NCBI GenBank assembly: GCA_963828495.1
Contig: CAWHFJ010000013.1
Coordinates: 71,952 to 135,951, forward strand
DNA length: 64,000 nucleotides
DNA from: Candidatus Omnitrophota bacterium
Lineage (GTDB): Bacteria > Omnitrophota > Gorgyraeia > Zapsychrales > Fredricksoniimonadaceae
Direction of reading: 5' to 3'
Numbering within the stretch: the stretch's first letter is position 1; the number at the start of each line of letters is the position of its first letter. Position numbers and translations under genes: made by a program. Below the pieces are notes generated by a model that saw only the letters and a list, made by a program, of their open reading frames with translations, had not been told where the DNA came from and did not search any database. This document shows, piece after piece, positions 1 through 64,000 of this stretch.

Positions 1-933
1 ATTATAATACCAGCGTATCTGGTGGACCCTGTTGCCTCCCAAAGGGATATAGACATAATCCCTGAACCAAGTGGACAGAGAGATGTGCCATCGCCTCCAG
101 AATTCGGCTATAGATTGGGCAAAATACGGCCTGTTAAAATTGCACATCAGACGAAATCCCATCACCTGGGCCGCGCCGATGGCGATATCCGAATACCCCG
201 AAAAATCACAATAAATCTGGAAAGCAAAAAAGAATGTCGCCACGATAAAACTGATGCCCTGATAATCTGTGGGCTTGCCGTAAACGCTGCTGACAAAAGA
301 TGACAGTCTATCCGCGATCACGATCTTTTTGAACATCCCCCAGGCCATGAGCTTAAGGCCGTCGGTCACCCTTTCATAATCGAAGTAATGTTCTTCATAA
401 AATTGATGCAATAAATGCTGCGGCCTCTCAATGGGGCCGGAAACCAGCTGGGGATAGAACATCACATAGAGAGAATATATGCCGAAATGATGTTCCGCTT
501 TTTGCCGCTTTCTGTAAACCTCAACCACATAACTCAAACTTTGGAAAGTATGAAACGACAAGCCTATAGGTAAGGCCAGCTGCAAGATCCCGACCGGATA
601 ATTTAAATGAAAGAACTTTCCGATTATAGCCGCATTAGTGTTGAAAAAATTGAAATATTTGAAAACGAACAACACCGCGCATGTGGAAATGATGCTCAGG
701 ACAAGGAGTCCCCTGCGCTTGCGCTCATCTTCGGTTTTCTCGATCTGAATGCCTAAGAAATAATCTATGGAAATAGTCACCAATAAAATAAAAATATAAA
801 CCGGGATGAATGCCATGTAAAAGACGCAACTGGCCAAAAGCAAAAAGGCCCAACGCATCTTGTGCGGAAGTAAAAAATACAACGCCGTTACTATGGGGAA
901 AAAAATAAGAAATTGGTATGAATTAAATAGCAT
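1..933 (-). CDS. MBOAT-family membrane O-acyltransferase (AlgI/PatA/DltB-like), partial; C-terminus runs off the window start
   Basis: Absent from the ORF track because it has no stop in the window. My translation of the minus strand from the ATG at 933-931 gives MLFNSYQFLIFFPIVTALYF...HTFQSLSYVVEVYR...YPQLVSGPIERP...FWRRWHISLSTWFRDYVYIPLGGNR, which are typical AlgI/MBOAT motifs. The frame stays open to base 1. Confidence 0.85.
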   Translation of the reverse strand, partial: MLFNSYQFLIFFPIVTALYFLLPHKMRWAFLLLASCVFYMAFIPVYIFILLVTISIDYFLGIQIEKTEDERKRRGLLVLSIISTCAVLFVFKYFNFFNTNAAIIGKFFHLNYPVGILQLALPIGLSFHTFQSLSYVVEVYRKRQKAEHHFGIYSLYVMFYPQLVSGPIERPQHLLHQFYEEHYFDYERVTDGLKLMAWGMFKKIVIADRLSSFVSSVYGKPTDYQGISFIVATFFFAFQIYCDFSGYSDIAIGAAQVMGFRLMCNFNRPYFAQSIAEFWRRWHISLSTWFRDYVYIPLGGNRVHQIRWYYN

Positions 934-951
934 CGGACCTGTTCCCGTTAT

Positions 952-2118
952 TTAACAAACCGATTGATATAAAGATATTAATTTTTCATAATTCATTTGA
1001 GCTGAAAACTTACCTTCAAACACGCTTCTGGCTGCTTTGCCCCACGTCCGTAACCTTACGCTATTGTCGGTCAACATATGTATTTTTTGTATCAGATCTT
1101 GAACATCTCCCGGATTAAACAATAACCCCGTTTGATTGTCAACGACTATTTCCTGCAAACTCCCTAATCGGCTGGCTATGACCGGAATCCCGCAAGCCAA
1201 AGCTTCTATACTGACAAGGGTGTACTGCTCATACCAAAGGGAAGGGACAATCACAGCCTTGGCCTTTTTAAAAATCTCATAATAATCTGTCTTCCCCAAA
1301 TGCCCCAATAAACGGATGTTCTGTAATCCATATTTTTTGATAGTGTTTTGAGAACTTGCCTTTAAAGGACCGTCTCCCATCACCATCAGTTTCTCTGCTG
1401 GTAAATATTTAAAAGCCTCCAAAACCACACTAATCCCTTTTTCCTCAGTTAAACGGCCGGCAAAAACAAAATAATCCCCTACGTCTGTCCGAGGGCCAGG
1501 GTCAACAGCAAGAAAATTGGGCTTAACAAAAATTTTTTCGGCAGGCAGTCCTGCTTCTATAAACTTACCGCGCGCAAAATCATTAACCGCAATAAAAAGA
1601 TCAACCTTATGCAGCCACGTGTCCTGTTGCCAATGTTTTTCAAGCATACGGACAACGCCCCAGGTCAACACTCGGGAGTGACGATAACATCCGTATTTGA
1701 TACCTGTACGCAATGAATGACGCCTACACTCTTCACACACATGCCCCTGACGAAAAAGAAGCCCGTTGGCACACAATAAACGAAAATTATGCAGTGTTTG
1801 AACAACCGGGACCCCCATGCTTTTACAGGCTGAATAGACCGAAGGCGTCATCATAAAAAACGTATTGTGAAAATGGGCAACGTCAGGCTTAAAGTTTATA
1901 CAATGATTAAGGATGCGCTCGTAAGCTTCCTTAGACCATCCCCAGGACAAAAAGTTCTGCATCTTAGAGGTGACTGACAAATCATTAAAATCTTTATTAT
2001 CACATTCTAAAAATAAAACATCATGCCCATGCTGGCGCAGCATGTCGACTTCTGATTGGGCGACAACATCTTCTCCGCCGGGCTGTTGGTAATGATTATG
2101 GCCAATAAGTATTTTCAT
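952..2118 (-). CDS. glycosyltransferase, GT-B fold (GT4-like)
   Basis: 388-aa ORF. The C-terminal donor-binding region FVFAGRLTEEKGISVVLEAF...VPSLWYEQYTLVSIEALACGIPVIASRLGSLQEIV is typical of GT4. Confidence 0.85.
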   Translation of the reverse strand: MKILIGHNHYQQPGGEDVVAQSEVDMLRQHGHDVLFLECDNKDFNDLSVTSKMQNFLSWGWSKEAYERILNHCINFKPDVAHFHNTFFMMTPSVYSACKSMGVPVVQTLHNFRLLCANGLLFRQGHVCEECRRHSLRTGIKYGCYRHSRVLTWGVVRMLEKHWQQDTWLHKVDLFIAVNDFARGKFIEAGLPAEKIFVKPNFLAVDPGPRTDVGDYFVFAGRLTEEKGISVVLEAFKYLPAEKLMVMGDGPLKASSQNTIKKYGLQNIRLLGHLGKTDYYEIFKKAKAVIVPSLWYEQYTLVSIEALACGIPVIASRLGSLQEIVVDNQTGLLFNPGDVQDLIQKIHMLTDNSVRLRTWGKAARSVFEGKFSAQMNYEKLISLYQSVC

Positions 2119-2121
2119 AAC

Positions 2122-3264
2122 TCAGCGTAAATGGTGATAGATCTCGCGCAAACGCCGCATTTCGCGCTCGACATTAAAAGAAGACCGGACCTTCTCCAAA
2201 CCCCTTTGCCCCATGGCGATCGCTTGAGGGACATCCTGGCAGAGCCCTACTATCTTACGGGCGAAAGCCTGTGCATCCGCCGTATCTACCAGAATACCGT
2301 CTATGCCATCCTCAATGGCTTCCCGCACCCCATCGATATCAGACGCCACCGACGGCCTGGCCATCGACATGGCTTCCAGTAAGGTCGTGGGCAGGCCCTC
2401 CCTCAAAGAAGAAAGCGCGTAAATATCATAGGTCTGCAGCACATCTTTAATGGCCGCTCTTCCGGGAAAAGGCCTGAATTCCAGACGGTCATCAATCGAG
2501 AGTTCTTTCGCCAGCGCCTTTAAAGAGTGCTCCTGCGGACCTTGTCCGCAAATCACAAAACGGGCGCCAGGGACGTCCTCGAGGACCAAAGCCGCCGCCC
2601 TGATAAACCGGTCCAAGCCCTTTTCAACACTTAAACGCGACAGTGTCCCGATGACAGGAGCTCCACTCATAAGCCCGGAATACGTCAGCTCTTGTGGCGC
2701 TCCCTGGTGAAGGGGACTGATCCCCAAATGCACCACTTCCACTTTTGAACGCGGCCTGAGGCCTTCTTTAATCAATTCCCGGGCAATGCCGTTGGAGACC
2801 GCAATAGTGCGGGTAAAATAGCTTTTAAAACACGCATTCATCGCACGGTACAACATCCTTTTAGGCCAAGATACCGTCGATGGCGCAAACCTGCCATCAT
2901 CATGGCATAAAAAAACCTTGATACCCGCGAGATACGCCGCTACCCCTGCCAGGACCTGGGTCTGGTCATCAAAGGCGTCGACAATATCAAACTTTTCCCG
3001 GCGAAAAATACCTATAAGTTCCGCCATAAATGGCAAAAATAACATTTTCTTGGCATGAGGGATAATAATAATATCCCGGGGATCCATAGCCCCGTCGGAG
3101 GCAATGGCATCCCGCATCTGGTCGGCGACCTTTGAACAAAGCAAAACCTTGAAAGATAATCCCTGGCCATTAAGATGACCCACAATACTGCGGATATGCC
3201 ATGACACCCCGCCGATCAGGTTGTTAAAAGAAACCAGGACGATTTTTTTATCTTTCAAATCCAT
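2122..3264 (-). CDS. glycosyltransferase, GT-B fold (GT4-like)
   Basis: 380-aa ORF with GTLSRLSVEKGLDRFIRAA...LSSLREGLPTTLLEAMSMARPSVASDIDGVREAI (E-x7-E region). Confidence 0.85.
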   Translation of the reverse strand: MDLKDKKIVLVSFNNLIGGVSWHIRSIVGHLNGQGLSFKVLLCSKVADQMRDAIASDGAMDPRDIIIIPHAKKMLFLPFMAELIGIFRREKFDIVDAFDDQTQVLAGVAAYLAGIKVFLCHDDGRFAPSTVSWPKRMLYRAMNACFKSYFTRTIAVSNGIARELIKEGLRPRSKVEVVHLGISPLHQGAPQELTYSGLMSGAPVIGTLSRLSVEKGLDRFIRAAALVLEDVPGARFVICGQGPQEHSLKALAKELSIDDRLEFRPFPGRAAIKDVLQTYDIYALSSLREGLPTTLLEAMSMARPSVASDIDGVREAIEDGIDGILVDTADAQAFARKIVGLCQDVPQAIAMGQRGLEKVRSSFNVEREMRRLREIYHHLR

Positions 3265-4259
3265 CTCTTGTCCCTGATAAACTCTTCGATAATATTTTCC
3301 GGACTAAATGCCGCGGGCCACCATGACCGCCGCCAACAGGCCATCATCGCCAAAGGCAAAAGAATAAAGGACTTCAAAGGGATGTCCCAACTTGCCCACG
3401 ATAAGCCTCTATTGTGTTTAATTAAATTTTCCCAGATCCATCGTCCTCTCAAAGCACTGATGCCGTCTTTCCCAATGTTATCAAGCCATTCTTCGATATC
3501 CTTCTGGTCACAATCTAATCCATAGACACGTGCCGTGTTAAACAAAAGAGCCAAAACAGCATAATAGTGTACGTCTCTACCCTGCGGCTGATGCCGCGTT
3601 GTATGTGAATCGGCGGCCCCAAAACGCAGAATGCCCACCCGTTGGTGCACTCCACCCAGCCGCCCATGTAAACCCAAACGCAGGACAAGATCAAAATCCT
3701 CAGCTTTCTCCATGTCTTGTCTGTAACCTCCTATCTGGTGAAAAATTGTCTTTCGAAACACAAGAGTAGAATGGAGAATCGGAGAAAGAGTGGACCGTAA
3801 AAAAAGCATGATTGCCTCATGCTCCAAAGGATACCGGGTCGTCCATTGGTGTCTTCGAAAAATTGATTGCCCCCTCCGCTGCGAAGAACAAATTCTCTGA
3901 GCGTTCCCTCCAACCGCAACTAATGCCTTGTCCTTGCTCAATAATGCCACCTGAAGACGCAGGCGGTCAGGTAATGCCCTGTCATCCGCATCTAAAATCG
4001 CGCAAAATTCACCCCGTGCTTGTTGGATAGCCCTATTGCGCGCGCGGGCTACCCCGCAAAACTCTTCGTGGATCACGCGCAGGCGAGGATGCTTGAGCGA
4101 TTCTAAAACTTTTCGGGAATTATCCGTAGAGCCGCAATCAATAATAATGTGTTCCCATGAATCAAAGGACTGATTAAGTACAGAAGCCACGCAATCCGGA
4201 AGATAACCGGCACCATTATAATTGCTCGTAATAACAGAAACTAACGGGATATTATCCAT
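3255..4259 (-). CDS. glycosyltransferase family 2 (GT-A fold)
   Basis: 334-aa ORF with VSVITSNYNGAGYLPDCVASVLNQSF, DCGSTDNS and ILDADD (DxD) motifs. Confidence 0.85.
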   Translation of the reverse strand: MDNIPLVSVITSNYNGAGYLPDCVASVLNQSFDSWEHIIIDCGSTDNSRKVLESLKHPRLRVIHEEFCGVARARNRAIQQARGEFCAILDADDRALPDRLRLQVALLSKDKALVAVGGNAQRICSSQRRGQSIFRRHQWTTRYPLEHEAIMLFLRSTLSPILHSTLVFRKTIFHQIGGYRQDMEKAEDFDLVLRLGLHGRLGGVHQRVGILRFGAADSHTTRHQPQGRDVHYYAVLALLFNTARVYGLDCDQKDIEEWLDNIGKDGISALRGRWIWENLIKHNRGLSWASWDIPLKSFILLPLAMMACWRRSWWPAAFSPENIIEEFIRDKRWI

Positions 4260-4266
4260 AACACTC

Positions 4267-5169
4267 CTATAAGATCTTTAACCAATCCCCGGGCCATATA
4301 TCATCATTAACCAATCTGGCCTGGGAAAGCCATTGTTGAGGCGCCACGACGACTTTGTCCGGACTGGCGTTAAGCCACGCCCCCCACCAGCTAAAACTGC
4401 TGTTGGCGATAATATGATGCCGGCATCTCGTCATCAGCCGCATATCCATCCAAGCGGGCTTACCCGCGTTCACATCAACAAAGACACCCTCACCTTTAAA
4501 GCGCAGGTTGTCGCGGCACCAGCTCAAGTCATCTGAAAAAACATAATAGCAACCCCGAGGGAACCTCTTGTCTATCACAGACATGGCCGATTGATAATAC
4601 TCCAGCGGCAACAGCCCGTGATGAGCATGTGTTTTAGGATCAGAACTATAATCCCCCCTACGGACATGCACAGAAACAGACTCGACTCCGCCTCTGAGGT
4701 CCGAGGCCATCTTGTCTAGCATCGCCTGATTGGCTTCATCAGGCACAGCACGAAAAGCGAAATCATTCCGGATCACATCCTCTGCGTCCTTAAAATATTT
4801 TTCCGACTGCCAAAAGCCTTGCAAAAAAACATTCCCTCCGGCGCGCCATTCGAGAATGCGCTTTTGGGCCACCGGAGAATGGTCAAACAACACAACCCAA
4901 GCCGGTCGTCCGCATAAAGCCCTCCAAAAAGGCAGGCGCCGCAGCAAAACATTGCGTTGTTCCAAGGGTATGTCCTTCTTATCCGCAAACCGTATCGGCA
5001 GAGAAAAAATATCCAATGCAAATGCCCTGATCGTTTCATGAGCAGGGACATCGATAAACCATGACTTATCAAAAAGGACGGCATCCCCTGTGCGTAGCCC
5101 CAAGGCCCGTCCCAAGGCATACTGAAACATCTGATTACCAAGGCCGCCTTGAAGCTTAACAATAATCAT
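4267..5169 (-). CDS. GT11-family alpha-1,2-fucosyltransferase-like glycosyltransferase
   Basis: 300-aa ORF. MIIVKLQGGLGNQMFQYALGRAL and HVRRGDY are the signature GT11 motifs. Confidence 0.85.
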   Translation of the reverse strand: MIIVKLQGGLGNQMFQYALGRALGLRTGDAVLFDKSWFIDVPAHETIRAFALDIFSLPIRFADKKDIPLEQRNVLLRRLPFWRALCGRPAWVVLFDHSPVAQKRILEWRAGGNVFLQGFWQSEKYFKDAEDVIRNDFAFRAVPDEANQAMLDKMASDLRGGVESVSVHVRRGDYSSDPKTHAHHGLLPLEYYQSAMSVIDKRFPRGCYYVFSDDLSWCRDNLRFKGEGVFVDVNAGKPAWMDMRLMTRCRHHIIANSSFSWWGAWLNASPDKVVVAPQQWLSQARLVNDDIWPGDWLKIL

Positions 5170-6047
5170 TTTTTAAATACCTCTACCGGAATAAGAGATG
5201 CCTGAGTATGAAGGACAGGGTGCCTCACAGGAAACAGAATATTTTTTAAGAACCCCTTCAAATTTTTTCCCCAAAGCCCCCCATAGTCCAACTGTTTACT
5301 CAAAAATAATGCCCCGTCTTGAGAAGAAATAACAACGGTCAGGTTCTTTTCAGGAAACACATCGCGCAGTGATGGCGGGGTTATCCCCAACTTGGGAAAT
5401 TCCGACGTTAAAACAAAAATACAATTAGTTTCCGTACAACCAACGAAACTATAGCCCTTCTGTCGGGCCAAATTGACGATCGCCAGAGCGGAAGCACCAA
5501 AATATTCCCCTTGGGCTTGTACGATTTCCATACCCGGAGGAATGGTGGGATTATATTCTATAACTAAAACACGAGGCATAAATTTGGTTAAACTTTTTAA
5601 TATATAAAAATCGTCCCCATCAATGTCCACAGACATTAAATCCAATGCCGCGGATACGCCGTGAGCACATAAAATATTATCAATACTGGCAGTCCCTTCC
5701 GGCTTGACAAAAGCATTAATGACTTTCACGTTTTTATTGCCCAACCCCTCGCTTAACGCTCGAGAGCGCTTGGCATCGCCTTCTATCAGAATGGCAGACC
5801 AGCCCTGATTATGCCACAAATCCCATGTGTTGCTTAAATACTTGCCGTCCCAAGCCCCGAATTCGACACATAATTGGCTTGTTGTTCCAAGACGGCGAAA
5901 AATCTCAGCAATAATCCCGTCTTCCCCCCATTGGGATGTTATGGTGTTGCGAAAACCCAAAAGGCCTGTATCAGAAACCATATGCCCCTCCTCACTGCAC
6001 ATCAATGATGCCCGTAGCACAACAAAGCTTTTTAGCCGATAATTCAT
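5166..6047 (-). CDS. FkbM/Methyltransf_21-like SAM-dependent methyltransferase (tentative)
   Basis: 293-aa ORF. VEFGAWDGKYLSNT, GWSAILIEGD and LMSVDIDGDDFYILKSL resemble FkbM-family motifs. The listed start overlaps the upstream gene by 56 nt, whereas an internal Met at 5981 would avoid the overlap. Confidence 0.55.
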   Translation of the reverse strand: MNYRLKSFVVLRASLMCSEEGHMVSDTGLLGFRNTITSQWGEDGIIAEIFRRLGTTSQLCVEFGAWDGKYLSNTWDLWHNQGWSAILIEGDAKRSRALSEGLGNKNVKVINAFVKPEGTASIDNILCAHGVSAALDLMSVDIDGDDFYILKSLTKFMPRVLVIEYNPTIPPGMEIVQAQGEYFGASALAIVNLARQKGYSFVGCTETNCIFVLTSEFPKLGITPPSLRDVFPEKNLTVVISSQDGALFLSKQLDYGGLWGKNLKGFLKNILFPVRHPVLHTQASLIPVEVFKK

Positions 6048-7002
6048 CCGTCATATTTTCCAATACCCACCGCCTCGGGGAGAACTTCCCTTTTCTATCC
6101 CTGTACAGTTCAAGAACACTGATAAAATCCGCAGATGACTGAAAAAAGAGCCCTGTTTGATGGGACAAATACGGCGCAGATGATGCGGCCCATGTTTTTT
6201 CTCCACCCGCATGATCGCGCAGTTTGATGCTGCCCGGATTCCAAACCAACGTCGGCACATTAACAGCCCACGCCTCCAAAAGACCGATGCCTTGGCTTTC
6301 AGACCTGCTGAAAAAAACAGCGAATTCAGATGCCCTTAACTTCCTTAAATACGCCTTCGGCGTATACTGACCATACTTGATCTGCGCTATGGTGTACCCG
6401 AAACGCTGTAAAACGTCCTTGCAATGTCGGACCAACGCGGATTCTGAGGTCTTCTCATAAATTAAAACCGTCCCCTCTGTTAAATCATGCTCCGGCTTCC
6501 AAAAAGCGGCATCGACGCCTGTCGGCCATATCAAACAACGATGCAATAAAGCAGGGGCATCTTGAATATACATGTCGTAGGTCCACTGGCTATTCACCAG
6601 ATAATAATCAATTAAAGGATGTGTAATCAGCTCCAGATTATCCGAAGGCAAATTAACTAAATTCGGCCCTGCCAGTAATTGTTGAATCTTCCCGGTTCTT
6701 TTTAATTCAATGGCCTCTCTCAGGGCTTCTATATGGCTTAATACGATGACAACCCCACCGACGTCTTTACGGCTTTTAGGGTTGTAATTAAAATTAACCC
6801 CCTCACGTTTAAACCCATTCATCAAACTGCGTACAACAGCGCCAGGACCACGCTCGGCATACCGCAGCATTCTTTTGACATACCGCTTAAAGGCACCGCT
6901 ATTGGTCATCGGCAATTCATACGTCGGCTCAGTCAATATGGTTATCTTCTTTCCCTTAAGCATTAGATATGGCCATAAAATTCGTTGTCCTGAATTGCTC
7001 AT
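5992..7002 (-). CDS. glycosyltransferase-like protein, GT-B C-terminal domain (tentative)
   Basis: 336-aa ORF. FAVFFSRSESQGIGLLEAWAVNVPTLVW resembles a GT1/GT4 donor-binding region. The gene is embedded in a GT operon. An alternative start at 6963 is possible. Confidence 0.55.
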   Translation of the reverse strand: MSNSGQRILWPYLMLKGKKITILTEPTYELPMTNSGAFKRYVKRMLRYAERGPGAVVRSLMNGFKREGVNFNYNPKSRKDVGGVVIVLSHIEALREAIELKRTGKIQQLLAGPNLVNLPSDNLELITHPLIDYYLVNSQWTYDMYIQDAPALLHRCLIWPTGVDAAFWKPEHDLTEGTVLIYEKTSESALVRHCKDVLQRFGYTIAQIKYGQYTPKAYLRKLRASEFAVFFSRSESQGIGLLEAWAVNVPTLVWNPGSIKLRDHAGGEKTWAASSAPYLSHQTGLFFQSSADFISVLELYRDRKGKFSPRRWVLENMTDELSAKKLCCATGIIDVQ

Positions 7003-7762
7003 GAATTTCTTTATACGATCCGATGGGGTACAAGTATCCCGAAGGCGTGATCCTGAAGATTTTCATATTGAGCCCGCTAAAGAAATACCAAAAATCCCGA
7101 AAGAATGTCCGTGTATCTATATTGCATCCGCCGAATTCAAACGTGATGATGTCGATCGCCTTCGTGGCAAACATCCTTCTTGCACCGGCGAGAGCATCAA
7201 GCTCGTGGCCTTCAATATCAAGTTTTAACAGATGGATATGGTTGATCGCATTTTCTAAACAGTACTCATCAATAGTCGTGATCTCTACTTTTTCTGATTC
7301 GTTAAAATCAATCCCTAAGTGATCCAGCCTTCTTTGGGTCAAAGAGGCAAGACCGGAACCCTCGCTATCAAAATATAATACGGCCTCGCCTTTTTCTTTA
7401 CCTATCCCCCTATTATTCAGTCTGATCCGCGTGTCTTTGGGAAAGGATTCTGCCATAATCTTAAATGTCTGACGGCCGGGCTCAAAGCAATGAACGGAAA
7501 AATCACCTTTGATATTATCAAGAATAAGCCCAAGGAACTGCCCCTTGTTGGCGCCAACATCAAAGATGCAATAGGGAGGCTTACATCTTTGCTTAAGAAC
7601 ACCCCATACAGCTTGTTCTCCGCTGGATAAAACCTCGCTTCCGGCGCCTATCCCCATCAAGTATTGGGGAAACTGCACCTTTTTTTCCAATACATCTTGA
7701 ATAAAGCGGTTCCCGGATACGTTGATCAAAACTTTCTTCAAAGCTTTTTTCAATATTGACAT
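6956..7762 (-). CDS. FkbM-family methyltransferase
   Basis: 268-aa ORF with IFDVGANKGQF and IHLLKLDIEGHELDALAGA, the canonical FkbM motifs. Confidence 0.85.
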   Translation of the reverse strand: MSILKKALKKVLINVSGNRFIQDVLEKKVQFPQYLMGIGAGSEVLSSGEQAVWGVLKQRCKPPYCIFDVGANKGQFLGLILDNIKGDFSVHCFEPGRQTFKIMAESFPKDTRIRLNNRGIGKEKGEAVLYFDSEGSGLASLTQRRLDHLGIDFNESEKVEITTIDEYCLENAINHIHLLKLDIEGHELDALAGARRMFATKAIDIITFEFGGCNIDTRTFFRDFWYFFSGLNMKIFRITPSGYLYPIGSYKEIHEQFRTTNFMAISNA

Positions 7763-9685
7763 TTACGCTGCCCTCAGCTTCCGATAACACTTTTTAAGGA
7801 ATGAGTACACTGACCGGGAATATTTGAATAATTTCCCCATTCTACTTTTAAACAAATATTTCCTTTTTTCCCTCTTGACCCGCTTCGCCCAATGGTAAAC
7901 CTCAGGGATCAATTTGGCGTGGTTCTTATCGTGCAAACATAAATACATCGCTAAATGCGGATGAGACTGATGTTCATGGGCTTCTATGAGAGTCCCCTCA
8001 TCCGTCACTTTCCATACGCGATATCCAAAACCATGGAGCCAGGCCAGAGTCTTGGCATAATTTAAATTTCTGTACTTCCTGCCTCTCAGATGCTCCGCTA
8101 TCTCAATCAATAAAACAGGCGAATCTTTCCGGAGGACCTCCTGGGCCCCCTCTAAAACCGACTGTTCAAAACCCTCTACATCAATCTTAATAAAATCCAA
8201 CTTATCAATCCCTAATTGTGCCGCTTGATTGTCTAGCGTATCCACTGGTACACGAAGAATAGGGCACTCAACATGATCGATAAAATTGTTGTCAAAACTA
8301 CTCCCGGTCCCTGTTACATGCAAATCCAGATCTCCCGGCTTATTGCCTAACCCCATCGCATGAACATAAACCCTGTCTTCCCAATTATTCAAGTTAATAG
8401 TTTTATGCATAATCTCACACGCATCCGGCTGGGGCTCAAAAGCATGAATACGAGCCTCCGAAGGACAACCGTGAGCTGCAACAAAACAATAAAGACCTGT
8501 ATTAGCCCCCACATCAAACATGATTTTTATATACGGCAAAAAGAAACGAAATATTTGCACATCAAATTCTTCCGGGATCCCGCCGGTCGTAACATGATGG
8601 GCTATGCACGCCGGGTCTTCTAATACCCCGGCATATAAAAATCCCATATCTGATTGTCCATACGAAACCTCCCTGTGTAATTGAGTGGGGCCTTCGGCCT
8701 GAGTAAAGATAGCCTCATAAATCTGCGCTAATTTCTGCACACAGCTATCGATAGAATAATACGTTTCAGCGTGAGGCTTTGCTTTGGATGCCAATTTCTG
8801 CCTCAAATTTGAATCAGCCAACAATCGGCCCAATTTTTCAGTATAATCATCCAAATCACGTGCACATAAACCGGCCGGCCCCATCATTTCAGGCTGAGTG
8901 TTCGCACCGTCTCTGCTATAATGCGACAAACACGGCTTGCCGTGCATCATGGCTTGAGCCAATACTGTTCCCCATGTTTCTCCGTCTTTTCGCCCATGCG
9001 CAAACACATCCAAAGTATTTAAAAATTTTGAAATATCTACCGGACTTTCAGAGTGGTCCAAAAAATACACCCTTTTAATGCCTAATGCCTTAGCTTGTTT
9101 TCTATACAATTGGCCCCCACCCATGATCACAAAATACCGATCGGATCTTTGAAGCCTCGCGAATGCCTGAAGCGGGATGGGACTAAATATATGATTATCG
9201 GCCCTCTGGTGGAACCCTGCCACCAATGCCTCTGATGGTATAGCGAGAGCATTTCTAAAATTATCTGATGATGCCGGAGGCTCTGCCGGTATAGGGATGA
9301 CGCTGCTTTTTTCTAATCTTCCCCCGGAGCCAAGCCATCTGGTCCTCTGCCATTGTGACGGATGAATAGCGCATGCTATATTCCTGCCATTATCTACTTG
9401 TGCATTTAACCCGACATACTCTACAACCGGCAGCTTGGTTAGAGAATACGGATATACCCCATGACCTACCTTGCCTGTCTGAACCATATCGTATTTCTTT
9501 TCATCAAATTTTTTCCAAAAATCCGTACCCCCCCCATCATGTGAGGTATCGCAGTCATAATAATCCGCGACAAATCTATCCTTCGGAAGATTGGCGGCCA
9601 TCATCCGCAGCCACTGCTGGGTTCCGCCAGCGGCCAGCCCATCGAACTTGATAAAAGCAATCCTAATTCTTTTTTGAGAGCTCAT
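7763..9685 (-). CDS. bifunctional glycosyltransferase (GT-B-like N-terminal half) / FkbM-family methyltransferase (C-terminal half)
   Basis: 640-aa ORF. The N-terminal half has LDVFAHGRKDGETWGTVLAQAMMHGKPCLSH, which is GT4-like. The C-terminal half has MFDVGANTGLY and LDFIKIDVEGFEQSVLEGA, which are FkbM motifs. Confidence 0.75.
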   Translation of the reverse strand: MSSQKRIRIAFIKFDGLAAGGTQQWLRMMAANLPKDRFVADYYDCDTSHDGGGTDFWKKFDEKKYDMVQTGKVGHGVYPYSLTKLPVVEYVGLNAQVDNGRNIACAIHPSQWQRTRWLGSGGRLEKSSVIPIPAEPPASSDNFRNALAIPSEALVAGFHQRADNHIFSPIPLQAFARLQRSDRYFVIMGGGQLYRKQAKALGIKRVYFLDHSESPVDISKFLNTLDVFAHGRKDGETWGTVLAQAMMHGKPCLSHYSRDGANTQPEMMGPAGLCARDLDDYTEKLGRLLADSNLRQKLASKAKPHAETYYSIDSCVQKLAQIYEAIFTQAEGPTQLHREVSYGQSDMGFLYAGVLEDPACIAHHVTTGGIPEEFDVQIFRFFLPYIKIMFDVGANTGLYCFVAAHGCPSEARIHAFEPQPDACEIMHKTINLNNWEDRVYVHAMGLGNKPGDLDLHVTGTGSSFDNNFIDHVECPILRVPVDTLDNQAAQLGIDKLDFIKIDVEGFEQSVLEGAQEVLRKDSPVLLIEIAEHLRGRKYRNLNYAKTLAWLHGFGYRVWKVTDEGTLIEAHEHQSHPHLAMYLCLHDKNHAKLIPEVYHWAKRVKREKRKYLFKSRMGKLFKYSRSVYSFLKKCYRKLRAA

Positions 9686-10677
9686 AACGACCTTTTTCCT
9701 GCCCTATTTTTTATCTTGCTCCAGTCTCTATGCACTCTGTTGCGAACTCTCTTAAAAAACGGATCCCTCAATACCGGCTTGGGCTCTCTGCCGACGGTTT
9801 TGATAAATTCTTCCCTCAAGCGTTGAATATGCCATACCTGCAACGGTTCAAAAAATTTTATCCCCTTATCATCAAAAAATTCTCTAATAGAATCGTAATA
9901 CCATCCCACCCCTGTACTTTTCAATTCATCGATAGCTGCTATGCCATCCAACCATTCCTGCGGGATATCCGCGCATAGGGCCTTGTCATCATCCATCGTA
10001 ATAGCATATTTCGCATTGATCTGGGCCGGGCTGCTTTGGCCTAAATAAAATTCGCGACATCTTTGAAAGGCCTGTTTCATCTGAAATCTCTCGAATGGCA
10101 CAAATTGAAAATGTAAAACGCCACCCTTTTCCAATGGGAGTTTGATCTGGTTGGCCGGGGTGTTTTCCCCAGGAGTGCGGCCTTCATGAAGTGTTGCCCC
10201 TCCTGTAAATTGTGATGTCCCATCATCGCAAAACACGAAATCTTTATACAGCCCGGACCAGACAGACCCATCCCGGCGGTATTTACGGGCATCTTTCCAT
10301 AAACACAGCCATTGTAACGTTAATTTCTGGCCGGGCTTAAGGGGCCTGAGATAATTCCGAAATTCCGCAAGCATATGAGAGCCAAACGCCTCGTCCGCAT
10401 CCAGCCAGATAAAATGTGTTCCTCCTCGCTGTCTGCCCCAATCCAACAACATCTGACGCCATAATGAGTAATCGATAGGATCATAGGGCTGTTCTTTGAT
10501 CTGTACCCCCAAAGACTTCAACAGTTCGGCTGTCCGATCGGTTGATGGCGTATACAAAGCCAGTATCTCATCAGCAAAACGCTGCAATTGAGGGATCGAT
10601 GTGGGCAATATCCATTCTTCATTCTTGACTGGCAACAGAGCAATGATCTTCACATGCGCCTCTTTATCCATCGGCAT
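9682..10677 (-). CDS. putative GT-A-fold glycosyltransferase (GT2-like)
   Basis: 331-aa ORF with IIALLPVKNEEWILPTSIPQL and IWLDADEAF (DxD-like). Operon context supports the call. Confidence 0.55.
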   Translation of the reverse strand: MPMDKEAHVKIIALLPVKNEEWILPTSIPQLQRFADEILALYTPSTDRTAELLKSLGVQIKEQPYDPIDYSLWRQMLLDWGRQRGGTHFIWLDADEAFGSHMLAEFRNYLRPLKPGQKLTLQWLCLWKDARKYRRDGSVWSGLYKDFVFCDDGTSQFTGGATLHEGRTPGENTPANQIKLPLEKGGVLHFQFVPFERFQMKQAFQRCREFYLGQSSPAQINAKYAITMDDDKALCADIPQEWLDGIAAIDELKSTGVGWYYDSIREFFDDKGIKFFEPLQVWHIQRLREEFIKTVGREPKPVLRDPFFKRVRNRVHRDWSKIKNRAGKRSL

Positions 10678-11801
10678 CCGTAATAAATATGGTCAAAGAA
10701 AATCCTCGGCTTCCCATAATACGCAGCGGCGCGGGAAACATCTTTTAAAATCTTTTTTGATACGACATCCTTATCAAAGTACCTGACAGCAAAGTCACGG
10801 GCGCGCCTGGCAAGCTCAGGGGTCTTCTCTCTATGTTCAACGAAGAACTTCATAAATTCATAGTACTGTTGCCAATCATCAATACCCGCAACCTTGCCAA
10901 AAGGCCCCTGCAACAGGAACATATGATCGTTATGATAACGAGACCTGTGCGATATGACAGGATTCTGCGCCAGCATGGCTTCAGCGATCGCCACCCCCAA
11001 GGTTTCACCATCAGCGCGCGCATGAGCGAACACATCAATGTCTTGATAGAAACATTGCAGCTGTGTATCGGAAAGCCATTCTCTAAATTCGACTTGCTGC
11101 AAATTTAATTCTCTCACAAGATCACGCGCCTTAGGGGAAGGGTTCACATACACGTACTTGACTTTATCCTTATATTCTTTCTCCAGCTTTGCAAACGCCA
11201 GTAACGATATGGGGTCAAAAATATTAGGGGCCGGCCTGCCGCATCTGCCAAAAACAATCTGTTCGCTTTTTGACTTTGACACGCCTTTTTTATGATTCAA
11301 TGGAGGGACCGTTAGGGGGTTAAAGAAAGTTTGCGCGAACCATATCCCTTTTTTTCTCAATTGAGATGTCCCCCCAACCCCGGAAACATATAACTGCCTC
11401 ACATTACCGTTAGAACAAAATGCGGCAAACGGCGATATCAAAAAAAGAGGGATTTTTTTGGGTATATTAATGATCGGAAACTGAGTGCCGGACCAAACCG
11501 CCCCAATAAACACGCTCGGATCAACTGTTGCAAGTATCGCGTTGAGATCCGGCTTCATGTCCAAACATCGAAATGGCTCCTGGCTCTCTCGATGACTATG
11601 CGTAAAGGAGAGAAAGTTGCAGTTGGCAAGCCCTAACAAATCCGCAGGAATGGCCTGGCCGTTATTTTTCCCGTAAACCGCAAAAACATCAAACACGTCC
11701 GCATTCGATAAAATACGCATAAAATCATGCAGAAGCTTTTCCGTGCTCCCAATCGATGCGCCAAACAAATTATCATGATAAACAATAACACGTGTCTTCA
11801 T
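10650..11801 (-). CDS. glycosyltransferase, GT-B fold (GT4-like)
   Basis: DVFAHARADGETLGVAIAEAMLAQNPVISH is paralogous to the GT half of 7763-9685. I moved the start to MKTRVIVYHDN (ATG 11801-11799), which forms a TGATG overlap with the upstream stop. The ORF track lists 10650-11912. Confidence 0.65.
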   Translation of the reverse strand: MKTRVIVYHDNLFGASIGSTEKLLHDFMRILSNADVFDVFAVYGKNNGQAIPADLLGLANCNFLSFTHSHRESQEPFRCLDMKPDLNAILATVDPSVFIGAVWSGTQFPIINIPKKIPLFLISPFAAFCSNGNVRQLYVSGVGGTSQLRKKGIWFAQTFFNPLTVPPLNHKKGVSKSKSEQIVFGRCGRPAPNIFDPISLLAFAKLEKEYKDKVKYVYVNPSPKARDLVRELNLQQVEFREWLSDTQLQCFYQDIDVFAHARADGETLGVAIAEAMLAQNPVISHRSRYHNDHMFLLQGPFGKVAGIDDWQQYYEFMKFFVEHREKTPELARRARDFAVRYFDKDVVSKKILKDVSRAAAYYGKPRIFFDHIYYGCRWIKRRM

Positions 11802-12730
11802 CAATAGCGTCTCTGCTTGAACTTTTTCTTTGCACTTCTCACCAACCTTCTTAACAAACTTCTCTCTTTTTCCAACTGCCAGTAATAACGCCCCATGCCT
11901 TTGGCAAACCATTCCCTCCGGCGCCTCTCAAGAAGCTCGTCGTACCCGGGGACGAAAGAACGCATAGGCTGCCATGTGCCGTTGTACAATATATAGGGAA
12001 TATTATAACGGACCGCAGCGGGCAAGTAGTTATAGTCGATCTTGTCGTATATCCCGTAGCGCAATTCTATGACCGTACGTTCCAGAGGCTGCAGAATCCC
12101 TTGACTGGCGCTTTGGGCGGCGTCAAGTTTATAGACAAGGATGCCTTCGGTTTTCTTAAATTGACAATTGAACGCAGCCCGGATTTGAAATTCGAAATCT
12201 CCTCCTGAACGCAACTGCTCGTCCCAAAAACCGACTTTTTCAAGCAATTGTCTTCTAAAGAAATGGTTTGGGCCCACCATGCTGCCACGAGTGAAACTAG
12301 AACGGTCGAAATCCGCCGTCACTATGCGCTTGCCCGTCGTATCACCGATCTTTTTAACATCCAAAAAATCTCCATAAGTAAAATCTACGTCAAGATTATT
12401 GTCCAGTGTTTTGATCTGGCGGACATACGCATCCGGGGGCCTGAGATCATCGACATCGGCATAAACGACATAGGGAGAATCTGCCATTGTGTAGCCCCGG
12501 TTTGTCGATGCCCCTATGGCCTCTCTGGGGGTATAGACGAGCCGAAATGTCCCTGGAAACCTGTTCTGGTATGCGTCCGCGATCTTTCTTTCCGCAGGGG
12601 TCGCATCGTTCAATACCACAATGACCTGAAATCCATCGAGCCCTTCCAGGGAAAGGATATTTTGAAAATAAAGTTCCAGATACTTTTCCGCTTTGTACGC
12701 GGAAGTTACTATTGTTAATATTTTAGGCAT
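11801..12730 (-). CDS. glycosyltransferase family 2
   Basis: ILTIVTSAYKAEKYLELYFQNILS and YADVDD (DxD). The start is set at MPKILTIV (12730); the track ORF extends to 12760. Confidence 0.75.
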   Translation of the reverse strand: MPKILTIVTSAYKAEKYLELYFQNILSLEGLDGFQVIVVLNDATPAERKIADAYQNRFPGTFRLVYTPREAIGASTNRGYTMADSPYVVYADVDDLRPPDAYVRQIKTLDNNLDVDFTYGDFLDVKKIGDTTGKRIVTADFDRSSFTRGSMVGPNHFFRRQLLEKVGFWDEQLRSGGDFEFQIRAAFNCQFKKTEGILVYKLDAAQSASQGILQPLERTVIELRYGIYDKIDYNYLPAAVRYNIPYILYNGTWQPMRSFVPGYDELLERRRREWFAKGMGRYYWQLEKERSLLRRLVRSAKKKFKQRRY

Positions 12731-13715
12731 CTGCTCCCCTTGAGGCGTTTGACCGCGCATTCAACACCTGCCGGGCAATCCACTTGTAGGTAATCTCAAG
12801 TCCGATATTAAGAGGCTGTGCGGGTCTCCAGGCCAATTTTTTAAAAATAAGTGCGTTATCGGATTTCCGTCCACGCACGCCCAAAGGGCCTTTAATATTT
12901 TTGATCAAAAGTTTTTTACCGGAAATAGCGATCACTCGCCCTGCCAATTCATTGATAGTGACCATTTCTTCGGAACCCATGTTCACCGGCCCCATAAAAT
13001 CTGAATCCATGAAACGGCGCATCCCTTCGAGACATTCGTCTATGTAGAGGAACGTGCGGGTCTGCTTGCCATCCCCCCATATCTCTATGGAAGTGCCGTC
13101 CTGTGCTTCGGCCACCTTACGACATATGGCCGCGGGTGATTTTTCTCTGCCATTATTCCATGACCCTTCGGGACCGAAGATATTATGAAAACGCGCAACC
13201 TTGACATTCAGACCGCTATTACGGCTATACGCAAAATACAAACGCTCGCTAAAAAGTTTTTCCCACCCATACTCGCTGTCCGGAGCCGCAGGATACGCGG
13301 AATCTTCCGCACACAGCGGATTATCAGGGTCAAGCTGGTTGCGTTCGGGATAAATGCATGCGGAAGAAGAATAAAATATTTTTTTAACCTTATGGACACG
13401 GGCTAATTCAACAATATTCAGATTAATCATCGCGGAATTATGCATCACATGAGCATCATTGTCCCCTGTAAATATATATCCTGCTCCGCCCATGTCAGCC
13501 GCCAGTTGATACACTTCATCGAAAGACTGGTCTACGGCCCTTGCCGCGACCAATGGGTCGCGTAGGTCACCGATGATGAATTCATCCGCAGATGTCTTAC
13601 TGTATTCGGGGAACTTTAAATCAACACCACGCACCCAAAAGCCTTCTTTTTTGAGTCTTTGTGCCAAATGACTGCCAATAAACCCTCCGGCTCCACACAC
13701 CAGTACTCTTTTCAT
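12723..13715 (-). CDS. GDP-mannose 3,5-epimerase-family extended SDR
   Basis: 330-aa ORF with GAGGFIGSHL, LAADMGGAGYI, SSACIYPE, RFHNIFGPEGSWNNGREKSPAAICRK, WGDGKQTRTFLYIDECLEG and GPLGVRGRKSDN. Block by block these match the plant GME sequence as I remember it. Confidence 0.8.
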   Translation of the reverse strand: MKRVLVCGAGGFIGSHLAQRLKKEGFWVRGVDLKFPEYSKTSADEFIIGDLRDPLVAARAVDQSFDEVYQLAADMGGAGYIFTGDNDAHVMHNSAMINLNIVELARVHKVKKIFYSSSACIYPERNQLDPDNPLCAEDSAYPAAPDSEYGWEKLFSERLYFAYSRNSGLNVKVARFHNIFGPEGSWNNGREKSPAAICRKVAEAQDGTSIEIWGDGKQTRTFLYIDECLEGMRRFMDSDFMGPVNMGSEEMVTINELAGRVIAISGKKLLIKNIKGPLGVRGRKSDNALIFKKLAWRPAQPLNIGLEITYKWIARQVLNARSNASRGADA

Positions 13716-13753
13716 TATTTCTCTCCTTCCTAAAAAATTGCTTTCTAAAATAA

Positions 13754-14623
13754 TTACTGGATTTGTGCCGCTTCCTTAATGTGCCTATTAGAAATGCGGC
13801 CTTTATAGAATGCCACAATCCGGTTAATGCCTTCCGCCATGTTTGTTTTTGGTTCCCAATATTCACGAATGAACTCATCCGGTTGGTTGCGTTTACCCAG
13901 CTGGAGTTGATCATTGGATTGGCCCGGCTTAATCACAGTCCCCGGGAAATGTCCAGCGATCATCCGTGCCACCTCCAGGATACTGACCCATTCAAAACTG
14001 GTGATATGCAGTTCTTTATCCCGATGGATCTCGGCATATTTTTGAGAAAGGATGCTCATGGCCTCACAGGCGTCCTGAGCATACAAAAATTGCCGGACCT
14101 CAGTGCCGTCGGTCAGCATATCAATACATTGCGTATTTTGAGCTTTCAGGACAAAATCGGTAATGACATGTGTTTTTTCGGGATCATTTTCTATGCCATA
14201 AACATTCCAGAACTTGACCACCAAGCCCCCTAAGACTTTTGTGTAATACTCCCCTATGGCTTTGAGCACACCATAGGAGGAATAATTCATATTCGACATC
14301 TGGCTTGAAGTAAAAATGAATTTACTCCTATATTTTTTAAACAGGTCAAATGTGGCGTTCATGATCTTTACGTTATTGGAGATAAAATCATAGGTGTTCT
14401 GGTATTTCTTCAGATACAACGAGCCGCCGACATCAAAGGCAAGAAAAAAAACAAAATCGCATTGGCCAAGGTATTTCTCCAATAACGCATTATGGTCAAT
14501 ACGCAAGTCTTCTTGAGGGCTGCGGACGATATCAAATTCATAAACCGTATGACCCTGCTCTTTAAGATAGCTCGTTAAAGCCGACCCCACCTGTCCTTCT
14601 GACCCCAAAACAAGATATTTCAT
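13754..14623 (-). CDS. NAD(P)-dependent sugar-nucleotide epimerase/reductase (extended SDR)
   Basis: 289-aa ORF with MKYLVLGSEGQVGSAL (Rossmann) and TSS...YGVLK (S-Y-K triad). Confidence 0.7.
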   Translation of the reverse strand: MKYLVLGSEGQVGSALTSYLKEQGHTVYEFDIVRSPQEDLRIDHNALLEKYLGQCDFVFFLAFDVGGSLYLKKYQNTYDFISNNVKIMNATFDLFKKYRSKFIFTSSQMSNMNYSSYGVLKAIGEYYTKVLGGLVVKFWNVYGIENDPEKTHVITDFVLKAQNTQCIDMLTDGTEVRQFLYAQDACEAMSILSQKYAEIHRDKELHITSFEWVSILEVARMIAGHFPGTVIKPGQSNDQLQLGKRNQPDEFIREYWEPKTNMAEGINRIVAFYKGRISNRHIKEAAQIQ

Positions 14624-14626
14624 AAA

Positions 14627-15883
14627 TCAACTCCCGCAAAACCATTGCTGATTGATAATAAAATCCCCATTACCCCCGCCGGGCACATCATGTCCTGTCC
14701 CGAAAAGATCACACTGTGTTATTTCAAATTGAATGGCGTTTTCCCACTCATCCCACCGCTCCATGCCCCAGACCCTGACAGAAAAATAGAACGCATAAAC
14801 GCCCATCGTCAATGGCAGAGGCCCCAGCTTGCAAACAAAATGCGTATCTTCTTTTCTAAAATACGTGTTTTGGACAGGATTGGCGGCGCCGAAGCTAATT
14901 CTGTTTCCCCTGGCATTAAAGAGAATGAATTCAATGGTGTATCTGCCCGCCGGCGCTTGGCCATTGGACCAAAGATGGACTTCGATTGTGTCCCCCGCCG
15001 CGAATCGGCAACAGGGAGTCCCTGTCGCATTCCTTAATTCCACCTTGTTTAAATAGTAATGACGAAAATTAAGATTTCTGGTTTTAGTCGGAACATACTC
15101 CAGGCTTTCTTGCAGGGACGTCTCCTCATAAAACGCAGTCACTTCGTCGGTCGCTCCGATCTTTAGCGCCTCGCCCTTGGCAAGCAGGAGGACCTGACGG
15201 CACAATTGACGAATACTCCCCATGTCATGGCTCACAAACAAAACAGTTCGCCCTGCGTTTTCACCGATGTCCTTCATTTTTCCCAAACATTTGGCCCTGA
15301 AATTAATGTCCCCAACCGCCAAAACCTCATCCACCACCAGAATCTCTGCATCCAAATGGGCCGCCACGGCAAAAGCCAAACGCATATACATGCCCGAAGA
15401 ATACCTTTTGACAGGCGTATCAATAAACTTCTCCATCTCGGCGAAGGCGACAATGTCATCGAATTTCCTGCTCATTTCTTTTCTCGTCATGCCCAAAATC
15501 ACGCCGTTGAGATAAATATTTTCACGGCCTGTCAGCTCCGGATGAAATCCCGTGCCGACCTCAAGAAGGCTGGCCACTCTGCCATGCAGTTCGATGCGCC
15601 CTGTCGTTGGCTCGGTAATACGGCTTAACGTCTTTAACAGCGTGCTTTTGCCGGCGCCGTTGCGGCCGATGATCCCCAGACACTCCCCGCGTTTGACCTC
15701 GAAAGACACATCCTTAAGAGCCCAGAAATCCTCAACGCTGGCACCCCCTTTTTGAGGCGGATGCCATAAAGACCCCCACTGGCGCGCCAGGGCCTCGCGC
15801 ATAGTCTGATACCTTTCGCGTCCCTCATGGCGGATCTGATATTTCTTACCTAAATGTTGAACTTTAATAGCAATATCCGACAT
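14627..15883 (-). CDS. wzt: polysaccharide ABC exporter ATP-binding protein with C-terminal glycan-binding-type domain (Wzt)
   Basis: 418-aa ORF with Walker A GIIGRNGAGKSTLLK, signature YSSGMYMRLAF and Walker B ILVVDEVL. A ~160-aa C-terminal extension follows, as in Wzt proteins that read the glycan terminus. Confidence 0.9.
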   Translation of the reverse strand: MSDIAIKVQHLGKKYQIRHEGRERYQTMREALARQWGSLWHPPQKGGASVEDFWALKDVSFEVKRGECLGIIGRNGAGKSTLLKTLSRITEPTTGRIELHGRVASLLEVGTGFHPELTGRENIYLNGVILGMTRKEMSRKFDDIVAFAEMEKFIDTPVKRYSSGMYMRLAFAVAAHLDAEILVVDEVLAVGDINFRAKCLGKMKDIGENAGRTVLFVSHDMGSIRQLCRQVLLLAKGEALKIGATDEVTAFYEETSLQESLEYVPTKTRNLNFRHYYLNKVELRNATGTPCCRFAAGDTIEVHLWSNGQAPAGRYTIEFILFNARGNRISFGAANPVQNTYFRKEDTHFVCKLGPLPLTMGVYAFYFSVRVWGMERWDEWENAIQFEITQCDLFGTGHDVPGGGNGDFIINQQWFCGS

Positions 15884-15889
15884 AGTCCC

Positions 15890-16696
15890 TTAGATCACAT
15901 CCGCAAAAGTTTTTTCTGTCTTCCTAAAATACCATATCCCTAAAATAAAAAGCCCTATGGACATCCCTACCGAAAGCACAAATGACGGGATCCTCAGCGG
16001 TTGGCCCAAAATCGCCCAGCGGAATCCATCGATCACACCGACCATAGGATTCACCGCATACAACAAACGCCACTTCTCGGGCACCACATCACTGCTGAAC
16101 CCCACAGGTGAAATATACAAGCCGAACTGGACTATAAAAGGCACCACATAACGGAAATCCCGGTATTTCACGTTAAGCGCCGTTATGTATAATCCGGCTC
16201 CCATGGCCGTCAAGAACGCCAACAGAATAAAGACCGGCAGCGTCAGGATATTCCAGCTGGGGGCATACCTATAAAAGACCATCAAAACTGCCAGGATCCC
16301 CAAAGCGATAAAAAAATCTACCAAGGCCACAATGACCGTACTGGTCGGCATGATGATCCGCGGGAAATAAATCTTGGTTAAAAGATTGGTGTTACCAATC
16401 AGGCTGTTGCTGGCCTCTGAAAAAGCGCTCGAAAAAAACTGCCAGGGCAGCATCGCGGCATAGACAAGGATGGGATAGGGTACGCCTCCTGACGGAAGCT
16501 TAGCGATCTTCCCGAATACGATCGTGAACACGACCATGGTCAAAAACGGCCGCAGCACGGCCCAGAGCACACCAAAAACCGTCTGCTTGTAACGCACCAG
16601 GATATCGCGCCAGGCCAGAAAAATAAAAAGCTCCCGGTAACGCCACAGGTCCCGGAAATATTGCCCTTCAGTTTTACCGGCTTCAATGATCAACAT
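15890..16696 (-). CDS. wzm: polysaccharide ABC exporter permease, ABC-2 type (Wzm)
   Basis: 268-aa ORF with six predicted TM segments and the N-terminal RYKQTVFGVLWAVLRPFL ABC-2 motif. Confidence 0.9.
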   Translation of the reverse strand: MLIIEAGKTEGQYFRDLWRYRELFIFLAWRDILVRYKQTVFGVLWAVLRPFLTMVVFTIVFGKIAKLPSGGVPYPILVYAAMLPWQFFSSAFSEASNSLIGNTNLLTKIYFPRIIMPTSTVIVALVDFFIALGILAVLMVFYRYAPSWNILTLPVFILLAFLTAMGAGLYITALNVKYRDFRYVVPFIVQFGLYISPVGFSSDVVPEKWRLLYAVNPMVGVIDGFRWAILGQPLRIPSFVLSVGMSIGLFILGIWYFRKTEKTFADVI

Positions 16697-16699
16697 TCT

Positions 16700-17785
16700 T
16701 TAAAATCCCAAAAAACGCCGTTGAGACACGATAAAATCAGCGACGGTCTTACTCCAGATTTCTGCTGCTCTCTTAGTCGGATGAGATGAATCAGTAAAAT
16801 CTAAATCCGTAGAATTGGGCAAACGCTTACCTAAATCGATATACCGCACCCTGGGTATTTTTTTAATCTCATTAAGAGATAAAGACATCTTTAAAACATA
16901 TTTCTTATAATACGCGGAGCTTTCACGGACCCATGGCGGCACAGGAAGATCAACGATCACTAAGGACGCTCCGCTTTGTGATATGTCTTTACAAAGGGCG
17001 AGAAAATCGTTCATCTGAGGATCTTGGGCAAAATCCTTAATAGCACCCAAACCTTCCTTCCAAAGCGTCAAAGCATTCTGCTTCATGGCCTCCCCTTTAA
17101 GCTCTTCTTGATGCTTGCCCATCATAGAATATAAAAACATCCAACCATCGACATAATACGATTGAATATCAAAGAAGATAATATCCCACCATAAGAACGG
17201 TCTTAATAAACCAACTGCCAACGGCATAAAATAAGGATCGATAGTAAGTGCCAACTTGTCATCCCTTAGCTTATATAAGCCATAACGTAGAGCTTCCAGT
17301 TGAAGGTAGGTTAAATTTTTATTTTTCCATAAAACATGCCCATACAGTGTGTTGTCATTGACAAATTCTCCGTAAAATGGGACAACAACAAAAATTGTTC
17401 CTTTCATCGATCGTGGGCTTGACATACGGATCACATCAACGACCTGCCTTAACTGAGTAACCGTTGAAGCGCCAACACCGGCATTGGTAACGGTAAAATC
17501 CGGCAACCGTGTTTGCAACACAGAAGGATATATCCCTACCCTGGCGGTAGATGATCCTATAATAATAATACGCTGGGTATCATGCTTGATCGTCCAAAAC
17601 CCCAAAAGAACGCTGGTGGTATCTTTTAAAAAAATGTTATCTACGTATTGATCGTGGGGGCGCATTCTACTATTATCGATCGCCCCGCTTTCCGGATAAA
17701 AAAAATATGTTAAAAATAAAAAAAACAAATACCAAAGACCAAAGAATCCCAGAATGATACCTGCTTGACGAACAATATTCTTCAT
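16700..17785 (-). CDS. membrane-anchored SGNH/DltD-like acyl-transferase/esterase, paralog 1
   Basis: 361-aa ORF with an N-terminal TM anchor (GIILGFFGLWYLFFLFLTYFF), IIIIGSSTA (G-x-S nucleophile block) and FTDSSHPT (D-x-x-H block). Confidence 0.65.
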   Translation of the reverse strand: MKNIVRQAGIILGFFGLWYLFFLFLTYFFYPESGAIDNSRMRPHDQYVDNIFLKDTTSVLLGFWTIKHDTQRIIIIGSSTARVGIYPSVLQTRLPDFTVTNAGVGASTVTQLRQVVDVIRMSSPRSMKGTIFVVVPFYGEFVNDNTLYGHVLWKNKNLTYLQLEALRYGLYKLRDDKLALTIDPYFMPLAVGLLRPFLWWDIIFFDIQSYYVDGWMFLYSMMGKHQEELKGEAMKQNALTLWKEGLGAIKDFAQDPQMNDFLALCKDISQSGASLVIVDLPVPPWVRESSAYYKKYVLKMSLSLNEIKKIPRVRYIDLGKRLPNSTDLDFTDSSHPTKRAAEIWSKTVADFIVSQRRFLGF

Positions 17786-17818
17786 AACGCGCCAAAAATC
17801 GTCTGCTTGTTAAATTTT

Positions 17819-18907
17819 CTAAAATCCTAAATAACGCCGTTGGGACACGATAAAATCAGCGACGGTCTTACTCCAGATTTCTGCTGCCTCCCTGGTCGGA
17901 TGGGCCGAATCCCTGAAATCTGAATCTGTACGACCCGGCAAACTCGTGCCCAAATCAATATACCGCACCCTGGGTATTTTTTTAATCTCATTAAGAGATA
18001 AAGACATCTTTAAAACATATTTCTTATAATACGCGGAGTTTTCACGGACCCACTGCGGCACAGGAATATCAACGATCACTAAGGACGCTTTGCTTTGTGA
18101 TATTTCTTTACAAAGGGCGAGAAAATCGTTCATCTGAGAATCTTGGGCAAAATCTTTAATAGCACCCAAATTAACCTTCCATTCCGCCCCAGCAGCCTGT
18201 TTCATTTTCTCTCCTTGAGGCTCTTCTTGATGCTTGCCCATCATAGAATATAAAAACATCCACCCATCGACATAAAACGAATCCGCATCAAAAAAGATAA
18301 CGTCCCAAAATAAAAACGGCCTTAATAAACGGACTGCCCACGGCATCAGATGAGGGTCAAGTGTCAATGCCAGCTTGTCCTCTCTTGGGCTATATAAGCC
18401 ATAACGCAGAGCTTCCGATTGAAAGTACGTGATATGTTTCCCCTTCCATACCACATGCCCATACTGTGCATGGTCATTGTAAAATACTCCGTAGAATATA
18501 CCGGCAACAAAGATTGTTCCTTCCATCGAGCCCGGACTTGACATGCGGATCACATCAACGATCTGCCTTAACTGAGGCACAATGGAGGCCCTCACACTCG
18601 CATTATGAATCGTGTACTCCGGAAACACGGTTTGCAATACAGAAGGGAGTATCCCCTGCCCGGCGTTAGATCCGCCTATAATAATGATACGCTTAGCATC
18701 ATGCTTGCTGGTCCAAAACCCCAAGAGATCGTTGGTGGCATCTTTTAAGAAAATACTCTTTATTAATTGATCATTACGCATCCTCATTTGACTGTTATTA
18801 ACAATCCCGCTTTCCGGATACAAAAAATATGTTAAAAATAAAAAAAACAAATACCAAAGACCAAGGAAGCCAAGAATGACACCTGCTTGACGAACAATAT
18901 TCTTCAT
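17819..18907 (-). CDS. membrane-anchored SGNH/DltD-like acyl-transferase/esterase, paralog 2
   Basis: 362-aa ORF with the same architecture: IIIIGGSNA and FRDSAHPT. An 81-nt stretch is identical to paralog 1. Confidence 0.65.
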   Translation of the reverse strand: MKNIVRQAGVILGFLGLWYLFFLFLTYFLYPESGIVNNSQMRMRNDQLIKSIFLKDATNDLLGFWTSKHDAKRIIIIGGSNAGQGILPSVLQTVFPEYTIHNASVRASIVPQLRQIVDVIRMSSPGSMEGTIFVAGIFYGVFYNDHAQYGHVVWKGKHITYFQSEALRYGLYSPREDKLALTLDPHLMPWAVRLLRPFLFWDVIFFDADSFYVDGWMFLYSMMGKHQEEPQGEKMKQAAGAEWKVNLGAIKDFAQDSQMNDFLALCKEISQSKASLVIVDIPVPQWVRENSAYYKKYVLKMSLSLNEIKKIPRVRYIDLGTSLPGRTDSDFRDSAHPTREAAEIWSKTVADFIVSQRRYLGF

Positions 18908-18940
18908 AACACGCCAAAAATCGTCTGCTTGTTAAGTTTT

Positions 18941-20023
18941 CTAAAATCCTAAATAACGCCGTTGGGACACAACAAAATCAGCGATGGCCTTACTCCAAAT
19001 GCCTGCTGCCTCCCTAGTCGGATGAACGGAATCACTGAAATCTGAATCTGGCCGACCCGGCAAACTCGTGCCCAAATCAATATACCGCACTCTGGGTATA
19101 TTTTTGATCCCATTAATATATAAAGGCCTATTCAAAATATATTTTTTATAATAATCCGACCTTTCACGGACCCATTGCGGCACAGGAAGATCAACGATCA
19201 CTAAGGATGCTCCGCTTTGTGTTATTTCTTGACAAAGATCGAGGAAGCTATTCATCTGCTGAGCTTGGGCAAAACCTTTAATACCACCCAAATTAACCTT
19301 CCATTGCGCCAAAACAGACTGTTTTAATTCTTCCCCCTTCATTCCTTCATGCATACCCGTCATAGAATGGACGGAATCCCAAAAATCAACATAATGCGAT
19401 CTCACATCAACAAAGATGCAGTGCCAGAATAAAAACGGCCTCAATAAACGGACTGCCCACGGCATCAGATGGGGTTCAAGTGTTAATTCCAGCTTGTTAT
19501 CTTTTGGTTTATATAGGCCATAACGTAATCCGTCGGATTGAAAGATGGTTAAATCTTTATTTTTCCATAAAACATGCTGCCCCGGGACGTCGTCATTAAA
19601 AAATGTCCCGTAGAATATGCCGGCAACAAAAATTGTGCTTTTCATCGATTGTGGGCTGGACATCCGCACAACATCAAAAATCTCTCTTAATTGAGTAACA
19701 TTGGAACCCCCTATAGCGCCATTGTAAATAGCAAAATCAGGAAACAGTGTTTGCAACACCGAAGGACGGATCCCTCCCTGGGCGTTGGATGAGCCTATAA
19801 TAATGATACGGTGGGGAGCATTTGGGCTCAACCAAACCCCCAGGTCAACGCTTGATCCCCCATCAGGATAAATACTTTTTGTGAATGTATACCCGCGATG
19901 CGCTTGATTATCATCCACCACTCCGCTATCCGGATAAAACAGATATGTTAAAAATAAAAAAAACAAATACCAAAGACCAAGGAGGCCAAGAATGACGCCT
20001 GCTTGACGAAAAATATTTTTCAT
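18941..20023 (-). CDS. membrane-anchored SGNH/DltD-like acyl-transferase/esterase, paralog 3
   Basis: IIIIGSSNA and FSDSVHPT. The start is set at MKNIFRQAG (ATG 20023-20021), homologous to the paralog starts and 1 nt after the MBOAT stop. The track ORF extends to 20083. Confidence 0.65.
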   Translation of the reverse strand: MKNIFRQAGVILGLLGLWYLFFLFLTYLFYPDSGVVDDNQAHRGYTFTKSIYPDGGSSVDLGVWLSPNAPHRIIIIGSSNAQGGIRPSVLQTLFPDFAIYNGAIGGSNVTQLREIFDVVRMSSPQSMKSTIFVAGIFYGTFFNDDVPGQHVLWKNKDLTIFQSDGLRYGLYKPKDNKLELTLEPHLMPWAVRLLRPFLFWHCIFVDVRSHYVDFWDSVHSMTGMHEGMKGEELKQSVLAQWKVNLGGIKGFAQAQQMNSFLDLCQEITQSGASLVIVDLPVPQWVRERSDYYKKYILNRPLYINGIKNIPRVRYIDLGTSLPGRPDSDFSDSVHPTREAAGIWSKAIADFVVSQRRYLGF

Positions 20024-20024
20024 A

Positions 20025-21470
20025 TCAAAAACCTTTATAGACAAAATCGGGGATTTCCCCAAAACCATAAAACCAAAACGCAATCACCATCAATAACTCG
20101 AAAGATAACCACGCTCTGACAAAATAAAAATTACCTAATACCGGTAATAATGTGATCGCCACTCTATCCAAAACATATCTCAACATGCGCATACCCGCCA
20201 TAATGACAGCGCATATCAAGCCCCCCAATACAAAAATCACCAAAAACCCCTGTATTTTAAGTTTGCCTATCAGTTGCGCCAGATCGTTAAAATTCAACCA
20301 AAAACAACTTAAGCCCATGCTGAAATACATAAATGTAAACGCCGCGCCCAAAAGCCCTGAAAGGCTGTGGTCAATCATTTTGTTATAGGACACACTAAAA
20401 TATTTGCGCATCAGAACATCAAAAAGCTTGGTTAAACTCACCCCTGCCCCAAGAAATAAGCCATAAATTAAAAACATCCAGGAAGATCCATGCCATAGCC
20501 CCATAATAAAAAATGTCAAAAAATAAGCCATAACTCCCAGATAGGGGACCGCTTCTCGATTAGGCCATCGAAATGCCAACATTGAAAGAAACGGGTTGAA
20601 GACATAAAATTTGAACCAATCCGCGAGTGTGATATGCCAACGGGACCATAATTCCAAAAAACTGCGGGATGCAAAAGGCCGGTTAAAATTCTCAGGAAGC
20701 TGGAAGCCCAAAAGCCTCCCCCAACTGATGACAATGTCCATATAACCGGAAAAGTTAAAAAATAAATATAAAGTATAAAAAGAACTAGCAAGAATAAATT
20801 TACGGCAAAGCCAAAGTGAACTTGCGTTAACTATCGGGCCTTGTAAAGAAACAATCAGATAGTTATGATAGTTCATGCACATCGTAGAAAGAATAACAAC
20901 CTTAAAAAGCCCATGGATCATCCTTGCAAAACAATCAAACGCCTCAGTGGCCTTCAACGCCTTTTGCCCTAAAGACACCTCCTGTATCTTATAATCCTGA
21001 TATCTTTGGATAGGGCCGGAAACAAAGGTCAAAAAATTGCAGCAGAAATTAAAAAAACTGACCGGGGATATCCTCTCCTGGATAGATTTTTGATAGACAT
21101 CAATGAGCATTTGGACCATACGAAACAAAATGTAGGACAAACCAACGCTTAAATACGGCCACTGGATAAAATGAACAAAAGAAACAAACGTGTATTTTTT
21201 TAAATATACAAAAATAATCAAAATAGCACTTAATGCTGTCAGGAAAGTCCCTCTATTAGCCCATGTCTCTACCAACCGTACACCGGCGAACCCTGCGGCT
21301 AAAAAAACGACTAACGGCCATAACTGGAAAGGGGCATTGATATACGTCAGGATAAAAAGCGCATTCAACACAGGGAAGGCAACCCTGACACGGTAGCGTA
21401 CAGGGGAAAGATAAATAACAACAATGGAACTAAAGAAAAATAAAAAGAATTTTATGGAAAGAAAATCCAT
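20025..21470 (-). CDS. MBOAT-family membrane O-acyltransferase (DltB/AlgI-like)
   Basis: 481-aa polytopic ORF with ELWSRWHITLADWFKFYVFNPF and FFIMGLWHGSSW (conserved MBOAT His). Confidence 0.85.
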   Translation of the reverse strand: MDFLSIKFFLFFFSSIVVIYLSPVRYRVRVAFPVLNALFILTYINAPFQLWPLVVFLAAGFAGVRLVETWANRGTFLTALSAILIIFVYLKKYTFVSFVHFIQWPYLSVGLSYILFRMVQMLIDVYQKSIQERISPVSFFNFCCNFLTFVSGPIQRYQDYKIQEVSLGQKALKATEAFDCFARMIHGLFKVVILSTMCMNYHNYLIVSLQGPIVNASSLWLCRKFILASSFYTLYLFFNFSGYMDIVISWGRLLGFQLPENFNRPFASRSFLELWSRWHITLADWFKFYVFNPFLSMLAFRWPNREAVPYLGVMAYFLTFFIMGLWHGSSWMFLIYGLFLGAGVSLTKLFDVLMRKYFSVSYNKMIDHSLSGLLGAAFTFMYFSMGLSCFWLNFNDLAQLIGKLKIQGFLVIFVLGGLICAVIMAGMRMLRYVLDRVAITLLPVLGNFYFVRAWLSFELLMVIAFWFYGFGEIPDFVYKGF

Positions 21471-21487
21471 GATGACCTCCCCACTAT

Positions 21488-21739
21488 TTACCGATTGTTA
21501 TGTTTTTCCAGTAAATCCAGCATTTCTCCGACGTTCTTGAGCTGCCCTACCTGGGCGGCATTGAGCCTGATGGTGAATTCCTTCTCAACCGCGACCACAA
21601 GGATAATATGCATCAAAGAGTCCCATTCCGGTATATCCTTGGCCGCCATGGCATCAAAAATTGTGATTGAGTCATCGTCAAAAACGTCCCTGAACACTCG
21701 ATTCAGCCGTGTTTTGATTTCTAATCTTGTATCCATCAT
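21488..21739 (-). CDS. acyl/peptidyl carrier protein (DltC-like)
   Basis: 83-aa ORF. IPEWDSLMHIILV contains the DSL phosphopantetheine-attachment serine motif, and the size is typical of carrier proteins. Confidence 0.8.
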   Translation of the reverse strand: MMDTRLEIKTRLNRVFRDVFDDDSITIFDAMAAKDIPEWDSLMHIILVVAVEKEFTIRLNAAQVGQLKNVGEMLDLLEKHNNR

Positions 21740-23640
21740 TTCAGGCCTCCGGTTGTCTTGATCTCAGCATTGATTTTCTTAATGAATGAGCTATAGCACG
21801 GACTATCATCCTTTAAAGACAGCTCCCAAAGAGTAGTTCCTTGGGTCTCATTGATCTTACGAAAATGCAGGCGCCCATAAAGATCGGCGACAAGCTTGTT
21901 CTTTGCGGTGGGGATATATTTTCCGATGACCTTCCGGCATTTTTTGTGACGGGCCAAAGAAACAATCTCGGAACAAATAAACTCCTCAACTCCCCTGGAC
22001 AGCACACGACAGCTCATGACCCAGGTATCAATAACCATCGACGCATCCGGCTGTTGCTGCAAGATCACCGCTGAAATCAAGCCATTATCACCAAAACGGT
22101 CTTTTAACTTGAAATACAAACCTGTCCGGCCCTTGTCCTGCCCAATGGCACTAATCTCACTTTCGGTATAGCGCCTCGTCGTTAAATGAAACTGATTACT
22201 TTTATTAATCAGTTGGGCAATCCGCGGCAGGTGAAATTCATCAAAGGGCCCGACGATCATTCCCATCTCTAAGCTGCGTAAATAGTCCGCAAGGTCTGAA
22301 AACTGACTTTGAAATCCGGCCCTTTCTATATTAGAACGGTAATAGGTGCTGCGAATGGTGTCTTCATCCGAAAACAAAACAGTCTCAAAATAAGAACTGC
22401 TGGACAGGGCATCTATGTAATCAGATGGGTCCTCCGGCATCTGGACAACGCTGACCATCGGCAAAACAGTTTTGACAAGCTCTCTTTCGGCCGGGTTATC
22501 ATCCACAAAAACAATAGAATCCAATCCTATATTCAAACTTTCGGCAATGTCTTTAATATTGCTGGCCTTGTCCTTCCAATTGGCTTTAAAAACCACCATG
22601 TCTTCCAATTTTAGGACCATATCCGGATGTTTAAGAAACGCTTCTTTGGCTATGTCTTCCTCGTTCTTGCTGCACACGGCCAGGATGATCCCGCGTTCTT
22701 TGAGCTTTAATAGATAGCGTTGAAAATCCACAAAAGCTTCCCCGGTAGCGCCATGTCCCAATGCAATCCCTTCCAAGCCATCATCAGCTACGACCCCTCC
22801 CCATAGCGTATTATCAAGGTCCAGCACCAGGCATTTTTTAGCAGTGCCCTTAATAGCACCGATCGTTTTAGCCAGCTGCTGGGCCACCAAACCCGTGGCA
22901 TCCAGGGCAAACGCATGTTTGGAATGATACCAGAAACGGCTATCATGCCACTTACGCCGTCCATAGACAGAGGCCAAAAAATCCATATCCAGAAGACTAA
23001 CACCCGGCTCAAGGGCCTTGGCTAAATTCAAATTAAATTGCCGCAAGACATGTGTTGGCCCCCATACCGGGGTAGTTTCATAATTGCCAAAAACCCTATG
23101 GTAAGGCAAGGCTGCATTACTCTGAATAATATGACAATTGGATTTTTGACGCAGGGCCTTCCATAAAGATACACATTCATTCACAGCAGCGCTGATGATC
23201 TGGTCAACAACTGTGGGACTGGATCCCGCAGGCAAATCACATTTGATATCACGATAATTAGTAAATACAAAGACCACGTCTGGCTTGAATTCATAGAGCT
23301 GACTCTGAGGGTCTATGATCGTCTGGTGAATAGTGCTGTATTCGGCCTCATAGATCTGCGCCGCAAACCCTTCCTGCGCAAGCCAAAACTTTAAGACATC
23401 ATTAAAATGCGTGACCGTACTCGAGGCTAAGACAGCCACACGCATTGTCTTCAACTCAGGAAGACCATCGGCCATAGCCTTGAAAAGGGAAGCATATTTC
23501 GCTTGCAGGACAAAATCATCATCAGGGCTGGAAAGTCCAATCAACGAATTAAAAGATTCCCGCCACTTGCCGGCCCCTATTTTTTGTTTGATATCTTTTA
23601 ATGCTTCTCTTTTCGACGAGGCGTCCATATCATTACACAT
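21736..23640 (-). CDS. FkbH-like protein (HAD subfamily IIIC phosphatase plus acyl-transfer domain)
   Basis: 634-aa ORF with CLVLDLDNTLWGGVVADDG (HAD-IIIC motif I) and TWVMSCRVLSRGVEEF (FkbH-type Cys motif). Confidence 0.8.
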   Translation of the reverse strand: MCNDMDASSKREALKDIKQKIGAGKWRESFNSLIGLSSPDDDFVLQAKYASLFKAMADGLPELKTMRVAVLASSTVTHFNDVLKFWLAQEGFAAQIYEAEYSTIHQTIIDPQSQLYEFKPDVVFVFTNYRDIKCDLPAGSSPTVVDQIISAAVNECVSLWKALRQKSNCHIIQSNAALPYHRVFGNYETTPVWGPTHVLRQFNLNLAKALEPGVSLLDMDFLASVYGRRKWHDSRFWYHSKHAFALDATGLVAQQLAKTIGAIKGTAKKCLVLDLDNTLWGGVVADDGLEGIALGHGATGEAFVDFQRYLLKLKERGIILAVCSKNEEDIAKEAFLKHPDMVLKLEDMVVFKANWKDKASNIKDIAESLNIGLDSIVFVDDNPAERELVKTVLPMVSVVQMPEDPSDYIDALSSSSYFETVLFSDEDTIRSTYYRSNIERAGFQSQFSDLADYLRSLEMGMIVGPFDEFHLPRIAQLINKSNQFHLTTRRYTESEISAIGQDKGRTGLYFKLKDRFGDNGLISAVILQQQPDASMVIDTWVMSCRVLSRGVEEFICSEIVSLARHKKCRKVIGKYIPTAKNKLVADLYGRLHFRKINETQGTTLWELSLKDDSPCYSSFIKKINAEIKTTGGLK

Positions 23641-23644
23641 TGCG

Positions 23645-24088
23645 TTAGAGATTGTTCAAAAAAGCGATCTGCACACGGGCACGAGCCAGATTGACATGCG
23701 TCCGGGCATTATCCACTAAAACTTCCAAAACGACCGCATTGGCTCCATGAGAAACCTGGGTCACGCTGGCTTTTATCTGGACCGTATCCCCCACAAAGCA
23801 AGGGGCATGAAATTTTATGTCTAACCTTTGCAAAAGGCAATTTTCTCCGGGGAAATGCACGCCAATAATTTGAGAAATATACCCGACCAAAAGGGCGCCA
23901 TGGACGACCCGTCCTCGATGCCCCCTGCCCAGCGCGAAAGCATCCGACATGTGCAAAGGACTGATGTCTCCGGAAACTTCCGCGAAACGATCAACATCCC
24001 CAGCCGTGATGGTTTGAGTCAAGGCATAACTCATCCCTTCAGACATGTCAGTTATTTTATACTTGGCTATCGGCATAAGATCGGCCAT
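23645..24088 (-). CDS. MaoC-like (R)-hydratase/dehydratase, hot-dog fold
   Basis: 147-aa ORF with SGDISPLHMSDAFALGRGHRGRVVHGALLVGYIS (hydratase-2 motif region). Confidence 0.8.
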   Translation of the reverse strand: MADLMPIAKYKITDMSEGMSYALTQTITAGDVDRFAEVSGDISPLHMSDAFALGRGHRGRVVHGALLVGYISQIIGVHFPGENCLLQRLDIKFHAPCFVGDTVQIKASVTQVSHGANAVVLEVLVDNARTHVNLARARVQIAFLNNL

Positions 24089-25706
24089 ACCTTTGAAGTT
24101 TTTGCGCTAATTGCCCAAACAACGGATTGTCATCATTGAAATTTCCATCCATTTGTGAAAGCATAATTGTATTGATGTCCTGTTGAAAATCAGCAATCTC
24201 TGCCATGGTAAAACCCTGATCATAAAGGTACGCCAGATACCAAAGGCTTGTATCAGGATCAATAAAGACACTTTTGATGTCCCGGAACATTTGCATTTTA
24301 TGGGCACTGGCTTCTATCGAGTTCATGGTATGGTGTTGCCAGTGGCTTCCCATTCCGGTAAGCCCAAATTTTTCCCGGTCCCGATAGATGGGAGTGTTCT
24401 GGATGTAGAAAAATTCCTTTAACGTGTAAAATTGAATGCCGTTTCTTTCCACAAATTCTTTATTATCCCTGATCGTCTGCTCGGATTCACCCGGAAATCC
24501 CACGACAAAGGCCACCATCATGGTGATATCATGTTTGTTCAAAAGGGCAATCCCTCTCTCAAAATCAGCACGGGTCGCTCGTTTGTTCATGTTTTTAAGC
24601 ACTTGGTCATTGGCTGATTCCACCCCTAAGTAAACCCCCCGGCACCCGGAATCCTTCATCAGCCCAACGACTTCTTCATCGACATACTGCACGCGTAAGA
24701 AAGAAAACCATTCAAAATCATACTTACAGAACATGCGGCACAAGTCTTTAAATCTTTGCAGAGGGACATTAAAGGTGTCATCCAGGAAAATAATTTTGTT
24801 AATGTGGGGGTGGCGTAATAGTGATTGGATTTGCCCTTCTACCGTTTCAATGGGCATGGCAAAATACCCCCCGGCTGTTTCAGGATAAGAGCAAAAAGCA
24901 CAGTTAAAAGGACATCCTGAGGCTGTGCGGAATTGGATCGTATGATTTAAAAAAGGCATGTCCAGCCGTTCCCAATAATGAGGAAGGTTATTGATGAGAG
25001 GATCCCTCCAGACTGTTTTGGTAACCCTAACGGCCGTCTCGTCATTGGTTTTGACTCGATACACAAGATTATGAACTGACTCTGGGGATTCTTTTCTTTT
25101 GTAAGCCAAAATCAGGTCCTTAAGATCACCTTCTGAATTAAAACTATGGACAGCATAATCAATTGCCAATTTTTTCATCGCCTGACTTAAGGGCTCTGGA
25201 TTGTCTTGATACATCTGGCCACAAATAAATGCCCCGCCTAAAACAATGGCAACATCAGGATATCGGGCACGTAAGTGTTTCGTTAATCGGGCAATTTCTG
25301 CATAGTTAAGATGAAAGGTGGTGGAAATAGCGACGATCGGCTTAGGGTCGCATTGCTCATAGACATCATAAAGAATATCCCATTCGGCATCAAAATTGTT
25401 AATAACATAGGTGTTGATATCAAATGCTTTTAAATAGTTGGCGATATGAGGGCCGACAAAACCCGGCAGATTCCATACGCTCAATAGTTTTCGGCGGCCT
25501 TGCGGGGACGCTTCATGCCAAAATTGCCCCGTACGTAAATAGTTAATCATATCGCAGTGAGACCGGAAACCTCCTTTAAAATGAACCATCCGCGGATAAA
25601 TAAGATTTTTATACATATCCAGGCGCTCAACGGGAAGTTTGGCATATCCACCGTAGTCGACAATTTCCGACTGAGAAATGAATATCAAATCTATGTTATT
25701 ATGCAC
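24057..25706 (-). CDS. B12-binding-domain radical SAM protein
   Basis: 549-aa ORF. The N-terminal region is Rossmann-like (PIVAISTTFHLNY...VAIVLGGAF). The CxxxCxxC cluster is ASGCPFNCAFCSYPE. Confidence 0.8.
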   Translation of the reverse strand: MHNNIDLIFISQSEIVDYGGYAKLPVERLDMYKNLIYPRMVHFKGGFRSHCDMINYLRTGQFWHEASPQGRRKLLSVWNLPGFVGPHIANYLKAFDINTYVINNFDAEWDILYDVYEQCDPKPIVAISTTFHLNYAEIARLTKHLRARYPDVAIVLGGAFICGQMYQDNPEPLSQAMKKLAIDYAVHSFNSEGDLKDLILAYKRKESPESVHNLVYRVKTNDETAVRVTKTVWRDPLINNLPHYWERLDMPFLNHTIQFRTASGCPFNCAFCSYPETAGGYFAMPIETVEGQIQSLLRHPHINKIIFLDDTFNVPLQRFKDLCRMFCKYDFEWFSFLRVQYVDEEVVGLMKDSGCRGVYLGVESANDQVLKNMNKRATRADFERGIALLNKHDITMMVAFVVGFPGESEQTIRDNKEFVERNGIQFYTLKEFFYIQNTPIYRDREKFGLTGMGSHWQHHTMNSIEASAHKMQMFRDIKSVFIDPDTSLWYLAYLYDQGFTMAEIADFQQDINTIMLSQMDGNFNDDNPLFGQLAQKLQRYGRSYADSQV

Positions 25707-25721
25707 AAGCCCACCCCCGCC

Positions 25722-26276
25722 TCATCTGGCCCCCACCAACTCCTCGTCACGGGCCAGCTCCTCAATCATATTAACCGCCTTTACGCCCACAGGTAAGCGC
25801 ACATCTTCACGACAGATAAGCACCACCCCATCCGTCATGCCTAACGCAATCTCCTGCACCTGCACAAGACTGCAATCCTGACTGAAGTTCTCCCGAAGCG
25901 CCATCTCAATGAGACCCCCTAAATCAGAGGCCCCCAAAATATAAAACTTCCTGGCACCCTTGGCGTAAAGATCTTTCAAAATGTTCAAAAGGTTCTTTTT
26001 TATAAGCCCGATAGAACTGATGGTCTTTAACGTATAGTTAACGGACTTGCGCATCTTTTCGCTAAAGCCTTTAGGCGTTAAAATATATTCCACTTTCCGG
26101 CGGTCCAGTTGTTTAATACGGATGTAACCTTTAGTCACCAAACGCCTTAAGAGCATATTGGTCATGCCTAAAGAAAGATTCAGATGGCGGGAAAGGTCTC
26201 GCTGATTGGCGCCAAGCTTGGCGCCTACGATGTTCACCAACTCAAATTCACGTTCGTCTAAAAGTTTATTGGGCAT
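25722..26276 (-). CDS. MarR-type winged-helix transcriptional regulator with extra C-terminal domain
   Basis: 184-aa ORF. NQRDLSRHLNLSLGMTNMLLRRLVTKGYIRIKQLDRRKVEYILTPKG is the wHTH. A ~95-aa C-terminal domain (KFYILGASDLGG) follows. Confidence 0.7.
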   Translation of the reverse strand: MPNKLLDEREFELVNIVGAKLGANQRDLSRHLNLSLGMTNMLLRRLVTKGYIRIKQLDRRKVEYILTPKGFSEKMRKSVNYTLKTISSIGLIKKNLLNILKDLYAKGARKFYILGASDLGGLIEMALRENFSQDCSLVQVQEIALGMTDGVVLICREDVRLPVGVKAVNMIEELARDEELVGAR

Positions 26277-26288
26277 GGAAGGATAGAT

Positions 26289-26305
26289 TGTTCAATAATT
26301 GAACA
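26289..26305. promoter_or_regulatory. 17-bp perfect palindrome TGTTCAA-TAA-TTGAACA, candidate operator
   Basis: Read directly. It abuts or overlaps the -10 element and the predicted start site of the promoter below, 13-29 nt upstream of the regulator's ATG. Confidence 0.5.
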
Positions 26306-26333
26306 TTGTAGACAACAAACTCGAACCCGTCAA
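26305..26333 (-). promoter_or_regulatory. sigma70-like promoter TTGACG-17 nt-TACAAT
   Basis: On the minus strand, -35 is TTGACG (26333-26328), the spacer is exactly 17 nt, and -10 is TACAAT (26310-26305). It sits in front of the first gene of the acylation/glycan operon. Confidence 0.5.
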
Positions 26334-26357
26334 GGATTTTAATTTTTACCGACACAA

Positions 26358-27758
26358 TCAAATAAATTTAATCTTCTGCATGGCAAACCCGCACATCTTA
26401 AGCAAGAGCAGGCCGTGGCGGAAACGTTGAATTTGAGTAGTGCCGTAGATACGGCTTTTATAACGAATGGGCAATTCTATGACTTTTAAATTAAGTTTCA
26501 CCGCACCGAAAATCAAATCGAAGTCGCCAAAGGGGTCAAAATCACCGAAATAATGGCGGTTGGCCGCCAGTTCCTCATAATGGTGTTTGAACATCACCTT
26601 GGTCCCGCACAGGGTATCTTTAAACCGCTGGCCCAGAAGCCATGAAAAAAACACCCCGAAAAACTTATTGGCTGCCAGGTTCAAAAACCGCATCGCTTCC
26701 TCTTCCATCGGATAGACCAGACGGCAGCCGTTGATAAACTCTCCCTTGCCGCTGCGCAGGGCCTCATAAAATTTGGGCAGGTCTTCCGGAGACACGGTCA
26801 AATCGGCATCCAGAATCATCAGAACGCCCCCCTGGGCCTGGGCAAAACCCTGGCGCACGGCATCCCCCTTGCCCTCACCCTGCTGTTTAAATAATTTAAT
26901 GTCTTTCTGCGGATGGGCTTGTATGACACGCTGGACTTCCTGATACGTGCCGTCTTGAGAATGCCCCTCGATAAAAATAAATTCCTGATGGGTGCCGAAT
27001 GACGGTGTGCGCACCAGTGCCGACTCAATATTCCCCTTCTCATTACGGCAGGGGACCACAATAGTCACGGCATAATCGCCGGTCGTCTCAAACAAAGCCC
27101 GGGCCACTATAAAATGATTCAGCGTCAAGGCATTAAATAACGGCAGCTTAGCTATATACTTATTGACTAGAAAACTCAATGGCCAAATATTAAAGGGAAA
27201 AAGTGTTGCGCGTTCATTCTTGATCGTCTCGAAACCTGCCAATCTTAAAAAATTATTGATGTCATTAAAAGTCAGCCAATTGATTTCATGATGGGGCATC
27301 TTACAGCCTAGGTGCTCGGCGATCTTTAACAAAAACTGCCAGAAATAACTGTAATACTCAATGATGATCCGTGTGTCCGGTGTACAAAATTTTTTTAAAT
27401 ATCCCAAAAAAGTCTGGATATCATCAAGCTCGCCTAACAGCCCCGAAAGAACGATATAATCGAATTTTTCTTTAACAGCTGTCTCCTGAATGGTCCCGGA
27501 GTAAAAATGCAAGGATGGATATTTCTTTTTCGCCAATTCAACCATCGCCGGACTTATATCAACACCCACGCCCCACGACGGCCTTACAGCCGCCAACAAG
27601 TCTCCGGTGCTGCAGCCTATCTCCAGCACTCTTTTGCCTTCGGGAATAAAATAGCGGTACTGTTTCTCTAATAGGGAATAGTAATAATAATTGCGGCGGC
27701 GATAATCATCGCGACGCATGGCCAAGGAATCATAATAGCGGGCTAAGTTTTGTGTCAT
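26358..27758 (-). CDS. bifunctional class I SAM-dependent methyltransferase / family 2 glycosyltransferase
   Basis: 466-aa ORF. The N-terminal part has VLEIGCSTGDLL (SAM motif I). The C-terminal part has VTIVVPCRNEKGNIE and MILDADLTV (GT2). Confidence 0.8.
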   Translation of the reverse strand: MTQNLARYYDSLAMRRDDYRRRNYYYYSLLEKQYRYFIPEGKRVLEIGCSTGDLLAAVRPSWGVGVDISPAMVELAKKKYPSLHFYSGTIQETAVKEKFDYIVLSGLLGELDDIQTFLGYLKKFCTPDTRIIIEYYSYFWQFLLKIAEHLGCKMPHHEINWLTFNDINNFLRLAGFETIKNERATLFPFNIWPLSFLVNKYIAKLPLFNALTLNHFIVARALFETTGDYAVTIVVPCRNEKGNIESALVRTPSFGTHQEFIFIEGHSQDGTYQEVQRVIQAHPQKDIKLFKQQGEGKGDAVRQGFAQAQGGVLMILDADLTVSPEDLPKFYEALRSGKGEFINGCRLVYPMEEEAMRFLNLAANKFFGVFFSWLLGQRFKDTLCGTKVMFKHHYEELAANRHYFGDFDPFGDFDLIFGAVKLNLKVIELPIRYKSRIYGTTQIQRFRHGLLLLKMCGFAMQKIKFI

Positions 27759-27823
27759 ATGCTAGTCAATATTAAAAGATATCCGGCCGTATTGCAATCT
27801 AAAAAAGAATTGAAAAACTTTCT

Positions 27824-27853
27824 TTGAGAAATCGTTGTCAATTGAGCTATAAT
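27824..27853 (+). promoter_or_regulatory. sigma70-like promoter TTGAGA-18 nt-TATAAT in front of metF
   Basis: -35 is at 27824-27829 and -10 at 27848-27853. The metF ATG starts only 7 nt after the -10 element, which suggests a leaderless transcript. Confidence 0.4.
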
Positions 27854-27860
27854 AGCGCCT

Positions 27861-28709
27861 ATGTTGAATAATCAACCGACTTTTTCTTTCGAGCTTTTCC
27901 CCCCTAAAACCGAAGAAGGTTATAAAAAGTTGCTTGCCACCATCCCCCTGTTATGCGCCCTGGGTCCGGATTTCATTTCCTGCACTTACGGGGCCGGAGG
28001 CGGCAGCCGCGAAAAAACCCTGGATATTGTTGCACATATTCAAAACGACCTGCATGTCGCGTCGGTGGCACACCTCACATGTGTTTTGCACACTAAAAAA
28101 GAAATCAAAGATATCCTCAACGAAATGAAACGCCGCGGTATTACCCGTGTGCTGGCCTTACGCGGAGATACGCCCAAAGATAACCCTAACTGGACGCCGC
28201 AAAAAAATAATTTTAAATACAGCTGGGAATTGGTGGCTTTTATCCGGAAGCATTTCGGTGATTATTTCAACATCGGGGTCGCCGGGTTTCCTGAAGGGCA
28301 TATCCTTTGCCCCGACCGCGACCAGGACGCGCGTTATTTAAAAAATAAAATCGACAAAGGCGCGGATTATGTCATCACCCAGCTTTTTTTCAACAACCAG
28401 GATTATTTTGATTATGTGGACCGCTTGAGAAAATTAGGGGTCACCCAACGCATCATCCCGGGCATTTTACCGATTGGTGATTATCCGGGTTTAGTGCGCT
28501 TTTGTGCGGTGTGCGGGGCGTCCATCCCTGAGGCAGTCCACGCTATTTTCAAACCTTTAGCCCGTGACCCTGAGAAAACATTGGCGGCGGGCATTAATTT
28601 TTGCCTAAAACAATGCCGGGATCTGCTCCAAAGAGGCGTTCCCAGCTTACATTTTTACATACTCAATAAAGCACATCCAATTGATGTAATCATTAAAGGA
28701 CTCCGCTAA
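27861..28709 (+). CDS. metF: 5,10-methylenetetrahydrofolate reductase
   Basis: 282-aa ORF with FSFELFPPKT, ISCTYGAGGGSR, HLTC and ALRGD, which are typical MetF motifs. Confidence 0.9.
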   Translation: MLNNQPTFSFELFPPKTEEGYKKLLATIPLLCALGPDFISCTYGAGGGSREKTLDIVAHIQNDLHVASVAHLTCVLHTKKEIKDILNEMKRRGITRVLALRGDTPKDNPNWTPQKNNFKYSWELVAFIRKHFGDYFNIGVAGFPEGHILCPDRDQDARYLKNKIDKGADYVITQLFFNNQDYFDYVDRLRKLGVTQRIIPGILPIGDYPGLVRFCAVCGASIPEAVHAIFKPLARDPEKTLAAGINFCLKQCRDLLQRGVPSLHFYILNKAHPIDVIIKGLR

Positions 28710-28719
28710 GGCCTGTCCT

Positions 28720-29781
28720 TTAACCCCTACCGCCCAACAATAGTCTGCTCAACAGAAAACTTTTTCTAATCAACAGCTTTGAAATCAACATACATAGCCA
28801 CACGAAAAACATAACCAGTAAGGGGGCAAAAACATAAAGAACTACCGGGGAATTAAAATCAAAATAGCTATGCATCTTATAGAGAACTCTGGGATAAATA
28901 CCCTCGACGACACACATTTGAATGATATAAATATCTAAAGCATACGTGCCGATATGCCCTAAAAAGGAAGCTTGTTTGATCTTTGTCAGATACGCTCCCA
29001 TATAAAATAAAATAATGATCCCTAAAAAACCCATGAGATACCTGTACATGATTCTCAAGATCTCATGCCCATACTGATGGGATGCAAAATTCATTTTATT
29101 AATGTAAATATAATCCTGCGTCGTCCAATAAGGCAGCAGCCCTATAAACAGGGCCAATGTTATAAAAAATACCGCCGTTGGGATGGCTTGAGGTGTCCCC
29201 CTTAAATCATAGGCATGGATAAAGTATCCGGCTAAAAAGAACAAGTAAAACCATTTAATATAATAAAAACAGAAATAATCGTTATACGGAATAATCAGTA
29301 TAAAAACATAGATGCCTAAAAAAATGGCCGGGCCCAACCGCTTGGCCCAATGAATGGCATATAACAATAAAGAGCTCAATATAAACAAAGTGAACAAAAA
29401 CCACACCGAAGGCTTTAATAATAATTGATCGAGCAAATCCTGTAGAAAATTAACAACCCCCCTGTTATTCCCGAATATGATATTAAGGCCATAACTGACT
29501 ATAATGCCCAGGATCGTCAACGACACAAATGGGACGAGCAAGCTGTCAAACTTGCGTTTAAAGACCTCGCTCGGAGGTCTTCTGCCTAAACTCAATGCCA
29601 TCAGATAGCCGCTGATGAACACAAACAAGGGCATGTGAAAAGTATAAATAACCTTAAAAACCGGATTTAAGAAAAAATCCCCTCCCTGGGGAGCCATCCC
29701 ATGCTCAATGACATGGCCATAAACAACCAGGATGATGGCCATGCCCTTGACTATATCTATGGTAGGATTTTTATTTTTCAT
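28720..29781 (-). CDS. acyltransferase family 3 (OafA/YrhL-like) integral membrane protein
   Basis: PTIDIVKGMAIILVVYGHV and about 10 TM segments. The start is set at MKNKNPT (29781); the track ORF extends to 29838. Confidence 0.75.
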   Translation of the reverse strand: MKNKNPTIDIVKGMAIILVVYGHVIEHGMAPQGGDFFLNPVFKVIYTFHMPLFVFISGYLMALSLGRRPPSEVFKRKFDSLLVPFVSLTILGIIVSYGLNIIFGNNRGVVNFLQDLLDQLLLKPSVWFLFTLFILSSLLLYAIHWAKRLGPAIFLGIYVFILIIPYNDYFCFYYIKWFYLFFLAGYFIHAYDLRGTPQAIPTAVFFITLALFIGLLPYWTTQDYIYINKMNFASHQYGHEILRIMYRYLMGFLGIIILFYMGAYLTKIKQASFLGHIGTYALDIYIIQMCVVEGIYPRVLYKMHSYFDFNSPVVLYVFAPLLVMFFVWLCMLISKLLIRKSFLLSRLLLGGRG

Positions 29782-29789
29782 TGGAGAAT

Positions 29790-31595
29790 TTATCCAAGAC
29801 TCCCGTAAGCAAAAACAGCCATTATGTAGACAATACAAGCAGCTAACAAAACAAAATTAAAACCCATAAACTGCGCAATGATGATGGCCAACATGGATCC
29901 CAGAACACTGAAACCACAATTAATCCCCCAAGCCCATGGCATAAGCCCAGGATCCCTTTTCGAGATCGCCTTAAGCCCTGTTGGGAAAAATAATCCCAAA
30001 AAGCATCCTGCCGGAGCGAGCAAAATGATTATTAACAAAATGCGTGCCCATAAAGGCCATGCCATAATGCCTTCCAAGAATAAAGTCATATTTAAAAAAG
30101 AAAATATTAAAAATAGAACCCCTATTATCATAAAACGAATGAACCCCACACTCCATTTTTTTATAATATCCCTCACCAACGGTAAAAGATAACTACCCAT
30201 ACCCGTCCAAAATAAAAGCCCAGCTAATACAACAGAAATGGAATAGATCGGGCTTCCAAGAAATAAAACAAATTTTTGCATTAAGGGGATTTCAACAAAC
30301 ATATACCCTAAACCAAGACACGCAAAATAGGCTATAAAATACCCTGCTCTCAATCCCGATAACGACGAATCCACACGTTTAAACATCCCCAAAGGCACAA
30401 AAATAAAAAGAGTAATAAATAAAACTGCTTGAAGTAATACAAAACATTGTGTCCAGAATATAATTGGCCCTGTGTGATGGTATATGGTAGGGTTAATCAA
30501 ATAATCCCAATAAAACTTATAATATTTATAAAAAAAAGGCTTATCGTCTGTCACCACAGAAATATCATAGGGATAGGAGCTCATGAACTGTCGGGATTTC
30601 CCATCACGGTAAGCTTGTGCGTAAAGGTTAAAGAACCTGAACGGGTCGTTCGGTCCCATTTTATTAGGAAAAAGAAGTCTTCCTTTACGTTCACTGGCGT
30701 AGGTTGACAAAACTTCTATCTCTTCTGCCGTAAAAGGAGTTTTGCGAACAAGCGTAAGTCCCCATGTATTGGCATCGAAAATCAACACATTGTCCCAGGG
30801 ATGCTCAATGCCCATTTCCTTCAAAGCTTGAAACGCCATAGCCTCGAGTCGCAAGGTCTCACGAGGTGGCTTAAAAAGCCACCTAAAGAAACACAACACG
30901 CCTTTATCATTCATAATCCGCAGATAATCTTTCAATGCCTCTTTAGTGTACAAATAACTTTCCGCATAGGCATACGCCCCAGAAGAAAGGCCATTAAAGG
31001 TATCGACACCATTTAAGATAATATAATCGAATTTTCCTGATGGTTGCGTTTTGACAAGATGACGGGCATCAACAGGATAAATGTTCCCTTGATCATAAAT
31101 TTTTCCCGAATAAATGTAAGCAGCGCCGCCTTTAGACATGTTCCTAACAATCTCTGTATTAACCTCGGCCCCAATAACCTCTTTGGCCCCATGCGTACGG
31201 GCCATAAAAATATCGCGCCCGCCACCGGCCCCAATAACAAAAACTTTGGGATTTTTTAATAATAAATAGGGAAGCTCAACAATCGTACTGAATGATTGTG
31301 TTTTAAATGGTGTTCCCTTCCGACCAAGCACCTCATAACGATAAACCGGTGTCCCTGACAGAAAATTGGTGACAAAATAAGCAAATTCAGGATGGGGTTC
31401 GATATTGACCTGAAAAGGAATGGTAGAATAAAAAAAAGACGAGCGGAATTCTTGGCCTTTCATTCTATAAAGATCTGTTCTGCCTAAAGGCTGCCAATGG
31501 GAGGACAACAAATCATAACTTTGTTGAGAAAAATATCCAGGGATCCATTCCCAACCTTTTTGAGGATCAACCGAATACGCCAACGGTTCTGGCAT
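29790..31595 (-). CDS. spermidine-synthase-like (class I methyltransferase fold) domain fused to a C-terminal polytopic membrane domain
   Basis: 601-aa ORF with VFVIGAGGGRDI...GAEVN...YIILNGVD (SpeE-like) followed by about 7 TM segments. Confidence 0.65.
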   Translation of the reverse strand: MPEPLAYSVDPQKGWEWIPGYFSQQSYDLLSSHWQPLGRTDLYRMKGQEFRSSFFYSTIPFQVNIEPHPEFAYFVTNFLSGTPVYRYEVLGRKGTPFKTQSFSTIVELPYLLLKNPKVFVIGAGGGRDIFMARTHGAKEVIGAEVNTEIVRNMSKGGAAYIYSGKIYDQGNIYPVDARHLVKTQPSGKFDYIILNGVDTFNGLSSGAYAYAESYLYTKEALKDYLRIMNDKGVLCFFRWLFKPPRETLRLEAMAFQALKEMGIEHPWDNVLIFDANTWGLTLVRKTPFTAEEIEVLSTYASERKGRLLFPNKMGPNDPFRFFNLYAQAYRDGKSRQFMSSYPYDISVVTDDKPFFYKYYKFYWDYLINPTIYHHTGPIIFWTQCFVLLQAVLFITLFIFVPLGMFKRVDSSLSGLRAGYFIAYFACLGLGYMFVEIPLMQKFVLFLGSPIYSISVVLAGLLFWTGMGSYLLPLVRDIIKKWSVGFIRFMIIGVLFLIFSFLNMTLFLEGIMAWPLWARILLIIILLAPAGCFLGLFFPTGLKAISKRDPGLMPWAWGINCGFSVLGSMLAIIIAQFMGFNFVLLAACIVYIMAVFAYGSLG

Positions 31596-32208
31596 CCTTA
31601 AAACCCAAATTTAATAAAAGGAGCGTCAATAGCATCAGAACAATGCTAAGTTTTTTAAGCCATAAATAACTGCCGACAAAAAATAAAACAATTGAAAGGA
31701 TTAAGATAGAATGAAAGACTTCAAAATGGTGGATCATAAAGAAAAATGCACCTGCCCCCAGGCTAGCTCCAATCAAATCTACAAAATATAACCAGTGAGA
31801 CTTAAGATGATTCTTTCGAAACAAATACACAACGACGAAACCCATCACCGTAAATGGCAACATAAAAAGAATATACGCCTTAAGCAACATCCCAATGGCA
31901 TCAAAATTCTTAAAAGCATTTAACAAATAGTCGACTTGGATGGGTAACGAAATAAAATTAACAAAAACAAAAATCGTTATTAACGAAAGCATGATCAGAG
32001 ACAGGCCCAAAAGACGGCGAGGATCTAGTTTCAAAAAAAAGCCGTCTTTAATAAGAAGGATGTTGGCTCCTATCCCATAGCCTAGGATCGCAAATGGTAT
32101 AACCGTATAAACAACATGATTCCACGCTTTCAAACCGAGGATGCAAGTTAAAAATAATTCCAATAATATACATACAAAAGACACTATAAAAATTACAACA
32201 TAATTCAT
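31567..32208 (-). CDS. polytopic membrane protein, probably the N-terminal membrane module of the downstream SpeE-like protein
   Basis: 213-aa ORF, essentially all TM segments. It overlaps the next ORF by 29 nt in another frame. Confidence 0.55.
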   Translation of the reverse strand: MNYVVIFIVSFVCILLELFLTCILGLKAWNHVVYTVIPFAILGYGIGANILLIKDGFFLKLDPRRLLGLSLIMLSLITIFVFVNFISLPIQVDYLLNAFKNFDAIGMLLKAYILFMLPFTVMGFVVVYLFRKNHLKSHWLYFVDLIGASLGAGAFFFMIHHFEVFHSILILSIVLFFVGSYLWLKKLSIVLMLLTLLLLNLGFKDARTVGVFG

Positions 32209-32270
32209 GTAGTCTCCCTTAACCGATTTTCCTACAGCGGAAATAATTGCCTATCGATCAATTTAAAATC

Positions 32271-32299
32271 AGTATAAAGACCATCTATAGGGCATTCAA
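32271..32299 (-). promoter_or_regulatory. sigma70-like promoter TTGAAT-17 nt-TATACT
   Basis: On the minus strand, -35 is at 32299-32294 and -10 at 32276-32271. It lies downstream of the gap terminator and upstream of AAGGGAG-ACTAC-ATG (32208). Confidence 0.45.
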
Positions 32300-32311
32300 G
32301 AATAATATAAG

Positions 32312-32350
32312 AAAAAGGCCAGCTTCGTTTTTAGCGTAACTGGCCTTTTT
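32312..32350 (-). terminator. rho-independent terminator after gap
   Basis: On the minus strand, AAAAAGGCCAG-(17-nt loop)-CTGGCCTTTTTC. The stem GGCCAG/CTGGCC is followed by a T5 run, 53 nt after the gap stop. Confidence 0.7.
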
Positions 32351-32402
32351 CATCTGGCATAGATTGGTTTTTGCGAATTTCGTGCTGTTTTGACAACTTT
32401 AT

Positions 32403-33832
<1,430 letters not shown>

Positions 33833-33916
33833 AAACCAGCAACCACCGGAAAAAACGCATAGAACAACACCAGTGCCATTTGAAGAAATTTAAGAGAAAA
33901 TTTCATATCTCTAAAA

Positions 33917-33997
33917 TTACCCCTTCCCTGGTTTGGCGCCGTGATTGGCTTTTTTGGAACGCCAATTTAATTTCCCCTTACGTAATCTTTTACTCAT
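33917..33997 (-). CDS. 26-aa highly basic micro-protein MSKRLRKGKLNWRSKKANHGAKPGKG (possible bL37-like small ribosomal protein)
   Basis: My own translation; it is too short for the ORF track. It has an ATG start and GGGAGGG 5 nt upstream. 11 of 26 residues are K/R/H. Confidence 0.5.
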   Translation of the reverse strand: MSKRLRKGKLNWRSKKANHGAKPGKG

Positions 33998-34691
33998 AAC
34001 ATCCCTCCCTAACCCTCCCCATCAAGGGGAGGGAATTTATGACTTTTCTAAGTAGACTCATTCTACCGATAATTCTCCAAGGTTTCAAACTTTTTAATTC
34101 TTTCTTTGAACTCGACCCTGTGGCGACCGCGACCATGCGTATCCCTGCCGCACGGGCACACCGAAGGTCAATGGTCATGTCCCCGACATACAAAACCTCT
34201 GCTCGATTGCTCCCCAGACGCTTGGCAATGGTCCATAATATATCCGGGTAAGGTTTGGGACGATCGACACCATCCGCGCAAAGCACATCATCAAAAAGTT
34301 CCCATGCCCCCAAAACCTTTAAAATGATACGCGTAAATTTGGTCGGCCGATTGCTGGCAATGGCAATTTTATACCCATGGTTTTTTAAAAATTTTAAAGT
34401 CCCTAACGCCCCGGGCAAAAACCGCACCATGCCTTTGGACTTTAAAACTTTCGCATGATGCGGCCTGTAGATCGCCAGCGCAGCATCTGTCCGCTTGGGG
34501 CCGACGAACTTCATCACCAGCCGCCGGTCACCTTCCCCGACACTGCGTTTGATTTCAGCATGGGAACGAGGTCCCAACCCCAAAACCTTTAACGTATAAT
34601 TAACACTTTTGGCTACCGCCGGATACGCGTTAACCAAGGTGCCGTCCAAATCAAAAATAACTAATTTAATCAAAAGGCCCTGTTCCTTCAA
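33990..34691 (-). CDS. HAD-superfamily hydrolase (phosphoglycolate-phosphatase-like)
   Basis: 233-aa ORF with LVIFDLDGTLVNA (motif I), IASNR (motif II) and YVGDMTID (motif IV). Confidence 0.8.
   Translation of the reverse strand: MKEQGLLIKLVIFDLDGTLVNAYPAVAKSVNYTLKVLGLGPRSHAEIKRSVGEGDRRLVMKFVGPKRTDAALAIYRPHHAKVLKSKGMVRFLPGALGTLKFLKNHGYKIAIASNRPTKFTRIILKVLGAWELFDDVLCADGVDRPKPYPDILWTIAKRLGSNRAEVLYVGDMTIDLRCARAAGIRMVAVATGSSSKKELKSLKPWRIIGRMSLLRKVINSLPLMGRVREGCYE
34003..34033 (-). promoter_or_regulatory. anti-SD / decoy-SD / SD arrangement: CCCTCCCC-TTGAT-GGGGAGGG-TTA-GGGAGGG
   Basis: Read directly on the minus strand. An 8-bp GC hairpin sits immediately upstream of the micro-ORF's Shine-Dalgarno. 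The CCCTCCC arm is complementary to both G-rich elements. Confidence 0.4.
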
Positions 34692-34712
34692 AGTCGTAAG
34701 GTTATCTCATCG

Positions 34713-34877
34713 CTAAAAACTGGAGGCAAATAAAACAACTAGCCCACCAACCGCCAGAAGCGCTCCGATCGTACCTTTAAACAGCACAACCACCGCCCCC
34801 CACTGTCGGTAAATGAGAGTCACCCCTGTGATCGTCAGACCGAATCCGGCTATGAATGTCATCACTTTACGTCCCAT
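34713..34877 (-). CDS. small two-TM membrane protein (hypothetical)
   Basis: The internal start MGRKVMTFIAGFGLTITGV... has GAGGG 3 nt upstream. The track ORF (to 34976) would overlap the upstream gene by 110 nt. Confidence 0.4.
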   Translation of the reverse strand: MGRKVMTFIAGFGLTITGVTLIYRQWGAVVVLFKGTIGALLAVGGLVVLFASSF

Positions 34878-35824
34878 GGACCCTCGCTTTTTCTTGAGGT
34901 GGTGACGGAGGACGGCTTTTCCAGCGACGGTGCATCCAACCCCACTCTCTGGGATACTTACGGATATACCCTTCAATAACGTTCGTCAGCTTTTGCACAT
35001 TGTATTGAATAGTTTCTTCGTCTGTTGATTTTTGTTCCAAATAAAAATGCGGCTCAATGATCAGGGTATGACAATCGCCATCATCCCGGCGCAGGGTGAA
35101 AATCGGCAATAAGGGGGCCCCTGTACGCATGGCGAAAATAATCGGACCTGTGGCTGTCCCTGCTTTCTGACCAAAAAAATCAACATAGACCCCGGACTTG
35201 CTGCCGGTGTTCTGGTCCATCAAAACTACCAATAATTCTTTATCGCGCAAAACTTTCAGCGACTGGGCCACACACGCCTCGCGCGGGTAACTATGCACGG
35301 TCTTGAGTCCGAGGCGGGAACGGGACGCCTGAAAATCCTTTTCAATGATGGGATCCCTGCTGGGACGAATAATGGCATTTGTCGGATACCCCATCTGTGC
35401 TAAATAAAGCAACATTAAAGGGAAATTACCAAAATGTGCAGAAATACCGATGACGCCACGCCCCTCTTTGGAGGGCGGCATCCAAATGTTGACGGGAATC
35501 GCCTGTAAAAGAAAAAGTCTCCTTAATCAAAGAAGGGCGTTCTGTGAAAACACCCAGCTCAATGACCCCGCGCCCGGCATTATAAAAACATGCCTTACAA
35601 ATTTCTTCCAATTGGTCGCGGGATTTTTCCTGGCCCAACGCAATGGTTAACGTATTCATGGCGGTGGTGCGCATACGCCGCAGGACACCATAAGCTATAG
35701 CCAAAAGCCCCCCTGTCATGGCCTTGATCGTGCTATAAGGCAAAACCCTAAACAGCCAGGAAAAAAAATAAAAAACCCAGCGCACAAGGGTCCTCTCAAT
35801 TTTTTTCTTCACATCTTTCAACAT
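34867..35824 (-). pseudogene. LpxL/HtrB-family lipid A (Kdo2-lipid IVA) acyltransferase, frame broken at a G4 run
   Basis: The 132-aa ORF is the N-terminal part (…NTLTIALGQEKS…) and the 204-aa ORF is the catalytic part (GVIGISAHFGNFPLM, VVLMDQNTG). They overlap by 56 nt. Removing one G at 35461-35464 gives a continuous ...LDAALQRGRGVIGISAHFGNF... Confidence 0.8.
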
Positions 35825-35826
35825 GA

Positions 35827-36195
35827 TTATTGTCCGATAATACTACTGACCGTTTGCAATAATTCTGACGGATTGACCGGTTTTGTCAGGTGGGTGATGG
35901 CCCCTGCTTCCAACTCGGCCTTGATATCATCTTCGGAGTCCTTGGCCGTTAAAAAAATAACCGCAGTACTTTTAAGCACATCATAGGCTTTAATCTTCCT
36001 GCATAAATCTCTGCCCTTGATCCCGGGCATAATAACGTCCAAAATAATCAAATCCGGACGATCGCTAAGGGCCAAAAGTAACGCCTGCTCGCCGGTTTTT
36101 GCAGAAACCACGGTATACCCGGCTTTGCTTAAAATAGGAACAATAACCACATGCGCGCCCGGATCATCATCAACCAATAAAATTTTTTTAGCCAT
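35827..36195 (-). CDS. single-domain response regulator (CheY-like receiver)
   Basis: 122-aa ORF with ILLVDDDPG, DLIILDVIMPG (phospho-acceptor Asp) and LTAKD. Confidence 0.85.
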   Translation of the reverse strand: MAKKILLVDDDPGAHVVIVPILSKAGYTVVSAKTGEQALLLALSDRPDLIILDVIMPGIKGRDLCRKIKAYDVLKSTAVIFLTAKDSEDDIKAELEAGAITHLTKPVNPSELLQTVSSIIGQ

Positions 36196-36204
36196 ATGCG
36201 CTCC

Positions 36205-37713
36205 TTAAATATATTTTCTCAATATCCCTGCCACTAATATACACAAAAAACACAAGATAGTAAAAACATCTCCGTATTTTGTATAAAAAGTCTTTCCCTG
36301 ATTTAAAGGGAGTGTGCCCCACCTCGTAGCTTCCACAAAAGCTTTCTTCCCGTGATCGTCAGCAACGACCTGAACAATACGACCATAGGGATCCACCAAG
36401 GCACTGACCCCCGTATTGGCCGCGCGTACCAGCGAACGCCGGTTTTCCACACAGCCCAACACCGCGGCCTGCAAATGTAAAAACGGCGCCTTGGTGTCTT
36501 TAAACCACGCGTCATTGGTCATGTTGACAAAGAATTCAGCTCCGGCTGTCGTGAAATGGCGGCGCAAATACCCTAACGTATCTTCAAAACAAATAAACAC
36601 CCCAAACAGCTTGTGGTCACCCGTGACTGAAAAAATTTTATACGCTTGGCCTGAAGTAAAATCATCCAGCGGAACAAAAATATTGATCCATCCTAAAATC
36701 GGCCTTAACGGTAAATATTCGCCGAAAGGAACCAGATGAATTTTATCATAACGGCCCTGAATTTGTCCATCCGCTCCGATCAAAAACGCGGAATTATAAT
36801 AATGCCCCCTTTCTTGGGCCTCGCAACCGATAAGAATCGGCACCTGCCAACGCCGTGCGGTCTGCCGGATGTCCTCCACTAAAAGAGCATTGTCATCGTC
36901 ACTGATGACCCCCGGCAGTGATGTTTCCGGCCAGACGATCAGATCAAGTTTTTTGCCCTCCAGCTGCCTAGTCAATTGCAAGGTATGCGCCACGATCCAA
37001 GGTTTGCGCGTCTGGTCCCAATTGATCTCTAAAGGAATATTGGGCTGGACCACGCCTACATTCACCGTTCTATAATGCTTTTTTTGTCCGGTCATCCACG
37101 CCCCGTAAATCAAAACCAGCGATAAAATGACGACCACAGATACCTGTGCCCTCAACAAGGCCTGACGCGCGCGATCGTCTTTTGTCACCATCGCCCGCCA
37201 TGTTTCAAAAAATAAAAGATTGACTAAAATAACCAAAAACGACACCCCGTAGACACCCGTCGTGTCGGCGATTTGAATAAACAAGAGATTTTTATACTGG
37301 GCATGCCCCAGCATCACCCAACCAAAACCGGTCAACACATGCGCACGGAGGTATTCCAGGGCCACCCAACCTGACGACAAAACAAAAATGCGCGGGGTTG
37401 TAGGCAATTTCTGGAAATAGACAAACATCACCCCAAAGAGGGCAAAATAAAGGGCCAGGAAAGCGATTAACAGAATGGCGCCCGGATACGTGACATAGAC
37501 AAGCCATCCGAGGGTGCCAAAGAAAAATAAAAATCCGCACAGGTAAGCGCGCCTGAACGCCCGCGCAGGCGTCTGTCCGTCAAGAGCACCAAAAAGCGGC
37601 ACCAGAGCCATCCAGACCAAGAACGACCATTCAATCTTGGGGAAGGACAATACTAAAAGGATTGCGGATAAAAAACAGGATAAAAATGCCATCAGCTTTA
37701 CACCCCGCAGCAT
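36205..37713 (-). CDS. lnt: apolipoprotein N-acyltransferase
   Basis: 502-aa ORF. The N-terminal part has multiple TM segments. The C-terminal CN-hydrolase domain has [10 protein letters not shown] and VFICFEDT (catalytic Cys). Confidence 0.85.
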
Positions 37714-40691
37714 TTTTTGTACTTTTTGCCGGAACCGCAGGGGCAGGGATCATTACGGCCGACTTTATCAGTGCTGCGCACCGCCGCTGCTGCGTGTCGT
37801 TGAGGCAGCATGGTTTCCTGCAACGCCGCCTCTTGAGGGGTGACCGCATGGGAGGTACCCTCCGCGCCGCCTACAGCCCGTGGAGGCCGGGGGCCTTGAA
37901 ATTCCTGGTGCACCGCTTGCTGAGGGATCGTGCTAAATACCGAACGCGGGCGTATCTCTTGCGGCATGGCTTGTAATCTAAAAATCAAAGACGCTACTTC
38001 ATGATTAATCGAACCATACATGGTCTTAAACAAATAAAAGCCTTCCTTTTTATATTCTACCAGCGGGTCGCGTTGACCCAAAGCGCGCAGGCTAATACCG
38101 TCTTTGACCTGGTCCATGGTATGCAAATGCTCTTTCCATTTGGTGTCAATGACATGCAAAAGAATCATGCGCTCCATGGCGCGCATGACTTCAGCAGTCA
38201 CCTGGGTTTCTTTGGTTTCATAGGCCTGGGTTAAAATCTGGGCCAATGCGTCTTTAACCTGCTGACTGTTGAGCGTGCTCCAGTGTTCCTTCACGGGATT
38301 AATGTCCACCATAAATTTGGAAAGTATATCCACCGCCACAAGATTCAAAGCTTCTTCATGTTGCGCCAGCTCATAATGACTGTCAATAACATCATCCCCT
38401 GCCGTCAAAACCGCGTCTAAAACGACATCCCTTAAATTCTCCCCCTCGAGGATGGAACGGCGCAAACTATAAATGACTTCGCGCTGCTTGTTCATGACAT
38501 TATCATATTCCAGCAATTGCTTACGGATTTCAAAGTTATAGTTTTCGACCCGCTTTTGAGCCACCTCAAGGGCCCCTGAAACCATCCGTGATTCAATGAC
38601 CTCGCCTTCTTTCATGCCCAGCTTGTCCATGACAGTCATAATGCTTTCGGAAGCGAACAAACGCATCAGATCGTCCTGTAAGGACACATAAAATCTCGAC
38701 GAACCCGGATCTCCTTGACGGCCGCAGCGGCCTCTGAGCTGATTGTCAATGCGGCGGGACTCATGGCGTTCGGTACCGATGACGTGCAAACCGCCGACCG
38801 CAAGCACCTGCTCTCTTTCCTGGGCGACCTGGGTCCTAAATTGCGTAATAAAGGTCTTGATCATCTCTTCCCGGGCTTGATCGTCGGCGTCAACACTTTT
38901 CTCTGCCGCCAGCGTCCGTGCCAAATATTCGGCATTGCCTCCCAGCACAATGTCGGTCCCGCGACCCGCCATGTTGGTGGCAATAGTGACCCCTTTATAA
39001 CGGCCGGCCTGGGCGATGATATGCGCTTCTAATTCATGGTATTTAGCGTTAAGGACCTGGTGGGGAATACCTTTTTTCTTTAACAGACCGGAAATCAATT
39101 CCGATTTTTCGATGGAAATCGTGCCCACCAAAACTGGCTGGCCTTTTTGGTGGCAGGAGGTAATTTCATCAACAACCGCATTATATTTTTCTGGCGCGGT
39201 CTTATAAATGCAGTCCGGGTAACTTTCGCGTATCAACCGGCGGTTGGTGGGAATGACGACCGTATCCAGATTATAAATCTCTTTAAACTCATTGGCCTCG
39301 GTATAGGCGGTCCCTGTCATGCCGGCTAACTTACTGTACATACGAAAATAATTCTGAAAGGTGATGGTGGCCAACGTCTGGTTCTCGCGCTCAATCTTAA
39401 TGCTTTCCATGGCTTCCACCGCCTGATGCAAGCCGTCCGACCAGCGGCGTCCCGGCATCATGCGGCCGGTAAATTCATCGACGATGATGACTTGGGCACC
39501 CTTGACCACATAATCCACATCCCGGGTAAAAAACTCCTTGGCCCGCAATGCACAGATCACATGATGGCGATATTCATTAGTGTCGATTTCATGTAGATTC
39601 TTCACGCCGAAAAGACCGGCCGCCTTGGTCTCCCCTTCTTCCGAAAGTGAAATGGACTTATTTTTCTCATCCGCCAAATAATCATACCCCTGATATAAAT
39701 CTTCGCCTTTATGTTTGGCATCGATTTCCTGCGCTTCGGTCACGCGACGGCCCTTGAGCTGACCGGCGATTTGAAAGGCTTTATAATATTTATCCGTGCT
39801 TTCTTCCGCCGGGCCCGAAATGATAAGCGGAGTGCGCGCCTCATCCACCAGGATACTATCCACTTCGTCGACAATGGCAAAAGCATGACCGCGCTGGACC
39901 ATTTCTCCTTTAAAAGAGACCATGTTATCCCGCAAATAATCAAAACCGAACTCATTGTTGGTCCCATAGGTGATGTCACAACCATAGGCGGCCTGGCGTT
40001 CACGCGGGTTCATGTCATGCTGGATGACGCCGACGGTTAGGCCCAAAAATTCATACAGAGGCCCCATCCAATGGCGGTCCCGGTGGGCCAGATAATCGTT
40101 GACGGTGACCACATGCACCCCATCCCCGGTCAAAGCATTCAAATACGCCGGCAAAGTCGCCACCAGGGTTTTCCCTTCACCGGTAGTCATCTCGGTAATC
40201 CCGCCGCTATGCAGCACCATGCCGCCGACTAACTGCACATCGAAATGACGCATATTTAAGACCCTGCGGCCCACCTCACGCCCCACCGCAAAAGCCTCAT
40301 TGAGGATTTCATCCAAAACGCCTTGCTTGGATTCAAACAATTCTTTTTCCAAACGTTTGATTTCAACAACTAAATCTTCGCGCTCCTGCCCCGAGGATGC
40401 CTTGCGGTAATTAGATTGGATTTGTTCGTATTCGTTCTTTTTAACATTGACGGCTTGCTGGATACGGGCCTTGAATTGGTCGGTCTTGGCACGAAGTTGG
40501 TCATCGGACAAAGCTTGTATACCCGCTTCCAAGGCACAGATTTCCGACGCCCGTTTGGACAGCCTTTTGACCAAACTGATCGAAGGCAAAGGGGCCTCCG
40601 GATGAATATTGATTTGGACCGGCGGATTTAAACGGTCGATAAAGCTTTGGGCGCTTCCCACGAGCCCTTTACGTATAAAAAAGTCAAACAT
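37698..40691 (-). CDS. secA: preprotein translocase ATPase SecA
   Basis: 997-aa ORF with [43 protein letters not shown] and the C-terminal zinc finger [14 protein letters not shown]. Confidence 0.97.
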
Positions 40692-41818
40692 CGTCGTTCC
40701 CTCTTGTCTTAAGACGCTTGTCCCTGTCTTGGGGTCTAGTTTTTAAAAAACCTTCAATAAACGCATCAATATCTCCGTCCAGAACTTTCTGGGCATTGCC
40801 GGTCTCCACCCCTGTGCGGTGGTCCTTGACCATCAAATAAGGATGCAGCACATACGAACGGATTTGCGAACCCCACTCGATTTTCTGTTTGTCACCGGCC
40901 TCTTTGTTCATAATATCTTCCTGCTGCTGGCTTTTTAAAGCACTTAACCTGGCCCTTAACACCTTCATGGCCTGGGCTTTGTTCTGCAGTTGAGAACGTT
41001 CCTTCTGCGACTGGGCGACAATATTCGTCGGCAAATGCGTAATGCGTACCGCGGAATCCGTTGTATTGACACCCTGCCCTCCGGGACCTGAAGCGCGGTA
41101 AACATCGATGCGCAAGTCCTTAGGATCGATTTCCAGTTCGGCATCATCGTCCACCTCCGGGATCACTTCAACAGAGGCAAAAGACGTATGCCGGCGCTTG
41201 TTGGCGTCAAACGGTGAAATACGCACCAGCCGATGCACCCCTTTTTCTGATTTTAAATACCCGTAAGCCTTGTCGCCTTCGATACGCAAGGTCACATTTT
41301 TAATACCGGCCTCTTCCCCGATAAGAATATCAATTGTTTCACACTTATAACCCTTTAAATCCGCATGGCGCACATACATGCGCATCAGCATGGCGGCCCA
41401 ATCGCAGGACTCCGTGCCTCCGGCCCCGGCATTGATACCCAAAAGCGCATTGTGGCTGTCAAAAGGCCCGCTTAAATGCGCCTGCAATTCCAGGGCATCA
41501 ATTTGAGTTGTTAACACAGCGGCCTCAGAGACTAATTGCTCATTTAAATCTTCGTCATCTTCCACCAGACCCGCAAACTCTTTGGCGTCGTTGACCCGCT
41601 TCACACATTCCGCAAAAGGCTCAACGATATTCTTTAGCCCTTTAAGTTCCTGCATGATTTTATTGGCTTGTTCTTGATGGTCCCAAAATCCTTCTTGGGA
41701 CATCCGCGCTTGTATCTCGGCTATGGATTTCTCTTTGGAGGCCACATCAAAGATACCCCCTTAGGCCGGCCAGCCTGTTGGCAAGTTCATCGAATTGTTT
41801 AATTAATTGATCTGTCAT
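40684..41818 (-). CDS. prfB: peptide chain release factor 2, requires a +1 programmed frameshift
   Basis: The ATG at 41818 opens [23 protein letters not shown], then an in-frame TGA. The +1 frame continues [13 protein letters not shown]... into the 353-aa track ORF, which contains SPF ([14 protein letters not shown]) and GGQ ([10 protein letters not shown]). Confidence 0.95.
41747..41760 (-). promoter_or_regulatory. RF2 programmed +1 frameshift site AGG GGG TAT CTT TGA
   Basis: On the minus strand the sequence is AGGGGGTATCTTTGAT. This is identical to the E. coli prfB shift site, including the internal SD, except for the base after TGA. Confidence 0.9.
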
Positions 41819-41821
41819 AAA

Positions 41822-42898
41822 TTATACGCTAAACCGAAAATAGGCGCAGTCCCCATCCTGCATAATATACTCTTTCCCCTCGAGGGTGACCAGATTTTTT
41901 TCCTGCACGGCTTTATAAGAGCCCAGCCTTTTAAGGTCATCAAATTTGTAAATTTCCGCGCGGATAAATCCGCGTTCAATGTCCGAATGGATTTTTCCGG
42001 CGGCCTTGAGCGCTATCATTCCTTGCGGGATAAGCCAGGCACGGGTCTCTTGCGGCCCTGCGGTAAAAAAACAAATCAGCTTGAGCAGTTCTTTGCCCGC
42101 CTGTGCCAACTGCGCCAAACCGGGTGTCGTAATGCCCGCCGCTTCATAATACGCCGCACGCTCTTCAGAGGCAAGCTGAACAATTTCAGCTTCCAGCTTC
42201 GTGCACAAAGCGACTAACGCCGCCCCTTCCCGGGCTGCGCGCTCGCGCAAGGGTTTGAGCAGCGCTTCATCCGGTATCCCCTCATCGGTATTGGCCACGT
42301 ACAATAAAGCCTTAGCGGTCAAAAATTGAAATTCATTCACAATGTCCGGCGGGATGTCTTTCAATCGCCTCGCCGGGATCCCTTCATTGAACGCCTTCAT
42401 ACAATCATTGAGACAATTGCATTTGGCTATGGCGTCTTTGTCGCCGGACTTAGCGGTTTTAGACCACCGGTCCAACGCTTTCTGGCATTGCTGGATGTCT
42501 GCCAATAAAAGTTCCGTCGTGATGATATCAGCGGCAGCGAGAGGATCAAGTTCTGTCATCACATTGACCACATTTTCGTCTTTAAAACAACGTACCACAT
42601 GGGCTATGGCATCGACCGAACGGATATGAGAGAGAAATTTGTTGCCCAAACCCTCCCCTTGGGAGGATCCCTTAATTATTCCGGCGATGTCCACAAAACG
42701 GATACCTGAAGGTGTCGCTTTAACGGAATGCCATTCTTGGGCCAAAACATCCAACCGCTCATCAGGCAAGGGCACGATGCCGATATTAGGCTCAATCGTT
42801 GTAAAAGGGAAATTTTCTGCTGCCGCTGCGGCACCGGTCAACGCATTAAACAGCGAGGACTTACCCACATTAGGCAGGCCGACAATACCAATTTCCAT
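41822..42898 (-). CDS. ychF: redox-regulated ribosome-binding ATPase YchF
   Basis: MEIGIVGLPNVGKSSLFNALT and the C-terminal TGS-like AGKIHSDIERGFIRAE. The start is set at MEIGIVG (42898); the track ORF has a 20-aa N-terminal extension. Confidence 0.9.
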   Translation of the reverse strand: MEIGIVGLPNVGKSSLFNALTGAAAAAENFPFTTIEPNIGIVPLPDERLDVLAQEWHSVKATPSGIRFVDIAGIIKGSSQGEGLGNKFLSHIRSVDAIAHVVRCFKDENVVNVMTELDPLAAADIITTELLLADIQQCQKALDRWSKTAKSGDKDAIAKCNCLNDCMKAFNEGIPARRLKDIPPDIVNEFQFLTAKALLYVANTDEGIPDEALLKPLRERAAREGAALVALCTKLEAEIVQLASEERAAYYEAAGITTPGLAQLAQAGKELLKLICFFTAGPQETRAWLIPQGMIALKAAGKIHSDIERGFIRAEIYKFDDLKRLGSYKAVQEKNLVTLEGKEYIMQDGDCAYFRFSV

Positions 42899-43017
42899 GG
42901 TAAACCTTTCAGAAGACGATCGGGGGAGCTGTCCATAAGCCGCCCAATCATGCTCCACAAAAATTTACATAATAGTCTTAAAACTACGGCCTGTCGAGGT
43001 GTTTTTTAAAAGGCCGC

Positions 43018-43311
43018 TCATGACAAAAGCCGGCGGGCGATGTCCTCTTCAATGGCCAAAAGTTTGGACTTTTGGCCGTCCATTTTTCCGGCATAACCGC
43101 CCGGAGTCCCATCGGATTTGACCACCCGGTGGCAGGGGATGATCAAAGGATAGGGATTTTTGCGCAAGGCTTGGCCGACTGCACGCACGGCCTTAGGCCG
43201 GCCTATTTTGCGGGCGACCCACTGATAAGAACGAGTCTCTCCTAAGGGAATAGTCAATGCGGCGCGCAAAACCTGCCATTCGAAATCGGTTAATTGTTTT
43301 TTAGCTTTCAC
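43018..43311 (-). CDS. methylated-DNA-protein-cysteine methyltransferase, single-domain (MGMT/Ogt C-terminal domain)
   Basis: 97-aa ORF with IPLGETRSYQWVA and the active site IIPCHRVV. Confidence 0.8.
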   Translation of the reverse strand: MKAKKQLTDFEWQVLRAALTIPLGETRSYQWVARKIGRPKAVRAVGQALRKNPYPLIIPCHRVVKSDGTPGGYAGKMDGQKSKLLAIEEDIARRLLS

Positions 43312-43313
43312 GT

Positions 43314-43757
43314 TTAAAACCTTAGTTTTTCTTCAGCCGCTTCTGCCGGTTTCCAGAACCAACCTTTGGGGTCCCAGCATTGAGCATAAAAATATTCATT
43401 AATAAGCTTTTTATACGCTTGAGCAGCTTCTTCATATTGACCGGCATTACGGTAGGCTTCCCCTAAAATAAATAAAGCCGTCCCTACGTCGTTAAGGGCC
43501 CAATACTGAAAAATATTATCCTTGCTCCCTCCCGGGTAGTCATTAAGGCCTTCTTGCATACTGCGCGCCTGCTTGGCGTAGAGCTTAATACATTTGTTCG
43601 TGTAAAAGATGACGGCTGAAACATCCTTTTTTTGGAGTGCCTCCCATGCTTTATTCACTAAACTCGTAGAACTATAATTCTCCACGGGATATCCTTCTTG
43701 CGCATAAACTAACGCTGTGGTCATCATGATGAAACAAAACACTAACAATTTTTTCAT
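43314..43757 (-). CDS. secreted TPR-like hypothetical protein
   Basis: Signal peptide MKKLLVFCFIMMTTALVYAQ with an internal start at 43757. Helical repeat character (LGEAYRNAGQYEEAAQAYKKLI). Confidence 0.5.
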   Translation of the reverse strand: MKKLLVFCFIMMTTALVYAQEGYPVENYSSTSLVNKAWEALQKKDVSAVIFYTNKCIKLYAKQARSMQEGLNDYPGGSKDNIFQYWALNDVGTALFILGEAYRNAGQYEEAAQAYKKLINEYFYAQCWDPKGWFWKPAEAAEEKLRF

Positions 43758-43786
43758 AAAAATCTCCCGGTTATTGATCAAAAAAG

Positions 43787-44623
43787 TTATCCCAGGTTCT
43801 TTTTTATACCTTCCAAAATTTCCGGCTCAACGTGAAATCCATGCTCCATGGCCTTTTGCATATTGACCCAAGATTTATCATATGCCTTTTTACCTAAATA
43901 CGCATTCCCCAGACAAAAATAGGCTAACGCATTATTGGGGGCCATGGCGATGACCTGATTAAAATCAGCAATGGCCTTATCCCAACTTTTTTCTTGAAGA
44001 TACAGTCCTCCCCTGCGGCTATAACCAACGACGGAAGAAGGATTAATCCTAACGGCATAGTTATACGCAAGAAGAGCTTCTTCGAATTTCCCTTGGTTTT
44101 GATAGATATCTCCCTGCTGAATATACCTACTTTCCGCAGAATGGCTGAATTCTAAAGATTGACTGTAAAAAATACCTATGCCTCCCAAAGCTAATAATCC
44201 TCCTATCATTAATATTATATAGAAGTCCCCTCCTATATAACCCGGTTGAAGAACGGCCTCCTGAGGATTTTTAGGATCATAGAAAACCGTGACTTCGTGT
44301 TCGCGGCGATATTTATTCATGACCTTTAATGCATCTTGAGGGTTTGGAGAATCTGCCTCTCGAAACGACAGTCTATCTGATATGTATGGTTGGTCGCCGA
44401 CTTTATATTCATACTCAACTTGTGTCCCATACCACCTGGCCGGATCGGCTCTTGGGTCTATGAATTTAGGTAAATGATTAATAGTTAACCCCGATGAAAT
44501 CATGTGCCCTTGTGTGTGAGGCCAACTCAACGCGGCTCGACACTGTTTTAAAATAGAACCGCCCCAAAACAAAATAGCTATCCCTATCCCTGTCATCACT
44601 AATACCGAAATATTTTTTACCAT
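43787..44623 (-). CDS. DUF3592-like membrane domain fused to TPR repeats
   Basis: 278-aa ORF: TM, beta-rich region (WYGTQVEYEYKVGDQPYISDRLSF), TM, then TPR repeats (GKFEEALLAYNYAVRINP..., KSWDKAIADFNQVIAMAPNN). Confidence 0.55.
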   Translation of the reverse strand: MVKNISVLVMTGIGIAILFWGGSILKQCRAALSWPHTQGHMISSGLTINHLPKFIDPRADPARWYGTQVEYEYKVGDQPYISDRLSFREADSPNPQDALKVMNKYRREHEVTVFYDPKNPQEAVLQPGYIGGDFYIILMIGGLLALGGIGIFYSQSLEFSHSAESRYIQQGDIYQNQGKFEEALLAYNYAVRINPSSVVGYSRRGGLYLQEKSWDKAIADFNQVIAMAPNNALAYFCLGNAYLGKKAYDKSWVNMQKAMEHGFHVEPEILEGIKKNLG

Positions 44624-44641
44624 TGGGGTTAATCTCCTGTT

Positions 44642-45892
44642 TCAAGTTTTAGCTAAGAATTTTTTGGCACGCAAAAGCGTATGGTATTTTAACCCGAAGC
44701 GGTGGGCTTCATCTCTTAAGCGCATCAGAAGCCTTAAGCCCAGCGAATCTTGGGATAACTTTAGGGGCAAACGTTGTCTGTGCGTAAAAATTTCTTCTTC
44801 CCTTTTGGCCAAAGCAATGACCTCCAGCGGCAAATTTAATTTCTTTAATTCCTGCATCGCGGCGCCTAACTGACCTTTGCCTCCGTCGATAACAATCAAA
44901 TCCGGGAACCCTGCCCCTTCTTTTTGAAGACGGGTGTACCGGCGACGGACTACCTCGGCCATCATGTGAACGTCATCAATGCCTTCAACGGTCTTGATCC
45001 GAAACCTGCGGTAATTATTTTTATCCGGTTTGCCGTTGACAAAAGACACCATGGAACCGACAGCCTGCTGGCCCATGATGTTGGAAATATCAAAACATTC
45101 AATGCGGACCGGCGGACGCGCAAGGCCTATGGCCCTTTGCAACTGTTCCGCCTCTTTAAAATAATTAATGTCCCCGGTCCCTGAATACAAAGCCCCGATG
45201 GCACGAATACAATCGCGCAAGCAGCCGGCCTTTTCAAAGTTTTTACAACGGGCCGCCTCTTCCATGTCTTGGCGCAAATGACGATATAGATCATCTTTCT
45301 TACCGTCGAGAATGAGTTTTATGTTGCGGATATTGCGGACATATTCCTGCCGGCTGATTTTCCCCTCACAAGGCGCCTGGCAGAGACCCATATCATAATA
45401 AAGGCACACTTTATCGGCAAAAGGCTCACAGGAGCGAAAAGGAAAAATCTTACGGATGATTGTCAAAGCCTCGCGAATGAGTTTGGGATTCACATAGGGG
45501 CCATAAAAGTCTGCCCCCACATCTTTATATTTGCGGGTATTGATCCTCACTACCGAAACCAGGGGGAACGCCTCCCTGGTAATCCGAATAAAAGGATACG
45601 TTTTTCCGTCTTTAAGCTCGACGTTATATTTGGGCTGGTGTTGCTTAATGAGACTGGCTTCTAAAATCAGGGCCTGGGCCTCAGAGGAGGTCCCAACGGT
45701 GTCGATGTCTGCTATATGGCTGACTAAAATATCGGTCTTAAGGCTTTGCCTATGCGCGCGGAAATACGACTCCACGCGCTTGCGGATATTAACGGCCTTG
45801 CCGACATAAATGACTTGGCCCGCGGCATCTTTATACACATAAACGCCGCTGGTCGTCGGTAATCCTCTGATCTTAGCCTTAATGTCTGTCAT
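44642..45892 (-). CDS. uvrC: excinuclease ABC subunit C, short form lacking the C-terminal (HhH)2 domain
   Basis: GIY-YIG motifs (GVYVYKDAAGQVIYVGKAVNIRKRVESYF), a UVR region, an RNase-H-like endonuclease domain and ...LRDEAHRFGLKYH at the end. The start is set at the ATGA overlap with the murJ stop (45892). Confidence 0.85.
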   Translation of the reverse strand: MTDIKAKIRGLPTTSGVYVYKDAAGQVIYVGKAVNIRKRVESYFRAHRQSLKTDILVSHIADIDTVGTSSEAQALILEASLIKQHQPKYNVELKDGKTYPFIRITREAFPLVSVVRINTRKYKDVGADFYGPYVNPKLIREALTIIRKIFPFRSCEPFADKVCLYYDMGLCQAPCEGKISRQEYVRNIRNIKLILDGKKDDLYRHLRQDMEEAARCKNFEKAGCLRDCIRAIGALYSGTGDINYFKEAEQLQRAIGLARPPVRIECFDISNIMGQQAVGSMVSFVNGKPDKNNYRRFRIKTVEGIDDVHMMAEVVRRRYTRLQKEGAGFPDLIVIDGGKGQLGAAMQELKKLNLPLEVIALAKREEEIFTHRQRLPLKLSQDSLGLRLLMRLRDEAHRFGLKYHTLLRAKKFLAKT

Positions 45893-47223
45893 ATCCTTTG
45901 GCGAAGCCCCCGCCATAACAGAAAACAGTTGGCCGCGCTGGCAATGCTGCTGGCCAAAGCAATGCCGCCGACCTTCAAAGGGAACATCAAAATCCCGTTT
46001 AAAACCGCGTTAATGACTAAGCAAACCGTCGCTGTTTTGACCGGCGTTCGGGTGTCCTGCAGAGCGTAAAAAGCCGAAACTAAAATCCTCGAGGCGCCAA
46101 AAAACGGCAAGCCCAGTGCGGCATAAAACATGACCTGAGAAGTGATATTAGTTGAATACGCATCAAAAGCCCCGTGCTGAAAAACGCTATGGATAATCCA
46201 TCGCGAAAAAATGACCATGCCCACCGCCGTCGGTATCAACACCAGCATCAGATTGCGCAAAGCAAAAAACAGCGTCGATCTAAAACGGCGCATGTCCCCT
46301 TCCTGGACGAGTTTGGAAAGCGACGGTAACGTGACCGATGAAAGCGCGTAACCGAATACCCCCAGAGGAAATTGGATCAAGCGGTTGGCATAATAAATCG
46401 CGGCAATCCCCCCGGCCCCCACAATGACCGCCAGCGATGCGCAAAAAGTATCCACAAACACATTCATCTGATAAACGGCCGAGCCCCATAATCTGGGCAC
46501 CAAAAGCCTGCCGATCTTTCTGGCCCCCTCATGATTCAGGGTCACCGGCATATGCCAATAAACCCCCCGGCGGCGCAGGGCTGCCCATTGGGCCCAAAAC
46601 TGCCACACCCCTCCGACCAGCACCCCGACGGAAATCGTATACGCCAAAGGCCAGGAGAAAAAAAGAGCGACCCACACGCTTAAGATCATGGCCAGGTTCA
46701 ATAGGCATGGCCCGAAAGCCGGGGCAAAAAACGCGTTTAAAGAATATAAAATCCCGACCTGAAATGCGGTCAGGGCAATCAAAACCAGATACGGAAACAT
46801 GATGCGCGTCAAATCAACCGTCAGCCGTAGTTTAGCGGGGTCATTGATAAATCCGGGAGCGATCAAACGCACAATCCAGGGCGCCGCGAAAATGCCGATG
46901 ACGGTGATGGTCCCTAAAATAATGCTCCCCCAGGCCAAAACCGCGTTAATACATTCCTGCCACTGCTCTTTGGATTTTTTCTGGGAATACTCCAAAAGCA
47001 CCGGCACAACAGCCGCATTGGCCGCCCCTTCCCCGGCTAAATCCCTTAATAAATTAGGGATGCGCTGGGCTACAAAAAACGCTTCTGCCAAAAAACCTGT
47101 ACCTAAAAAACGCGCCAGGATCACATCCCGCACAAATCCCAACACACGCGAAGCTAATACGCCGCACGCCACAACGCTGCCAGATTTCAAAAGATGGTCG
47201 GTATGAGATTTATCAGTTGACAT
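45889..47223 (-). CDS. murJ: lipid II flippase MurJ (MviN family)
   Basis: 444-aa polytopic ORF with ASRVLGFVRDVILARFLGTG, FFVAQRIPNLLRDLAGEGA and YALQDTRTPV. Confidence 0.85.
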   Translation of the reverse strand: MSTDKSHTDHLLKSGSVVACGVLASRVLGFVRDVILARFLGTGFLAEAFFVAQRIPNLLRDLAGEGAANAAVVPVLLEYSQKKSKEQWQECINAVLAWGSIILGTITVIGIFAAPWIVRLIAPGFINDPAKLRLTVDLTRIMFPYLVLIALTAFQVGILYSLNAFFAPAFGPCLLNLAMILSVWVALFFSWPLAYTISVGVLVGGVWQFWAQWAALRRRGVYWHMPVTLNHEGARKIGRLLVPRLWGSAVYQMNVFVDTFCASLAVIVGAGGIAAIYYANRLIQFPLGVFGYALSSVTLPSLSKLVQEGDMRRFRSTLFFALRNLMLVLIPTAVGMVIFSRWIIHSVFQHGAFDAYSTNITSQVMFYAALGLPFFGASRILVSAFYALQDTRTPVKTATVCLVINAVLNGILMFPLKVGGIALASSIASAANCFLLWRGLRQRI

Positions 47224-47285
47224 ATAGGAAGGGCCTTGCTATCATTGCTTCTTCAATAGGACGATTAAAAAGGAGAATTACACTC

Positions 47286-47555
47286 ATGCCACAACGCCGT
47301 ACTGCTATTAAAGATTTGCGTAAAACTCAAACCAGACATCTGCATAATCTGCAGATTAAGACTGATCTGAAAAAAACAGTCAAAAATTTCCTTGCCTCCG
47401 CCACAGCCAAAAAAGAAGATGCTCAAGAGCTGCTCAAAAAAATTTACAAGAAATTCGACAAAGCGGCCAACCGCCATGTCCTGCATAAAAAAACAGCTGC
47501 CCGACGAAAGTCTCGCTTCGCACGCACGTTAGGTGCCCTTGCGACGTCGAAGTAA
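47286..47555 (+). CDS. rpsT: 30S ribosomal protein S20
   Basis: MPQRRTAIKDLRKTQTRHLHNLQIKTDLKKTVK...VLHKKTAARRKSR. AAGGAG lies 10 nt upstream of the ATG at 47286. The track ORF starts 23 codons earlier. Confidence 0.9.
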   Translation: MPQRRTAIKDLRKTQTRHLHNLQIKTDLKKTVKNFLASATAKKEDAQELLKKIYKKFDKAANRHVLHKKTAARRKSRFARTLGALATSK

Positions 47556-48191
47556 ACCTAATTCCACAACTAATTTTTCAACCGCCCATTGAGGGTCAAG
47601 ACGGCTGCGTTTGATATTCAAATCCGCCTCTTGCAAAGCTTGAAGCCCTCGCTTGAAAATTTCTGAACCGCAAAGCCTGCCTTCTTTGCTCCAATACCAC
47701 ACCAACGCAGGCATGATCTGCAAAGGATGCACATTATCGTTAAAAAAAAGGTTCAGCATCTTCAATGCCTCAGCGCCCCTCCCGGCAGTGATCAACTGGG
47801 TCATATCAAAAACATTGGGACCTTCAGGCTTGGCAAACACCACTGTCTTGGTATAAAGAACCAAATCTTTTAGGTCGCCTTTGAACGTCTTTTCTGCCGA
47901 TTCTAAAATCACATCGCAATATTTCGCCGGCTTCTGGCAAAAATTAAGCAGGACCTGAATATCGGCGGATTTTAATTTGTGTACCTGGCGTAGGACGATC
48001 AGGCGTACGGGAATCACAACCGGCAGGGTCAAGAAGGATTTTTGTAGCGCGTCATCAGGAAGTTTATTGGCATCCAGATTATCGAAATCAAAGCTCAACG
48101 CTTCCTGGGAATTTTTAAAAAATTGACTTTTGATTTCGATGATTCTGGCATCTTTGGCGGCCAGGTCATCACCTAGAAACAGATAAATCAT
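47529..48191 (-). CDS. holA: DNA polymerase III delta subunit, compact form
   Basis: 220-aa ORF with MIYLFLGDDLAAKDARIIEIK, a typical HolA N-terminus. It holds the lptE-holA position as in Proteobacteria, but is shorter than the canonical ~330 aa. Confidence 0.6.
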   Translation of the reverse strand: MIYLFLGDDLAAKDARIIEIKSQFFKNSQEALSFDFDNLDANKLPDDALQKSFLTLPVVIPVRLIVLRQVHKLKSADIQVLLNFCQKPAKYCDVILESAEKTFKGDLKDLVLYTKTVVFAKPEGPNVFDMTQLITAGRGAEALKMLNLFFNDNVHPLQIMPALVWYWSKEGRLCGSEIFKRGLQALQEADLNIKRSRLDPQWAVEKLVVELGLLRRRKGT

Positions 48192-48194
48192 AGC

Positions 48195-48719
48195 TTACCA
48201 GTTCTCAATGGTACGCTCAACAACACGGGTCGCGAGGTCGGTCAATGCAGTGGCCAATGCCGCGCTCTGTGATTGGGCCTGAGGCCCTGTCGTAAAATAT
48301 GTGACCTCCCCGGCAAAAGAAGGCTCTTCCCAAAGGACTTTGTGAGTGACGGTATCGGTCAATTTCAAAGACACAATGACGCGGGCATGGTATTCCTGGA
48401 TATTCTGATTGACATCGGTACGCAAAGAATCTTGTGTGAGACCGATTAAATCACCTTCCATCAATAAATCCGCTTTGTCCGCCTCAGCAATATGCAAATT
48501 ACCGTCAAATAAAAACCTGTCAATAATAGCTGTGCGCACATTGGTTTCCAAAAGCGGCACATAAAGCGCCCTGGCATTCTCGCTGATATAAGAGACTTTA
48601 TTCTTGAAAGGCTGTATGGCAATCGTGCGGTAATTCTTAGGGAGCAAGGACCCGGTCGTATACCCACAACCGGTCACTGTCAATACCAAGACCATACACC
48701 ATAAAATACGTATCATCAC
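48195..48719 (-). CDS. lptE: LPS-assembly lipoprotein LptE
   Basis: 174-aa ORF with lipobox LTVTGC followed by GYTTGSLLPKNYRTIAIQPFKN, a typical LptE N-terminus. Confidence 0.7.
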   Translation of the reverse strand: MMIRILWCMVLVLTVTGCGYTTGSLLPKNYRTIAIQPFKNKVSYISENARALYVPLLETNVRTAIIDRFLFDGNLHIAEADKADLLMEGDLIGLTQDSLRTDVNQNIQEYHARVIVSLKLTDTVTHKVLWEEPSFAGEVTYFTTGPQAQSQSAALATALTDLATRVVERTIENW

Positions 48720-49678
48720 TCACCTATGGCTTTCAGACGCGCCCGGGCCTTGATGGCCCAGGACGTATCCGTATATTGATTAGTAATTTCTTTATAGTAG
48801 ATCCGTGCAGCTTTCAAATTCTTCTGCTTTTCATAAAACTTGGCGATCACAAAATTATTCTCCGCCTCTTTTTCTTTCAGACGAAACATCTGCTGTTTGG
48901 CCTGCGGGGTCAGTTCGCTGTCAGGGTGGGTTTTGACAAATTCCTTAAACTCCTGCATGGCCACATCCGTCACCTTCTGTTCATGTTGCGCATCGGACGC
49001 CCGACTGGTATCGGCCATGGCAATTTGGAATTTAGCGGCACGGGCCCATTCTGAGGTCGGATAATCATTCATGGTTTTCTCAAATTCATCCCGGGCTTCC
49101 TGATACAGGCCCTTTTCCTTCAAAAAAAGCCCGATTTTATACTGAGAAATCGCCGCATACTTGCCGTAAGGCGCGTCTTTGATGACCGTGCGGAATATTT
49201 CTATGACCCGATCTTCCGTGCCTAAAACCGCCTGTGCCCATTTACTGCGATGGTCACGGCCTTCGAGCATATAATTGCCGATTCTATACTCTATACCGAC
49301 AATTTGCGCAGAACGCTCGCTGAAAGGATATTTATCAATGACTAATTGATATGCTTTATACGCATCATAAGGCCTATTTAAAGTTTCCAGGCATTGGCCG
49401 GTAAAAAATTGGGCTTCCGGGGCCTCTTTAGCGCGTGGATAATTCTTGATCAATTTTTTGAATTCATCAATGGCCTTGGGACATTTACCTTGAGCCACAA
49501 AAGTTTGGGCATATTCCAACTGGTCTTGGGGGGTCGGTTTGACCTCCCATTTAGGATTAATAAATTTACCTGTTTGAGGGGTCCAAATCCAGACGGCAGG
49601 GCTCAAGGATGGAAACGATACTAATAATAGAAGAGATAAAAGTATTATTCGACGGAACATATTGGGTAAATTTAACAC
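48716..49678 (-). CDS. bamD: BamD-like TPR outer-membrane assembly factor
   Basis: 320-aa ORF with a signal sequence and repeated TPR-like units (AQFFTGQCLETLNRPYDAYKAYQLVIDKYPFSE, AKFQIAMADT...). Confidence 0.55.
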   Translation of the reverse strand: MLNLPNMFRRIILLSLLLLVSFPSLSPAVWIWTPQTGKFINPKWEVKPTPQDQLEYAQTFVAQGKCPKAIDEFKKLIKNYPRAKEAPEAQFFTGQCLETLNRPYDAYKAYQLVIDKYPFSERSAQIVGIEYRIGNYMLEGRDHRSKWAQAVLGTEDRVIEIFRTVIKDAPYGKYAAISQYKIGLFLKEKGLYQEARDEFEKTMNDYPTSEWARAAKFQIAMADTSRASDAQHEQKVTDVAMQEFKEFVKTHPDSELTPQAKQQMFRLKEKEAENNFVIAKFYEKQKNLKAARIYYKEITNQYTDTSWAIKARARLKAIGE

Positions 49679-49680
49679 AG

Positions 49681-50973
49681 TTAACTGGCTTTGTCAATGT
49701 GCTTAGGGTTGGAACCGAAGCAATTGGGCCTTTTCTGCTTGGGGGTCAGCTGTCCCGCGGTTTGGGCCGGCAAAGAGGCCTTCAAGCGTATGCCGTTTTC
49801 CAAAAATGTGACCTCATGGACCTGGCCCTGACTGTGGGCCAAATTGATCAAATCCATACGATCGGCCGGCAATACAATATCAATATCTACCACATCTTGT
49901 GATAAAACACCCTCAATCAATAAAAGCAACTGTTGCACATTTTCCCCTTTAAGAGCGGAAATACCGATGGCATCCCCACCATTCTTCTTGAATTGCCCCA
50001 AACGTTCTCTGTCTTCAAGTTTATCTATTTTATTCAGCGCCATGATCGTAGGTTTGTCCAACACGTTAAGCTCATCTAACACGGCATTGACGGCATCGTA
50101 AAATTTTCGATGGTCCGAATGACTGATATCCAGCACATGCAATAACAAATCCGCTTCTTGAACTTCCTCTAAAGTAGCTTTAAAAGCTTCGATAAGGCCA
50201 TGAGGCAAGGCGTGCATAAATCCGACGGTATCGGAAAAAATGACTTTACGATTATTGGGCAGCAAGGCCTGGCGGGAGAGCGAATCGAGCGTAGTGAAAA
50301 GTCCGTCGTGTACGATGGCTCCTGCCTGGGTCAATGCATTTAAGAGGGTCGATTTGCCGGCATTGGTGTACCCGACCAATGCTACCGTCGGGATTTTCTG
50401 GTCTTTGCGTTTTTTACGTTTGACCTGGCGGCTTTGGGTGACTTCTTTAAGGTCTTTCTTAAGTCTCGTGATACGCTCACCTATCCGTCGCCGGTCAACC
50501 TCGAGCTTGGTCTCCCCCGGGCCGGAGGTGCCGATGCCGCCACCCGGACGCGACATTTCTTCTCCATGGCCGGAGAGCCTGGGAAGCCTGTATTGCAGCT
50601 GAGCCAGCTCTACTTGCATTTTACCTTCCAGAGAAGTCGCGCGCCTGGCGAAAATATCAAGAATGACCTGGGTCCGGTCTAACGTTTTGATCCCAAAGTC
50701 ACTTTCCAGATTGCGTTGCTGCGTGCCCTTAAGATCACAGCTGACGACAACAGCATCTATGCCTCCAGCCTGGCACAAGGCCGCAATCTCCTCGACCTTG
50801 CCCTTGGTGAGCATATGAGAGGCTGTGGGCGGCATGGTCTTGCAAAAAACGGTCTGGACAACTTCGCCGCCGCAAGACGCAATAAGCTCCCGCATCTCCC
50901 CGGCCTCATCCTCAGGAGACCAGCTACTATGCGCATGCTCCACAACCATGGCTAATAAAATTCTTTCTACCAT
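49681..50973 (-). CDS. hflX: ribosome-associated GTPase HflX
   Basis: 430-aa ORF with an HflX N-domain (LDIFARRATSLEGKMQVELAQL), G1 GYTNAGKST, G3 DTVGF and G4 NKID. Confidence 0.92.
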   Translation of the reverse strand: MVERILLAMVVEHAHSSWSPEDEAGEMRELIASCGGEVVQTVFCKTMPPTASHMLTKGKVEEIAALCQAGGIDAVVVSCDLKGTQQRNLESDFGIKTLDRTQVILDIFARRATSLEGKMQVELAQLQYRLPRLSGHGEEMSRPGGGIGTSGPGETKLEVDRRRIGERITRLKKDLKEVTQSRQVKRKKRKDQKIPTVALVGYTNAGKSTLLNALTQAGAIVHDGLFTTLDSLSRQALLPNNRKVIFSDTVGFMHALPHGLIEAFKATLEEVQEADLLLHVLDISHSDHRKFYDAVNAVLDELNVLDKPTIMALNKIDKLEDRERLGQFKKNGGDAIGISALKGENVQQLLLLIEGVLSQDVVDIDIVLPADRMDLINLAHSQGQVHEVTFLENGIRLKASLPAQTAGQLTPKQKRPNCFGSNPKHIDKAS

Positions 50974-51005
50974 AACCTTACTTTCTCAAATATATCCTAG
51001 TGCCG

Positions 51006-51166
51006 GTCTATTCGACCATTGTATTTCCTTCTCAGGCACGCTTTGCCGCCCAGCGATGCGGCTTCGCTAGTCTCCAGGCTGATTTGCCACCGCCATCTAG
51101 GCGAAGGTGGACCATGCCAAATCAGCCTTCTACTACCTTCGAAAAAAATACAATGGCCGAATAGAC
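51006..51166 (-). ncRNA. candidate 161-nt structured RNA (hflX 5' leader element or independent, 6S-like long-hairpin sRNA)
   Basis: 21-bp closing helix (51006-51026 / 51146-51166), whose one non-Watson-Crick pair is G-U only on the minus strand. Inner 10-bp helix (51077-51086 / 51118-51127) plus CCACC/GGTGG and GCC/GGC helices. The promoter-like element ends 7 nt upstream. Confidence 0.35.
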
Positions 51167-51172
51167 AAACGC

Positions 51173-51181
51173 ATTATAGCA
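51173..51181 (-). promoter_or_regulatory. extended -10 promoter element TGCTATAAT
   Basis: The minus strand 51181-51173 reads TGCTATAAT (TGnTATAAT consensus). No good -35 is present. The predicted start site is G at 51166, the first base of the closing helix. Confidence 0.4.
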
Positions 51182-51205
51182 ATAAATTTGTCATATAGAT
51201 GCCAT

Positions 51206-51322
51206 CATTGTAAGTAATAAATTTGTTCTTTTTGCGACTGTAGTTTTTAGCCAAAGCATGAGACCTTTGGCGTTAAAAAAACGATCCCAGGAGCAAAAAG
51301 AACAAATTTATTACTTACAATG
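51206..51322. repeat. perfect 30-bp inverted repeat with 57-nt spacer, right arm overlapping the miaA stop
   Basis: 51206-51235 (cattgtaagtaataaatttgttctttttgc) is the exact reverse complement of 51293-51322. The spacer contains its own 6-bp hairpin at 51251-51270. Confidence 0.9.
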
Positions 51323-52240
51323 CTGCGTTTGCTCGACAATAATTTCCGCTATCTGTTGCGCACTCTGGCCCGCCGTGATATCTATCCACGTCAAACGCTT
51401 GTCCCGTCGAAACCAGGTCAACTGACGCTTGACATAGTGGCGGGTATTCAGCTTCATCAAATACTTGGCACGCTCCAGATCATACTCCCCTTTTAAATAC
51501 CCCATGACCTCAGGAATACCGATGATCTTACTAGCGCTAACGCTTAACGGCAACGCTACGACCTGCTTGACCTCCTCAACTAATCCTCTTCTAAACATAT
51601 CATCGATACGGGCTCCAAGTCGTTGGTAAAGTTCCTCCCGGGGACGATTCAAGGCAAAGAGTCGGATAGGCATTTTCCCCCACAGCCCTTCGCGCTTGGG
51701 TTGAAGTTGGGACAATAGCTGCCCTGTCGATAAAACTACTTCCAAAGCCCTAATAATCCTCTGAGGATCATTAGGGTGGATCTTTGCTGCTGCCTGCGCG
51801 TCTAAACCTTTCAGGCGCTCATGCAAGAAAGCCGGGCCGCGGACTTGAAGCTCTTGGGTCAATTCTGCCCTGATATCTTCATCGGCCGGTGTTCCCTCGA
51901 AGATGCCGTCCAGCAAGACCGACATATACATCCCGCTTCCGCCGACGATCAAAGGTCTTTGGCCACGAGCCTGTATATCTTGAATAGCACTGCACGCTAA
52001 CTGGCGGAAGTGCGCCGCATTAAAATTTTGGGTCACTGAAAGGATGTCTGCCAAATGATGCGGAATTTGGGAACGTGCCAAGACTGACGGTTTATCACTG
52101 GCAATAGCAATTTCCCGGTAAACCTGCATGGCATCACAACAGACAATCTCGCCTTCAAACAACCTGGCCGTGGCCAAACCTATCTCGGATTTACCGACAG
52201 CGGTTGGACCAACGATGAAAATAAGAGGGATCTCTTTCAT
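51311..52240 (-). CDS. miaA: tRNA dimethylallyltransferase
   Basis: 309-aa ORF with IFIVGPTAVGKSEIGL (P-loop), PHHL, LIVGGSGMY and RHYVKRQLTWFR. Confidence 0.92.
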   Translation of the reverse strand: MKEIPLIFIVGPTAVGKSEIGLATARLFEGEIVCCDAMQVYREIAIASDKPSVLARSQIPHHLADILSVTQNFNAAHFRQLACSAIQDIQARGQRPLIVGGSGMYMSVLLDGIFEGTPADEDIRAELTQELQVRGPAFLHERLKGLDAQAAAKIHPNDPQRIIRALEVVLSTGQLLSQLQPKREGLWGKMPIRLFALNRPREELYQRLGARIDDMFRRGLVEEVKQVVALPLSVSASKIIGIPEVMGYLKGEYDLERAKYLMKLNTRHYVKRQLTWFRRDKRLTWIDITAGQSAQQIAEIIVEQTQHCK

Positions 52241-52992
52241 CAGGGATAAATCATGGTGGGATACCCCAACGTGGACAGCCGTTTTTTCAGATCTTCGGCA
52301 TCCTTAAGCGAGCTCATCTGCCCCACGCGCACACGATAAAATTTCTGCCCGTCGGCTGCAGTCGTCTCTACCACATACGCATACTGGCCGCCGGCTTTTA
52401 AATCGTCAATTAAAGTAATGGCCCTCCCCTTGTCCAAGAAAGACCCTACCTGGACCGCGAAATATTGCTTTTCTTCCAAAAGCTGACGGGCAATGGGAGC
52501 TTCAGGACTTTGGGGGAATTCATTGATGATTTTGTTCAAATATTCGTTGGCTTTTTCCCATCGCATCAATTTCAAATTGGCCCTGGCGATCTTCAAATAA
52601 ATAAGACTCAAAAACGAAGAATGAGGACTACGCTTTAACAAGTGCTCTCCGGCCCCCAGCGAGTCTTTATAAAAACCTGCCATATAAAAGCCCTCAGTCA
52701 TCCCTAAAGCGGCCCTATCATAAATATCCTGAGGTGGGCGGGCATCCATCACTATTTGGAAAGCCTTATTCGCATCGGCGTATTGGCCCAGGCGCAATTG
52801 GGCTAAGCCAAAATAATATTGGGCTTCGGTACGCTGGGAGACATCATTGCTGTCTTTAAGGACTTGGGAGGCCAACTCACGCACCTGGGCATAATCTTTG
52901 TTCATGACCGCGGCTTCAATATCAGGCAAAGCCGCGTACAAATGACTTGTCCATCCTATCATAACAGCGCAGATCACTATAATCCGTCTCAT
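52240..52992 (-). CDS. TPR-repeat protein with C-terminal SPOR (peptidoglycan-binding) domain
   Basis: 250-aa ORF with a signal peptide, TPR units, and YFAVQVGSFLDKGRAITLIDDLK...YRVRVGQMSSLKDAEDLKKRL (SPOR). Confidence 0.7.
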   Translation of the reverse strand: MRRIIVICAVMIGWTSHLYAALPDIEAAVMNKDYAQVRELASQVLKDSNDVSQRTEAQYYFGLAQLRLGQYADANKAFQIVMDARPPQDIYDRAALGMTEGFYMAGFYKDSLGAGEHLLKRSPHSSFLSLIYLKIARANLKLMRWEKANEYLNKIINEFPQSPEAPIARQLLEEKQYFAVQVGSFLDKGRAITLIDDLKAGGQYAYVVETTAADGQKFYRVRVGQMSSLKDAEDLKKRLSTLGYPTMIYP

Positions 52993-53073
52993 AAGATCCT
53001 TTCAAAACTTGGGTTAACTCCGCCCTCCTGTGGTGGGTGGCTTCTATTAAAGATTCTACACCTTCCGCATCAT

Positions 53074-53694
53074 TTAAAAAAGCAATGATTGAACTTTCTG
53101 ATTTAATTTAAAGATGGGTTTCTCGACGCCAAATTGCGCCAAAAAAACGGATGCCTTATGCAAGTCTTTGTCCTGGGCCATTTCCATCAGGCGCAAAAAT
53201 ACGGCCACGGTCAGATGAACATCCGCCATAGCGCGATGTGTTTGATTGACCACAACGCCTAAAGATCGGGCCAAATAAGCGAGCTTATGATTGCTTAAAT
53301 ACGGCAATAACTCCCTGGCCATTTTTAAAGTGTCTACCGCCGGGGTCTGCGCATTGAGCCTGCGGCCGATCAAGGCAAGCTCGAAACACAGGAAGTTTAA
53401 ATCAAAACGCACATTGTGGCCGGCTACACATGCGCCGCCGATAAAATGGATCATTTGAGGTAAAATATCACCCGCCACAGGGGCCGTCGTAATCATATCT
53501 TCCGTAATATTATTGACCCGGGTGGCTTCGGGCGGCAGCGGCCTTTGAGGATTGACCAATGAATAAAATTGATCCACCACCTGGCCCCCCTTGACTTTGA
53601 GGGCGGCGATTTCGATGATACGATCACCGTCCATAGGAGAAAGCCCTGTAGTTTCCACGTCGAAAATCACAAATTCTGTCAGTTTAATATTCAA
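53074..53694 (-). CDS. DnaQ-family 3'-5' exonuclease (DNA polymerase III epsilon-like)
   Basis: 206-aa ORF with ExoI FVIFDVETTGL, ExoII GHNVRFDLNFL and ExoIII HRAMADV. Confidence 0.8.
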   Translation of the reverse strand: MNIKLTEFVIFDVETTGLSPMDGDRIIEIAALKVKGGQVVDQFYSLVNPQRPLPPEATRVNNITEDMITTAPVAGDILPQMIHFIGGACVAGHNVRFDLNFLCFELALIGRRLNAQTPAVDTLKMARELLPYLSNHKLAYLARSLGVVVNQTHRAMADVHLTVAVFLRLMEMAQDKDLHKASVFLAQFGVEKPIFKLNQKVQSLLF

Positions 53695-54636
53695 TATTCC
53701 CTCTTTCTTGCCCGGCTTTCCACCGCCGGGCGCCTATGTTTTTAATGGACACCGTATAAGAAGGAATCAACTCGGACGGATGATACGCTTTCTTTGCCCG
53801 CGCCACATTAGGCATGCCAAAATCATCCATCGTATTAATCCGGCTAAAACTTTCGAGTTGCCGATCAGCGCAAAAACTTTTAAAAATATAGGCCGCAGCC
53901 CCTGTCACTTTTAAATCCACGATTTCTGCATAAACGCAAAAGGTCGCTTCATCCAACGCGTAGCCCAAGGTATACCCTATCATTTTCCCCTGGACTTTCA
54001 AAACCCGGACCACCAGCCCCAGCGGCCGCCAAAATTTCAATAAACGCTCGTGCACCAAGCGGTTTTCTTCCAGCATGGCCCGATAGATATCGTCGCTAAA
54101 AGCCCCTGCGCGCAAGGCCGCCCAACTCTCATAAAGCGCCAGACAATCGTGCAAGTCTTCATCCGTATACGGCTCAAAAAAACTTGAGGGCTGATGGGCT
54201 AAAAAACAATTACAATCATGCCTTTTCGACTTGTATGCATTGCCTTTAAGGGACTTCAAATCCTCTTTACGGTACACGTATTCCGCGGGCTTTAAGTATT
54301 GATTATAACGGCCCGGCCCAAAGGATGACAACAAATTTTCCGGAATATTTTCTATACGATTGATGGCTTTAAGAGCCCCCCGCGGGCCATGTGAGTAAAC
54401 ACCAGCTCTATCGTCCGGAAATCAAAATTACCTCCTAAAGGCGGCAGATATAAAAAGCATCCCTCCTCTTGATGGGCAAAGACACATAAACTTTTGCCTA
54501 TCATTTTGAATTCAAAATCAAAAAAATCAGACCAGGCAAACACGCTGACAAAAGAAAAACCGGATAAGGGCCTGGGGCCCTGAGTCAAAAAAGATTCCAC
54601 CAAAGCTTTCTGTTCTAAAAGCCCGCTATCTTTCAT
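53684..54636 (-). pseudogene. DUF2156-like (MprF C-terminal, aminoacyl-tRNA-dependent transferase fold) protein, frame broken at a G6 run
   Basis: A 94-aa ORF (…FSFVSVFAWSDFFDFEF…) and a 216-aa ORF (…EYVYRKEDLKSLKGNAYKSKRHDCNCF…). The second frame stays open upstream through ...GALKAINRIENIPENLLSSF. Adding one G at 54376-54381 joins them. Confidence 0.6.
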
Positions 54637-55118
54637 AAAAAAGATAAACCAAACAGATGCAGCAACTCCGGAGCATAAGGCGTGTAATCATGAAACATAG
54701 CCTTATTGTCGACTAAAAATTCCCGAACATCCCGTCGGCTAAAAAAATCTTTCAAATAAGCCACATAACCATCAAAATCGGCTAAAGGCTGATGGTCTTG
54801 CACATACGGGCACGCGAGATGCGCATATACTTTAACCCCGTCGAGTGTCTGAGAAAGAATAAAAGGATATACCGCGCATTCAAAAGGCCGCTTAGCATAA
54901 ACACTGCACGTATTGTCCGCAGAATTGAGGCAGCGGCATAAATGTCCCGGGCCGGATGGAATGGTTTCGATATAAACTTCCGAAGTCCCTAAATGCCGTT
55001 GATCATTTTGTCCTAATTTAGGACGCCAGACAGAATCCGCCTGCTTATACCGGCAGCAGCCGTTGCATTTAAGGCAAACTTCAGAAGGGACAAATTGTTT
55101 AAGGGACACTTCCGTCAT
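54633..55118 (-). CDS. YkgJ-family (UPF0153) cysteine-cluster protein
   Basis: 161-aa ORF with the CLKCNGCCRY motif (CxxCxxCC) and further conserved Cys residues. Confidence 0.7.
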   Translation of the reverse strand: MTEVSLKQFVPSEVCLKCNGCCRYKQADSVWRPKLGQNDQRHLGTSEVYIETIPSGPGHLCRCLNSADNTCSVYAKRPFECAVYPFILSQTLDGVKVYAHLACPYVQDHQPLADFDGYVAYLKDFFSRRDVREFLVDNKAMFHDYTPYAPELLHLFGLSFL

Positions 55119-55167
55119 AACTCGTTATCCTGCTAGGCGCTTCTTAGAAACGGTCCAACTATTTTAA

Positions 55168-55491
55168 CTATTTAACTATGCTGCCTAATGCGATATCTTT
55201 ATCCGGCATCACCAACGCCATACCACCGGCGGCATCGGATGCCGCCAAAAGCATGCCATTGGAAGTCTCCCCACGAATGACCGCAGGCTCCATATTGGCA
55301 ACCAGGATAATCCGACGGCCGATGAGCTCTTGGGGTGTATAGGCCTTACGTATCCCCGCGACGATCTGCCGCACATCACGGCCGGTGTCCACCTGCAGAA
55401 CATAAAGACGGTCCGCGTTAGGGTGTTCTTTGACCTCTTTGATTTGGGCCACCACCAGCTCTATTTTCTTAAAATCTTCTATCGTCGCCAT
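55168..55491 (-). CDS. tRNA-binding-domain protein (CsaA/Trbp111/MetRS-C-terminal type)
   Basis: MATIEDFKKIELVVAQIKEVKEHPNADRLYVLQVDTG...IVAGIRKAYTPQELIGRRIILVANMEPAVIRGETSNGMLLAA. The start is set at 55491; the track ORF extends to 55578. Confidence 0.8.
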   Translation of the reverse strand: MATIEDFKKIELVVAQIKEVKEHPNADRLYVLQVDTGRDVRQIVAGIRKAYTPQELIGRRIILVANMEPAVIRGETSNGMLLAASDAAGGMALVMPDKDIALGSIVK

Positions 55492-56186
55492 AAAGATCTC
55501 CTTATTTTCACTAAACTCATTAAAGAAGTCACCACCGCAGGCCCAATATTCACCTTGGAATTGCCATGATGATGCCATGCGACCGGCTCTTGATGAATGC
55601 GAAGCCCCATATGATGCGCTATGGCTATTAATTGTGTGTCAAATGCCCAATTATAAATGCTCTGGTGCACAAAAACCTTTTCACAGGCCTGTGCGGTAAA
55701 AATTTTAAACCCGCAGGTAAAATCTTCCAAGGAACAGCCGCTGCTGACCGACGATAAAAACGCAAAAATTTCCCCCAAAAAGGCCCTGTGCCATGGCCTT
55801 TTTTGTGCCCATAATTTAATACTGTTGCGGTTGCCCACACAAATATCGCAGCGGTCCTCACGCACATAGTGCAAAAATTTGGGAATTTCCGTCAACTCGG
55901 TAGATAAATCCATATCCATAAACAAACGGTACCGGCCGTGGGCCTCCATCATGCCGCACTTGACCGCAAAGCCTTTGCCCTTATTGTCAGCGTAGCTGAT
56001 GAGGGTTATATGTTTCCCTGTCATCGTGGCGATCTGTTCTGCCGTATCATCACTGGAACCGTCATTGACAATGATAATTTCGTACTCAAGGCCTAATGTT
56101 TGCAAATAATCATCGACCGTCCGGAGATTGAGCCGGATAATCTTGCCTTCGTTATACACAGGTATGATGACGGATAATTCTTTCAT
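55479..56186 (-). CDS. GT2 polyprenyl-phosphate glycosyltransferase (GtrB/ArnC/CsbB-like)
   Basis: 235-aa ORF with LSVIIPVYNEGKII, IIVNDGSSDDT, NKGKGFAV and FMDMDLS. Confidence 0.8.
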   Translation of the reverse strand: MKELSVIIPVYNEGKIIRLNLRTVDDYLQTLGLEYEIIIVNDGSSDDTAEQIATMTGKHITLISYADNKGKGFAVKCGMMEAHGRYRLFMDMDLSTELTEIPKFLHYVREDRCDICVGNRNSIKLWAQKRPWHRAFLGEIFAFLSSVSSGCSLEDFTCGFKIFTAQACEKVFVHQSIYNWAFDTQLIAIAHHMGLRIHQEPVAWHHHGNSKVNIGPAVVTSLMSLVKIRRSLWRR

Positions 56187-58420
56187 TTACGTTTTAATGC
56201 GACCAGAAATTCCCCTGCCTTATAAGGCTCATAGTGACTGAAGATATACGATAAAAGCGCGACTAAATCTTCATTGTCATATAAATACGCTTGCGGAATA
56301 GGGGAAACCAGATATGTTCTCTCTACGAATATATAGAGAGGCTTGAGGGTTTCAATACGATTAATTTCACGCAGCAGCTTCTCTTTGGTGTACAGCACCG
56401 TCACAGGAAATTTGCGCATGCGCCTGGGTTGGGAAACAATCATACAATAAGTATAGAAAAAGGGGCGGCGCTTGGCCTGCATAAGGATCGAGGTCTCAAA
56501 CGAAGACACTAAAGGCACTTGCTGCTCCAAAGAGGTCAAGGATTGAATCAAAGCGGCATCTTGACTGTAATCGGACTCTTTTCTAAAAAATTCTTTGAGC
56601 TGATTATCATCGGTAAAATCATTTTCAGTCACCAGCATTTCATTCCTCTCTCCTAACCCGTTAACCGGAAGTTTAAAGGCATCCGGATAACTGATAAACA
56701 GATGGCTGAAATAGCTTTTTCTGCCCACGGGGACCTGACTGACGACGGGATGTGTCATAGGATTACGCGACAGGTTAAAAATATTCGGATGTAAAAGGAA
56801 CTGATGGGTCGTGACCGTCATCACTAAGACCAACATACCGCCGATCAGCTTAACCATCCTTTGATGATAGGTGCCTAAGCGCGCTGTTATTTCTTTAAGC
56901 CCAAAGACCGCGACCATCGCGATAATCACTCCATTGCGCAAATAAGCGGGCGCATTATTAGCCAGGGTGGCATGATAATGATAACTGATCAAAAGAAAAA
57001 CAGACGCACCGGCCATGACCAGCCCCTCAGCTTTGAGTGTCTTTTGCATCAGTTGGCCTAAAAAAATAACCAAGGCCAACAAATAAAGAACAGGTAAAAG
57101 AAAAGCCATGGAAGCACAACCAACAAAAGGCGGCGTCAAATTGTTGATCATCAGAGATGCCAGACTTCCCGCTTGATAAAATTTTATATATTCAAACTGA
57201 TTAAACCAGAATATCCCGGTAAAAATATGTGCACCGGCCACCATCCATAAGCTGAATAATAAAACTATCCAGGGCATGACGCATAATAAAATACCCTGCC
57301 TTGTATTTAAACGCGGCATCAAGCTGCCGGGATTATTGACGACAAACAGCTCGCGCAAAAGCAGAAAACCATAAAAAGCGGCCAACGTGTACGCGCCCTC
57401 TCCGATAATATAAAAAATATAAAAACCGCAGACCGCCGAGGTCAGATATAACCACCTCATCCGGCCGGTTTGCACATGCAAAATACAAAATAAAAAAAAC
57501 AAACTGTCAAAAAAGAACCGCAACGGGGTGTCCTGAGGATACGTAAAAATAAACGGGAAGGTTTCACTATTAAAAAAATGCAGACGCAGCCCAAAGAAAA
57601 TCGCGATCAGGGCCCAGGCCGTATTTTTCAGGACAAGGCGCAGGGCATAAAACCATATCCAATAGTACAGGACACTGATTGTCATCATGACCACCACCGC
57701 CCGGACATAATCAAAGTGCCCTAATAAGCGCTGGGCTATTTCGGCAACAAGAATAGGGGCTCCGATCCCGTAACCACGGGATGTCGTATCTACCCCCAAA
57801 ATATTCCCTGACAGATGCGACCATCCCGTTGACATCAATAGCCCGTCTATGTGATGAAACTGTTCTCCGCAAAACATCCTGGCCACCGCTCCTTCAATAT
57901 CAGGGACCCAGATGATTAATGGCATAAGCACCATGCCTGCCGCTGTCAGCCAGCCGGAAAGATTTAAAAAAGGCGCCGGGTCTTTCATGCGTTGGTCTAA
58001 AGACCGCACCCATTTAAGGATCTCCGGCGTGAATATTTTTATACCCACACTGGCGATCAATGATGCATAAAAACCGTTTTGCCACAAAGGATACCGGTAA
58101 ACGGCAAACTTAAACAAAAAGAACACCTCCGTAATAACCACCACGGCCTGCAGTAATGTGAAATACTTCAAGGAGGTCAGTTTTTGCCGGGCCTTCGATG
58201 AGTAAAAATGCATCAACAGCATAAAACTGCCCACACCAACAAGAATAAAAAGTCTCAAAAATAATACGTCATGCTTCGGCGTAATGGCGTTTTGATAGGT
58301 GGCAAAGAAATCATGGACCAAAGAGGATGGTTGAGGAGGGAAAAACGTGGAAAGGCATGTTCCTACGAATACACTTTCAATGGCTATTAAAACACTTAAA
58401 AAACCAACCCAATAAATCAT
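56183..58420 (-). CDS. large polytopic membrane protein with C-terminal soluble domain, paralog A (putative GT-C-like transferase; family unknown to me)
   Basis: 745-aa ORF with about 14 TM segments and a ~200-aa C-terminal domain. It shares motifs with 58444-60642 and 60635-62669 (VPDIEGAVARMFCGEQFHHID; SSFETSILMQAKRRPFFY; GEFLVALKRK). Confidence 0.45.
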   Translation of the reverse strand: MIYWVGFLSVLIAIESVFVGTCLSTFFPPQPSSLVHDFFATYQNAITPKHDVLFLRLFILVGVGSFMLLMHFYSSKARQKLTSLKYFTLLQAVVVITEVFFLFKFAVYRYPLWQNGFYASLIASVGIKIFTPEILKWVRSLDQRMKDPAPFLNLSGWLTAAGMVLMPLIIWVPDIEGAVARMFCGEQFHHIDGLLMSTGWSHLSGNILGVDTTSRGYGIGAPILVAEIAQRLLGHFDYVRAVVVMMTISVLYYWIWFYALRLVLKNTAWALIAIFFGLRLHFFNSETFPFIFTYPQDTPLRFFFDSLFFLFCILHVQTGRMRWLYLTSAVCGFYIFYIIGEGAYTLAAFYGFLLLRELFVVNNPGSLMPRLNTRQGILLCVMPWIVLLFSLWMVAGAHIFTGIFWFNQFEYIKFYQAGSLASLMINNLTPPFVGCASMAFLLPVLYLLALVIFLGQLMQKTLKAEGLVMAGASVFLLISYHYHATLANNAPAYLRNGVIIAMVAVFGLKEITARLGTYHQRMVKLIGGMLVLVMTVTTHQFLLHPNIFNLSRNPMTHPVVSQVPVGRKSYFSHLFISYPDAFKLPVNGLGERNEMLVTENDFTDDNQLKEFFRKESDYSQDAALIQSLTSLEQQVPLVSSFETSILMQAKRRPFFYTYCMIVSQPRRMRKFPVTVLYTKEKLLREINRIETLKPLYIFVERTYLVSPIPQAYLYDNEDLVALLSYIFSHYEPYKAGEFLVALKRK

Positions 58421-58443
58421 CGCTCACCCTTCATTCATTCTTT

Positions 58444-60642
58444 TTATTGACGTTTCATGGCCACTAAATACTCCCCCATCCGCCAGGGCGTATAATGCTG
58501 GCGTACATAGGTAACGATGGGAATAATGTTTTCCGGTTTATCTGCATAGGCTTTCGGAAAATCATAAAGAAAAATTTTCTCCAAAAAAACATACTCCGGT
58601 CGAAGCTCCTGAAGCTGGTCAATGGTCTTGCGGTCCAAGAGTTCCGGGTTACTGTTGGCCGAGTCAATCGGCATGACCCGCATGTGTTTAGGCCGTGATT
58701 TAACTAAAGGAAAATAATAAAAAAACGGAGGGCGGTTGGCCTGCATTAAAATTTTGATTTCGAATGAACTGATCACAGCCACCGACTCCCCAGGTAAAGT
58801 TAACGATTGTATCAAAGAAGCATCACGACTAAAATCAAAATCTTTATGATAGTACGCCGCCACATCGCCATCGGAATAAAAATCCTTCTCCGTATAAAGC
58901 GCCTCATCTTTCGTCCCCAGGGAATTAGTGGGGAGTTTTAATTCCTCCGGGTCATTACGGTTAAGATGATAAAAATACGTTGATAAATCCGCCGGCAAAG
59001 GCTGGGCTGTCAGAGGGTCAACCATAGGATTATGCGACCAGTTAAAAACATTAGGATACGCCATAAAATTATGGTTGGTCAAAAGCGCATACAACGACAC
59101 GCCTATCAGGGCCCCCACGGCCATATGTCGATGTCGGGCCCCTCGGAAACTGCCCCCTAAAAAAAGCTTGAGCCAGTACCCGCAGACAAAAACAAAAGGC
59201 AGGCCTGTCACGTAATAACTGGTCAAGATCGCGCGCATGATGTAATAATGGTTAATGCCAAGGCCATACACACATACCACGATGATAAAGATATGCCGGC
59301 GGGCAAATTTCTTAAAAAAGCACATCCCCCCTACAAAAATAATGGTGAATACCAAAACTGCCGGAATAATCAAGCCCGCAAGACCGGCCCAAAAATTATG
59401 GTATTTAAAATTCTCGTATATCGGATAAGTCCCCTGACCGGCGACGACAAAATAATTGACGAATTCAGTATAATTCCGCCAAAACGCTGCCTTTAACAAA
59501 TGCCCTCCAGCCACACTATAAAATAATGCCAACGCCACCACGACCGGAAAAAGAAAGTACGTGCCTAACAATATTATGTCCCGTTGACTTTTATAAAGCA
59601 TCGAACGGGTATAGGGCATCCCCAAAAGGCATGCCAGATACGCCCAATACGCAATCAAAAGAAAAATACCGGTAGAATCCATATAATATACGGCAAAGCC
59701 GCTTAAAGCACCCGCCAACCATAACCAACCCGATCGTCCCCGCTGTAAATGACAATAAATAGCCGCCAAGACAAAAATATCAAAAAAGTACCGGATGACA
59801 GTGGCGCTGGGGTAGGTCAAAACAAAAGGATAGTCCCCGGGATGAAACATCTGCACACGTATCCCCAAAAGCATCACAGCCAATGCAAGGCCAACACTTT
59901 TAAACCAACGCGAGGCAAACCAAAACATCACCACGTAATAAATCATCACTCCGGTCATGATCATCAAAAAAACATGCTCATAGGAAAAGCCGCCCATCCA
60001 GCGGGCCAATTGCGCAAAGACATAGGGCATCCCCATCCCATAGGAAGAAAATTGATCCACATAGATGATATGACTATTGGCCGCAGCCCATCCGGAAGCC
60101 ATCATAAACATATCATAATGAAAGAATTGCTCGCCCACGTACATGCGTGCCAACACCCGCTCAAAATTCGGCACAAAAATAATAAGCGCCAGAAAAACGC
60201 TGCCGCCGACTAAAATCAATGGCCTCAAAATGCCGGCATTGGCCCTTGCGCACATCCTCGCATAAACCGAAGTGCCTATCTGTCTGATCTGAGGCCAGAA
60301 TAATTTATTGAGCACGGCCAATATCAAGAGCACCATGTACGCGCGCTGGGCCATTTGAGCACGGTAATCGTAAAAAATCATTTTAACCCATGCGCTCAAC
60401 AAGAAAAAAGTTAAGACCGCTTCTACGATTAAAAATGCCCGATTGTAATGATAAATCCTTACAGCTATGATTTGCCCGGCGATAAAAAATACCAGCCAAA
60501 GGCCTAAATAAACAAGTGGGGACTCGACAGCAAAAAAACTTAAAACTTTCATCATCAACAACAGGGCCTGAATACTCAACAGCAAAGCCGTCAGGGAAAG
60601 CCCCCACCAGTTTTTAAGCTGTCCATCCGTCGAATTATTCAT
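58444..60642 (-). CDS. large polytopic membrane protein, paralog B
   Basis: 732-aa ORF with VPNFERVLARMYVGEQFFHYD, SSFEIKILMQANRPPFFY and GEYLVAMKRQ. Confidence 0.45.
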   Translation of the reverse strand: MNNSTDGQLKNWWGLSLTALLLSIQALLLMMKVLSFFAVESPLVYLGLWLVFFIAGQIIAVRIYHYNRAFLIVEAVLTFFLLSAWVKMIFYDYRAQMAQRAYMVLLILAVLNKLFWPQIRQIGTSVYARMCARANAGILRPLILVGGSVFLALIIFVPNFERVLARMYVGEQFFHYDMFMMASGWAAANSHIIYVDQFSSYGMGMPYVFAQLARWMGGFSYEHVFLMIMTGVMIYYVVMFWFASRWFKSVGLALAVMLLGIRVQMFHPGDYPFVLTYPSATVIRYFFDIFVLAAIYCHLQRGRSGWLWLAGALSGFAVYYMDSTGIFLLIAYWAYLACLLGMPYTRSMLYKSQRDIILLGTYFLFPVVVALALFYSVAGGHLLKAAFWRNYTEFVNYFVVAGQGTYPIYENFKYHNFWAGLAGLIIPAVLVFTIIFVGGMCFFKKFARRHIFIIVVCVYGLGINHYYIMRAILTSYYVTGLPFVFVCGYWLKLFLGGSFRGARHRHMAVGALIGVSLYALLTNHNFMAYPNVFNWSHNPMVDPLTAQPLPADLSTYFYHLNRNDPEELKLPTNSLGTKDEALYTEKDFYSDGDVAAYYHKDFDFSRDASLIQSLTLPGESVAVISSFEIKILMQANRPPFFYYFPLVKSRPKHMRVMPIDSANSNPELLDRKTIDQLQELRPEYVFLEKIFLYDFPKAYADKPENIIPIVTYVRQHYTPWRMGEYLVAMKRQ

Positions 60643-62669
60643 GGTTCCTCAGTAATAAAACCAGGCTATGACTTTGTTCGCCCGTGTAGTGATAATGCGC
60701 CTTTAAATAATTAATCAACGCATCAATACCTGCGTTGCCGGTTACACCCAATATTCTTTTATCGACAAATACCTGCCCTGGTTGGCCTTCATCCAACTGA
60801 TTCATCAAAGTCAGGTTACTATAAAAGAAAGGGGCCCGGTCAGCCTGCAGTAATATTTCAGTGGCAAAGCTGCTGATTAAAGCCGCGCGTTCTGGGGACA
60901 AAACCCCATGACCGACAAAATCAGCATCATTATCAAAATTAAAATTAGCGCGGTAAAAAGCTTTCTCCTGTTGAGCATCCCCCCCTGCCATATTAAAAAC
61001 ATTGGGGTAATAGGTAAAAAGAAAATTGGTGAACAAAGCAATCCCGGCGATTAAAACAAAGATTAACTTAATAACCCGTTGCCGGAATGGGGCCATCCCC
61101 TTCAAACACTGTACGGCCCAAAAACACATACAGCCGACCAGCGGCAAGGGAACCATATAATATTCATTGATGGTGGCATGCCACAAAAAATGCGCATATA
61201 CCCCCAAGCCATAAACACTCACAGGAATGATGAATAATTTCTCCCTGCTCCAGCGGCGAAAATAGACCATGCTGACCGCCCATGCGCTGCCCCCTGCGTA
61301 AATCACAGGAGGCACAAATGAAGCAAAGAATGCGAAAAAATTCCTGCCACTTAAACAAGAAAAAATCGAGACCGCCTCCCACCCATTGAGCCATCGCGGA
61401 ATATCTTTGAAGGTCTCCATCCAAAATTCCCTGTGCAAGACAACAGACCCCAAAAACATCCTTAGGACAATGACCATCAAGACCAACGGCAATACAGCCA
61501 ATCCCAAAATTTTACGCCACGCGGCCGGTGTAGAACAAAGCCGACAGCGAGTGTCTTTAAACGCCAACAGCACCCCTAAGTAAACGTATAAGGCCCCCAG
61601 CATATACACGCCGGTGTCAAACACATAGCCCAAAGACACTCCAATGAAGATGCTCGATAGCAAAAGAAACAATTCCCCCCCCGCCACGGGCATACACCAG
61701 CAAACAAAAAAATACCGCTACATCAAGGGTGTGGCGCAACACGCTTTGATCCGGATAAACCCATATCAACGGATTTATCCCCATATGAAACATCTGCAGT
61801 TTGACCGCCAATAACACCCCAAAAATCGCCGGCAAAATCCCAAGCCAAAAACGTAGAAAATAATAAAAAACCGTATAGTAGACCACTGCCAAAAGACAAA
61901 GGACCCCCACCACATGGACATAGGTCAGACCTCCTGCCAAGCTCACTAACGCATGCACTAAAACCAGCGCTCCCCAATTTAACGGAGCAAAAAATTGTAA
62001 CGCAGGAGTCAGCGCTTTATGATACGCCCAAAGCGGCGTCATCAACCATTGGTTAAAATGATTCGTATGATCCACCATCGCCATACGCAGCAGGGCTCTT
62101 TCGCCATCAGGGATCATGATCGCCGATAACAGAAGCAGTATAATTCCGCCATCCGCTAATCTGCGCCATAAAGCAGGGATATCTTGCCCCAGCCAAACCT
62201 TAACGACCTTAAGGCCTCTTTTCAATTCAGGCCAAAAAATCTTGGCTAATAGTGCCGCCGCAAAGCCTGTATATAATAAAATCCTGGCCCACGGCGGATT
62301 ATCATATTGCAAGATCTTAAACACCGCGAATAATTGCCACACCACCCAGACCGTCTCAGCCATCAAAAATTCCCGGATTTTTCCTGCTAGTTGGGGCGCG
62401 GCCAAACGCCTACGAAAAATATAAAGGCCCAGGGCCTGGCCGATCGTAGCCGTTGCCACAAATGCGTGATAGAAAAAATAATTGCGGTTAGGATGGAACA
62501 ATTTGAGCAGCGTCGAGGGGATGCCACCGGCAGCCGGGGCCACGGCCAAGGGGATAAACTGATACACAAAAGCCAGAATGATCAATGCCTGCAGTGCTTC
62601 TACAAAAACCAGCGCGGATATGTACCCGATATTGCGGCTGACAGGGTCCTTAAAAAAATCTTTATTCAT
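60635..62669 (-). pseudogene. large polytopic membrane protein, paralog C, frame broken at a G8 run
   Basis: 350-aa and 352-aa ORFs overlap by 77 nt. The break falls in C8 (plus strand 61675-61682). Removing one G gives ...VYARGGGELFLLLSSIFIG..., collinear with paralogs A and B. Motifs are IPDGERALLRMAMVDHTNHFN and SSFATEILLQADRAPFFY. Confidence 0.6.
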
Positions 62670-64000
62670 TCAGCATTTTCCCATTTCAGAGCTAAAAAAA
62701 TCAGTAGGGGTAAGCCCAAGGTTGTCAAAATGGCCGAAACTAAAAGGTAAATCCTCAACGGCGATTGCGGCCAATACGCAATGAGTATTTTATGTTCTCC
62801 TTGGGTCAGCGGGAAACCGATAAAACTTTTATCCACGCGATAATAAGCAACCGGCTTGCCATCAACGGAAATCCTCCATTTGGCATCATACGGATAGTGG
62901 CCGACAAACCAGCCGTCTTCCTTGGCGTTGTAGATGAGTCCTAAATTATCAAACTGCTTCTTCCACAAGCCTACAACGCCCTGATTGTCCCCGGAGCGAT
63001 ACAGCAAAACACATTTGTGGTAGAAGGGAAAATCGTTCCTGGGAAAAGCGGCATTCAATTGGCCTTGCTTGATATTCTGCACATCAAAGGTATACGGCCT
63101 GATCAATTCCCCTTGCGCGGCTTGGAACTCCTGCCATTGTTGTCCAGTTGTCCCGACCAAAAAACGCAAGTAACGGCTCTCCGGCAAAAACCATGAACTC
63201 GCCAAATGTTGCGGGAAACCGGGAGGTAAATACAACGTATATATCATCAAGTCCCCTTGTAAATGGTAGGTCGATAGTTTAGTCCCATCGAATACCCCTG
63301 ACACTTGACTATACTGCAAATCTTCCTGGCCTTTGGGCCTCATGCCATCAGGCCATCGGTCGGGCAGTTTCAACTTTCGCTGTGGATCTTGAACCTCTAC
63401 CACCTGCCGGGCCAGCCCCGCCGCAGTAATGCGGCTTAAAGCATCCGGTGCCGCATTGATGGCCGCCGGTGCTAAAAAAATAAATTCATTATTCTGCGTA
63501 AGGTAGGTCAACGTGGAGGGATCATTCAACCATTTCAAAAACTCCACATGTCTGGGATTATATCCGTTCAAATAAGTATAATTCAACCCTTGGTTGATCA
63601 CATGGTGGAAATCAGAGGATACGCTGTGAGGAAACCATATATAAGGCTCATCCCTATAAGAAAAATGAAGCGTATACGAATACCTATACGGAAAAATAGA
63701 AGGATTCTCAAAATCATACCCCACCATCCCCGCCTGCGGGAACGCATCAAAAGTGAGAGGCTTACGATAATAACTGTTAACAAAAATATGTTTTGATTGA
63801 TAAATGATAAAAAGAACATCGCTGATCACAAAAAAACATATTGTTCCGATTAAAAAGTTCCGCGCGCGCGGAGAATTTCTGAAATGTATCCAGACGATTG
63901 CCCCTAAGAGCACCACTGTAGACACGACCAGATATAGACGGACCTCAGAAGATACAACAGGAACCCCGTTGACGACCAGAACCCCCGTCAAGACACCCCA
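62666..64000 (-). CDS. YfhO-like membrane glycosyltransferase, C-terminal part; N-terminus beyond the window end
   Basis: The frame is open to base 64000. It has two TM segments, a ~330-aa extracytoplasmic domain ending RISVDGKPVAYYRVDKSFIGFPLTQGEHKILIAYWP, then a final TM, as in YfhO-family C-termini. Confidence 0.5.
   Translation of the reverse strand, partial: WGVLTGVLVVNGVPVVSSEVRLYLVVSTVVLLGAIVWIHFRNSPRARNFLIGTICFFVISDVLFIIYQSKHIFVNSYYRKPLTFDAFPQAGMVGYDFENPSIFPYRYSYTLHFSYRDEPYIWFPHSVSSDFHHVINQGLNYTYLNGYNPRHVEFLKWLNDPSTLTYLTQNNEFIFLAPAAINAAPDALSRITAAGLARQVVEVQDPQRKLKLPDRWPDGMRPKGQEDLQYSQVSGVFDGTKLSTYHLQGDLMIYTLYLPPGFPQHLASSWFLPESRYLRFLVGTTGQQWQEFQAAQGELIRPYTFDVQNIKQGQLNAAFPRNDFPFYHKCVLLYRSGDNQGVVGLWKKQFDNLGLIYNAKEDGWFVGHYPYDAKWRISVDGKPVAYYRVDKSFIGFPLTQGEHKILIAYWPQSPLRIYLLVSAILTTLGLPLLIFLALKWENAE

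Follow-up and report, generated by a model that had tools for sequence, protein, structure and literature searches.

Two neighbouring genes, confirmed by Pfam, frame this locus: miaA, which encodes an IPP transferase (51311..52240, minus strand), and downstream of it hflX, which encodes a GTPase (49681..50973, minus strand). Throughout, the window denotes the whole 64-kb stretch of DNA that was analysed, and L numbers denote the loci compared with it. The two genes are separated by a gap of 337 nt, which contains no minus-strand ORF of at least 60 aa, in agreement with the preliminary description that no hfq-like ORF occurs here. The attention drawn there to the position, which is that of hfq in Enterobacteria, proved to be a red herring, as miaA and hflX simply abut in relatives. 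Two hairpins, designated element A and IR-B, are found between the genes; no other short-range inverted repeat in the 64-kb window is as long, and each of the arm sequences of element A is unique to the locus within the window (expected number of further occurrences, 0).

Element A (51006..51166, minus strand) is a 161-nt closed hairpin ending 32 nt upstream of the hflX ATG, and it represents one copy of a dispersed repeat family, recognized by nhmmer and a covariance model and aligned in alignment A3. The coordinates originally given for the hairpin, the −10 box upstream of it and G51166 were all reproduced. As minus-strand RNA, 51006-51166 has a predicted folding energy of −85.5 kcal/mol compared with −47.5 ± 4.1 for shuffled sequences (z −9.2; 0 of 200 shuffles as good), and the plus-strand fold is weaker (−68.0 kcal/mol, z −8.3). 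The closing helix, P1, is delineated by the fold, the consensus and covariation; its 5′ strand, a terminal inverted repeat (51135..51166, minus strand), pairs with its 3′ strand (51006..51037, minus strand), which is the best-conserved part of the family (mean column identity 0.96 versus 0.91 for the 5′ strand). The 21-bp closing helix reported earlier is present but was underestimated, since the fold contains 26 uninterrupted pairs, then a 2 × 2 GA/GA internal loop (51139-51140 / 51032-51033 in the window copy) and then four more pairs. The single mismatch between arms 51166-51146 and 51026-51006 is a G-U pair in the minus-strand RNA and A-C on the plus strand. The minimum-energy fold also recovers the other elements described before, namely, an inner helix (51128-51118 / 51086-51076, 11 bp), a CCACC/GGUGG helix and a small GC hairpin on the 3′ side. 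Based on covariation, the apical arm (51076..51128, minus strand) comprises P3 (11 bp; 51118-51128 with 51076-51086, minus strand), a conserved unpaired AUGGUC, P4 (51106-51110 with 51087-51091, minus strand) and a variable loop. The side arm P5/P6 (51040..51067, minus strand), supported by the alignment and by covariation, is a hairpin with a conserved CGCUGG loop; in the window copy a 2-nt deletion reduces P6 to 5 bp (51058-51062 with 51045-51049).

Directly upstream of element A lies the second long hairpin, IR-B (51203-51331), which the preliminary description had missed and which emerged from inverted-repeat and motif searches. Its right arm (51203..51240, minus strand) carries the sequence motif2 in forward orientation, and its left arm (51288..51331, minus strand) carries motif2 in reverse orientation and overlaps the last miaA codons together with the TAA stop (..QHCK*). 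The paired portions, 51203-51240 and 51288-51325, are 38 nt long, 92% complementary and span the miaA stop codon. The interior of IR-B (51241..51287, minus strand) has a small hairpin of its own (GCCAAAG/CUUUGGC), and its sequence is conserved in other copies that combine the two hairpins. A third, degenerate copy of the motif2 arm is located at 51167..51192 (minus strand), and it is inside this copy that the extended −10 box TGCTATAAT falls (51181-51173, minus strand), a circumstance overlooked earlier; the last T of the box is 7 nt before G51166 (G1), the first base of the closing helix. The 32-nt stretch adjoining the hflX ATG (50974..51005, minus strand) lies outside the repeat, is native to the locus and has its orthologous counterpart at the end of the L048 spacer.

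The miaA–hflX junction in related genomes

Homologues of HflX place the window in Candidatus Omnitrophota. For comparison, we used contigs from relatives in which the surrounding genes stand in the same order, namely, SPOR/TPR gene, miaA, hflX, TPR gene, lptE and holA. In L003 (HflX identity 86%) miaA and hflX overlap by 4 nt in ATGA, i.e. the spacer is −4; the spacers are 24 nt in L050 (87%), 36 nt in L054 (85%), 40 nt in L051 (83%), 48 nt in L053 (91%), 57 nt in L047 (90%) and 145 nt in L048 (89%). Element A is missing at the junction in all seven of these relatives (HflX identity 83–91%, spacers of −4 to 145 nt), as judged by nhmmer for L003 and L047-L051, by reading of the L053 spacer, which holds nothing recognizable, and by the 36-nt size of the spacer for L054. 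The covariance model likewise gave no match in L003, L047, L048, L050 or L051. The sole contig with an identical 337-nt gap, L002 (sample ERZ25039473), belongs to the same strain (HflX identity 99%) and is hence uninformative, and in L001 (94%) a different palindromic sequence is found upstream and the locus is broken by the contig end. Since the spacers of the seven relatives are short and devoid of element A, the 337-nt gap results from a lineage-specific insertion. Its extent can be estimated from homology between the window and L003 or L048, which stops in the last miaA codons (~51327-51331) and resumes 32 nt upstream of the hflX ATG, so that ~326 nt were inserted. Judging from these alignments, a composite repeat inserted in this lineage makes up the whole spacer from ~51331 to 51006.

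The insertion provides miaA with a new end (QHCK-stop). L021, whose MiaA is 91% identical, shares this end encoded by the arm; the ends in L003 and L048 are different. This miaA 3′ end recurs three times, in the window, L021 and L037. In the latter two the element points the other way with respect to miaA, and hflX does not follow; the next ORF is uvrC-like in L037 and one of no assigned identity in L021. The insertion also separates a gene pair that overlaps in one relative (L003).

Members of the repeat family and their consensus fold

Approximately 16 further copies of element A were found in an Omnitrophota genome and in metagenome contigs. A scan for exact arms, with one genome per species, returned one true match, in an Omnitrophota MAG (L005), where the element lies downstream of an ilvN-like gene and between convergent genes. 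A scan of metagenome contigs with degenerate arms returned 41 loci, 18 of which contain the whole element according to nhmmer and the covariance model; as L032 and L043 are identical, these correspond to 17 distinct loci. The other 23 were considered as possible autonomous elements with the same ends and rejected, being chance matches to the arms only, mostly in coding DNA. Two different copies, L011 and L024, are located on a single 98-kb contig (Ga0182027_10000208). The copies are 152–195 nt long, with a GC content of 0.52 and arms of 26–31 bp; L011 and L024 lack the 5′ strand of P3, and L021 and L013 lack the 5′ third. A search of the window and 28 loci with covariance model R1 added no copies, distant ones included, and gave no match in L001 or L048, and in viral contigs there were 0 matches for the conserved core and 0 for motif2. 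Copies in L009, L017 and L018 run into a contig end, and the one in L021 lies at most ~100 nt from the start of the sequence examined; such breaks are what one expects of a repeat.

The family is multi-copy and has no fixed locus. Its members adjoin at least 14 different gene pairs, and the flanking genes are unrelated housekeeping genes (aminotransferase/HPPK, MoxR, AddA/AddB, ilvN, cysK-like, ParA/ParB, OsmC, UvrC and others). With respect to the downstream gene, seven copies have the same orientation and seven the opposite one; with respect to the upstream gene, the ratio is 10 to 4. These positions bear directly on one of the functions originally proposed, a cis-acting hflX leader that would be an attenuator or a thermosensor, possibly with a leader peptide. 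The location 32 nt from the hflX start codon would suit such a role, and some hflX homologues elsewhere are under leader-peptide attenuation. However, conservation of the element in orthologous spacers was looked for and is absent in 7 of 7 relatives, and the copies stand beside unrelated genes in both orientations, so that the leader is already refuted as the function of the family. The 27-codon ORF inside the element is present and reads as claimed, but at least 5 of the 11 full copies have lost its start codon (L028, L005, L038, L044 and L037 have AAG, ACG or CCG instead of ATG) and indels, which occur in the apical loop, shift its frame. The attenuator option fares no better: there is no terminator-like site in 50800-51500 and no U-run after the closing helix. 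Overall, a dedicated hflX leader is a very improbable explanation of element A.

In the window and in five other copies, element A is joined to IR-B. The order IR-B, a linker of ~50 nt and element A is found in the window, L014, L024, L027 and L037, with homology extending over the whole unit and unrelated flanks. In L023 a short IR-B lies immediately 5′ of element A, and in L005 motif2 arms are present on both sides of it. Within the ~440 kb of sequence examined, motif2 is confined to the neighbourhood of element A copies. The possibility that motif2 is a general promoter of the genome was considered and rejected, as it occurs at a single locus in 64 kb and elsewhere only beside copies of element A. 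Spacers devoid of element A (L048, L053 and L001) share short modules with the flanks of its copies elsewhere. The miaA–hflX spacer region behaves as a mosaic of repeat modules.

Covariation was analysed in an alignment of 11 full-length copies with 68–95% pairwise identity; inclusion of truncated copies in RNAalifold had yielded a poor structure, and the full-length copies alone were used afterwards. In the consensus, P1 (31 pairs, with the conserved GA/GA loop) leads into a three-way junction with two arms, P2-P3-P4 and P5-P6. The first consists of P2-P3, the conserved unpaired AUGGUC, P4 and the variable loop, and the second of P5-P6 closed by the conserved CGCUGG loop; the junction itself has a 3-bp helix, 3 unpaired nt on the 5′ side and the structured side arm. 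Across the 55 consensus pairs, 97.3% of the cells are paired in the 11 copies, a figure to be read with the caveat that the structure was derived from the same sequences and that, owing to shared descent, cell counts overstate the number of independent events. Double-sided changes affect 13 pairs, compared with 4.4 ± 1.6 after column shuffling (none of 500 shuffles reached 13) and 0–4 in controls with slid partners, bearing out the expectation of a conserved, covarying structure across the family. Most of these changes fall in P3, P4 and P6: in P3, 5 of 11 pairs are changed on both sides and 100% of the cells are paired; in P4, 2 of 5 pairs are so changed; and in P6, 4 of 8 (GCCGCAU/AUGCGGC, GCUGCAU/AUGCAGC, GCCUCCC/GGGAGGC). 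P1 has 97.9% of its cells paired, and 9 of 11 copies retain the G-U pairs of this helix at alignment columns 18, 22 and 32. Unpaired columns of the junction are as conserved as the stems (0.91 versus 0.89), and the 3′ half is better conserved than the 5′ half (0.93 versus 0.83).

A minus-strand structure had been claimed on the strength of one G-U pair, and the family data sustain the claim: on the window-minus strand, G-U occurs in 9 columns (35 cells) and A-C in 3 columns (3 cells), cell counts again being inflated by shared descent, and 12 of 12 copies are more stable on that strand, by 5.5–22 kcal/mol (mean 15.6). The fold is thus a conserved, strand-specific three-way junction. As regards the nature of the folded molecule, wobble pairing (G-T in DNA) and compensatory change are just as compatible with a single strand of DNA that folds.

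The consensus fold also bears on the likeness to 6S RNA. Under this proposal, element A would be a 6S RNA or a 6S-like RNA that imitates an open promoter and binds RNA polymerase, and the length of ~160 nt, the long closing helix and the asymmetric central region agree with it. In contrast, the architecture is a three-way junction, with its 3-bp helix and structured side arm, instead of a rod with a central bubble, and the genomic distribution differs as well, the element being multi-copy, variable in location and absent from close relatives. Nor does it match the covariance model: a search of the whole window and 12 loci with family copies against Rfam, 6S models included, gave nothing at the gathering score, and no 6S match was obtained for 50900-51400 even at E ≤ 10, where the only matches were sub-threshold ones of IR-B to plant microRNA precursor models, i.e. 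to generic long hairpins. We therefore regard a 6S-type function as exceedingly improbable.

Transcription signals

The extended −10 box at 51181-51173, 7 nt before G51166, is a good one in the window copy, as had been stated. In a strict test, a −10 box 4–9 nt upstream of the element is present in 3 of 13 copies (window, L032 and L017), no better than the background of 19%, and a family-wide box was rejected on these grounds; by eye, an A/T-rich upstream box can be seen in 10 of 13. L032 and L017, with TATAAT/TACAAT boxes, are two of the four copies in which the upstream gene is divergent, a number too small to weigh. A consensus scan detected no full sigma-70 promoter and no −35 match at the window locus. 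Given the strict boxes in 3 of 13 copies and the lack of a full sigma-70 call, self-transcription does not appear to be a feature of the family.

These signals are central to the idea that the copies of element A are genes that encode either a small RNA acting in trans or an RNA that partners a protein. Such an RNA would be transcribed from its own upstream box, start at G1 and be trimmed to the closing helix, and the copies would have spread by duplication. Covarying stems, conserved bases in the junction and loops, minus-strand specificity and the absence of the family from Rfam are all consistent with such a gene, as are the well-placed box in the window and the strict boxes in L032 and L017, in which read-through is excluded by the divergent upstream gene. 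However, most copies lack a strict box, there is no terminator, and some copies are devoid of a whole helix strand (L011 and L024) or of the 5′ third (L021 and L013). Furthermore, element A is tightly linked to a second hairpin and the insertion reaches into the terminal codons of a gene, both of which are reminiscent of a mobile element, and RNase III would probably cleave a closing duplex this long and nearly perfect instead of leaving it intact. Accordingly, of the leader-or-small-RNA proposal in the preliminary description, the leader and 6S parts did not hold and the independent small RNA survives as a minority reading, which we consider unlikely.

Comparison with mobile repeats and origin of the insertion

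Tests of 256 boundary offsets revealed no consistent flanking direct repeat of 2–8 nt, none of the copies adjoins a gene for a transposase, reverse transcriptase or integrase, and no longer element with the same ends is present among the 41 loci; mobility is therefore deduced from distribution only. Several other kinds of element were considered and rejected. There is no nearby reverse transcriptase gene, as would be expected for a retron msr/msd; the ends do not fit GTTRRRY, which we take to define an integron attC site; only a TAGCG pentamer is shared with a plasmid single-strand origin as we take it to be defined; and no recombinase gene of the kind expected for an IS110 bridge RNA or a TnpB omega RNA is adjacent.

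As in classical bacterial MITEs (e.g. Coxiella QMITE, ERIC, RUP and BOX), which have terminal inverted repeats of 23–30 bp, stable predicted transcript hairpins, occasional sigma-70-like promoters and intergenic locations (PMC10969869), element A is small, non-coding and bounded by terminal inverted repeats, has no conserved ORF, and occurs in several dispersed copies with empty orthologous sites. Old target-site duplications can decay (PMC10969869). Unlike these repeats, element A has no target-site duplication and no parental IS in the loci examined, is not AT-rich (GC 0.52) and has interior helices that covary. To our knowledge, covariation of interior helices has not been reported for MITEs.

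Correia elements (CREE/NEMIS) of Neisseria are also similar in layout: these are likewise ~100–160 bp long and non-coding, with ~26-bp terminal inverted repeats around a conserved core, have many intergenic copies, often just 5′ of genes, vary in presence among close strains and give transcripts that fold into long hairpins. Correia elements carry promoters, some copies creating them at their ends, bind IHF and form hairpins that are RNase III substrates (PMC2649163; PMC10969869). The counterpart of such promoters would be the window box TGCTATAAT ahead of G1, with the reservations that 3 of 13 copies have a strict box and that a −35 match is lacking. Element A differs from Correia elements in having neither TA nor another target duplication and no sequence similarity to them, in its core, which is a covarying three-way junction with conserved loops, and in travelling with IR-B.

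BIMEs are mosaic combinations of several repeat modules, and the modules common to different spacers in the element A family are reminiscent of them. REPs and REPINs are likewise extragenic, multi-copy, ~100-nt hairpins without target-site duplications, and REPIN hairpins, which are thought to act as DNA, are maintained through compensatory changes (PMC3116915), as is the hairpin of element A. This parallel raises the possibility that the fold operates at the level of DNA: one strand would fold as ssDNA and be recognized by a strand-specific enzyme acting in trans, e.g. an HUH/Y1 transposase encoded by a single-copy gene, as has been suggested for REPINs and RAYTs, in which case transcription would be irrelevant and any influence on hflX a side effect. 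Such a mechanism would accommodate a strand-specific structure that tolerates G-T wobbles, the compensatory changes, as in REPINs (PMC3116915), the lack of target-site duplication expected of single-strand transposition, the lack of a family-wide promoter and of a terminator, and the conserved loops, which would suit recognition by a protein. Moreover, L011 and L024, two copies on one contig, share the deletion of the P3 5′ strand, implying that a form without P3 has spread. On the other hand, the ends of element A (GTCTAT... and ...ATAGAC) lack the GTAG/CGTC tags of known REP superfamilies (PMC3733652), and its interior is a branched structure of 160 nt with asymmetrically conserved halves, not a doublet of two inverted 20–40-nt REPs. 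In addition, there is no fixed flanking tetranucleotide, unlike in IS200/IS605-type insertion, and no RAYT or TnpA gene is present in any locus examined, although such single-copy genes could lie elsewhere in the genome. A DNA-level fold is thus possible, but we hold it with limited confidence.

Overall, the element A family resembles known small mobile palindromic repeats and departs from them in lacking the target duplication of strict MITEs and the REP tag of REPINs. It is unusual in combining an RNA-like pattern of covariation with a fixed partner hairpin. The conserved loops and the asymmetric halves exceed the needs of a passive hairpin and hint at a specific partner; since a passive hairpin leaves them unexplained, more novel readings stay alive. 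One of these, which we put forward only tentatively, is that element A represents a new class of structured nucleic acid, the three-way-junction core of which, defined on one strand by invariant bases in the junction and loops and by covarying stems, would be the ligand of a dedicated protein and which would spread through Omnitrophota genomes, as RNA or ssDNA, as a module together with IR-B.

Element A belongs to a dispersed, multi-copy family, is polymorphic in presence at an orthologous site, and its insertion has rebuilt the 3′ end of miaA. Searches of the literature on Omnitrophota repeats and RNA motifs yielded no description of such a family, and Rfam has no entry for it, so it appears to be a previously undescribed, dispersed and apparently mobile folded repeat of Omnitrophota. 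The reading that we favour, and to which we assign about an even chance, is that of a non-autonomous mobile repeat akin to Correia, ERIC, MITE and REPIN elements that acts as a folded single strand. According to this favoured reading, a composite palindromic repeat, IR-B plus element A, would have been inserted between miaA and hflX in one lineage. Its fold would act as a single strand, most likely RNA, which could be produced by read-through from the upstream gene (miaA in this case) or, in the window copy, from the box TGCTATAAT. The insertion would uncouple hflX from miaA and place a very stable hairpin of 26–31 bp, possibly along with a promoter, upstream of hflX. By its predicted length, the near-perfect 26–31 bp duplex would fall in the size range of RNase III substrates and, by analogy with Correia elements, the hairpin may be cut by RNase III or may stabilize the downstream message. 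We infer that any effect on hflX is incidental and that the element is not a dedicated sensor or regulator of this gene.

For the biology of hflX the insertion is accordingly of little consequence, as element A says nothing specific about hflX control. It provides an example of an insertion that splits a translationally coupled gene pair and rewrites the end of miaA. Furthermore, the family behaves in genomes like a mobile element and at the same time shows the kind of covariation normally used to call functional RNAs, which advises caution in screens for RNA motifs. More broadly, this amounts to a first account of a family of mosaic intergenic repeats in the uncultured phylum Omnitrophota, and if a partner protein exists, the family would offer a lead to a new mobilization or RNA–protein system.

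Deleted and truncated copies of element A

Several copies of element A, the 161-nt closed hairpin of the dispersed repeat family, are incomplete. Two copies found on one contig, L011:13637-13788 and L024:4718-4870, have lost the 5' strand of helix P3 while keeping its 3' strand; the segment deleted is 9-10 nt long and is bounded by GGC repeats. The P3 5' strand is missing in both; therefore, the helix-less form has persisted or spread. In two further copies (L021:98-239 and L013:796-919), the structured strand is truncated or carries other sequence on its 5' side, whereas the 3' ends are intact; no 3'-truncated copies were seen away from contig ends. This 5'-only truncation agrees with the stronger conservation of the 3' half of element A. 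One nearly invariant feature of the 3' strand of helix P1 is a Shine-Dalgarno-like motif, GAAGGA, followed after six bases by a mini-ORF, AUG-GYC-GAA-UAG (window 51012-51033, minus strand). Both are sequestered in the P1 helix, and they probably arise incidentally from the sequence of the inverted repeat.

Nested and additional inverted repeats

IR-B, the second long hairpin, which is joined upstream of element A in the window and in some other copies, also occurs as long variants with a nested palindromic insert of ~130 nt (L014:400-570, L024:4950-5120 and L027:730-900). For IR-B including the nested insert, the more stable fold, by 10-14 kcal/mol, is on the opposite strand from that of element A. 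The insert may represent a third repeat family residing inside the second. The window also holds two weaker short-range inverted repeats, one with 22-nt arms 264 nt apart (31006-31027 / 31292-31313) and the other, inside the lptE/holA region, with 21-nt arms 24 nt apart (48078-48143).

The miaA-hflX junction in relatives

In the same-strain contig L002 (4001-5294 and 7484-9026), hflX is split into two ORFs, and the hflX and TPR genes are duplicated downstream in inverted and partial form, which is probably a long-read assembly error or chimera. The closest non-identical relative, L001 (HflX 94%), carries upstream of hflX a palindromic element of ~105 nt (L001:100-210) that differs from element A and is not detected by R1, the covariance model of the element A family. 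Its ends (CTATTTCTTGCTCGGCA ... TGCCGAACACATAATAG) are similar to the element A termini, and its flanks have modules in common with those of the A copies in L014 and L024. This palindrome may be a sister family of element A in the same hot spot. The 48-nt miaA-hflX spacer of L053, a relative with the same gene order, contains a module, ATTAAGGGGACACAATAYTTAATT (L053:190-215), that is also present in L027 (~940-965), within the linker that precedes element A there. Fragments of the repeat family accumulate at the miaA-hflX junction of this clade.
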